Source: Octopus bimaculoides
Taxonomy: Eukaryota
Direction of reading: 5' to 3'
NCBI RefSeq assembly: GCF_001194135.2
Contig: NC_068990.1
Span: forward strand, 81,882,098 to 81,944,957
DNA length: 62,860 nucleotides
Numbering within the stretch: the first letter of the stretch is position 1; the number at the start of each line of letters is the position of its first letter. The notes beneath the pieces were generated by a model. That model was given only the letters and a program-made list of their open reading frames with translations. It searched no databases and was not told where the DNA came from. Of this stretch, positions 1 to 62,860 are shown one piece after another. The translations under genes were made by a program, and so were the position numbers.

Positions 1-12699: not shown

Positions 12700-12940
12700 T
12701 TAGTGTCTCTTTGTCTTGATCAAGCATGGTGGTTGTAAATGAGCGTTATTGCCACACAAGCGGTATGCTTCCAGTTTTCCGTGCGGACATATCTGGTCAT
12801 GAGGACATATTACCTTACTTGGAATTTTATTGAGTGTTGACAACAGCAAGATCATCCATCTGTAGAAAATCTCTTTTCACATATTCCAACTGATCTATGC
12901 ATGCATGGAAAGTGAAGGCTAAAAAATGCCGATGATGCTG
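12700..12940 (+). mobile_element. 3' module of an RTE-tailed SINE (degenerate); reverse-oriented relative at 34930-35160
   Basis: ttgtaaatgagcgttattgccacacaagcgg...ttacttggaa...catccatctgtagaaaatc...atgcatggaaagtg...gatgatg. Confidence 0.7.
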
Positions 12941-13044
12941 TATCTATATTACATGTGTATATATATATATACAATCACACACACACACACACACACAAAG
13001 TAGGCGAGAGCAGTGTGATACATGTATATAGTTACACACACACA

Positions 13045-13096
<52 letters not shown>

Positions 13097-13561
13097 TTAT
13101 ATATGTACAGACACATACACACATACTCATATGGGTATGTATATGATGCATACTTATGTGTATCATGCATATGTTGTGCATTTCTTATATACATACATGT
13201 ATATATTTCATGCTTATAATGCATACAAATATATCGTAGACCATATATTTTACATGAAGATACTTTATTTAAATAAATATATATAAAGTGTACAAATATA
13301 TATATATGATGATGATGATGATGATGATATGCGTGTGTGTGAGTGTAAACAATGTGTATGAAATTTAGAAGTACTTCATGATGTGTGTGTGTGTATGTGT
13401 CTTTGTGCCTATGCTTTCAACTAATGAGCAAAACTTGAATTTCTTTTATGGTCAATTTCATTTTCACATTAAATTTGACTCTTAACTTCACTTAAAGTTG
13501 CTTATATTTTTTAATGTGTTTCAAAATATAAACTGCATTTCGAGTGAACAAGTCTGAGTAG

Positions 13562-13861
13562 TGTACTTATTCTATCAGTCTCTTTCTTTTGGCAAACCAC
13601 TATGTTACAGGGATGTAAACACACCAACACCAGTTGTCAAGCAGAAGTTGGGTGACAAACACAAAGACAGACAAACACACACACATGCACATTTATATAT
13701 GAAGGGATGGGAGCCTCTTTCAGTTTCTGTCTACCAAATTCACTCAGGAGCCATTGGTCAGTCCAAGGCTGTAGTAGAAGAGACTTGCCAAGTGACACAA
13801 TGGGATTGAACCCAGGCTCAGTGTGGCTGGGAAGCAAACTTCTTACCATGCCACCCCCATA
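13562..13861 (-). mobile_element. SINE family A
   Basis: gtacttattctatcagtctc...gtaaacacaccaacaccagttgtcaagc...cagtttctgtctaccaaattcactca...gtagtagaagagacttgcc. Confidence 0.88.
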
Positions 13862-13930
13862 CATATATCATCATCATTTAATGTCCATTGTCCATGGCTT
13901 GATATATGTATGCAGACATAATTACACATT

Positions 13931-13963
<33 letters not shown>

Positions 13964-14606
13964 TATATATATATATATATATATACATACATATGAATGA
14001 ATGTGTATGTGTGTACATGTGCACATATATAGATATACAGAGAAAGAGGGAGACGTGTGTATCGGTATATATTTATATGTGTGCATGTATGGTTTTGTTT
14101 GTATACTTGTATGCTTATGTATAAATGTGTGTGTGTACAGACAGTTATTTCAAACTAACTATGAGGAAAAACTATGATGTGAAGTAGTGTTTTATAATCC
14201 ATTTTTCTTTCCCCCGAACACTATGGTTATAAAGATCACATAGGGCACATAGAATAAAGAATAGATACCTGAATTTGATTTTGTATAAAATATTTGTATA
14301 ACTTTATGTATGTGTGTGAATATATATGTATGTAGGTTTACATATATACATATATATACACTGAGGGGTGGGGAATTCTTTGGACACTGTTGTTCATTTT
14401 CCTTAGAGTTTTTCTTACTATCATATATCTGTCTATATATATATATATATATATATACTGCCCCCCCCCATATGCATATTTATATATGTATATACACACG
14501 CACATGTTTACGTGTTTTTGTTACTATCATATATTTGTCTATATATATATATATATATATATATGCATGTGTAAACATACATGTGTGTATATATATTATC
14601 TTTGTG

Positions 14607-14640
<34 letters not shown>

Positions 14641-14646
<6 letters not shown>

Positions 14647-14852
14647 TGGCCTTTTAAATCAAAATTCTATAAATACTATCTGTAATTCTGTATTGACTCG
14701 AATGGAAAAATGTGTCGCTCAAGGACTTCAGTTTGAACAAAATTCATGTTTCATACTTAAATGTTTTTATTAAATTTATTCAGTTGTTAAACACATAAAT
14801 CTTGGAATTAAATGGTTTTGATTTACTGTCAGGTGACTTTTGGCCAACCCTG
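14641..14852 (+). mobile_element. Internally deleted Tc1/mariner element (MITE-size)
   Basis: Termini agggttggcc...ggccaaccctg|ta lie in TA context. The interior encodes TRMEKCVAQGLQFEQ, resembling a Tc1-type transposase C-terminus. Confidence 0.8.
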
Positions 14853-16110
14853 TATGTATATATATGTATATATATCATATATACTGCACTATATTTTTTC
14901 ATGTTGTGAATGAGAGAATTCAGTGTCCAGGTACAATACAATTTACAGTAATTTAGTTGCATAAAAATACATCTCAAATTTTACTTAAATATGAACAATT
15001 TCTTACGTATGCAGCCACATATATAAAATATGTATGATTTTGATACCTGCACAGTCATACAATGCTCATCAATTTCATAAAAGTATATTCATGTCATGAA
15101 AAGATTATCTCCATTTCTCTATGTATGCCTCTCTCTCTCTCTCTGTATGTATATGTATATATTTTCATATACACATATACACATATACATACAGGGGAAG
15201 AGACATTCACATACACATATTCATACAAGCATACATACATATATATCTTTGTGTGAACATGCGAGCATACACACATACACTCAGATACCTACAAGCAACA
15301 AATTTAGTTGGCTGAACTTTCCTGATGCCAGTTACTTCAGTAAAGTGAATGCTAAGTTACTGTTTTCTGTTAACAACCCCTTTACCATTCTCTAACTTCT
15401 TTATAATATGTGCTTCTTTAGCTTTCTATACACTGTACCAAAATCTTACCTCTCTGCTGCTACTGTTGCTGCTGATACGGTCCCTTTTGGATGGTTGGCA
15501 GACTGGATACTTAGATGATGGGTATAGTTTCTCCTTTACAGCCCTGCTGTGGGGATCTGCATTTAGTAACTAGTCAGTACTGAAGAAATATTTCCATGGT
15601 AACCAGAGAAAATGACAATTTCATGCAGCTGGTCTTAGACCTCAACCAATGATAAAGCTTCTTCTAAGTTGTGGTGAAGTCTTTGTATCATCAAAGTGGA
15701 ATGAAATCTTACCCCAGTCATGCTGCCTCATTCATTTTCAGTTGTGTGTGTGTGTTTCCTCCTGCCAACTTGGAAATAATGTGTTATTCTTCAATCACTA
15801 AAAAACATGCATTCTAGTAGGATTTAGCACTTTCTGTCTTTTTTTTTTTTGTATTATTTTTGTACATAGAAAATATAAATATAGATACATCTATATATAT
15901 ATCCATATCATATATAATAACAACAATAATAATAAATTGTCATTTTGTGGCAGTGGTTTTGTGACAAGCAACTACTAGAGGTGATTCAATGTGACTGCTA
16001 CACCACACTATTCTAGCAGTAGTGTGAAGTCAGGATTTTACCTTGCTTGTAGTACTACTTCACTGTCATCACTACCTCTGTTTTCTTCCTCTGCTGTATC
16101 AATTATTATC

Positions 16111-16489
16111 ATGGAGGAGAAGCGAGCGTACAGGCTCAGTCTCCATTCTTTAATGATAATAATTATTATTACAGTTGACTTAATGGCTATTGCTGATGCT
16201 TCACTTCCATCTGCACCTACGAAACTTACAATATCGCACATTGAATCTGAATCGGTTCAATTATCATGGGATAAAGCTAATACAGGAGATGTGTTATCAT
16301 ACATTATATTATATCGGCCATACAAAAGCAACAGGGAATTCAAGGAGATAGGTGATGTTAAAAAAACCAGGGGATATATAGTACATCCGCTCAAACCAAA
16401 CACCAGGTATGAATTTAAAGTTTTGGCCAAAAATAAAAATGGACATGGTCCTTCAAGTGAATCAGTATTGGGATTAACTGGCCCCACTG
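16111..16489 (+). CDS. Coding exon: signal peptide + one FN3 domain, similar to FN3 repeat 1 of LAR/PTPRD/PTPRS-type receptor tyrosine phosphatases; gene continues by splicing (phase-1 intron)
   Basis: ATG at 16111 is in a strong context (atcATGG), with an in-frame stop upstream at 15982. MEEKRAYRLSLHSLMIIIIITVDLMAIADA has a basic n-region, hydrophobic core and A-D-A cleavage motif. It is followed by LPSAPTKL...SVQLSW...YIILYRP...FKEI...LKPNTRYEFKVLAKNKNGHGPSSESV...TG, which carries the FN3 hallmarks (W of strand B, Y of strand C, L-x-P-x-T-x-Y-E-F-x-V-x-A-x-N-x-x-G-x-G-P-x-S). Donor ACTG|GTTAGT at 16489/16490; the ORF stops one codon into the intron. FN3 identity is confident; the LAR assignment is from remembered family pattern. 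Confidence 0.9.
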
Positions 16490-17294
16490 GTTAGTATGTA
16501 TTGTTTAAATTTTTTGTTTAATTTTTTTTTCTTTTGTTTTGTTTTAACATATCACAACATTCCTATAGAAATGGTTTACCTAGCTTACAAACACACAGGT
16601 GCACACACACACACATGCTCACTCACAGATACATCTCAAATCTTTATTGATTTTTGTTTGCTTTTTTCTTCAAGAGTTTCTGCATAAGCTATGTGGATCC
16701 CTCTCTCCCAAACCTTTCCCTACTGCTACCACATGTATTCTAATAAATAGATTGATGCTTGTCATTTGTTATTTTTATTATTATTATGAAAATGTTAGAA
16801 ATCTTCAATATATTTTCATTATGTTGGTATTGTGACAATAAAAGATTGTTATTGTGAAAAGAATATATAAAACCATCATCAACAACATCATCGTTCCCCA
16901 TACGCGGTTATAAATAATAAGACACGAAGAAAAGTTAGCTTTGTTGGTGATAAATATATCTTTGTTTCACACACGCAAAGTCTGGTTCTTAACTTTCATT
17001 TCAGGTTTTGCTATAATTTTATTTTTTCTGTATTCACCTGAAATCATGGGTGTTTATTTTTATTTCAAAAATTTGTATAAGGTTTATTCCTTCAAACACT
17101 CCCCTCTTTCCCCTTTTAGGTAATTAAGTAAAAAGTTAGGAATAGCTAAACGCTCATCCTGTATATCACCTTTTGGGGAGGAATTCTTGTGTATTTTGTT
17201 CTGTGTGCTGTGCGAAAGATTGGATTTTTTTTTCCTGTAAGATTGTATGTTGGTGTAGTTTAGTTTCAGTTGGGCCCCTAATTAAGTAAACTAT

Positions 17295-17435
17295 AATCAA
17301 AAGTATTCCAACCACGACCATTCTGTTTTTTTGTTTTTTTTACCTGAGAGCATGGTATGTGATCTGAGGGAAATCTGTTTGCTATCTCTAGCATGTTAAG
17401 TGACTATATGAAGTTTCCATTGTTGATTTGTTCAC
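17295..17435 (+). mobile_element. Interspersed repeat family D fragment (core gatttggctgctatttctagca); other copies ~18960-19130, 21600-21700, 22480-22640, 24185-24245(-), 32920-33030, 37435-37530(-), 59040-59170
   Basis: Recurring block attccaaccatgacc...cattatccaatgtgtcc...gagggagatttggctgctatttctagca, seen in at least 7 diverged copies. Confidence 0.75.
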
Positions 17436-17744
17436 AGTGTGTGTGCCTTAGTAGGCAGTGATTTGTTTTGTTAAAAATCATTTACATCTCTCCCTTAACT
17501 TGATAAAACATCTAAAGCTTTAATTTTTAATTGTTCAGTTTGCTAACTAAATCAATGGAACTCTCGAAATCATCATATGAAGTTACATTTCCTTTTTTTT
17601 TCTTTTAGTATTAGTCATTTCAGCTCTTTGTGTATGTGTGTGTATGCACACACATGCGCACATATAAATCTACATGTGTGTGTGTGTGTATTACCTGCCT
17701 TTTATTGCTGCTAGTAAAATTTTTTTTGTTGCTGCAATCTGCTA

Positions 17745-17905
17745 GGATTGTTAGAACATCAGGAAAATGCCTGGCGGTATTTCTACTGGTTCTTTATTTT
17801 TGAGTTCTAGTCCTGTTCAGGTCAACTTTGCCAATTAACAAGGCCAATGGTATTGGTTTACCCCTCCCTTCAGAATTTTCTAACCTTGTGCCTAAATTAA
17901 AAGCT
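17745..17905 (+). mobile_element. SINE family B (degenerate); other copies ~18725-18895, 20945-21040, 27610-27760, 31330-31450(-), 36440-36625, 39295-39505, 46505-46690(-), 47240-47390(-)
   Basis: gaattgttagcac...aaaatgc...gagttc...gactttgcctttcatcc...gataaaataagtaccagtt motif chain. Confidence 0.8.
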
Positions 17906-17967
17906 ATTATATTAGTATTATGCTGGTGGATTGGTAGAATTAGTAGTGTCAGAAAAAAAACGACAGC

Positions 17968-18193
17968 TCCTTTGTTACTATATTTTTGTTGAAATACACT
18001 ACTGATACTTTAATTAATTTTTGGGGAAAAAATGAAGAATCGAATTTTACACTTTTATCATTTTTTTTTAAGCTGATGTTTAGAACATAAATTTATTTGA
18101 ATTCTTTTTATGGAAGGTTTTATTCAGATTACTTTAAAACGAAGATTGTATCACAAAACCTGGGTGGTGTCAGGTAGGTTGGTATCAAAAGAG
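17968..18193. mobile_element. TTAA-target (piggyBac-like) MITE, family 2
   Basis: Starts ctcctttgttacta and ends tggtatcaaaagag|ttaa (imperfect TIR). Homologous to 30505-30733, ~36900-37146 and ~40679-40870. Confidence 0.75.
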
Positions 18194-19357
18194 TTAACAT
18201 TCCCTATGTATTTATTAGACATTGCCTCAAGAAGACAGTCGAATTTAATAGAGAGCAGTATATATATATATATATAGACAGTATAATTATATTACTTTAA
18301 AACACTTTTTGGAATAACAGTTGAGCTTTACTGTTGATGTGACTGTATATTGATAGTAGAGTCAAATATATTGTGAAGATCTAGATGGCTTGAACTAGGC
18401 AAAACTTGAAGTCCCAATCAACTTGATAAGCAGTATATATTAATTCCTAGTTATAAATTTCCCAAAGTGATCAAAAAGCCTTTTTCTTTCAATGCAATTT
18501 GATCTGAACTATCCATTGTATCTTTTTATTAGTTGCTTCGGTGTAGTATGAGATTTAGCTGCTATTACTAATATGCAGAGTGGTCAGCTATTACTTTTCT
18601 ACATTATACTATTACATCTTGAAATATTGTTGACAGTAGCTCATCTCACTAAAAAGCTTTTATAATATCCGCAGTGGATAAAATAAAAGAAAAAATAATA
18701 ATAATTTCCTGAAGCATAAAACTGGAAGAATCATTAGTGTCAGAGCTTTGCAGTATTCGTTCTGGCTCTTTACATTCTGAGTTCAAACTCCACTGCCATC
18801 AACTTTGTCTTTCATCCTTCTGGGGTCAATAAAGTTGAGTATCAGTCAACTAATTCACCTTCCCTCAAAATTGCTGCATGAGCCTAAATTAGAACCCATG
18901 TTCGATCTGTGTGTTGACACAGAAGACATGTTGCAGTGTTGTTGATTCAGACCTGATGGAGGAGACTTACGATCGAAAGCATTCCAACCTGTACTATCTC
19001 AACGTAGGACTACGTTATCCAAAATTTGTTGTTTCCATTTCTTAAGATAGGTAGTGGTTTTGAGGGGGGGTATTTGGCTGTTATTTCTAGCATGTTGTGC
19101 AACCACATAGAGGCACTCTGGCTTCTCTCAATACAGAATTGGTGCCTGAAATAAATAAGGATCATTCTCTAGCAAATGTAATGATAAAAATAGTGTGTGT
19201 GTGTGTGTGTGTCTGTCTGTGTGTGTGTCTGTGTGCGTATGTCTCTGTGTGTGTGTGTGTATGAGAGAGAGAGGAAGGGGGAAGGTAAATTGTGTATATG
19301 TCAGTAAATACTTGCTGAAGTTAAAATCATTTATAGTTTTGATGTTACTGGAACATT

Positions 19358-19510
19358 GATGTGTGTGTTTGAGTGTGTGAATACCTGCCCTGTGTGTGTG
19401 TTTGAGTGTATACCTGCTCTGTGTGTGTGTGTGTTTGAGTGTGTGAATACCTGCCATGTGTGTGTGTGTGTGTTTGAGTGTGTGAATACCTGCCCTGTGT
19501 GCCTGTGTGT
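19358..19510. repeat. Minisatellite, 4 copies of ~30-38 bp (gtgtttgagtgtgtgaatacctgccctgtgt)
   Basis: Directly visible tandem units embedded in (GT)n. Confidence 0.92.
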
Positions 19511-19678
19511 TCCTTATCTCTAGTTATCATTTCTGGCAGTTACCAAATGTTTCACTTTTCACTGTTAGTGATAGCTAGAAGTAGTATCTTCATCAGTGCT
19601 TTTCCTTCCTTTAGGAATTTCACTGCTGCTCTCTCACTATATCAACTGAGTCACCAGCCTGTGAAGGCAATCTGAAGA

Positions 19679-19729
<51 letters not shown>

Positions 19730-20075
19730 NNNNNNNNNNNNNNNNNNNNNNNNNNNNNNNNNNNNNNNNNNNNNNNNNNNNNNNNNNNNNNNNNNNNNNN
19801 NNNNNNNNNNNNNNNNNNNNNNNNNNNNNNNNNNNNNNNNNNNNNNNNNNNNNNNNNNNNNNNNNNNNNNNNNNNNNNNNNNNNNNNNNNNNNNNNNNNN
19901 NNNNNNNNNNNNNNNNNNNNNNNNNNNNNNNNNNNNNNNNNNNNNNNNNNNNNNNNNNNNNNNNNNNNNNNNNNNNNNNNNNNNNNNNNNNNNNNNNNNN
20001 NNNNNNNNNNNNNNNNNNNNNNAAATTGATAAACCTTTACCCTTTTAATTTGTAATAATTATATATATATATATA

Positions 20076-20473
20076 TACTCGTTTACTCTTTTACTTGTTT
20101 CAGTCATTTGACTGTGGCCATGCTGGAGCACCGCCTTTAGTCGAGCAAATCGACCCCAGGACTTATTCTTTGGATGCCTAGTACCTATTCTATCGGTCTC
20201 TTTTGCCGAACCACTAAGTTATGGTGACGTAAACACACCACCATCGGTTGTCAAGCGATGTTGAGGGGACAAACACAGACACACAGACATACATATATAT
20301 ATATATACATATATACGACAGGCCTCTTTCAGTTTCCGTCTACCAAATCCCCTCACAAGGCTTTGGTCGGCCCTACCAAAAGACACTTGCCCATGGTGCC
20401 ACGCAGTGGGAATGAACCCAGAACCATGTTGTTGGTTGCAAGCTACTTACCACACAGCCACCCCTGCGCCTAT
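20076..20473 (-). mobile_element. Full-length young SINE family A
   Basis: From tactcgtttactcttttacttgtttcagtc to cacagccacccctgcgcctat; nearly identical to 34520-34913 apart from a small internal deletion. Confidence 0.95.
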
Positions 20474-22280
20474 ATATATAATGTGTGTGTGTGTGTTTGT
20501 TCACATGTATACACAGTGTATTTTGACTTCAGGAAAGTATCTTTTGTAGCATATTGCCATATCTTTTGAATGTTAGGTGAGAAAATACTTTAATGAAATA
20601 TTTACAAAAGAACTAAATTCATCTTCTTGCCCTCCTTACTTTGTGGTGAGGGTGGTGCTGAACATGTTAGGGGTGGTGATGGTTCTGGTTGGCAGTGATG
20701 TTGGATGCAGCTGAATGGTTGCAGACACATGTATGTTTTTGTGTGAAAAGTATTGGGTGCTTGATGTTCAAAATTTTGTAACTATATTTTTACAATTATA
20801 TTTGAAATCAGCAGGACTGAGCCAATGAAGGAACCTCTACAAGGTTACTTTATCTGCTGGAAATACCAGTTAAATCTCCCTCATATCACTCAGGCAGTGG
20901 ATTGGCCAAAGCAAAATTTCTTTCCTATTTAGGAACAGTTGCTTACATTCCAAGTCAAATCTTTCTGAAGTCAACCTGTGTTTCATCTCCTGGAGATTGA
21001 TAAAATAAAGTACCAGTTAAATACTGGTGTTAATTTAAAATATTCCTATCATGCATCCCAGTTGTGAATGTAATTATAATAGCTGAAGACCATACTTGTC
21101 TTAAAACAATAAAATAAAAAAGACGCACAGATTAATGTAGTACTAGATAGACTATGTCTGAAATAAATGATGCTATGGTCATGTTTGAATGTCTTTGATC
21201 AGGAATTTAAATAAAAACTACAATCAATAGAATGATTTATCCTGTTTGTTGTTTTGTTTTGCTTCTCTTAAGAAAATTAATAAATCTTTAGGTTTAAGTT
21301 TTATTTCATAAGGTTTTGTTCCAGTGTTTAGTTCCAGTTAGTGCTGTAACATGGCATTTTAAGAAATAGCTATAGTTGAAAATTTTGTGAGAGTGTGTAT
21401 GTGCATGCATACTGAATGATTGTAATGTGTGTGTGTGTGTGTCCATGTACATGTTAACTGTTTGTATCTGTGTGTACATTATGGTTTGTGTTGTATGTTT
21501 GGATGTATGCATACATGGTGCTAATTAACTGAAGCTAAACATAATGTTGATGTTTAGCTTCAGGTCGGTCTTTTTAGATTCCTCTTGGCCTGCAACACCA
21601 AATAGCGTCCTTTTCTTTTTTTCAAGGCAGTAAGATGTAATTTGAGGAAGATTTGGCTGGTGCTATTTTTACAACTTGGGCAACCATGTTAAGAGGATCC
21701 ATCAGAGTATGTGTGTACATGCCTCTCAGTTTCCTGCATTGTGTCTCAGTTTAGATCTTGTCATGTCTGTCCATTTAATGCTTGTATCCACATTTTTTCT
21801 TGTGGCTTGTATGTACCATACCTTCATCATATATTTTTTCCAAAATTAAAAAAAATCCATTATTTTAACTTGATGAAAGCTCAAAAGGAATTAACGATTA
21901 TGCATTATTAGTGGGAAAAGAAAATGTGGCATCTATGTTAGAATCAAAATTAATTAACATTGTTACTTGGCTGCTTCTTATTTTATTGATACCAGAAGGC
22001 TTGATGGCAAATATGCTATAGTAGGACTTGAACTCTGAATGTAAAAGGTTGAAAGTAAATCAGCAATGCATTTTGTTCTCTTCTGTACCTATATCCTGAA
22101 CTTTGGTCATTGGTGTAAGCTACTCCTTGGCTCATTCATGATCAACCAACAACATGGTTATGGTTGCTTGATCTGTAAGAATAATAAAGAATGCTTCCTG
22201 AAGTCCCACTCTATTATCTTATAATGGGAAGGGCACTTTGGATAACTGTAGTACCTGATAGATTAGCTAAACAAAACAAA

Positions 22281-22318
<38 letters not shown>

Positions 22319-23757
22319 CAATTTGGTGATTATGACAGAAATACTGTCTGCTCCATCAGGGCTGACCCGGGTTAAACAGCTGTATATTTTAAAGTAAGCT
22401 TTGGTCATTTCAGTTGCACAATTTATTTTTCAACTTTTGTTTGCATTTTCAGTTTAGCCTGAAATTAGTTGTAATTAAGCAGACCCCATGATCAAAAGCA
22501 CTGGAGCAATAGCCATTCCATCTTATTTTCAGAATGTACACAATGCAACAGTAACATCCACCTCTCTATTTTTTTAAGGCATTGGGTATGGCCTGAAGGA
22601 AATTTGGCTGTTGTTTCTTACAGGCCTATCACCTTGATAGAAGGGTTTTTTTTTTTGTTGGCATGTTTTAGTTTCTTTTTATTGAAGTAACAATGTTTTT
22701 TTAAATTTAATTAGACACTGTTATTTCATCCATCACATTTTGAATGACTTATAGTTCATTCACAGTGTGATTTCAAATTTATTATGCAGTATTTCCCTTT
22801 GTGTATGTTTGTGTGTGTGCATATGTAAATGTATTTATGTTTCTGTGTATACTTCAGGATTCCAATTTTTACTGTGTTCGGAAACATTTTAGTGACCCAA
22901 TGAGTTTTGCTTCTAGTTTTGTATGGAGTCAACAGTTGGTTCTGTTTGATAACATATTAACATGTATGAGGGATATTTTAAAGAGATGAGGGCTATATTA
23001 TATTAAAGGAAGTACCCATTGAAATGGTGTTGTGTGTATGCACATATATGCCTGTGTGTATGTATATATGTATCTATCTATCTATCTATTTATATATATA
23101 TAAATGTATATATATTTACATACATATTTGCATACATACGTATGCATAGTGTAAGGTATTTATATTTTCAGGTTGCAATATATATGTTTATATGGAAAGA
23201 TTTTATGGTGACAGACGGTTGTATAGATGTAGTGTACTTTTTTTTTATAAAATAAAAATAACTAGATTATGTCATCTTCAGTGGTTTTTTTGGGGTATTT
23301 TTTTTCAATTTGTTTTTAACAGATTACAACTACTGCTTCTACTGTTGCTACTGCTGCTTCTAGGTTTTGTTTCTTATAGATTGTTTCAGCTGCTTGCTTA
23401 TTAATTACTTTTTTCTTTTTTTTTTTTTTGTTTGTCATATATGGGGGCAAGGGATTACCAAAAAAAAAATCAATTGAAGTTAATTACAGAAACAATAGAG
23501 GATTGCCTGAGTATTTTAATGATTTTGTCTTCAAACCAAGAATTAGCTGCCACAGCAACTTTTATGATGCTGCACACTTGAAATTACTAACTCCAAGGGA
23601 AATCAATGGAAACAAGTATCCCTTTCCCCCATCATTTTTCCCCTATTATAACAGATGGTTATTAAGATTTCCCAGGAACAATAGACTTATATTAGTAGTC
23701 GTTCTCTCTAAATCTGTCTCTAATTCTCTCTGTTGTTTCCTCTCTCTTTTTCTCTGT

Positions 23758-23792
<35 letters not shown>

Positions 23793-25394
23793 GTTCTCTC
23801 TCTCTCGCTCTCTCTCTCTGTGCATCCACTGCTGTAATGTAATGAGCACAATATTAACATTCCTATAGTTTATATAATTAATTACTTAGGCAATTGTAGG
23901 CTTCAAAACAGCTAATGCTTATATATATANNNNNNNNNNNNNNATATATATGGATAGATAGATAGATAGACAAGGAGGAGAATAATTTAAAACACTTATG
24001 CAAAATAAATTCTCTACAACCCAATCTTTTGTTGCACACTTGTTAAGTTAATTTATCTTCAAGTGTTTGATTTTGTTTATCATGTTAATATCATCTTTCT
24101 CTTGTTATTGGTCATCAAGTTATGTTAACCTTACTATTCAACAGAGAGACTGCAATTTATTGTAACATATAGTCTTGTCTTGTTAGAAATAGCAGTCAAA
24201 TCTCCTATCATTTAAAAAGAAAAACACATTGGATAATATAGTTCTAAATACCTTTTAAAAAATTAAAATTGTTGCAGGTAGAATGCATCTGATCATTGGC
24301 CTGCTAGATTAGAGTTAAACTGCAGTTAAATAACATTACTTCACTTGCAAAAGCTGTTAGTTTAACATAATATCGTTTCATTCTTTTACTGGTTTTAATA
24401 TCTGACTAGCCATGCTGGAGCACCTTATAGAGGGTCTTTACGCAATTAGTGAGCAGTGGCTATGTTGATTACATGTTTCCAACAAATCAGTCATTGCTTT
24501 ATTGCATTTACTTTGGTGAGAGTGATAAGGGAGTGTCTGAACAACACAGGCAGAACAAATGCATCACAGTATTTTAGTCTGAAAGCACCTCTTATCGACT
24601 TCTCTCATTGATGTTTATGTCTTCTGATATAACAACGAAACAGACACACACATTACACACATTTATGATGAGCTTTTACTCAGTTACCATTTACAGAATT
24701 CCACTTGCAAAGATTTGGTTGATCCAAGACACTATTTGCATAAGGTATGCGCAGTGGAATTGAAACCAAACCTCATAGCCTTGTTTGTACCCAATACTTG
24801 TTCACTGGTGCTTATTTTGAAAGGTAAAAGCTGACCATGGGATTCTTTTATGCGTTCCAGCCCAAAAGGCTGTGGCCATACTGGGCCACCATCATTAAAA
24901 TAAAGCTTACTAAATAGTGAAGTTAGGTTGGGCTTGTCTGGGATATTGAATTGTTTTAAATTTTCATGCCGTCTTTGTTATTAGAAAATTGAATCTGTCA
25001 TCAAAGTAACACATACAAACCAATAAGTTTACTGCACATGTAAGCTAAGCAATGTTTTGTGTATAGCGCTAAGTTGCAGTCTCTCTAGAATGGTGAGGTT
25101 AGACTGATCTTAATGATGGTTAACCAAAACTATGTCATTTTTATGAGAATTTTTGGGATGTACCCCACTCCACCACTATGATTCATTCCACAGCAAGACT
25201 ATATATGTTTTTAATATATATATATATATAAATATAAATATACTTTGTCATATACTGAATTGTTTATAATCCTAAGGACTATTTTATCGTTTGAATTCTC
25301 ATTTTATTTAATCATTACTAAGCTGGTGTTTTGATAAGTGCATGGAGCAGTGCAAGCATGCACAGACAGATTCATGCTTTCTTGTGTGTGTAGT

Positions 25395-25410
25395 ATATGT
25401 GATTAATATA

Positions 25411-25506
<96 letters not shown>

Positions 25507-25592
25507 TACATATATACATATATGTATATATATGTGCATATATATACACACACACACAAACACAAACATACACACATCCATTCATATATACA

Positions 25593-25638
<46 letters not shown>

Positions 25639-25720
25639 TATATATGTGTATATATATGTACATACACACACACATACATATGCCCACATACTAATATATA
25701 CATATACACATACATACATA
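25395..25720. repeat. Long (TA)n tract (~80 bp uninterrupted) with flanking compound CA/TA repeats; followed by (CT)n at ~25820-25920
   Basis: Directly visible. Confidence 0.97.
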
Positions 25721-26444
25721 TATTATTTGCAAAGTTTGGAATATTTTTTCCTTTGTTTGCTTTTATTCTTCGTTTTGTTTACTTTTCCAGTCTTGTAAGG
25801 TACCCTGGTTTTTTTCCCTTCTCTCTCTTTCTCTCACTCTCTTTCTCTCTCTCTCACTCTCTCTCTCTCTCTCACTCTCTCTCTCTCTCTCTTTCTTTCT
25901 TTCTCTCTCTCTCTCTCTTTCTACTGGACCCTTCCATTTTATCATGACTTTTTCTTTTTTACCATTCATGTCACCTCCTCCAGCCCAGAGAAATAAAAGT
26001 GAGTACTTAAACTGCCATTGTTTTCTGCTTTAGACTCTGTTCTGTTCTGGGTCACTCTGTCCACTGTTACTACTACTACTACTACTACTACTACTTATAA
26101 ACACCACCATCACCACCACTTCTTTTCAAGTCCACAGGTGGTCCTCCATTTCATGTCTTTATCACAGCCCTATTACTACTGCTGCTGCTACTTGCTATTG
26201 ACCACTATCTTTGTGGCTCTTTTGTTCTTAAACATCTGCCTATTTGCTGTATACTGCCACCATCTTTTAATTTTCCATCTTCTCTATTAATGTTTCTTCA
26301 TATTTTCATCAAACTCTCAGCACAAATGCAGCCCAGCATGACTACAATACACCTTTTATATCTATATATATCTATATATATCTATATATATATCTCTCCA
26401 TCTTCAGACAGTTTTTGTTTTCATTTTTATTAAATTCTTTTCAG

Positions 26445-26632
26445 TTCCAGCAGGAACTAAAGCTAAAGCCAGCACCACTGATCCTTCCACACATAATAAT
26501 CAGAAAGCTATCTCCTTATTATATCTGACACATACTACAAAATGCCAGTACATAGGAATTCCACAGATCTGCTGTATTATCACTAAATCTCATTTCTTAT
26601 CTTTTGTTTTCCTAAAGCTATATGGGATATAA
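26445..26632 (+). CDS. Candidate downstream terminal exon (62 codons + stop), in phase with the FN3 exon
   Basis: Strong acceptor tttcatttttattaaattcttttcag| at 26444/26445. The phase-1 reading is VPAGTKAKASTTDPSTHNNQKAISLLYLTHTTKCQYIGIPQICCIITKSHFLSFVFLKLYGI*. AATAAA occurs at 26719. No homology recognised; could be chance. Confidence 0.25.
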
Positions 26633-28199
26633 ATGGACATAAAATGATGATGGATGGATATCATAATTAGATTAGTCTTCTGTAGATCTACTTTGGGAAG
26701 ACTTAATTACAAACGTAGAATAAAAAAAAAGTTTCACCTTTTTGATCAAAAGACCATCCCTTTTTAAATGTTTACATTTCTATCATAATTTTATAGAGAA
26801 ACCTTTTACTGAATCATGTCCCAGACACCATGTTATACATTGGAACAGTTATTTTACTAAAGTTGTCAAACACATGGATAATATATTTTAGGTGTATCTT
26901 CTTAAAATATTAAAATCTTTGATGAAGTATTGTTGAAGTAAGACTTAGGATTAAAACTGTAGAATTAAGTTTCTATTTATTTGTTCAAAATGTCTTTTCC
27001 TTCAACAAAAATGTTCATTTTGTGATCATTGTTATAACAATCTTCACATTGTGTGAGTTGATGCCTTCTAGATTTTTGTTTTTCTTTAGGTAATCATATG
27101 TCACAGGAGACATCATAGTATCACCTTCCAAGCCAGATTGTATTTGGACAAAGGTTTTATATCTATTGTATAGTTACTGTAAAGCAGCTATTTCATTAAG
27201 AAATGTAAATGCTGTTTGGAATATTAGGCAGTTCTCAAAAGGAAAAAAAAATCTTCTTTTTCTCAGTCCATGATTCAGTTACCTTACTGTTCATACTGAT
27301 GGTTCTCATTTGCTTGCAGTTCCCCGTAAATATATGAAGTGTGACACAATCTTTGTTAGCAAAAGGCTTATTCAAAGAGTGTTGTTTGTTTCCAGTTTTC
27401 CACATAACTGCATCCTAGCAGTGTGTTGTTTGATAGACTGGGAGATTACCATACTTGGAAACAAGTGAACCTTGGTACCAAGAATGTCATCTAGCTATCT
27501 GCTTCAACCTACTCTGAAACATGTAAAGCAGATGTTAAAACAAATGATCATGTATGTGTGTGTAATAAGTACATGAATAAATAAATGTAGATAGGTAGAT
27601 AGAAAGGAGGTCAGCTTCAACTGTCATCCTTCCAGAGTTGATAAATGAAGTACCAGTTCAGGTCAGTGGTTTGGGCTAATTGTCATAGAGCAGGAGATGA
27701 AGAATTTTGCTGTATCTGTTCCAGCTCTTGGCATTGTGGGTTCAAGTTCCACCTAGGCATTCAAATACCTCTAATGACCATTCTCTTCCTGAGAGAATAT
27801 GTCATGCTAGGCTGCAGCACTAGCATCTCTTTACAATTGAGCATGCTTCCCTTCGTCTCAGTGTAGCTGTACCATAGTTACAGGGACTTCCAAACTTATT
27901 CGTGAGTGGGCACAGTGTTTCAGAAACCTTGGAAGAATCTTTAACAGCAAGTAAAGTATTACTGATGCATATAAGTTATGTCTCCACTAACTGGGGATTT
28001 AAATCTATTACTCTTGATTAGATGTGATGTATTTTTCCCCTTTACAAATTTTAGTTTTATAACTGCTGTAGATAGTACCTGGAGTTGTTCTAATCCCTCC
28101 TAGGCTGTGGTACAGTGAGTCATATGGACCAGATTAGTATTGTTAATGTTTAATATGGGGTTGTAGAATTTAGTGATTGGAGGAAGTACATAGGTATTG

Positions 28200-28310
28200 T
28201 TAATCTGAGAGAAATCCAAGGTTCAGTTTAGATGCTATGGACTGGTCATGTTCTGCGTTGATAACTCTCAGGCAAAGGGAGAATTCCCAGGAAACTTTGA
28301 TAAGATCACT
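28200..28310 (+). mobile_element. Small LINE (RTE-like) ORF2 C-terminal remnant
   Basis: tgg act ggt cat gtt ctg cgt = WTGHVLR at 28238, matching the W-x-GHV-x-R motif of RTE-type ORF2 C-termini. Confidence 0.4.
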
Positions 28311-28411
28311 CCTTACAGTAATTTGAATTTATTGATTTCTATGAACTGTTCTGAAAGAAAGGTGATAATGGCAGTAGAGGTGATGATAACATTAGTTAGT
28401 TGAATGGTATA

Positions 28412-28455
<44 letters not shown>

Positions 28456-28465
28456 NNNNNNNNNN

Positions 28466-28510
<45 letters not shown>

Positions 28511-28737
28511 GTTTGCCAATTTTAGGGAAGCAGAGACTGTAGAAATGGTTCAGGAGATAGAATTATGTCATGTCCTTATGTTTTCTCTCTAAGTACTAAT
28601 TATTTTCTCCTGAAATATGTAGTAGAATATGAGTACCATCTTGCATTCAACTATTTGCTTATGGCTGTACTGGGCTAGTAACCCCATCCTTTTTTGTGTG
28701 ACTCTGTTTATACCATTTGTTTTCTCAGAAAAAATGC

Positions 28738-29125
28738 ATAGATAGGTGTGGCAGTGTGCTAAGAAATTTGCTTGCCAACCACTTGGTTCTAGGCTCAATT
28801 CAACTGTGTGCCACCTTGGGCAAGTGTTTTTTTACTATAGCCTTGGGCTAGCCAAAGCCTTGTGAGTGGATTTGGCAGACGGAAACTGAAAGCAGCCCAT
28901 TGTATGTCTATGTGTTTGTTTCCCCCCTCCCCACTAATGCTTGACAATCAGTGTTGGTGTGTTTACGTCCCCACAACAGTAGTTTAGCAAAAGAGACTGA
29001 TAGAATAAGTACTAGGCTTACAAAAAGCCAAGAACTGAGGTCAGTTCATTCGACTAAGATTCTTCAACAGTGCCCCTGCATGGCCACAGTCTAATGATAA
29101 AGGAAGAGGTAAAGTAAAAGATAAA
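28738..29125 (+). mobile_element. SINE family A, older full-length copy
   Basis: ccttgggcaagtg...gccttgtgagtggatttggcagacggaaactgaaag...gatagaataagtactaggcttac...catggccacagtc. Confidence 0.9.
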
Positions 29126-29634
29126 GGAAGAGATAAGACAACAGTATGATGAGAGGAAAGAGGAAGGTGATGATAATAATAATAATAATAAATAATAATA
29201 ATAACAATAACAATGAAGGGGGAAGAAATATTAATAACAGAGAAATAACAATTTCTAAGCCTATGTTTCGTCTGTAAAGATTATTTAAAATATAAGATGA
29301 CTGTTTTGATCAGTGATATATTATGGTTTGTTCATAAATTGGATGTTAGATAATACCTTTACCATATTATACCTTAAGAATTATATCTTTAGCAGAAGCT
29401 TAAACCATAAACCTGTTTGTATCCAAATTCAGTTTGTTGTTTTGCACCTATCTACTGTTTTAGTTATGGAGATTTCTCTTCAACTAAATGATAGCTGACC
29501 ATGGCTCTTCTATATCTTGTTGGTCTGTACTATTCACTTTCAAATGAGGCAGTCATTTTGTCCTATGTGTCAAAAGTTAATTTATTTCTACATGAAAATT
29601 GGCTAATTGATTCAGACTATATCTGCCAAATGTG

Positions 29635-29905
29635 AAGGCACGTGGCCTAGTGGTTAGGCTGTCGCTCTCATGGTTGCTAGATCATGGGTTCGATTCCCAG
29701 ACTGGGCCCGCGTGTTGTGTTCTTGAGCAAAACACTTTATTTCACATTGCTTTAGCCTTCCCCCCTTTTTGATCAGGTGGGGACTGTTGGCCTGCTTGCA
29801 TAGCCAGTGGAGTGGTGTCATCATTCAAAGGCTAAAATGCAGCAAAACCATCGTGACCAGTGATGTGTAACAACATCTGATAGTCTGGTTGATCACGTAA
29901 CACCT
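29635..29905 (+). mobile_element. tRNA-derived SINE (distinct family) with intact Pol III boxes and CORE-like segment
   Basis: A box TGGCCTAGTGG at 29643, B box GGTTCGATTCC at 29687, followed by gtgttcttgagcaaaacactttatttcacattgct (CORE-like). No tRNA 3' acceptor stem. Confidence 0.85.
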
Positions 29906-30504
29906 GCAAAATAATCCCCCCCCACACACACACACACACGCCCACACATCAATTAGCTTCAAATAGAAAACTTCAAATTCACACTGTCAGTGCCTATGGC
30001 TCTTAGCTTACCATCAATTCTCTAAGCTATTGTTATTTTCAGTATTTGAAACTGTGTCTTCTGCTTATATATATATTTGTTGTGTTCTTTATGCTCTTAT
30101 GTATATACAAATGCTTAACTATTTGCTCTTGTACTTATTCTGTGTTATAGTTTGCTTACTTTAGGGTGTTATTAATCAGAAACATTGCTGACATCCTTTT
30201 TCAGAATTTCATATATTTTTAACAAATGTTTTTGGAATTTATTATGTTAATGAACTAGGGGGAGAAAAAAAAAAAGGAAAGAAAATAGATTGTTGTAATT
30301 TCAGTTCTTTCTAATTACTACCTTAATAAAGTGGTTGTTTAATAATCTTAAGATGAAAGTTTCAACTAATCCAGTGAATATAGGTGTTGATATAATTTAT
30401 TTTGTCAGTGTTCCACTATTGGACTGGAAACACTCGTGTTTTTAAATTTAATTGAATAGTTTTGATAGTCATCTCACTCACTGTGGGAATTTACTAATTT
30501 TTAA

Positions 30505-30733
30505 CCTTTCTGTGACCATATTTCTTATAAAATACTCGTCTGTGTATTCTGACTAATTTTTAAAATAATTAAAAATTTGAAGGGATAACTAACTTTTTCC
30601 TTAATAAGCTGACATTTGAAGCATAACTTAAAGGGTTCTTAAATAAAGTCATGATGGAAAGCTTTCATTTTCTTTCTTATGAGAAAATCTCATAGAACCA
30701 GAGGCAGTCTTGAGTAAATTATTATAAAAAGAG
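30505..30733. mobile_element. TTAA-target MITE, family 2, with both TSDs
   Basis: ttaa|cctttctgtgacca ... ataaaaagag|ttaa. Confidence 0.8.
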
Positions 30734-32427
30734 TTAATATTATCTATATTTTTTAATGTGAAACATAGACAAAAAGAAACTTTTTTTAAAAAAATTTTCC
30801 CCATTCTTTGTATCTTCAGTGTTTTGATTTTAATGACTTCTGTATGATTTTGTCAGTAATACGACCAATTTAGGAGCAGTAGTCTTGTTTACACTCAGTT
30901 TAATGTATGAAACCAAATGCTATTTAAGCGTGTTTGGCTGTACAAGTTTCCTCTGTTATTCAACAGTGTTGTCCTTGTTCCTGGGTTTTCTGATAACAAA
31001 TATTGAACTTGTAATTTTAAACTCTTTACGAAACATTAGTCTCTTTTGAGTAACATTTTATATCATTGAGCTTCTGCTATTGAACAAAATCACCCTCAGA
31101 TTCCACTTCCATTGCCTTAAAAGGTGAGACAAAGACGTTAGAAAAAATTATCCTGGATCCTAAAGAAGACAGGGATGTTATAACTGGCTTACTTTCGATC
31201 ACAAGTTTGCTCAGTCTGGCCAATTTGGAGGTTAACCAATAGTAGCTTGAAGACAGGAATTATTTTGACATCTTTTGAGTCAATCCAATACTTGTTTCTA
31301 ACACATTCTTCATACTAATAATAATGAGGCTTTCTAACATTGGCACAAAACCATATGATTTTGAGGAGAGTGCAGTCTTTTATATTGCACACACACAGAC
31401 ATCACCAGGTCTTCAATGGTACTTGTAATTGATCTTGGAAGGATGAAAATGTATTTGACGAAAAGACGAAAAGGCATTTTTGTTTAGCCACTAATTCTAC
31501 CATATACATTTCTTAGTAAACCTTTACCCATTACTGTTGTTGCCATAATAAAAACTCATGTTGTAGAATCTGTTTTGGTTATTTTACATTTTCCAACTTC
31601 AAAACATTGTGTAGTTTTACTGGTCATATAAGTATGAAAGGAATAGTTCTAAGTACCAGTAAAATACTGAGGTACTGTGATATCGGGAAACACAAGGTTA
31701 TGTAGTCTTGATTACAAGTTTACTGGCTTTGAGCCACTACTGTACACTTCTGCTATGTTATACATATTGCCTGAAGTTAACTTTGGTCATAAGATATGTA
31801 GTTTACAGCTAAATATTCAAATTATCTTAAGGTACCTTTGACCATTTCTGCTAAATATACAAATTACCTTGAAGTCATTACAGAAAACCTCTTTAAAAGT
31901 TACTATTAGATTATCACTAGTCATTCCTATTAGATATAAAGATTATTGCTTGATTACTCCTGATCATCCCTGACGAGTATACAGGTTAACTATACATAAT
32001 CATTGAACAAGATATACAAATTCCAGGAAAGTTGGCGCTATCATGGATACACGGGTTACTTTAAATCACCTTTTACTCTCTCTGCAAGGTATTTTCTCAC
32101 TTGGTTATCCCTACTAGGTATACAAGTTGTCATTAGGTCTTCACTGATGGCCATTCCCACCACATGTACAAACATGTTACATGTTACTGGTCAACAACTT
32201 GGATCATCACTACCAAATGTATACACAGCCCATCGTGAGGTCAATATGGGTCACCATTACCACTGATGTTCATACATGTTATTAGATCAACATTGAGTAC
32301 CATCTCCATCAGCTCTACATGCATGTTACTCTGATAGGTCAACAATGATCTTTACCAGCAGATATACATTACATTTTACTGCTTAGTCAGCATTGATTAC
32401 TACTAGTTGTACGTACTATACTTCTAA

Positions 32428-32644
32428 TTTCTTTATTGCCCACAAGGGGCTAAACATAGAGGGGACAAACAAAGGGATTAAGTCAATTACATTGATCTTA
32501 GTGCGTAACTGGTACTTAATTTCTCGACCCCGAAAGGATGAAAGGCAAGGTCGACCTCGGCGGAATTTGAACTCAGAACTTAACGGCAGACAAAATACTG
32601 CTAAGCATTTCGCCCGGTGTGCTAACGATTCTGCCAGCTCGCCG
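32428..32644 (-). mobile_element. Young full-length SINE family B
   Basis: The minus strand reads cggcgagctggcagaatcgttagcacaccgggcgaaatgc...gagttcaaattccgccgaggtcgaccttgcctttcatcctttcggggtcgag...; A/B-box-like motifs and CpGs are retained. Confidence 0.93.
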
Positions 32645-33276
32645 TACTATACTTCTAGGTCAACCTTGTTCTTCATCGCCACCAAATATATAGTTTGCTG
32701 CTATGTCAGTATTGTGTATTATCCCCATTTAATGTACATACAGATTAGTATTAGATTAGTATTAATCACCGTTTCTATGAGTTGTTGGTTGGTTAGCACT
32801 ACTCATTCCTCCCTGATATCTAGGTTTTCTTACTACCTGAAAAATATTTAAAAGTTTTGTTTCAATTCTAGTCTCAATTCAGTTTTTATCTAACAGATTT
32901 AGATTTTTAATTAAATACATTCCAACCATGAACACCTTGTCTTTTCCTGTATGTAGTATTGCATTGTCCAATGTGTCCTTCCTTTTATAAGATGGTAGCA
33001 TGTGGTTTTAGGATAACTTGACTGCTAATGTGTAAAATAACAGCACCCTCAGAAATAAAGTCCACTATAATGGCTGATCCAATGAAATATATGTCTGAGA
33101 AACAAGTGTGTGTGTGTGTGTGTTGTGTCTATGTAAAAGAAATTGTTACTATTGGCAGAATTAGTAGAGGGTAGTATATGTTTCCTTTTATATTCTGAGT
33201 TCAAATCCCATTTTACCTTTCATCCATCCATTGTCTGTAAAATATGTACTAGTAATGCACTAAGGTATTGATCTAA

Positions 33277-33462
33277 GCCTTTAGCATTTAAACCTTCCAG
33301 TCCCAATATTCTCCCTGTTTTATGTTGAAACTGGCCAGATCCACACTCTCACATTCACCCTACAATGTCATTCTAAAAATAAACAATTACATCTTCAAAA
33401 TCTTGAAGCTACAAGATGCTACATTTATTTACATTTGATAAATTAATTGGAATGCTAAAGAG
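33277..33462. mobile_element. TTAA-target (piggyBac-like) MITE, family 1 (reverse orientation to 41221)
   Basis: gcctttagcatttaaa ... aatgctaaagag|ttaa; the interior is the reverse complement of the 41221-41440 copy. Confidence 0.8.
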
Positions 33463-33524
33463 TTAATCAACTGTTTCTTTCTTCAAAAATTAGTGGCAAG
33501 TTCCTCTATTGGGAGAAATCATCA

Positions 33525-33750
33525 TCATCATCATCATCATTTAATATCTGTTTTCCATGCTGGCACAGTTTGCACGATTTGACAAGAACTGGCAAAGCCA
33601 GAGGTCTGCACCAGGTTCCACAGTCTGTTTTGGCTTGGTTTTTATGGCTGGTTTCCCTTCTTAATGCCAACTACTTTACAGAGTGTCCTGATTGCTTTTT
33701 ATGTGGCACCAGCACCCACACCAATGCTTTTTACACAGCACCTTGGTTTT
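33525..33750 (-). mobile_element. RTE-tailed SINE family C (older copy); similar pieces at ~36660-36800, 38700-38770, 61240-61400
   Basis: catcatcatcatttaatatctgttttccatgctggc...atggctggtttcccttcttaatgccaac. Confidence 0.8.
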
Positions 33751-33800
33751 AGGGTTTCAGATTCAAACATATACACACACATACATACATATATATACAT

Positions 33801-33971
33801 ATATACGACGGACTTCTTTCAGTTTCCGTCTACCAAATCCACTCACAAGGCTTTGGTCGGCCCGAGGCTATAGTAGAAGACACTTGCCCAAGGTGCCACG
33901 CAGTGGGAATGAACCCGGAACCATGTGGTTGGTAAGCAAGCTACTTACCACATAGCCACTCCTGCGCCTAT
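33801..33971 (-). mobile_element. Young SINE family A, 5' half only
   Basis: atatacgacggacttctttcagtttccg...cactcctgcgcctat; the 3' half is absent beyond the internal microsatellite. Confidence 0.93.
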
Positions 33972-34199
33972 CATCATTATTATTATTATTATTACTTCCA
34001 TTTCATTTCTCAGAGCTCTTGATTTCACTTGCTCCAGTTAATTCTGTAAGAGCAGACAACAATTTACTGTTAAGGATTTCACAGGTTCGCTTTCCATGAT
34101 GCTTAACATGCAAATACCAAACTCAAAACCCTTGCTTTCCCTAATAGAGCAATTTTCTGAGTATGTTCAACTCCTGTGTCCCCGCTCCCCTCAATTTCT

Positions 34200-34320
34200 C
34201 CAACAAATTTCTCAAATCTTGTTAATGCTACAGATTTCTCAAATGTGTTCGTTAATGCTACAAATTTCCCAAATCTCATTAATACTATAATTTCTCAAAT
34301 CTGGTTGCTAATGCTATTAT
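34200..34320. repeat. Minisatellite, ~4 copies of ~27-30 bp (aaatttctcaaatcttgttaatgctac)
   Basis: Directly visible imperfect tandem units. Confidence 0.88.
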
Positions 34321-34471
34321 TATAATTACTGTTGTTGCTATTACTTCCATATCTTTGGTGCATCAAAACACCAGGAGAAACCATTGATAAAGTCAACAAT
34401 CAAGTAAATTTATGAACATACACAGAACTGAAACGCTTGTATAATCAGATATGGTTGTAACATGAAAATAT

Positions 34472-34519
<48 letters not shown>

Positions 34520-34522
<3 letters not shown>

Positions 34523-34913
34523 TCTTTTACTCTTTTACTTGTTTCAGTCTTTTGACTGTGGCCATGCTGGAGCACCGCCTTTAGTCGAACAAATCAACCC
34601 CAGGACTTATTCTTTGGAAGCCTAGTACTTATTCTATCGGTCTCTTTTGCCGAACCGCTAAGTTACGGGGACGTAAACACACCAGCATTGGTTGTCAAGC
34701 GACGTTGGGGGAACAAACACATACATATATATATATATACATATATACGACTGGCTTCTTTCAGTTTCCGTCTACCAAATCCACACACAAGGCTTTGGTC
34801 GGCCCGAGGATATAGTAGAAGACACTTGCCCAAGGTGCCACGCAGTGGGACAGAACCCGGAACCATGTGGTTGGTAAGCAAACTACTTACCACACAGCCA
34901 CTCCTACGCCTAT
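34520..34913 (-). mobile_element. Full-length young SINE family A
   Basis: From tactcttttactcttttacttg to cactcctacgcctat, CpG-rich and flanked by TA runs. Confidence 0.95.
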
Positions 34914-35423
34914 ATATATATATATGAAACATTTGTGTTTCCATGCTTGCATGGATCAGACGGATCTTGGATAGCTAGGTGCCATTCCCGTCACTACCCC
35001 CTCAGCCATTTCCAAGTAATGTTATATTTCACCATCCCCAGACATGATTATATAGAAGAATCGAAACAAAGAACACCTCTTGCATGATAGTGACACTCAC
35101 TCACTCACCACTAATACGCGAAGTTACCGCAAGGGAACAGTAAAGCAAACATGCACACATGTACATATCAAGTTGATCGTTGGTGTAATCATGATGTTCT
35201 GGTGATCTTGTGAGCTAGCTTTCTTTATTTCCATTGATTTGTAAATATGCAATAGGCCAAGTATACATACTAATGCAAATATGTATGCATAATTTCTTCC
35301 ACACTGAAATTAATACTGCATGAATAAAGTTGTTAAACAGCTGTAATACTAAGGATGTCAGGTGGTTAAATATATATTCATTTTTCATAACTCCTGACTC
35401 TTATGGTTTATATATATTTATAT

Positions 35424-35613
35424 ATAGAGTGTCCACAAATAGATATAATGGCTATCTTGGATTTCTTTGCGTTCACATCAAAGATAGTAAATCACCTGAA
35501 AATAAAAGAAAATATTGTTAGGGAATCTCTGGAGACCATAGTTATCAGTATATTCGAATTACGTTAGATATCATAGTGTCATGAAATCAGGGAGTGTTTT
35601 TGTGGACACCTTG
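35424..35613. mobile_element. Tc1/mariner-type MITE
   Basis: TIR-like ends tatagagtgtccacaaa ... tttgtggacaccttg|ta. Confidence 0.75.
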
Positions 35614-35650
35614 TATATGCTTATATGAATATATATGTATATATTTCTAT

Positions 35651-35866
35651 AGAGGGTGCTGAAAAGTTCCTGGCTTTAAGGGTATTGCGAAAGGCCTGGC
35701 TGGAAGCCCACCCTTCTGAGTTCTTTTACATGGTTTAGAAAAACTGAAGGGCTGCTGCAATAACTGTGTGAATCTGAGAAGAGAATATGTTGAATAAAAT
35801 CATAATTAACTGATCCTCCTGTATTTTCTTTTACCCAAAGCCAGGGACTTTCAAGCATCCCCCCTT
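35651..35866 (+). mobile_element. Mariner-derived MITE / internally deleted element
   Basis: TIRs gagggtgctgaaaagttcctggcttt / aaagccagggactttcaagcatccccc. The interior encodes EKLKGCCNNCVNLRREYVE*, matching the mariner transposase C-terminus (KC...G.YVE). Confidence 0.88.
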
Positions 35867-35944
35867 AAATATGAATATGTATTAACATATGCACATGAAC
35901 ATACCTACCTACATAAATACATACACACACTCACTTATACATAT

Positions 35945-36250
35945 GGTGGGTTTCTTTCAGTTTCTGTCTGCCAAGTCTAATCATAAGTCTTTGGTTGGTC
36001 CTGAGATATAGTAGAAGATGCTTATCCATGTCCGTGCTGTATGTGTGTGTGTGTGTCTTTTATTTTTTTACTTGTTTCAGTCATTTTGACAGAGGCCATG
36101 CTGGAGCACCGCCTTTAGTTGAGCAAATCGTCTTATTCTTTGTAAACCTAGTATTTATTCTATCAGTCTCTTTTGCCATGCCACTAAGTTACGCGGACAC
36201 AAACACAAGCATCGTTTGTCAAGTGATGTTGGGTGGGGACAAACATACAC
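35945..36250 (-). mobile_element. Two SINE family A fragments (35945-36030 and 36060-36250)
   Basis: tttctttcagtttctgtctgccaag... and tttacttgtttcagtcattttgac..ggccatgctggagcaccgcctttag. Confidence 0.85.
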
Positions 36251-36258
36251 ATACATAC

Positions 36259-36289
<31 letters not shown>

Positions 36290-36626
36290 CATGTGTGTGT
36301 GTGAAATTGTTACAGTAAATATTATTTACATTTAGTGTCTCTGATTGTCACTCACACCTACTCTGTTTTAGTTTCCCCTCTACCAGTGTAACTGATAGGA
36401 CATACATTGCATTGTATTATATGTAAGATTATTGTTAAAGGTGGCAAACTGGCAGAATTGTTAGCACACCAGGCAAAATGCTTAACGGCATTTTCTCCAT
36501 TTACATGTTCTGATTTCAAAGTTCATCAAGGTTGACACTCCTTTCAGGTCTATGAAATATGTACCAGTTATGTACTGGGATTGATGTAATCAACTGCTTG
36601 CTCCCCACAATTTCAGGCCTTGTGCC

Positions 36627-36662
<36 letters not shown>

Positions 36663-39600
36663 TCTTTTAATGTCCTCTTCCCATACTGGCATGGGTTGGA
36701 CAGTTTGACAGGAGCTGGCCAGACAGGAGCCTGTGTCATGCTTCTGTGTCTGTTTTGACATGGTTTTATGGTTGGATACCCTTCCCAACACCAACCACTC
36801 CATAGGCCTTGTGCCTAGAGTAGAAAGGATTATTATTATTATTATTAAGTATATGTAAATTCTAAGCTTTGCACATTTATATTTGGAGTATGTTTTATTT
36901 ACTTAAGCTATTTCTACAATTCTAGTGAAATGGACTAAGTATTCAATTGATTTTGAAATTTATCATGAATTCAGGTTAATTTTGTAAGTCAACAAAACTC
37001 GTTCATTTTCTTAACTGGTATCTGGAACATGACTTCAAAGGTTTTTACATAAAAGTTTGGTGGAATGTTTTAATTTAAACATATAAACGTAAAAGTATTT
37101 TTGTATCATAGAACTAGAGGTGTTCTTAGTTGTGGTATCAAAACGGTTAAATACCTTTCCTTGCATGAAGCTGGTCTGTTATTTTGTTTTTCGTATCATA
37201 TTCACTGACTGGCCTGCACTTTCTTGCACCAGTGTGCATCGCATAAACAAATATTAGTTCCATTTTTTTTAGAATATGATCAGCAATGTCAGGCCAAACT
37301 AATCACCTTATTTCACTTCTCTCATTCACAACGAAGCATAAGATTTTCTACATTTCTTTTTACTATTTCTTCTTCCTTTTTACTGGTTTCTTCTCTTTCT
37401 CAGATCTGTTAATTCAAAATCTCCATGGAGCTCCGACCTTAGTCATTCGATCTGCTAGAAATAGCAGCTATACACCTCTCTCAAATCACACCCTGTCATT
37501 TAAAAAAACCAAAAAAGGACATATTATATAATGTAAGTCCACATATCCATGAGAAAACATCTAGAATGTCTTTAATGGAGATAAACAACGTCACCATAGT
37601 TATTGCCCTTTGTATCTTTCTGAATACATGTTAATACAATGATACCATCAATGCTATCTCTTCTAATCCTACACTATCTTTCTCAGTTTCAAGTCCCAAC
37701 TTTGTGCCATAATGTGCTTACACCACTAGAATCTAAAATGCCCATATTCACTGAGTATGTTCCCCACTTTGTTTGCATCATCTGAACAGACTATGTACAT
37801 GTCTCTATTATAACATGAATGCTGTAGATTTCAAAATCATTCATACTGGATTGTGATGCATCATCGTAACCATAGATAAAAAAAAAAGAAAAGAAAAACA
37901 AATAACCATACTGTGTTCCTTGTGGGCATATATTCTTGTGAAAGCATGTTAAATGTGTTTCTTTTTTTATCCCTCTGCATTTAAAGCATGGAAGTTATTG
38001 ATCTTAGATCTGCTCAGTCAAAGCTGACCTGAGATTAAACAACTACTTTAGTGATATTTAGTCTTTTGGGCTTATCCATTCTATCCATTAACAAACATAT
38101 AATATATATGTTAATGTAAAGAAAAAAAATTCAATTTCGATCTGGCAGCTTTTCTTATGTCATCTTGACAAAGATGCTAATTAGGTAGGTATCTGTTTGA
38201 GACGTTTGAAGGCCTTTACTAAGCTGTATACACATGTAAAAAGCGAAATTCAGAGCAATGTTTTCAAATTACTGAAAATAGTACAGCAACAGTTGTAGTT
38301 GCAGTAACCATGGTGGTGGTGAGAGAAAAATAACAATTAGTTACTGAAGTGATTCTTATTTATGAGCAGTTAGCAGTGACTGAAAGATCTCTTCCAAAGT
38401 TCTAGTTAGAGCTGTCTGTTGTGAACAGTTGAGTTTAGTTCAGTCAAACCTGGTCATATGTTATATATACACCATCCTCAATAATTGTAAAACTCATAAT
38501 AGCTGTTACTTTAATTTCTTCAGAAGCATTGTTTTAAAGAACCTATTAAGCAGGTCAACTGAAAGCAAACCTGTTCTTGTGGCTTAGGGATGGGGGACTT
38601 TTTTTAAGAACCTGCAAGGTACATCTGTGCTCAGAAAAATTCAGATATTTTATAATTCTACAAATTCATAGATATGCATCATTATCATCAGTGTTATGTT
38701 TGTTTTTTTATTCATTGGCATGGGTTGAATGAGATATATTTTTCATGGCTGGATGCCCTTCTTGATGCTAAGCTGTTTAATCACCAACTGTACATGGTGG
38801 TATAAAATACCTTATCTAGAAATTGGGCTACATACGGTATGCAGTTTATATTAGATTAAGACTTAGTTATCTTCATGAGTTTTCTCAGGTTTTTTCAGTG
38901 AACTGTTTCGAATGTCACTGTAGGCAGGGGTTTCCTCACTCTAAGGTAGTTAACAGTCAAGGAATGCACTCATCATTTGGGACACAATATTGATAATGAA
39001 AGCAATTGAGTATATGCTGCTTGAATCCATAGAATCCAGAGTGAAATGCAATGTGACCAAGTCCACAGCTAAATGACAGATGATATAGTGAAACTGTTAA
39101 GAGTTAATCAAACTTTTTTCTCCACAAAGTTACTTGCTAGAAATATGAAACACCTTACTGTCTTTAAAAGGAAAGGACACGACACAATGGATAATATAGT
39201 ATAAAATATATTGTGTCAAAAAGAAAAAGACACAAGAAAGCCATAGAACATTTCAATCAGTATGTCTGCTCAATATTTCTTCGGTGACTAAGATGATGAG
39301 TTGGCAGAATTGTTAGCACATTGGGCAAAATTCTTAGCAGCATTTTGTTCGTTTTTACATTTTGAGTTCACATTCTTCAGAGGTTGACTTTGCCTTTCAT
39401 CCTTTCAGGGTCGATAAAATAAGTACCAGTTGAATACTGGGTTGATGTAATTGTCTTATCCCCTCCCCCAGAATCGATAAGCCTTGTGCCAATATTTGAA
39501 ATCAATATTTCTTTAGTGAATAGAGAAAGCCTTGATATGTAAATGTTGACAAGTAATATATATATTCTTTTCCATGTCTTGGCCAAAAGTGCAGTAATCA

Positions 39601-41220
39601 TTATCTTTTCTTGAGCTTTCATGACTGCTTAGAGGAAGTGAGTGGTTACCATTATACCAAGAATTTAGTGTGAATACTTGCAACAGAGTTGACTCCACTA
39701 AGTGTACCCTAGGGCCATGTGTTAGAGTTACACTGGTTGGTGGATTAGAACTGTCATTCAGGATTGAAAACAAATCCATCTCACTATCCATACACCAGAT
39801 ATTTTTATCCTCCAGACGCCCATATTTGGCTGTTCTTTTCTTATATTGTTTTTACATAAAGTGGTTGTTTGAACTTGGGGAGTGTCAAATTTCTTAACTG
39901 CAGCAGTTAGATATGTCCCTTTACATTCTGAGATTAGTTTCTTTGGAGTAAAGTTTATCTTTTGTTTTATTTTAAGTACCAGCAAAGAACTAGGTTTGAT
40001 TTAACTGGTTATATTCCTTAACAACAGGAAAAAATAAAATGTATGTCTTTGTGCCTAAGTTAGAAATTAATAGTGTTGCTGTTCTTAGTAATTCAGATTT
40101 TACAAGTAGATACCCTTATCCAGTTCTGATGCTGTGTGTTAGCAACAGTTAGTAAGAGAGTCTGTTATGGTCATTTGTGAGGAGTGTAAAAATCTATCTT
40201 TTTGAGCTTTGCCCTTTGGGAATGAGCAAATAGAAGGAAGTAATGTTGTTTGATTGCTGGAAGTAATATTGTACTGTTTCCTTTTTTTTTTCCCTCCCCC
40301 CCCCCGTTCTCTGTCTCTCATTTAACATCAGTGTCTTTTTTTTTATTCTAAGCATTTTCTAACATTGCATAAGAACTCTTATGTTATTTATAGTTATAAA
40401 TTTTATATTCTCCCTTAATCCTGCGACTAATTATTTTCTAGAACTATCTGCAGTATTCATTTCTCCCAAAACATTAAAAAACAATAAACAAGTGAAGAAC
40501 AAATATATAATGCGTGTATATATTGTCAAGGAAAAAATAAAGACCATCCTGAAATATAACAATATCTGTTTCAACGCACAATTTTACATCGGGAATCTTA
40601 CTCAAAAAATTCATAAACGTACTAAAATGCCACAATGTATATTCTATGATTCATGAATTTATTTATTCTTAGGAATAACCCTTTCATGACCATATTTCTT
40701 AGGAAATACAGATTTCAATTAATTTTGAAAATAATCAAGAATTTGCTGGGAATTTAGTAAAATAATTAACTTTCCCATAGTTAAGTTGGTGCCTGGAGTA
40801 CAAGCTTAATTATAGGGTTTTATATGAATTTATGGTAAAAGGTTTTTAATTTAAACATGAACACTTTTAAGATGAATTAGAGATCATTTCAAGCAGGTTG
40901 GTGTGATCATAGGAGTTAAACCCAGGTTGATTCAAGAATATATTTTTATAAAGACATATTTTAGAAGTGAATGCCAGGTGGGAACTGGCACAAATTATTT
41001 TGATCCCCAAATTTGCTGCTACTCTTCCTTCATTTACCTTTTTAGCCCTTATACATGTATCATTTTCTTTCAACATAAAAAAATGCATTATAATTATTTC
41101 ACTGCTGCTTAATTTGAATTTATTTCTCGAGAAAAACAACTGTTTAGAATCATTTGAATAGAATTTTAGAAATATTAAGGTATCGGATTTTCACTCCAGT
41201 TTTATAGCATTTTGCTTTAA

Positions 41221-41440
41221 CCCTTTAGAGTTCCGGTTATCCTGTCAGCTGTAATGTGTATGTATTCACATCATTTTGAATTTATCCGGCATTATTTTGT
41301 AACCTTGAGATTTTGATGATGTGATTGTTTATGTTCAAAATGACTTTCTAGGATAGGTGCAAGATGTCAGATCTGGCCAGTTTGAACATTAAACATGTAG
41401 AATATTTTGGCCGGATATGGCCATTTTAAATGCTTAAGCG
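41221..41440. mobile_element. TTAA-target (piggyBac-like) MITE, family 1, with both TSDs
   Basis: ttaa(41217)|ccctttagag ... tgcttaagcg|ttaa(41441). Confidence 0.85.
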
Positions 41441-43929
41441 TTAATGAAAGCATATAATGAAAATTCTGGGAAAAAGGAAAGTTTTTTTTTTAAGTTATGA
41501 AGTGCTATAGAGCACATTTAACCAGATATTTTGTTCCCTGTCCAAACAAATAGATTAATTGCTTTTCAGCTGTTGAAAAACCTTCTTTCACATGTTCTTT
41601 CAACCACAAAACTAAAGAATGAAATAAATAGCTATTTAATTGTAAAATTCTAGGCTTGACAATAGTCATTCCCACACAGGCAAATAATGCCTCCCATATT
41701 TCTATACTTAAGGTGATAAATCAATAAATTCATACCTTCCTATGTACAAAATTTACTTTTGTTTTCTGATCTGAACTACAAAGAAATGAGTTTTATTTAT
41801 TTTCATTACACTGAATAATTATCTCTTAATTCTGGGAAAGGTTTGTTTCTCTAGCTTAAAACTAACATTTTCAACACATTAATTGATTTTTAATTGATGC
41901 AACGTTTTATAAATAAGATCATATGAAGACTTAAGGAATAAATTAAAGAGTTGTGGGGGCATGTTAGGGAGTTGATATTTGCAGGTAGTTGTAGCAGTAG
42001 TAGATGTAAACAGCCTCCACTCCCAAATGAGAGGAATGTACATAATACAGTTTGTTTTAATATCTATTTTTGGTACACTTCTTAAAACATTAGGAAATGG
42101 AGAGAATTTAAGAATTCAGGATGAATGAAAGAATAATGACAAGGATGGCTTCAAGAAGTAATCAGACAATATTGCTTTTATGGATATTAAATTGTGATTG
42201 GTAATGTTTGTATAGTGTTGCTGCTTATAAATTCAATCTCTATTGGCCTTTAGTCTAGTAAATAGGAAACCAACACTTTTCATTGCCCTTTTATCTAATT
42301 TTATCTTTAAGATGTATATTGAAGTGGGTTAATTAAGTATTTATTTTTTCTTTGATTATATATACATACATCTGGCTGCCAAAACAGCAATGATATTTAT
42401 ATAATCATTGTTTTCTCTGTACAATTATCAGTTGATAATAATGCTGCTATTATTATTCACTCTATTATATTTACATCTTTCACCTATTATACAATAAAAT
42501 AATTGGTGATAATAGTTGCCCAGTAATGAGACTACTGTGTAATTAAACTATAAGTGTGTTGTAATTCTAACTCCTTCATTTATTTTATAGTAGGTTACAT
42601 AAGTGTGTGGCAGAACTGGTTGAGCATTCATACAAACCTTTTGTAGCATACATGATCACAAGCTGGTATACTAAAGGCTATGTGAATTGTCTGACTGATA
42701 AGCACACACTAACCAGATACTGGATTGGCCAGTCAAAATAATTTTAAAGTTTGGAACATCAGTTAGTACTTAAAAGCTTATGTCAAAGCAGCATATATCA
42801 AAACAGCTTGTTTCATATTTCAGAAGTTTGGTCATTTTTATTTGAAAGCTCCCTCTCTAGAGTTGCATATATTTCACACATTTGCATACAAACTGGAATT
42901 GAGGTTGGTTCAACTAAGATGTCATCACAGAACTGGAATCTGTAAGGTTATGAAAAGATTCAGTCTGGGTCATGTGATCTGTTATAGAAATGGTTATTGC
43001 AAATGACTACATTCATGCATCTTATAGTGCAGTTAGAGAACATCATTGTCGGTCACTGTTTTCCAATTGTAGATGTAAAGAGAGTGTCTAACTCTGCAGA
43101 ACAGATATCTTAAGAGATTTGGTAAAGCTCTAGTTTTTTTTTTTTTAGTTTTTCTTGATGTTTATATTTTTGTTAATGTAATACATACAAACAATGTTAT
43201 ACACAAACATATATGTGTATATATGCACAATGTCTATTTACCTAATTAAACTCACCATGTATTGGTGAACCAGGGGCTCTCAAGATGCAATGAGATTAAA
43301 TGTTGAGCCACATAGTTATAAAATGAATTCTTTAACCACTCAGCCATACATCTTCCTTCACTTTAAAACAAAAGTTTATTCTTTACTCTGAATATATGTA
43401 TTTTTCACATTGTTTTTACTCTCTCTCGCTCTCTGTAAATAAATGCACTTCTAATGTGTTAAAGAATTCCATGAATGTATTCATATACTGGATTATATCA
43501 TTGATGTTCTTTGTCTGCTGTCATATTTGGAATGGTCAATGTAATCCTTTGTTGTCTGAGATTAACTAGATCAGCTAGCTAATCTTATAGAATTTATTAT
43601 ACCTTGATATAAGTTCTGGCTCTCTTCAGAGTTTTATGATTTCACAGTTATTTATTATGTTTTATTATGTATCATATTCATAGTATTCCCCTAAGTTTAG
43701 CAGTAGTAGCAGTAACAGCAGTATTTGCTTATCGGGTTTTATTTGTAATGCACATTTAAGAAAAGAAAAAATTCTCACCACTCGTTTCAAACAAATATGA
43801 TTATGGGAATCACTTGGTCTCAAGTTTGATCTCATTTCCTGCAAGTGGCTTCTCCCTAATCATCATTATCAATGTCATCATCGTCATTGTCACCATTACT
43901 ACTACTACTACTACTACTACTATTACTTT

Positions 43930-45740
43930 TCCATGTTTATGGGGGGTTAGACTGGTCATACTCAGTTAACACCGTATCTTTCTTTTGCCAACTCTTTTGT
44001 AAGGTTCAGCATCCTGAAGTTATCCTTCACCACTTTTGCTTATGTTTTCTTTAGTTTTCCTCTTTCATAGTTTCCTTTTGCCTGAATCTCTCATCACTTC
44101 TTCAATGTAGTTATCTCTCTTGTACACTGTATCTGATTTTCCTTAATCTCATGTTTTCTCTAAGCTCATCTAGATCTCACTAATGATACACACTACTAGC
44201 ATTATACATCCAGTGGAACACGCTTCATTTCTTTCTGGAATTTAAACATCTATATTGAGTGTCCATGACTCACTATTGTGTGGCATTTTAATTGCTACAC
44301 AAACATAATATAATCTACCTTTCATTTGAAGAAAGAATCCTCTCATTGGCAGAGCTAATATAAGCTCCCTTAACCTTTACTATTTTTTTAATTCTAATTT
44401 TGTATGCTTTCAGAGTATCCTTTGTCCTCTTCTTTTGATAAGGTCACCTAGCAGATGCTATCAACTAGTTTTTATAGCACTTGTCTGGTATAAGATGGAA
44501 TTATTTTACTTAGTGTTGGGGACTGCTGACTACTCCTGTGTGTCTTCCCCATATGGCCATTATTCACTTTCAGGCTGCCTTTGACCCTACTATACATCTC
44601 ATGCATTCATAGATCACACTGTGTGCACCATATGAAATTTGGACTGAATCCTTTTCTGTATATGAAACCTGATGACTGTGGAGTCATGTCTACTCACCAA
44701 AACCTCAGCCTTTAGTAAGTTTACTTTAAGGTCTCTTGATTCTAGATTTTGTTTTCACATCTGGAATTTCTACTCTATGTCCTCCACAATCTCCACAGTA
44801 AGTACTCCAGTCATAAGTATCTAGAGGTTTCCCATGGACAGCTGGTTTTAAACTGCTTTATTATAATTTGGAAGCAGGAGCAAAGTTGAAAATTAAGTTT
44901 TGAGGATTAGATACCTGCACACAAAATTCCTTACTGCATTGCTGGCTCTCACTTTGTTGAGTACTTAACAGTAAATGGTTTGCATCATTCTCAAACCATT
45001 CATATACTTCTAGTTTTCTTAGTGACCACTTAACTTGAGATTGTAGTATTCTATCAAAAACTTTCTTCAGGTCAGCAAATGCTATGTGGAGAGGTTTACA
45101 ATAGTTTCTAGTAGGAGAGAAAGAGAGAGAAAGAATCAGTAATATCTCCACTTGGCACAAACCCTGAATGCATCTCATGTAAACTGATTCTCCTTTTAAT
45201 TAGTTATACTAATTCTGGTACTTTCAAACTTCCAGTTTTCTGTAGTTACCTTTTCTACAAGATCCTTTGCCCTTGTAGCAGTTGATGATTATACTGTGAT
45301 GCCATTCATCTGGTATGACACCTTTCTCTATTATTTGGTTAACTCTGCAGGTGACTAGCTTGAGCCCTAGTTCCACAGATATTTTCAGCATCACTACAAC
45401 TATCTTTGATGAACCTGCTTCTTTCCTTCTCTTCATATCCTTAATGACCATTTTGGTCATTCGGCTGTCCATTGCAGTAGCTGATCCCATTGTGGATACA
45501 AGTGGTACACTTCTTCCTTTCATACATTCTCAACATTCATCATTCTCAACATTCATCATTCTCTCATGCAAACATTTCCAAGTCTCTTTTTTTTATGTAT
45601 TTTGTCAGAATCAGTTGTACTGATGAGCCGACCATTATCATTTCAAACCCAAATTTTACAAAGTTCATTTTGACACTCTGCTTTGCAAGAATTTCTGTGG
45701 TAGCTGGCATGCATATAGCTAGTTTATACTAGAAGGATCC
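43930..45740 (-). mobile_element. Decayed RTE-clade non-LTR retrotransposon (ORF2/RT remnant with frameshifts, stops and deletions)
   Basis: Minus-strand peptides DMKRRKEAGSSKIVVVMLK...GVIPDEWHHSIIINCYKGKG...GNYR (RTE pre-RT motifs) and LHIAFADLKKVFDRI...WSLRKL (RT domain, F-x-D-L-x-K-A-F-D). Confidence 0.88.
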
Positions 45741-46711
45741 AGATTTGAATTAAACAGTAGTAGTCATTATTGCTGATTAATCCTGATGGAGCAGACCTGT
45801 AACTAAGAGTATGTATGTTGTGATCATCCTTTCTTCGTTAAGTTATAATGTATCCATTTACATTTTTCTGATACACTTAAGATTTCTCGTTGATTTGGTT
45901 TATATTTCTAAAAGGTCAAACGATCTCATGAGGCTCATTCATTGATTTGTCGAATGGGATGTGTACATGTGTGTATTGGTATAAATCACATAGTTAGTTA
46001 CAGAGCCATTGGTATATTTTACTAATGATACAGATCACTAAGGAAACAGATATTTATAACTGTTCTCAAGAGAACTAAAACTTTGCTGTAGCATTGATCT
46101 GAAAATCCCACTATAAATATATTGCGGTAGAAATCCGAGGGTTCAAGTAGCTCCCTTAGTTGCTTCTTAGTTTCTATATTTCAGGAGTAATTAGTTTTGT
46201 TTCTGCTCCTCTAAATAGAATCTTGAAATATATTTTAAGAATCCTGATCAGATTGCAAATAACATCTAGGAAATAGATATAATTGAATTTCTCAGTTTAA
46301 CCATATTCAGTATCTCAACAGCCTGATGTCCATGTGAATATATGTTATATGTATTTGTGCTTTTGTATTGTAGACATCTTAGATAAGAACTAAATAATAC
46401 AGCATAGATGTTTACTAGATGTATTGGCTACTCATTACTCTGGTCATACTACTACTTACAAACATATCACTATATGATAATAGTAATGATAATAATAATA
46501 ATAATCGTTTCTGCTATAGGTACGCTGTCTGAAATTTGGAAGAAAAGGGGCTAGTTAATTGAATTGATCCTTGTGTGCAACAGGTACTTATTTCAATTGA
46601 TCCTGAAAGGATGAAAGAAAAGTCGGACTTGGTGGAATGCTGTTAAACATTTTGTCCCTCATGCTAATGTTTCTGCCAGCTCACCGCCTTAATAATAATA
46701 ATAATAATAGC

Positions 46712-47196
46712 TGCAGTATTAGGCACTGGCTCTCAAGGTTTCTGATCATAACTGATAGGAAATGTTATGTCTTGGTATAAAAGATGGGCTACAGCAAATA
46801 TTCTGCTCAATACCACAGACTTGCTTGTCAGTTGTTTGACCATAACCAGCTGAACATGTCCCTTGGTGGCTGACAATATGTGCATCTCTGATCATAAGTA
46901 GAAGTAGTGGGGGAGCATCATAGCCATGTCTTGAGAGGAATTTTTTGGAGTTTGTAATTCACCTCTGGAATCAGCATCCTTAAACAAGCCTTATTTGAGC
47001 AGAATGGGCTACTCGACCTGAAGAAAATTCTGAGTCCCTCCTGCAAGATCATGTGCAGTTTATCTTGAAATGAGACCACCATGTCGTGCACATGTGCCTG
47101 GTATACCCTTATCAGACGGGTAGTCATGATGGGTATACTAGGCTCCATATATGTTATCCTTGTGTTACCGTGATGGCATGCACTGCTCTCTCACTC

Positions 47197-47235
<39 letters not shown>
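46712..47235 (+). mobile_element. Interspersed repeat with (AAT)n tail, probably a non-LTR 3' end or SINE
   Basis: GC-richer ~480-bp block ending catgcactgctctctcactc followed by (aat)n. I recall it as a common octopus repeat; family not determined. Confidence 0.65.
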
Positions 47236-48030
47236 GATGATTTCTACTTTGGGCACAAGGCCAACAATTTTAAGGAGAAGGGATTAGTTGATACCCACGA
47301 CCATGTAAGAATGAAAGGCAAAGTTGACCTTCATGAAATTTGAACCTAAAAAGTTAGTAGCAGTTTTCCAGTGCCCAGTCAGTTCTACTTTTATAAAAAC
47401 ATTTTTTTTCATTGATGCACCATATGATAAGTATTTCTCTGGCAAGAAACTGGAGACATGAAAGTATAATAATAATAATAGTAGTAGTAACAGCAACAAA
47501 AGGTATATACACACACATATATATATATGCGAGTGTGTGTGGTGGGGTTGCATGTAACATATATGTATACAAATAGAAGGAAAGAGCATTCAGTAGATTT
47601 TACAGGATTTATATTCATTGAAGGATGGTTTGTGAGTTAAGAATCCATTACTTGAAATTTCATAGGCACAGGAAGTATGTTTAATCATTCAAATCTTCCA
47701 TTTGTGTTTGTGCGTATGTTCTGATTGGTAAATGTATTTAGCAGAGTTTTTTTCTCTTCTCTTCCGTGTATGTGTGCATGTGCATACACATATGAAACAG
47801 GCATGTGTGTGTTTATAGCTTGATGAATTGATAGAGAGATAATTGTTGATGAGGGATTTAGCATTTGATAGTGCAGAGACACACATTTTGGTCTATCTTT
47901 GAAGTGAGCTTCAGTCATAACAGTCACTGTGTAAGATCACAGAAAGATTCTTAGATTTACTTTATGGTTCTTATTTCTTTAGCCTAAAACATTTGCATAA
48001 TGGTAATTAATGTCCAATGGATCCAAGAGA

Positions 48031-48650
48031 CAGGGTGTCCCCCCAAAATTGACATTATTTGAAATGTGTATATATGAGTAACTATGTCCTAAGTAAATGA
48101 AATTCAATAAGTTTCATGTTTTTTTTAAATCAAAATTCAAACAAGAGATTCAGAGTGATGTAGATTTTCTAACTGATTTCACAAATGTTCAACATGCGTA
48201 TTGCCTGTGACACAGCACACACCAAATCGGCAGTTCAGCTCCTGCCAAACATCCTGTAGTGTATCTTGTGTAACATTTTCCAGTGCCTCAGGGTGCAGAA
48301 AGAGAGGGTGGGTATAGACCAGTCCTTTTACATGGCCCCATAGAAAAAAATCACAAGGTGTCAGATCAGGTGAACATTTCAACAGCACATTGTCATTATC
48401 ACTGGGACACCTGATCCATCTCATTGAGATAACCCAGCACATTCAGCCTCCAGTGAGGTGGAGCCCCGTCTTATTGAAAAATGAAGTGTTCATGCTCATT
48501 TGCAGTGAGCTTATCAAATAACCAGTCATGTTTTCCTTAAAGAAAACAGTCCATAAAGACGATTCTTCATTAAACTTTGAGATCATTTGAGCAAGAACTG
48601 ACTATATTATTAAACTATGAAATGATGTTAATTTTGGGGAGGACACCCTG
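48031..48650 (-). mobile_element. Internally deleted Tc1/mariner transposon with both TIRs and transposase C-terminus
   Basis: TIRs cagggtgtccccccaaaattgacattattt / aaatgatgttaattttggggaggacaccctg|ta. The minus ORF contains SPDLTPCDFFLWGHVKGLVY (third catalytic-motif region). Confidence 0.93.
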
Positions 48651-49469
48651 TATATTGTAGTGGAATGTGGCAAAGAATTTTAAGTTATATATGGTTTATG
48701 TTTAGTAGTACTGATTAATATATTTGATTTGAGTATTTCTAAAGATAAGAAATGCATTTGACAGAAGAGTGACAGATTTATGGTTACACATTACAATGTA
48801 TGATTTCAGTTACTGTCATTGTATTAACAAATACTCTTCCCATATTCTTCGAATCTTTAAAAACCTCTTTCATTTTAATGTCTCTTTCTCTCTCAAAAAT
48901 TTAGTAGTTTTGTTTTATCTTATTCTAACATAATTTCATATCAGATACAATAACATTTATTAATTCTCCATTAAGCAATTGATTGCTGCAATACGAGATA
49001 TTGACCAGTTACTGTTGATAGTATTTTCCTCATTGCTAAGTACTGTTCCTTTCTATAAAATGCAACTCAGCCATCTATCAATACTCCATAAATTAAGTCT
49101 TGATATTTAATTGTTGTTTCATATTTTCCACAAAATAAAGATTTGTCTGGACTGAAAAACCTATTGGAAACCTATTCCCTTGTTACTTTGATGTGGGGAT
49201 TGATTTATAAATGCAATTAGATACAAATTGAAATTCAATGATTCATCCCCCACTCGCTCTGTATACACATGTAATATGTGTGTGTATGTATGTATATATA
49301 TATATATATATATATNNNNNNNNNNNNNNNNNNNNNNNNNNNNNNNNNNNNNNNNNNNNNNNNNNNNNNNNNNNNNNNNNNNNNNNNNNNNNNNNNNNNN
49401 NNNNNNNNNNNNNNNNNNNNNNNNNNNNNNNNNNNNNNNNNNNNNNNNNNNNNNNNNNNNNNATAGGAA

Positions 49470-49800
49470 AATGAAAAATAATAATAAGGCAGAATGCTAA
49501 ACTGGAAGCATATTTTAATAAAGATTTCTCTAACAGGCTTTCATTGCGAAGCAAATTTTTCGAGAAGAGGGAGAATGAAAATGTTTTTTACAAAGAAGTA
49601 CAAAATGAAGAAAATAATATATAAAAAAATAAATATACCAATACATTATATTGTCTTTGAGCTTTTGAAGTTCAACGGTAGTTCATGCATATAATGGTTG
49701 GAAAAATAAGGATGCATGAGAATTGAGAGTTGTGTTAGGTTTAAAAAAAGGTTAAAAGTTTGTGTTAAGCAGGAAGTGTGGTGTCAAAACAGGAAGTGTG
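49470..49800 (-). mobile_element. Probable Penelope-like terminal remnant
   Basis: On the minus strand there are tandem cacttcctg motifs, a T-rich tract and ctcgaaaaatttgcttcgcaatgaaagcctgtt. Weak support. Confidence 0.35.
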
Positions 49801-49842
49801 TAAGAGGAGACAAAAAAACATTTGTCTCCCCTTACACACACT

Positions 49843-50154
49843 GTACTTATTCTATCGGCCTCTTTAGCCGAACCGCTAAGTTACGGGGATGTAAACACAC
49901 CAGCATCGGTTATCAAGCGATGTTGGGGGGACACAGACACAAACATACACACACACACACACATACATATATATGTATACATATATACGACAGACTTCTT
50001 TCAGTTTCCGTCTACCAAATCCACTCACAAGGCTTTGGTTGGCCCGAGGCTATAGTAGAAGACACTTGCCCAAGGTGCCACGCAGTGGGAGATGAACCCG
50101 AAACCATGTGGTTGGTAAGCAAGCTACTTACCACACAGCCACTCCTGCACCTAT
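49843..50154 (-). mobile_element. Young SINE family A lacking its last ~100 bp
   Basis: gtacttattctatcggcc...cactcctgcacctat. Confidence 0.93.
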
Positions 50155-51669
50155 ATGTATACATATATATAATATATATATTTTTATGTATATGTACATG
50201 ATATTGGAAAGTCATCTGAGATATATGTTTTATGATATTGTTTAGGATAATTTATTGTTGAAATTTTAAATTTGATTCTATGCTGAATCTGATGGAATAC
50301 AAGCACAAAATTCTGCCTGCTTTCAATGGACAGGAGAAATGATATTCTATGATGTTTGTACATTTTTAGGTGCATTAACGATGTAAGTGTTATGAAATGG
50401 CTATGAACCCTATTTCAAAACTGAGTTGTAAACTCAGCGTGCTTGTAGCTTACAACCTTGTATTTACACTTACAGACATAGTGTAATTAAGTTGCTTTTG
50501 TATCAGATTACAAATCTGATGCTATTCTCATTTCAAACACCAATTTGTTCTTTTATTTCCTGTCTCACATTGATGCTCATAATGTGTAATGTAATTTACA
50601 TTAAACTTTAGCCTTTAATTCATAACTTGCAAATCTGGTGTTCAGTCTCTGAGTTAATCTGGTTGTAACTAAGAGGTTATCTGATTAGCATTAAGGTCAT
50701 GTTAACTACCAAACATACACAAACACGTGCTTTGTTCAGCTTAGCATATGCAGTATTTGAAATAATCTAAGCTTTTCTCTGCATCTGTAATTTTGTAAAG
50801 GTATTGATTGTATTGACTCATCTCAGTATTGAATAATCTGCAAAGAGTTATGTCATTTATTCATAGGTAAATGTTTTCTTGCATTATCAAATTAGATTGT
50901 GTTCGATAATTTTTACATTGAATTTATATATATTTAAACTTTGTCTTACTAAAGCAATTTACTAAAACTTAAATGAAAAATGTGATTTGTGATTTTTATA
51001 TATTGGGCCATATGTAATACTTTATTACTATATATATATCTATCTATATATATATTTTTTTTTTTTCTGCACTTACTCACACATGCACACACTCCTTATT
51101 TGTTATGCATATACAAGACATCTCTAAGCAGGCTTTATGTTATAGAAATTTAAATTTTGTTGTTTTAATATTTCTATTGTACTTATGTAATTACTTAATT
51201 ATTTTGATGCAAAGACATTTGGGCTCCTCCTTGGCTGAGTAGGAAGACTTTACTTTATATCCCAAATGAAATTCAATTTATTCAGATCTACTTTATATGA
51301 TTTTATAAACATCTTTACCATTGTTTTATGTTTCCATGTTTCTATATTTTCTATAGAACTTCTGTATTTTGTTTTCCCTTCCCTCATTTTCTTTCATCTC
51401 ATCATCATTTTGTGTCTTTCATCACCAAAATCCTGCAAATGACCTTCACATTAGCATCACAGATGACGCTTTTAGTTGTATGCCCTTACCTCTGCACTAC
51501 CATAAAGTAGTAGTATTTATATTTACATGTTAGCATGTGTGAGTCAAAAGAGAGAGAGAGAGAGAGTGAGTGTATATGTGTGCACTATGTAATGTATGTA
51601 TGTTAACAGGGTAATATATTTTGGGCAAATTATTCTTCCTACCTTTTAGTTAGTTTTGTTTCTGCTCAT

Positions 51670-52060
51670 GATAGTGCATTCATCCCATGGCCTTATTTGC
51701 TCTGATTGTGCTGTGTTCTCGTTCAAAGATCTATTGGCACAACATTGACCATTTCCTGCCCTTATAATTGGCCTTCAGTTGGTCCAGATTTTTGAAGTAT
51801 AGGATTTCTATACACACTTTCTTTCAGATGATCCCACAAAAGGAAGTCTCAACAATTCAGATCAGGGCTCAGCACAGGCCATGGGTTCCGGTTTGGCAGA
51901 GAGAAGGACCAAACCTGCCGCTTCTCCTGCAGCCAACGGAGGCAAATGTCAACACTTTGAGGGATTACAACTTCCTGAATGAACCACAGACGAGCTTTTG
52001 TCAATGTCTATGTCTTCGTCTGGTAGCTGGCTAAAGCTTCCCTAATCATCACTTACATCT
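51670..52060 (-). mobile_element. Tc1/mariner transposase pseudogene fragment
   Basis: Minus-strand translation LWFIQEVVIPQSVDICLRWLQEK...NPWPVLSPDLNC*DFLLWDHLKESVYRNP corresponds to the degenerate WFQQD...WP-x-x-SPDLN-x-x-DF-x-LW motif. Confidence 0.88.
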
Positions 52061-54027
52061 ACCCTTCCGATGCCACTCAGTGTTGCTGTTATATTTGAAG
52101 AAGACTGGATATCTTATACAGCCTTAACTTAACTTAGTGCACTTAACACTATATATATATATATATAACCTTCTGCATGCTGAAGGAACATTATCGGTGC
52201 TCTTGTATTTGCAATGTCCCCCATTGTTCTTTAAATGGTGGTCGACATTTCTTTGCATTGTAAAGCATCCATTGTAAAAGTTTATTTAATTAATTTATGT
52301 GGAAGGTGTTACTTCATGGGGAACTTGATCTAGTAATCATGGACTAATATCTCCTTTATATATGCATATTTGTGATTTATTCTCATTAAAGTACCCTGTG
52401 AATTTGTATTCACTACAAAATACTTCAAAATAAATCAATATGAAACGAAAAAAAAAAAAGAGAAGAAAAAATGGTTAGACCAATTAAGTTCTTAGTATAT
52501 GTAGGTATTTGATGAATTAAGACACATTTGTGCACACACACACACACACACGCACATACATACATACATACATAAACAAACAAGCTGTGTATAATTTCCT
52601 GAATGCACATCATATCAATCATAGCTTGAAAAGTCATCATCAAAATAGCATTGATGGAGATAATAGTCCACAATTACAAAGATCAAAAGAAACGACCAAA
52701 AAAAAATAATAAAAATAAAGTAATAATACTCATCTTTTCATTAATTTTAAAATTTTTTCCTTTTTTTTTCTGTGTATGTATGCATCTTGGCTTTTTACAC
52801 CAAATATCTCAGAATTATGTTACAATATTTATGTTTTACAATCCAGAGTAAAATTTTGTAAAACTAGAATCTAGTTTTAGTTAGAATTTAGAAAATCCAA
52901 AGCAATAAATATTTATAAAAAAGAGAAAAAAAAAGAAAGAAAAAAAAGAAAGAGCTCGTTTGGTTTTATAATCTCACATTTGAGAAGCACAATGTTAACT
53001 AGTGATATATTTTTTATTTATTTTTGCAAATTTTGTTCTACTTTGAGTTTAGTGTTTATCTTTTGTCATCAATATTACCATTTCTTTTTTAACTGGTAAT
53101 CACAGATATCCTCATTCTCATTGAAAAGTTTTGCTAATGAGGTTAACAAAAGTAATGATTTTCTGTGGTGCTTTTATTATTATTTTTTTTTCTTTTGCTT
53201 ATCAGACTTCCTCCATTCCCATCCCAACCCCCTTCCCATCTCATAATCTTTCTATGGTTTGTTAATCTTGTATTTTTAATAATAGAAAGAAATCAGTTCT
53301 TGTTGGACTATTGTTGTCTCTATATATTTTTAATAAATGGAAGCTGTTAGTAATATTTATTGAAGAAAAAAGAAATTAAAGTTGTTTTGTAATATTTTAT
53401 GAAATAATGTTATGAGTTTCATTTATTTGAGATTATATTATTCAATTTATATGATTAACCATTACTTAATTCGTGAGCAATAAACTAAATTTTAATACAG
53501 ACCCTGCTTTATATCAATGTACAATTATTATTTAAATTCTCTCAGAACTGTTATTCTTTGATGATAACCATTTAAAATGGAGGCCAAAACATATCTTTGT
53601 GTAATGCAGATATTTGTAATTAAATAGTAAATGCAGTTGTGAGCTTTTGAAAAAAATTCATATTTCTAATTTTCTAATGCAACTTTATGTACATTTTCAA
53701 CAATTTTTTATATTCAAATAAAGCAAAAAAAAAAAAAAAAATGTAAAGAAAAACAGCAATACAAATAAACTTTCTTTTGAGTTCTGGTATGTTATCAATT
53801 TCGATTACTCCTCCCAGCTCCTCATTCAAATTATGTGTTCTCCTTTGTCCTGTACTGTGAAGATAGAGTTGGTTAAGGCCAAACAAAAACATTAGAAGAC
53901 ATACAGACCTAAAGTTGAAAATATGCTTTTAATTTAAAATTGTAGTTATATATTTTGATAGATGTATGTTTGAATTTGGATATTATTATTATTATTATTA
54001 TTATTAATCATTATTATTATTATCATT

Positions 54028-54464
54028 GGTGGTGGATTGGCTGAATTGTTAGAGTACCAGACAAAATGTTTTGTGGTATTTTTTCCAGCTCTTTGTGTTC
54101 TGAGTTCAAATCACACCACGGTTGACTTAGCCTTTCATCCTCTCAGGGTTGATAAAATAAGTACCAGTTGAGTACACTGGGGTCGAAGTAATTGACTTAC
54201 CACCTTCCCTAAAATTTCTGGCTTTGTGCCAGTATTAGAATTATTATTACCAAGGCAGTGTGCTGGCAGAATTGTGAGTGCATTGGACAAAATGCTTCAT
54301 AACATTTCTTCCAGCTCTTTTCATTCTGATCCACAAATCCTGCCAAGGTCACCTTCGCTTTTCTTTCTTTCGGGGGTCAAGGAAATAAAGTACTAGTTGA
54401 ACACTAAGGTCAATGTAGTCAACTTACTCTCTCTCTTCAAAATTGTTGGTAAAATTAGAAAACA

Positions 54465-54508
<44 letters not shown>

Positions 54509-55172
54509 TACTATTATTATTGTTATCATTATTATTAAGACAGCGAGCTGGCAGAATCATTAGCACACTAGACAAAATGCTTAGTAGTATTTCATCTGTC
54601 CTTACATTCTGAGTTCAAATTCTGCCGAGGTTGACTTTTGCCTTTTATCCTTTCTGGGTCGATTAAATAAGTACCAGTTATGCACTGGGTCGATGTGGTC
54701 GACTGTCCCCCTCCCGCAAATTTCAGGATGATTATTGTTGTTGTTGTTGTAAATTGGCAGAATCATTAGATTGTCAAACGAAATGCCATGTGGTATTTCT
54801 TCTGCCTTTTTACATTCTGGTTTCAAATTTCATTGAGGTCAACTTTGGCTTTCATTTTTTGGAGTTAATAAAACAAAGTGCCAGTCAAGTACTAGAGCCA
54901 ATAACATTAACTAACCCACTCTCTTTAAAACTTGCTGGCTTTGTGCCTAAATCAGAAACTCATTATTATTCTTACTTATTGTGATAGATTGGCAGATTCA
55001 TCAATTAGAGCATCAGACAAAATATATGCAATTGGTTTTGTCTCTTTACACTCTGAATTCAATTCCCACCATGGTCTACTTAGCCTTTCATCTTTCTGGA
55101 GTCGATAAATTAGAGTACTTGGGTCAAGTTAATCAATTAACTCAGTCCATCCCAATGTGTGGCCTTGTGCCA
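54028..55172 (+). mobile_element. Head-to-tail array of five SINE family B copies
   Basis: Heads (tggc-aga-at...ttag) at ~54028, 54251, 54538, 54750 and 54980, each followed by the gagttc/gactt/cctttcat/gtaccagt chain and separated by (ATT)n or (GTT)n spacers. Confidence 0.9.
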
Positions 55173-58100
55173 CTACTTCTAGGAGAGAGAGGGGAAAGGG
55201 TGGGAGAGAGAATAATTGCTAACACAGACAAACAAAAGAGTGTTACATTGGAATTTTTGAACTATAATATCTAATATTGATCTGATTTTCTCAAAAGGAA
55301 AAAAAATGTTTTATTTAATTATGGATTCAACCATGCATCCACTGAATTTTCTAATTGAAAAAAAAAAAATTGTTCTGGACAAGTTATTTTTCTTACCTGT
55401 TTGTGATATTTTGTAGCTCGTAAGGTGTCAAAAACTTTTGTCTCTGACAAAACTTCTTAACACTTAATAGTATACAAATACTAATTGAATGTGAATGTAA
55501 CAAACAATTTTTCTGTTTGTAAATTGTTATCATGGACTTTTTCATGCTGTTAAGTGTTATATATAGTTTCAATACATGACCTCAGTTACTTGACAAGCAA
55601 ATATATTACATTCCCTTTATATATATATACTTGTTTAAATTTGATTTATATTTCATAATTCCTTAAATAAATACCTTTCTTCTCAATATGGTTTAACAAT
55701 TCCTTTCTTACCGTACTTTATTGGGTTACAAGTCATTCTTAATTAGCTGCTAATTAGTGTACTCACACACATTTTTACATGGGTCAGTTATTGGCAGTGT
55801 TATTTATTGATTCATAGAGATACATACAGCACACACATACACATATATGTGTATGTGTGCATGTATAAATGTGTATATGTATGTGTATGTATATATATAT
55901 ATATATATATATGTATATGTGTGTGGATATATGTATACATATGTGCATATATATATGTATGTATGTATTCTGTTTGGGTTAAGGAATGACAATCATTTGA
56001 CATCATTATTTTATAATTTTATTTAGAATTGTTATTTATCAACTCTTTCATTGTGTCACAAACTAGTACTTTTCTAAGGTGTATGATTAAGGGCTTGTTC
56101 ATAATCCTCCTCCCTCTCCCCCCTCTCCCCTCTCTTCCCACTCTCTTCCCCCCTCTCTCATCTTGAGCTAATCAAAAATGTTATTGTCTTCTATTAGTGT
56201 TGGACAAATTGGTTGTGCATTATTATTGAAAGAAGTGGTTAAATGCTAAACTCCTATAGAAACAGTTCATTGGATTTGCAGAAAGCAATATGTTTTCTCA
56301 AATTTCAATATTTAATGAATGTAATAGATTTTTCTTTTTTTTTATGTATTTTTTTTTCATAGGAGTAACCACTTATCAATTGACTAGCCCCCTCCCTCCC
56401 TCTTTTCAGAAAGGACCACTTGCCTAGAAAAAAAGCAACAAAAACAAAGATACATTATTTAAATATCCATTAAATTCTATGGTACTTTGATAGCATTTAA
56501 GTCATCCTAAACCAGTTTACTGTTTTCACTTGAATCATGTTTGTTTCAAAAAAAACAAAAACAAAACAAAAAAACATAGTAAAACAAAAACAAAGAAAAA
56601 ATCCATCCTTAATTTTGTAAGAATATCTTTTCTGACATTGCTTCCATTTTATCTTTTGCTAAAGATATAATTCATATCTTTTTTATCTTTTTTTAAACTA
56701 TTCCTCCTTTCTCTCTTTTTTTTTATTTTCTTCAAATTTTGTTGGAGATATTTATAATTAATCTGGCCAATACATTCAATTTGATCTCAGTTTAACTCTG
56801 AAATTCCTGTTAAATTTTATAAACAAACTGTTTTAAATATTTTGCTTTTTATATTTCCAATAATTTCTCTAATGAGATTGTATGTGTTGAGCAGATGGTG
56901 GGAAGTTAACTATTTCTCTTCTAAAACTGCAATATTACTTAAAATTTTTTTTTTTTTAATGTAGAGTGGCAGGACTTCTATTCATTAAGCCTTCAATTAA
57001 TTAATCTCTCATATATTTATTGAAGACATTACACATTATCTGCCTTCCAACTTGAAAATAAAATCAATTTTGTTCAATAAAAAAATTATTTCTGAGACCT
57101 ATGCATTTTCGCTACAGAATATAATCAATACTTTTCTCTATTTTAGCTCTTTTTTTTTTTCAACCTACTTTTTCTCTCTCTCTCTTTCTCTCCCCCACTC
57201 CCTCAGGTTACTGGGACTTGGGGTAGGGTCCGTGATAATGTGGCATTGTTTGATCCTTATATTTGAAATATTCATGAGTTGTATTTGATTATTGTTTTGA
57301 GACAGTTGTACAAAATGTGCTTTCGCTTTCTTTAATACAAATTAAATAGATATATAACTCTGTTTGGGGAACAATTAAACATTTATCTATTCAAAGGAAG
57401 ATTCTTGTCTTTTTCCTTTTATTTTTGAAATCTTTCGCTTTTTTGAGAGACTTAAAGTAATGTTTGTTAAATTAAAACAATTTTTTTTCTCTTTAATTAA
57501 ATTCTTTATATCTGCTATCCATCATCAGTTACCAGCAAAGCTTTTCTTTTTTTCTCTCTACCCTGCTTTAATGTAATTCTTTAGTCTTTATTATATTGTT
57601 CTATAACTTTTAAATAATGGTTAACATTCTGCAACTATTTTCCACGATTAGAATTTTTAACTATAGTCCTGTAAATCATTCAAGATTACTGTTAAGATTT
57701 CTACACATGTGTCTATATTTGTCTGTACGATGTTTGTTTTCTATATATAATATGAATGTATATCTATGTATATATGTGTGTGAGTATATAATTATATATA
57801 CACATGTATATATGAATGTGGAGAAAGTAAGAGAAAGAGGGGCAAATTTGGAAAAGTGGCCATAAGATTATGGTAATGGGGGTGGTGGTGTATATACACA
57901 TGTCATGTATATATGTATATACATATATACATATGTGTGTGTATGTATGCATATATGTATGTATATACACACGTACATGTATAAAAAGATAAGTATCCAT
58001 GTTTGTGTGTGTGTTACATCTATGTATGCTTACATACATAAAATGTGCATACATTCACATAAAGTGATTTGTTTCCTTTTTCTTCCAATATTGTATTTTA

Positions 58101-58447
58101 GTTTATGGTTTTTTTTTTGTTACTTCATAAATTTACATTGAAATTTTGTCAGTGGAGTCTTACCGTTTAACAATTTTCAATATGTAGCTAAACTAAAAAC
58201 AATACAATCAATGTTAGAAATTGAATTTAGTAGTTTCAAAATTGTTGTCTCTTGCAACTAAAACGTGTTGCATAGTTTTACAAACTTAGTATCAAATGAT
58301 TTATCTAAGCATCCTGTAAACTGCCATCTACGTGCGTACACACACACACACATACACACATACACATGCAAGCCGATCTAGACGTTTTGTGTTTGTGTGT
58401 GTACACATACAGGTACATGCTCTTAAACGTGTGTCTGTATGTGTGTG

Positions 58448-58499
<52 letters not shown>

Positions 58500-61400
58500 T
58501 ACATACACACACACACATAAACATACACATTCACTCATTACGCACACAAGTTGTAAAATATTGTCTTTTATCAAATTGTGTTAGAATATTTGTGAATAAC
58601 ACTTGGTATAATTAAAATGCAAGTGTGGTACTAGCAGCTTTCAAGTGTCTAAAAACATTTGCCCTTTTTTTTTTAGTATGTGTTTAATTATAAAACAGTG
58701 GCAATTATGATGTGTTGTTTCCAATTGTTTTAGCAATGAAGTCAGACTTTAGAATATTCCAGTCTTATGATGTATATTCTAGAATTGTATTGATGTATGT
58801 TTAATAAAATTTAATTGAAATAGTCAGAAGGTTTTTCTCTTTATTTTTCTGTGTGTGTGTGTCTGTCTTTTATTAATTCATGTCTGTTTTGTGTGTGTGC
58901 ATGTAATATAGTTGTCTTTTGATCATTACTCTGCTGCTAGTTAATCTTATTTGAATTAATCCATATATAATTGAGCTGTAATAATCTTTTTTTTTTTTTT
59001 TTCATTATTGGGGGTGGAGCATAATGTATGCAAAGCTACATTGTCCACTGTGTCCTGGTGTGTGTGTGTGTTTTTTTTTGTTTGGTGGTGGTAGGGGTTT
59101 AAGACAGTAATATGTGATTTGAGGATGTTTGGTTGCTATTTCTAGCAGGTTAAGTGACACCATAATTCTCATATTGGTTAAACTATCACGCTTGTTCATC
59201 TTCAAGAAAGATTTCAGACCCGAATTTCATAAACCTATAAATCTTTTTATAAGAGAAGGTTGTGTGCAGTGACCCTTCTCCAAAAAATTATGGACACTTT
59301 TAGAAGGCATATTCACTTACTTTACTTTACTTCATGTATGTGTGTGTTTTCTTGATGAAAATCATTACAATTTTCCCTGGATTGGTGCTTCTTTAACCTT
59401 TCTTGACTATATTTCTGAAAAAATATCTATACCACTTTGAAATTATTAAAACTCATGCAGGATATAGTAAAATGTGTAACTCGTACATTATTAATGCTAG
59501 GTTTGGAGTAATAAGCAATGGTTTTTACATTAAATTATGATATAATAATTTAATCTATGAACATATTGAAACTAGAGGGTTTTGTTATAGAACTGGAGGT
59601 GCCTTAATGTAAGGTACTAATTGTTATAATATATATATGAAGCCTGACTTAGAGAATTTATAGAAAATCCTAAGTTTCAAGGATAGAGAAAACTCCTACT
59701 GGTTTGATAGTCTGCAATCTTTGTTCTCATTCTGTCTAGTATAAGCAATTTTTTCCCCTTATGCCTCTCATTAATGTTCCATTAATGCATGGAATCAATA
59801 TGATTTTGCATAATATTTAATTTAGCATTAATTCATTAATATTTTATTAATAACTTTACTTAATGCTGAGAATATTTCTTTTCCAGTTACCTTATAAATG
59901 TTTTTTCACGACATTGCTAATTGCCAATCTACCTAATTAATCTTCATTTTAATGCATAGTTGTTAAATTTAAGATCAAAGAATTTGGAAATACATTTTAA
60001 AGCTCTCTTTCCTCTTTCATTCTCTTTCTCACCATTCTATTGAAAAAAAAGTGACAGCTTCTATTATATAGATCTTCTTCTATGCTTAATCCTCTCTTGT
60101 TTATTTTGTTGTGGTGATTTTTGCTAACTAGAACTATAATCAGTTTAAGCCTCCCTTCATTTTAAATAGAGGAAAGGAATTGTGACATTCCTCTACTGCC
60201 AAATACCTTCCTCTTGAATTCTCTCAAGTTCACTGGAGTGGAAATAAAACTGGGTCTGTTGGGACTTCTAAAATAAGGTAGTGTTGCAGATGGAATGGGA
60301 TCTGACTTATTCAGAATGGAGATGGGTGTTATCTGATAGTATGTAAGTAAGCAGGTATCTTTTAGATGAAAGCTAACTTAAGTCTTATTTTTGACTTTAT
60401 CTAAAGTTATCTTACAGTTTTCGCAAATATTTTCTCACAGAAAATATTTGCCAACTAAATTAAATTTAAATTTGAGGTAGGGTTTCTATTTATCATTGAA
60501 ATTAAAGTGGTGTGCAGAATGTAAATTTCAGGATGTAGACCATACAGATTATCAGAGTACACAGCCACAATATAAAACTTGTTCCTCCACACACACCTTA
60601 TGTTAATTGCGAAGAAATACTTTGCCTGAGATGCTCTTAGAATCTTGGATTCCTAAATTATATTCCTATTCAACTTAATAGCATTATTTTATCACAAGTT
60701 AGCTCTATGTTGGAATATTATCTAACAGTATTTGTAAAGGATTTTAAGCTTTCTAGTGATATGAGGAGTCCTTTCTTGTTAAATAAACCTTTAGCTTGAA
60801 ATTTTTAAATATCCTTTCTTGTTTTATTTGCTTTCAAAACCTTTCAAGTTTGTGTCTGAATTTTTGCATGTGTTTATTTGGCAACATTTAAGTTTAATTA
60901 ATTATTCTCATGAATAATTCAGTTATAGTGAATGTTTAGAACCCAAAATTTGATAAAGGAATCTTTTGAATATATTTGATTTGTTTCCCGAAAGGGGGAA
61001 AAAAATGTGGTTTGGCATATCTCTGTTCTATTTCTTGTCTGTTTAGTGATGTTTATTAACAGTAAATCCAAATATTTAGAACCATCTAAGGACAACCAAC
61101 AACAGATGAATCCACTTTTGTCTAAGCCTGGAAGCAACAACATTGTTTTTTACTGTCTTTGTAATAAAAGTGCTGATGAGAGAGAGAGATGAGATGCAGG
61201 AACTATTTAGCATAGGAGAAATCTGTTGACTCATTTAATGAGTTCCCATACTATCATAGGTTGGATGAAGACATATAATCGAGGTGTTGTTTTACTGCTG
61301 GATGCTCTTCTCCTGTGCTAACCTTTACTTGTTTTTCAAGTAAGAGATATTTGATCCATTTGTTTTCTAAAGCACTGAACTTCAGGGCAGTTTGTCCACA

Positions 61401-62329
61401 GGGGTTTGTCATTGCTTTTGCTTCAGCAGTTTCATACAAGGACATTGAAGAAGGGGAACATTCCACATGGGAATAAAAGGAGCTAATTAGAAATATATTG
61501 AGAGAGATGGTATTGCATATTGCAATGAGCATGTCTGAGCATGTGGTTGTTGATAGTAATATGTAATTTCTGAACTATCTATAAAATATTTGGTGGGTAA
61601 CTGTGCTTTGAATTCTCTATCAATAAAAATGATTTTGAAATTAAATTGTGCGTGAGGTTACCATTGATTCATTGCTCTAAAATGTTAATGGTTAAAACAT
61701 AACCATTTTGTTTTTTTGTACTAGAGATGTGTTACAAGAGGTTCAATCGGTTACTCTTTACTGGACTGCAATGACTGTGAAGTTAAAGTAATAAATTACT
61801 AATCGCAGTTATGTTACAACCATTGTTTTGTTGTCTTAAGCTAAAGTACATTACTCCTTTTAGATCAGTTTGCCTAGCTGATAACTGAGTATATATTTAA
61901 CAGTCAGTCCAGCTGTAAAATATCTAAACATCTGCTCTAGCTGTATGTAAATATTCAAAATTGAAGGAAGGCTCCTTCCTTCACTTGACTGAGTTAGGAT
62001 ACTGTGGGGCAAAGAGGAATCTGATTTTTTTGAACTGCTCTTTCCCCATCAGAAAAATGAATTTTCAAAGAAAAAAAAATATATATCGGGATTTTTCAAG
62101 GATTTTAACAAAGTATTCAGCCAGGTCAAAACTGATCCAGCAACCCTGTGATTATGAGTATTCCCAACTTTATCTTACTTTCTTTTATTTCAATCTGTTT
62201 ATTTTGGACTACATTATCTAGTGGTCTTCTTTTTCACTCATATGGTATGCCATGTCACCACTTTGCAAGTGTCACAGCATGCTGAACAAATCAGCTCCAG
62301 TACCCCACTCTCCCCTTTTTTAATTGAAA

Positions 62330-62422
62330 GTTGGTACTTATTCTATTGGTCTCTCCTGGCTGACCTACTAAGTTATAGGGATATAAACTAACCAGCACTG
62401 GCTGTCAAGCAGTGGTAGTGGA

Positions 62423-62468
<46 letters not shown>

Positions 62469-62630
62469 TATACATTGTAGGCTTCCCTCAGTTTCTGTCT
62501 GCCAAACCCACTCCCAAGGCTTTTTTCAGCCCAGAAATGTAGTAGAAGACACTTGCTCAAGCTGCCATGCAGTGGGATTAAACCCAGAGCCATATGGTTG
62601 GGAAGCAGATATCTTAACAGTGTAGGCACG
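62330..62630 (-). mobile_element. SINE family A, older copy
   Basis: ggtacttattctattggtctc...gtcaagc...cagtttctgtctgccaaacccactc...gtagtagaagacacttgctcaag. Confidence 0.85.
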
Positions 62631-62654
62631 TGTGTGTGTGTATATATATATATA

Positions 62655-62775
62655 TATTCGAAACGTCTAGATAGAATAGAGACAGCTGATGAAGGGATAT
62701 TCCAAGTGGCTTTCCGTTTTCCTATGTGTTCGTTCCGTTGTCTGTAGTTTATTGTTCTAACGTCCTGTACCCTGA
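62655..62775 (+). mobile_element. Penelope-like terminal remnant
   Basis: ttcGAAACGTCtagatagaatagagacagCTGATGAagggatattcc; homologous to 9367-9412. Confidence 0.55.
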
Positions 62776-62860
62776 TATGCATGTATATACACATGTAGAT
62801 GTAAGTATGTACATATATGTGTGTATACATGTATATATATTCTTTGTATTATATATATAT

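What the first reader, a model, noticed from the sequence alone, without database searches (positions are those of the whole stretch)
16111..16489. Signal peptide fused directly to a LAR-type first FN3 domain: an Ig-less LAR-like ectodomain
Seen: one exon carries ATG, a signal peptide and a complete FN3 domain, ending in a phase-1 donor. Known: type IIa RPTPs (LAR/PTPRD/PTPRS, Drosophila Lar) have three Ig domains between the signal peptide and FN3-1. Those Ig domains bind heparan/chondroitin sulfate and trans-synaptic partners. This FN3 follows the LAR FN3-1 pattern (LP..P..L...SV.L.W...Y.I.Y.P...F.EI...L.P.T.YEF.V.A.N..G.GP.S...TG) but looks diverged. Inference: it is either (a) an alternative first exon inside a Lar locus giving an Ig-less isoform (C. 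elegans PTP-3B is a precedent for an Ig-less isoform), or (b) a separate, possibly cephalopod-specific LAR-derived paralog made by exon duplication and capture of a signal peptide.
Basis: partly seen in the sequence, partly recalled or inferred. Interest (0 to 1): 0.7.

Follow-up and report, generated by a model that had tools for sequence, protein, structure and literature searches.

The report
Small secreted protein from Lar exon
The flagged stretch is the real first coding exon of a small cephalopod gene that makes a secreted protein of about 180 residues with one fibronectin-III domain copied long ago from the first such domain of the Lar receptor phosphatase; it is not an Ig-less Lar receptor.

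Summary
Window 16111-16489 (+) carries an ATG in Kozak context, a 30-residue signal-peptide-like leader, a complete FN3 domain (Pfam fn3, E 8.7e-17) and a phase-1 GT donor.

The FN3 is specifically like Lar FN1. A profile of 95 canonical Lar FN1 exons scores it 87 bits, against at most 55 bits for 3391 control FN3 domains. The donor position and phase match canonical invertebrate Lar FN1 exons. The canonical acceptor is gone, and the predicted signal-peptide cleavage site sits exactly there.

It is not a Lar isoform. Orthologues exist in cuttlefish: one genomic contig and three spliced Sepia esculenta larval RNA contigs. They begin with the same MEEK..Y.L leader. They splice the FN3 exon to an 18-nt micro-exon and then to a last exon with a stop codon.

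Both downstream exons are in the window: a 15-nt micro-exon at 25984-25998, and a last exon from 51828 with its stop at 51980-51982. The product is 182 aa: signal peptide, one FN3 domain and a disordered basic tail. It has no Ig, transmembrane or phosphatase part.

Window versus Sepia dN/dS is 0.26 (FN3 0.16). What the protein does (soluble ligand or decoy) is inference.

The parts
15568..16110 (+). 5' untranslated part of exon 1 (minimum extent; the transcription start was not located). It includes conserved blocks at 15568-15716 and 15937-16064, and a minimal uORF ATGTGA at 15989-15994.
   Evidence: Sepia esculenta transcript L019 aligns colinearly to 15568-15716 (77.6%) and 15937-16064 (70%). 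L019 31-1053 is colinear with the Sepia-like genomic contig L018, so no intron lies in the roughly 660 nt upstream of the ATG there. The stretch 15917-16235 has 1 substitution in 319 nt against the sister species.
16111..16200 (+). Start codon and 30-residue signal-peptide-like leader, MEEKRAYRLSLHSLMIIIIITVDLMAIADA. The predicted cleavage after ADA falls exactly where canonical Lar FN1 exons begin.
   Evidence: The chance control gives 0.05-0.1%. The MEEK..Y.L start and a hydrophobic leader are conserved in Sepia. AF2 models a helix at residues 3-27. The canonical acceptor AG|CA is absent here.
16201..16489 (+). FN3 domain homologous to the FN1 exon of Lar / type IIa RPTPs. It ends with one base of a split codon (phase 1).
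   Evidence: Pfam fn3, E 8.7e-17. Lar FN1 profiles score it 79-87 bits, against at most 55 bits for about 3400 control FN3 domains. PDB sequence and fold hits are PTPdelta and LAR FN1. AF2 pLDDT is above 90. dN/dS against Sepia is 0.16.
16490..16495 (+). 5' splice site of intron 1 (GTTAGT).
   Evidence: It is identical in the sister species. Its position and phase match canonical invertebrate Lar FN1 exons, e.g. L006 G|GTTAGT. The Sepia transcript leaves the genome at the homologous point.
25939..26064 (+). Conserved block that holds a 15-nt micro-exon at 25984-25998 (CCCAGAGAAATAAAA, coding A-Q-R-N-K plus the first base of the next codon). The acceptor is cctcctccAG at 25982-25983 and the donor GTGAGT at 25999-26004. 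Phase is 1 on both sides.
   Evidence: The block is 82.6% identical over 132 nt to L018 19791-19915, at the same distance (about 9.3-9.5 kb) from exon 1. The homologous 18 nt in L018 (19834-19851) are present in the spliced transcript L019 1054-1071. There is no transcript evidence from the window's own species.
51828..51982 (+). Coding part of the last exon: N-DPTKGSLNNSDQGSAQAMGSGLAERRTKPAASPAANGGKCQHFEGLQLPE plus the stop TGA at 51980-51982. The acceptor is ctttcAG at 51826-51827, phase 1.
   Evidence: L019 1088-1256 aligns to 51856-52034 at 74%. The tail alignment with Sepia shows a conserved dibasic site and the motif AASPA.NGGKCQHFEGL. AF2 models the tail as disordered.
51983..52034 (+). 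Start of the 3' untranslated region (minimum extent). An AATAAA lies near 52430, ahead of an A-rich tract.
   Evidence: Homology to the Sepia transcript continues to 52034. Sequence.

Best explanation
Window 16111-16489 is the coding part of exon 1 of a small protein-coding gene on the + strand.

**Gene model.**
- Exon 1 runs from 15568 or further upstream to 16489. It holds a long 5'UTR, the ATG, a signal peptide and one FN3 domain.
- Intron 1 is about 9.5 kb.
- A 15-nt micro-exon lies at 25984-25998.
- Intron 2 is about 25.8 kb.
- The last exon starts at 51828, with its stop at 51980-51982.

**Product.** The spliced product is 182 aa, or 177 aa if the micro-exon is skipped. It consists of a cleavable leader, one FN3 beta-sandwich and a basic, disordered tail of about 55 residues. 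The tail ends in a conserved Cys-containing motif that follows a dibasic site. There is no membrane anchor and no phosphatase, so the protein should be secreted and soluble.

**Origin (inferred).** An ancestor of coleoid cephalopods duplicated the FN1 exon of the Lar (type IIa RPTP) gene. The copy kept its phase-1 donor but lost its acceptor. It gained an upstream start codon and signal peptide that end exactly at the old exon boundary, and it came to splice to two unrelated short exons.

**Function (inferred, not shown).** It probably acts outside the cell as a free FN3 module. It could be a ligand or decoy for whatever binds the Lar FN1 face, or for a partner of its own. The conserved C-terminal peptide may add a second activity.

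**Shown versus inferred.** Shown: the sequence features, the homology, the splicing in Sepia and purifying selection. Inferred: splicing in the window's own species, secretion, the exon-duplication route and the function.
For: **Exon anatomy and FN3.**

**Start codon and leader.**
- The leader is not chance: 0.05-0.1% of positions pass the crude rule.
- It is conserved in two Sepia lineages: MEEKQSYWLCFFTLAVVTS..A|VPSAP.
- In-frame stops lie upstream in both lineages.

**Transcripts.**
- L019-L021 are Sepia esculenta larval RNA-seq contigs. SRR25114244 is named in PMC10442824, and the SRR239361xx series in PMC10571815.
- They are colinear with genomic L018 through the 5'UTR and exon 1. They then continue into an 18-nt exon found 9.3 kb downstream in L018, and into a tail with a stop codon.
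- Window homologues of both downstream exons have AG/GT sites and matching phase, and give one open frame of 182 codons.
- Window versus Sepia protein identity is 54% from Met to the C-terminus.

**Selection.** dN/dS is 0.26 overall and 0.16 in the FN3.

**Lar FN1 origin.**
- 40-41% identity to human PTPRD and LAR FN1.
- Per-domain PDB scores are 49.5 and 45.9 bits for FN1, against 5-21 bits for Lar FN2-FN4 and at most 21.5 bits for titin domains.
- Lar FN1 profiles built without these sequences give 79 and 87 bits for the window and 101-104 bits for Sepia, against at most 53-55 bits for about 3400 control FN3 domains.
- The donor position and phase equal those of canonical Lar FN1 exons in L006, L007 and L017.
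- The leading fold matches are PTPdelta and LAR FN1, rmsd 1.0-1.2 A.

**No other Lar exon in the window.** tblastn with 149 large FN3/Ig proteins, Pfam on all + strand ORFs of at least 35 aa, tblastx against a canonical Lar locus, and targeted Ig3/FN2 queries all found nothing else.
Against: - No transcript from the window's own species or its sister was available. The junctions 16489>25984 and 25998>51828 rest on homology with Sepia.
- Between the window and its close sister species the FN3 shows 7 non-synonymous and 3 synonymous changes (omega about 0.7). One replaces the conserved Pro of G-x-G-P. This could mean relaxed constraint in this lineage.
- No SignalP-type predictor was run. The leader contains an Asp and a longish c-region.
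- FN3 domains are short. The designed consensus FN3con scores 44 bits against this domain, so part of the Lar FN1 resemblance is closeness to the FN3 consensus.
- The AF2 alignment contained Lar FN1 sequences, which biases the fold match.
- The cephalopod's own canonical Lar FN1 exon was not identified, so the duplication is not dated or placed.
- Function is entirely inferred.
Confidence: 0.8

Rival explanations
1. Ig-less Lar isoform. The exon is an alternative first exon inside the Lar locus and splices on to FN2...PTP exons, giving a receptor phosphatase without Ig domains.
For: The domain is Lar FN1-like and ends in the canonical phase-1 donor, so it is frame-compatible with a Lar FN2 exon. 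C. elegans ptp-3 has a second isoform, PTP-3B, with its own localisation and functions (PMC7927192). That PTP-3B lacks the Ig domains is from my own knowledge. Cephalopod introns are long, so Lar exons could lie beyond the window.
Against: Three independently assembled Sepia esculenta transcripts carry the short form, which ends in a stop codon and a 3'UTR. The window conserves that micro-exon and terminal exon, with the stop. There is no Ig3, FN2 or PTP exon in 16 kb upstream or 46 kb downstream, nor in the 10-kb flanks of L018.
Confidence: 0.04
2. Ordinary internal FN1 exon of the canonical Lar gene. The real acceptor is the AG at 16173-16174 (ttattattacAG|TT, also phase 1), the upstream Ig3 exon lies beyond the window, and the ATG and 'signal peptide' are an accident of AT-rich intron sequence.
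For: An AG in the right phase does lie 27 nt upstream of the domain. The hydrophobic core of the leader is encoded by an ATA/ATT run typical of local introns.
Against: - In canonical Lar genes the acceptor sits immediately before (A)LPKPP. Here it is absent in both the window and Sepia lineages.
- The Sepia transcript runs unspliced through the leader and about 660 nt of 5'UTR.
- The MEEK start is conserved.
- Identity to canonical FN1 exons is 33-45%, whereas those exons are 43-77% identical to one another.
- Seven amino-acid changes against a sister species only about 4% diverged do not look like a core receptor domain.
Confidence: 0.02
3. The gene is real in cuttlefish but is decaying or non-functional in the window's lineage (a unitary pseudogene in the making).
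For: Omega is about 0.7 between the window and its sister species, and the sister has Pro>Leu in the conserved GxGP turn. No expression evidence exists for this lineage. The window domain scores lower than Sepia's on the Lar FN1 profile, 87 against 101-104 bits.
Against: All three coding exons are open. All four splice sites and the stop are intact. There are no indels in the exon, while the flanks have many. The 5'UTR and leader are nearly invariant between the two close species (1 change in 319 nt). Ten substitutions are too few to tell omega 0.7 from 0.3.
Confidence: 0.08
4. The FN3 does not descend from Lar. It comes from another neural IgSF/FN3 protein (contactin, Dscam, sidekick, titin-like), and its resemblance to Lar FN1 only reflects closeness to the FN3 consensus.
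For: Contactin-1, Dscam, integrin beta4 and the designed FN3con all give whole-chain scores of 44-56 bits. Foldseek E-values for many FN3 domains lie within one order of magnitude of the Lar hits.
Against: There is a margin of about 30 bits over 3391 control domains on a profile that did not include these sequences. The Sepia orthologue, which is less derived, scores even higher. The exon end matches in position and phase. Motifs beyond the generic FN3 core are shared with Lar FN1: (S/A)LP..P, W-D-x-x-N, KEI, T-R-(G)-Y.
Confidence: 0.1

Closest known systems
First FN3 domain (FN1) of type IIa receptor tyrosine phosphatases (Lar, PTPRF/LAR, PTPRD, PTPRS)
   Same: It is the closest sequence and fold relative: 40-41% identity to the human domains, and PTPdelta and LAR FN1 lead the PDB hits (rmsd 1.0-1.2 A). 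The domain is encoded by a single exon whose 3' end has the same position and phase as in invertebrate Lar genes. In vertebrates FN1-FN2 is the binding site for NGL-3 (PMC4881023).
   Different: It stands alone. There are no Ig domains, no further FN3 repeats, no transmembrane segment and no PTP domains. It has its own start codon and signal peptide in place of the exon's acceptor. It is more diverged than canonical FN1 exons are from one another.
Irisin / FNDC5 (a soluble single-FN3 signalling molecule)
   Same: The working form is a single free FN3 domain outside the cell. The irisin structure (4lsd) is among the top fold matches, at 28-31% identity.
   Different: From my own knowledge, irisin is shed from a membrane-anchored precursor. 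The protein here has no membrane anchor and would be secreted directly. There is no specific sequence relationship, and the origin (a Lar exon) is different.
C. elegans PTP-3B
   Same: It is a product related to the Lar family that lacks the Ig domains.
   Different: PTP-3B is still a transmembrane phosphatase made from the ptp-3 locus (PMC7927192). From my own knowledge it starts within the FN3 array rather than at FN1. The gene here encodes no phosphatase.
Regulated micro-exons with highly conserved flanks (for example the mini-exons meA and meB of LAR-RPTPs)
   Same: A 15/18-nt exon that preserves the frame sits in a 132-nt block. That block is more conserved between octopod-like and cuttlefish genomes (82.6%) than the coding exons are (70-74%).
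   Different: Its position (after the FN3, before the tail) matches none of the known LAR-RPTP mini-exons. Alternative use has not been shown: the three Sepia contigs all include it.

Membership tests
Type IIa RPTP (LAR/PTPRD/PTPRS, Drosophila Lar) | Three N-terminal Ig domains after the signal peptide | tested here: not met
   The leader runs directly into the FN3 in the window and in Sepia transcripts. No Ig exon lies in 16 kb upstream.
Type IIa RPTP (LAR/PTPRD/PTPRS, Drosophila Lar) | An array of several FN3 repeats (FN2 onward) | tested here: not met
   The Sepia transcript ORF has one FN3 followed by a 50-aa tail and a stop. The window has no second FN3.
Type IIa RPTP (LAR/PTPRD/PTPRS, Drosophila Lar) | A transmembrane segment and two cytoplasmic PTP domains | tested here: not met
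   The spliced ORF ends at 51980-51982 after a hydrophilic, disordered tail. No PTP domain hit appears in any + strand ORF of at least 35 aa.
Type IIa RPTP (LAR/PTPRD/PTPRS, Drosophila Lar) | FN1-type sequence | tested here: met
   79-87 bits on Lar FN1 profiles, against at most 55 bits for about 3400 control FN3 domains. Per-domain PDB scores favour FN1 over FN2-FN4 by at least 25 bits.
Canonical Lar FN1 exon | A phase 1-1 exon: acceptor immediately before (A)LPxxP, donor after TGxxG | tested here: inconclusive
   The donor is met (G|GTTAGT, the same position and phase as L006, L007 and L017). The acceptor is not met: CT stands where AG should be, and the nearest AG is 27 nt upstream.
Pfam fn3 (PF00041) | Score above the gathering threshold over the full domain | tested here: met
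   61.6 bits against a 25-bit cut-off, profile positions 1-81 of 84. The AF2 beta-sandwich has pLDDT above 90.
Classically secreted proteins | An N-terminal cleavable signal peptide and no other membrane anchor | tested here: inconclusive
   The leader passes a crude n/h/c rule that 0.05-0.1% of window positions pass. The leader type is conserved in Sepia. AF2 models a helix at 3-27, and the rest of the protein has no hydrophobic segment. No dedicated predictor and no experiment were available.
Prohormone / neuropeptide precursors | A signal peptide, dibasic cleavage sites flanking a conserved short peptide, often a C-terminal Gly for amidation | tested here: inconclusive
   A conserved RR/KR site precedes the most conserved part of the tail, (T/N)K.AASPA.NGGKCQHFEGL. 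There is only one such site and no amidation signal. A folded FN3 domain in a precursor would be atypical.

The most novel reading that the evidence does not exclude
Coleoid cephalopods carry a lineage-specific soluble 'free FN1' of Lar. It would be a secreted decoy or ligand that tunes Lar-type receptor signalling in the developing nervous system. Its activity would be set by a deeply conserved, regulated micro-exon, and it might release a conserved C-terminal peptide after dibasic cleavage. The gene would have been born by exon duplication plus de novo gain of a signal peptide exactly at the old splice boundary.
Probability: 0.15. Interest if true: 0.75.

Novelty: new variant of a known kind. 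Interest (0 to 1): 0.45.

Why it matters
**Gene birth by exon shuffling.** This is a clean, datable example. One exon of an ancient synaptic receptor gene became an independent secreted protein. The old acceptor site was converted into a signal-peptide cleavage site, and the old donor was reused to splice into new exons.

**A possible extracellular regulator.** It is conserved from an octopod-like genome to cuttlefish and is expressed in cuttlefish hatchlings. That makes it a candidate cephalopod-specific regulator. If it competes for partners of the Lar FN1 face, it bears on how cephalopods diversified their neuronal cell-surface signalling.

**A caution for annotators.** A 'signal peptide plus Lar-like FN3' exon should not be chained onto a Lar gene model.

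Tried and rejected
1. **First protein-database searches.** The word-indexed search with the 126-aa peptide found only one relative, a sister-species genomic ORF. The exhaustive representative search ranked giant multi-FN3 proteins by summed score and was useless for placing the domain. I reused its hits as about 3400 control FN3 domains.

2. **TATA-box idea.** I first took the TATA-like microsatellite near 15880-15915 as a promoter. I dropped this when the Sepia transcript showed a 5'UTR reaching at least 540 nt upstream.

3. **Two-exon model.** I first built a model joining 16489 directly to 51828 (177 aa). I revised it after finding the conserved micro-exon. Skipping remains possible because it keeps the frame.

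4. **Other functional elements.**
   - Rfam over the whole window gave no hit.
   - The conserved 15917-16235 block folds somewhat better than shuffles (z -3.35), but I did not pursue an RNA element.
   - tRNA scan: none.

5. **Minus strand.** Only selected long ORFs were put through Pfam, with no hits. The minus strand was not scanned exhaustively.

6. **Cephalopod canonical Lar FN1 exon.** I tried to find it among canonical hits by looking up source samples.
   - P0230 turned out to be an earthworm.
   - P0218 and P0182 come from unidentified assemblies.
   - The attempt was abandoned.

7. **Sister species.** The runs SRR118693xx could not be identified from the literature.
Full report
**1. 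The observation**

The window is AT-rich (about 31% G+C), full of microsatellites and interspersed repeats, and contains 1110 N.

At 16111 there is an ATG in a good Kozak context (A at -3, G at +4). The frame stays open for 126 codons plus one base. It ends at ...ACT G|GTTAGT, a phase-1 donor with GT at 16490-16491. Residues 34-119 match Pfam fn3 at 61.6 bits, E 8.7e-17.

The first 30 residues are MEEKRAYRLSLHSLMIIIIITVDLMAIADA. They have the charged, hydrophobic and A-x-A layout of a signal peptide. The hydrophobic core is encoded by an ATA/ATT run, which is common here, so I ran a control. A crude signal-peptide rule applied to every position of the window is met at only 0.05-0.1% of positions.

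**2. Is the FN3 really Lar FN1-like?**

Against PDB sequences, the best single-domain matches are FN1 of PTPRD (49.5 bits) and of LAR (45.9 bits). FN2-FN4 of the same chains score 5-21 bits, and individual titin domains score at most 21.5 bits. The designed consensus domain FN3con scores 44 bits, so part of the resemblance is generic. Identity to the two human FN1 domains is 40-41% with one single-residue gap.

I then collected single-exon ORFs of canonical Lar FN1 from many animals. Source names among them include 'tyrosine-protein phosphatase Lar-like', 'receptor-type tyrosine-protein phosphatase delta' and 'netrin-G3 ligand'. I built profiles that excluded the window sequence and its orthologues.

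| Profile | Window domain | Best control FN3 | Controls scored |
|---|---|---|---|
| 11-sequence profile | 79.2 bits | 53.4 bits | 3375 |
| 95-sequence profile | 86.9 bits | 55.1 bits | 3391 |

On the 95-sequence profile the cuttlefish orthologues score 101-104 bits.

In three canonical invertebrate loci (L006, L007, L017) the FN1 exon runs from AG|CA-LPKPP to ...TGELG|GT, phase 1 at both ends. The window exon ends at the same position and phase, and even has the same GTTAGT as L006. The canonical acceptor is missing: CT stands where AG should be. The predicted leader cleavage, ADA|SLP, falls exactly at the old exon start.

An AF2 model has a confident FN3 (pLDDT above 90). Its best PDB fold matches are PTPdelta and LAR FN1, at rmsd 1.0-1.2 A. 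The input alignment contained Lar FN1 sequences, and many other FN3 domains follow closely.

**3. Surroundings**

Nothing else Lar-like is in the window.
- tblastn with 149 very large FN3/Ig proteins hit only this exon.
- Pfam on all + strand ORFs of at least 35 aa found only this fn3.
- tblastx against a canonical Lar locus found nothing more. In that locus (L017) the Ig3 exon lies about 500 nt upstream of FN1, and the two halves of FN2 lie 1.2 and 4.3 kb downstream.
- Targeted Ig3 and FN2 queries found nothing more.

**4. A close sister species**

Five genomic contigs from runs SRR118693xx are about 94% identical to window 15240-16890. The exon is open there too, and the donor is intact.

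Divergence is uneven:
- 15917-16235 (5'UTR plus leader): 1 substitution in 319 nt.
- The FN3: 10 in 289 nt, of which 7 are non-synonymous and 3 synonymous (omega about 0.7).
- The downstream intron: 9.5%.

**5. The decisive relatives**

A profile search seeded with invertebrate FN1 exons brought up two much closer proteins, at 62-63% identity.

- **P0291** is a genomic ORF on a 114-kb contig (L018).
- **P0274** lies on three Logan contigs (L019-L021) from SRR25158137, SRR25114244 and SRR23936177. SRR25114244 is listed as whole-larva RNA-seq of the cuttlefish Sepia esculenta in PMC10442824. The SRR239361xx series belongs to the same project (PMC10571815).

Both Sepia sequences begin MEEKQSYWLCFFTLAVVTS...A|VPSAP. 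The start codon and a hydrophobic leader are therefore conserved, while the leader's sequence has drifted, as signal peptides do.

Transcript L019 is colinear with genomic L018 from position 31 to 1053. That stretch is about 660 nt of 5'UTR plus the coding part of exon 1. L019 leaves the genome exactly at the homologous donor. Its ORF is 170 aa: leader, FN3, a 50-residue tail, then a stop.

**6. The rest of the gene in the window**

L019 aligns to four parts of the window:
- 15568-15716 and 15937-16064 (5'UTR);
- 16112-16478 (coding exon 1);
- 51856-52034.

At 51826-51827 there is a ctttcAG acceptor in phase 1. The frame runs to a TGA at 51980-51982.

A second conserved island lies between these exons. 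Window 25939-26064 is 82.6% identical to L018 19791-19915. Both lie 9.3-9.5 kb downstream of exon 1.

- In L018 the island contains CCTCCAG|CCCAGAGGATAAGTGAAA|GTGAGT. Those 18 nt are present in the transcript between exon 1 and the tail.
- The window has CCTCCAG|CCCAGAGAAATAAAA|GTGAGT, a 15-nt micro-exon at 25984-25998, again phase 1 on both sides.

Joining 16111-16489, 25984-25998 and 51828-51982 gives one open frame of 182 codons. It gives 177 codons if the micro-exon is skipped, and the frame is kept either way.

The window and S. esculenta proteins align from Met to the C-terminus at 54% identity. The tail is modelled as disordered and matches no Pfam family. Its end is conserved: an RR/KR site followed by K.AASPA.NGGKCQHFEGL.

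Codon comparison of window versus Sepia gives dN/dS of 0.26 overall, 0.16 in the FN3 and 0.47 in the tail, with dS saturated. The two Sepia lineages give 0.28. The gene has been under purifying selection over the long term.

**7. What it is**

It is a small gene with three coding exons. It encodes a secreted protein of about 16.5 kDa and pI about 9.6 after leader removal. The protein is made of one Lar FN1-derived FN3 domain and a short tail.

The simplest history is duplication of the Lar FN1 exon in an ancestor of coleoid cephalopods. The copy lost the acceptor, gained an upstream start and signal peptide ending at the old boundary, and reused the old phase-1 donor to splice into new short exons. 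That route is inferred.

Function is also inferred. A free FN3 module outside the cell could be a ligand or a decoy. In vertebrates FN1-FN2 of LAR-RPTPs is the NGL-3 binding site (PMC4881023). Irisin is a known case of a single soluble FN3 acting as a signal and is among the fold matches. The conserved peptide after a dibasic site, and the micro-exon with flanks more conserved than the coding sequence, hint at processing and regulated splicing. Neither has been shown.

**8. Rivals**

- **Ig-less Lar receptor isoform.** Contradicted by the Sepia transcripts and by the conserved terminal exon.
- **Canonical internal FN1 exon using the AG at 16173-16174.** Contradicted by four things: the unspliced 5'UTR in Sepia, the conserved start, the missing canonical acceptor, and the level of divergence from canonical FN1 exons. 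The window domain is 33-45% identical to them, while they are 43-77% identical to one another.
- **Decay in the window's lineage.** Cannot be excluded, given omega of about 0.7 on ten substitutions and no transcript. But every exon, splice site and the stop are intact.
- **A non-Lar origin of the domain.** Unlikely given the profile margin and the shared exon end.

**9. Limits**

- No transcript from the window's own species was available.
- No dedicated signal-peptide predictor was run.
- The organism of the window and of its sister species was not identified. I call it octopod-like only from the depth of divergence to Sepia and the style of the sequence.
- The cephalopod canonical Lar locus was not located.
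- The minus strand was only partly screened.
- I could not check whether public cephalopod annotations already carry this gene as an uncharacterised protein. No paper describing it turned up.

Noticed in passing
window 25939-26064: A 132-nt block around the 15-nt micro-exon is 82.6% identical between the window and a Sepia-like genome. That is higher than the gene's coding exons (70-74%). This pattern is typical of regulated micro-exons, but alternative use has not been shown.
   Followed up: partly
window 15917-16235: The 5'UTR plus leader is almost invariant against the sister species (1 substitution in 319 nt), while the FN3 has 10 in 289 and the intron 9.5%. As RNA the stretch folds better than shuffles (z -3.35). 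No Rfam family matches.
   Followed up: partly
window 15989-15994: A minimal upstream ORF (ATGTGA) lies inside a 20-mer, GATTCAATGTGACTGCTACAC, that is conserved in the Sepia esculenta 5'UTR. It could be a translational control element.
   Followed up: no
window 51931-51979: The C-terminal tail has a conserved dibasic site (RR here, KR in Sepia) followed by the best-conserved tail segment, K.AASPA.NGGKCQHFEGL, which holds the single Cys of the mature protein. It could be a released peptide or a disulphide-dimerisation site.
   Followed up: partly
window, e.g. 10154-10498, 20181-20480, 33767-33971, 34625-34925, 49710-50198, 62334-62607: An interspersed repeat of about 320 nt is present in at least 12 copies on both strands, at 71-95% identity. 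ARAGORN finds no tRNA-like head.
   Followed up: partly
window 44864-45529 (-) and 48182-48442 (-): These ORF fragments have motifs that recall a non-LTR reverse transcriptase (..AFADLKKVFDRI..) and the tail of a mariner-type transposase (..SPDLTPCDFFLWG..). Neither reached a Pfam hit at E<=0.01, so they remain leads from memory only.
   Followed up: partly
L001-L005 (sister species), homologous to window 16451: In the sister species the conserved Pro of the FN3 G-x-G-P turn is Leu (GHGPSS > GRGLAS). This is one of 7 amino-acid changes in 96 residues at about 4% neutral divergence.
   Followed up: partly
window 10850-10906, 11724-12312, 19730-20022, 23930-23943, 28456-28465, 49316-49462: These are assembly gaps (runs of N, 1110 bases in all). 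Four lie inside the gene's introns. Small exons hidden in them cannot be excluded.
   Followed up: no
L017 9151-9516, 10034-10324, 11595-11735, 14668-14916: A canonical invertebrate Lar locus from an unidentified ENA assembly shows the compact layout: an Ig3 exon, the FN1 exon about 500 nt later, then FN2 split into two exons. It served here as a reference for exon boundaries.
   Followed up: yes
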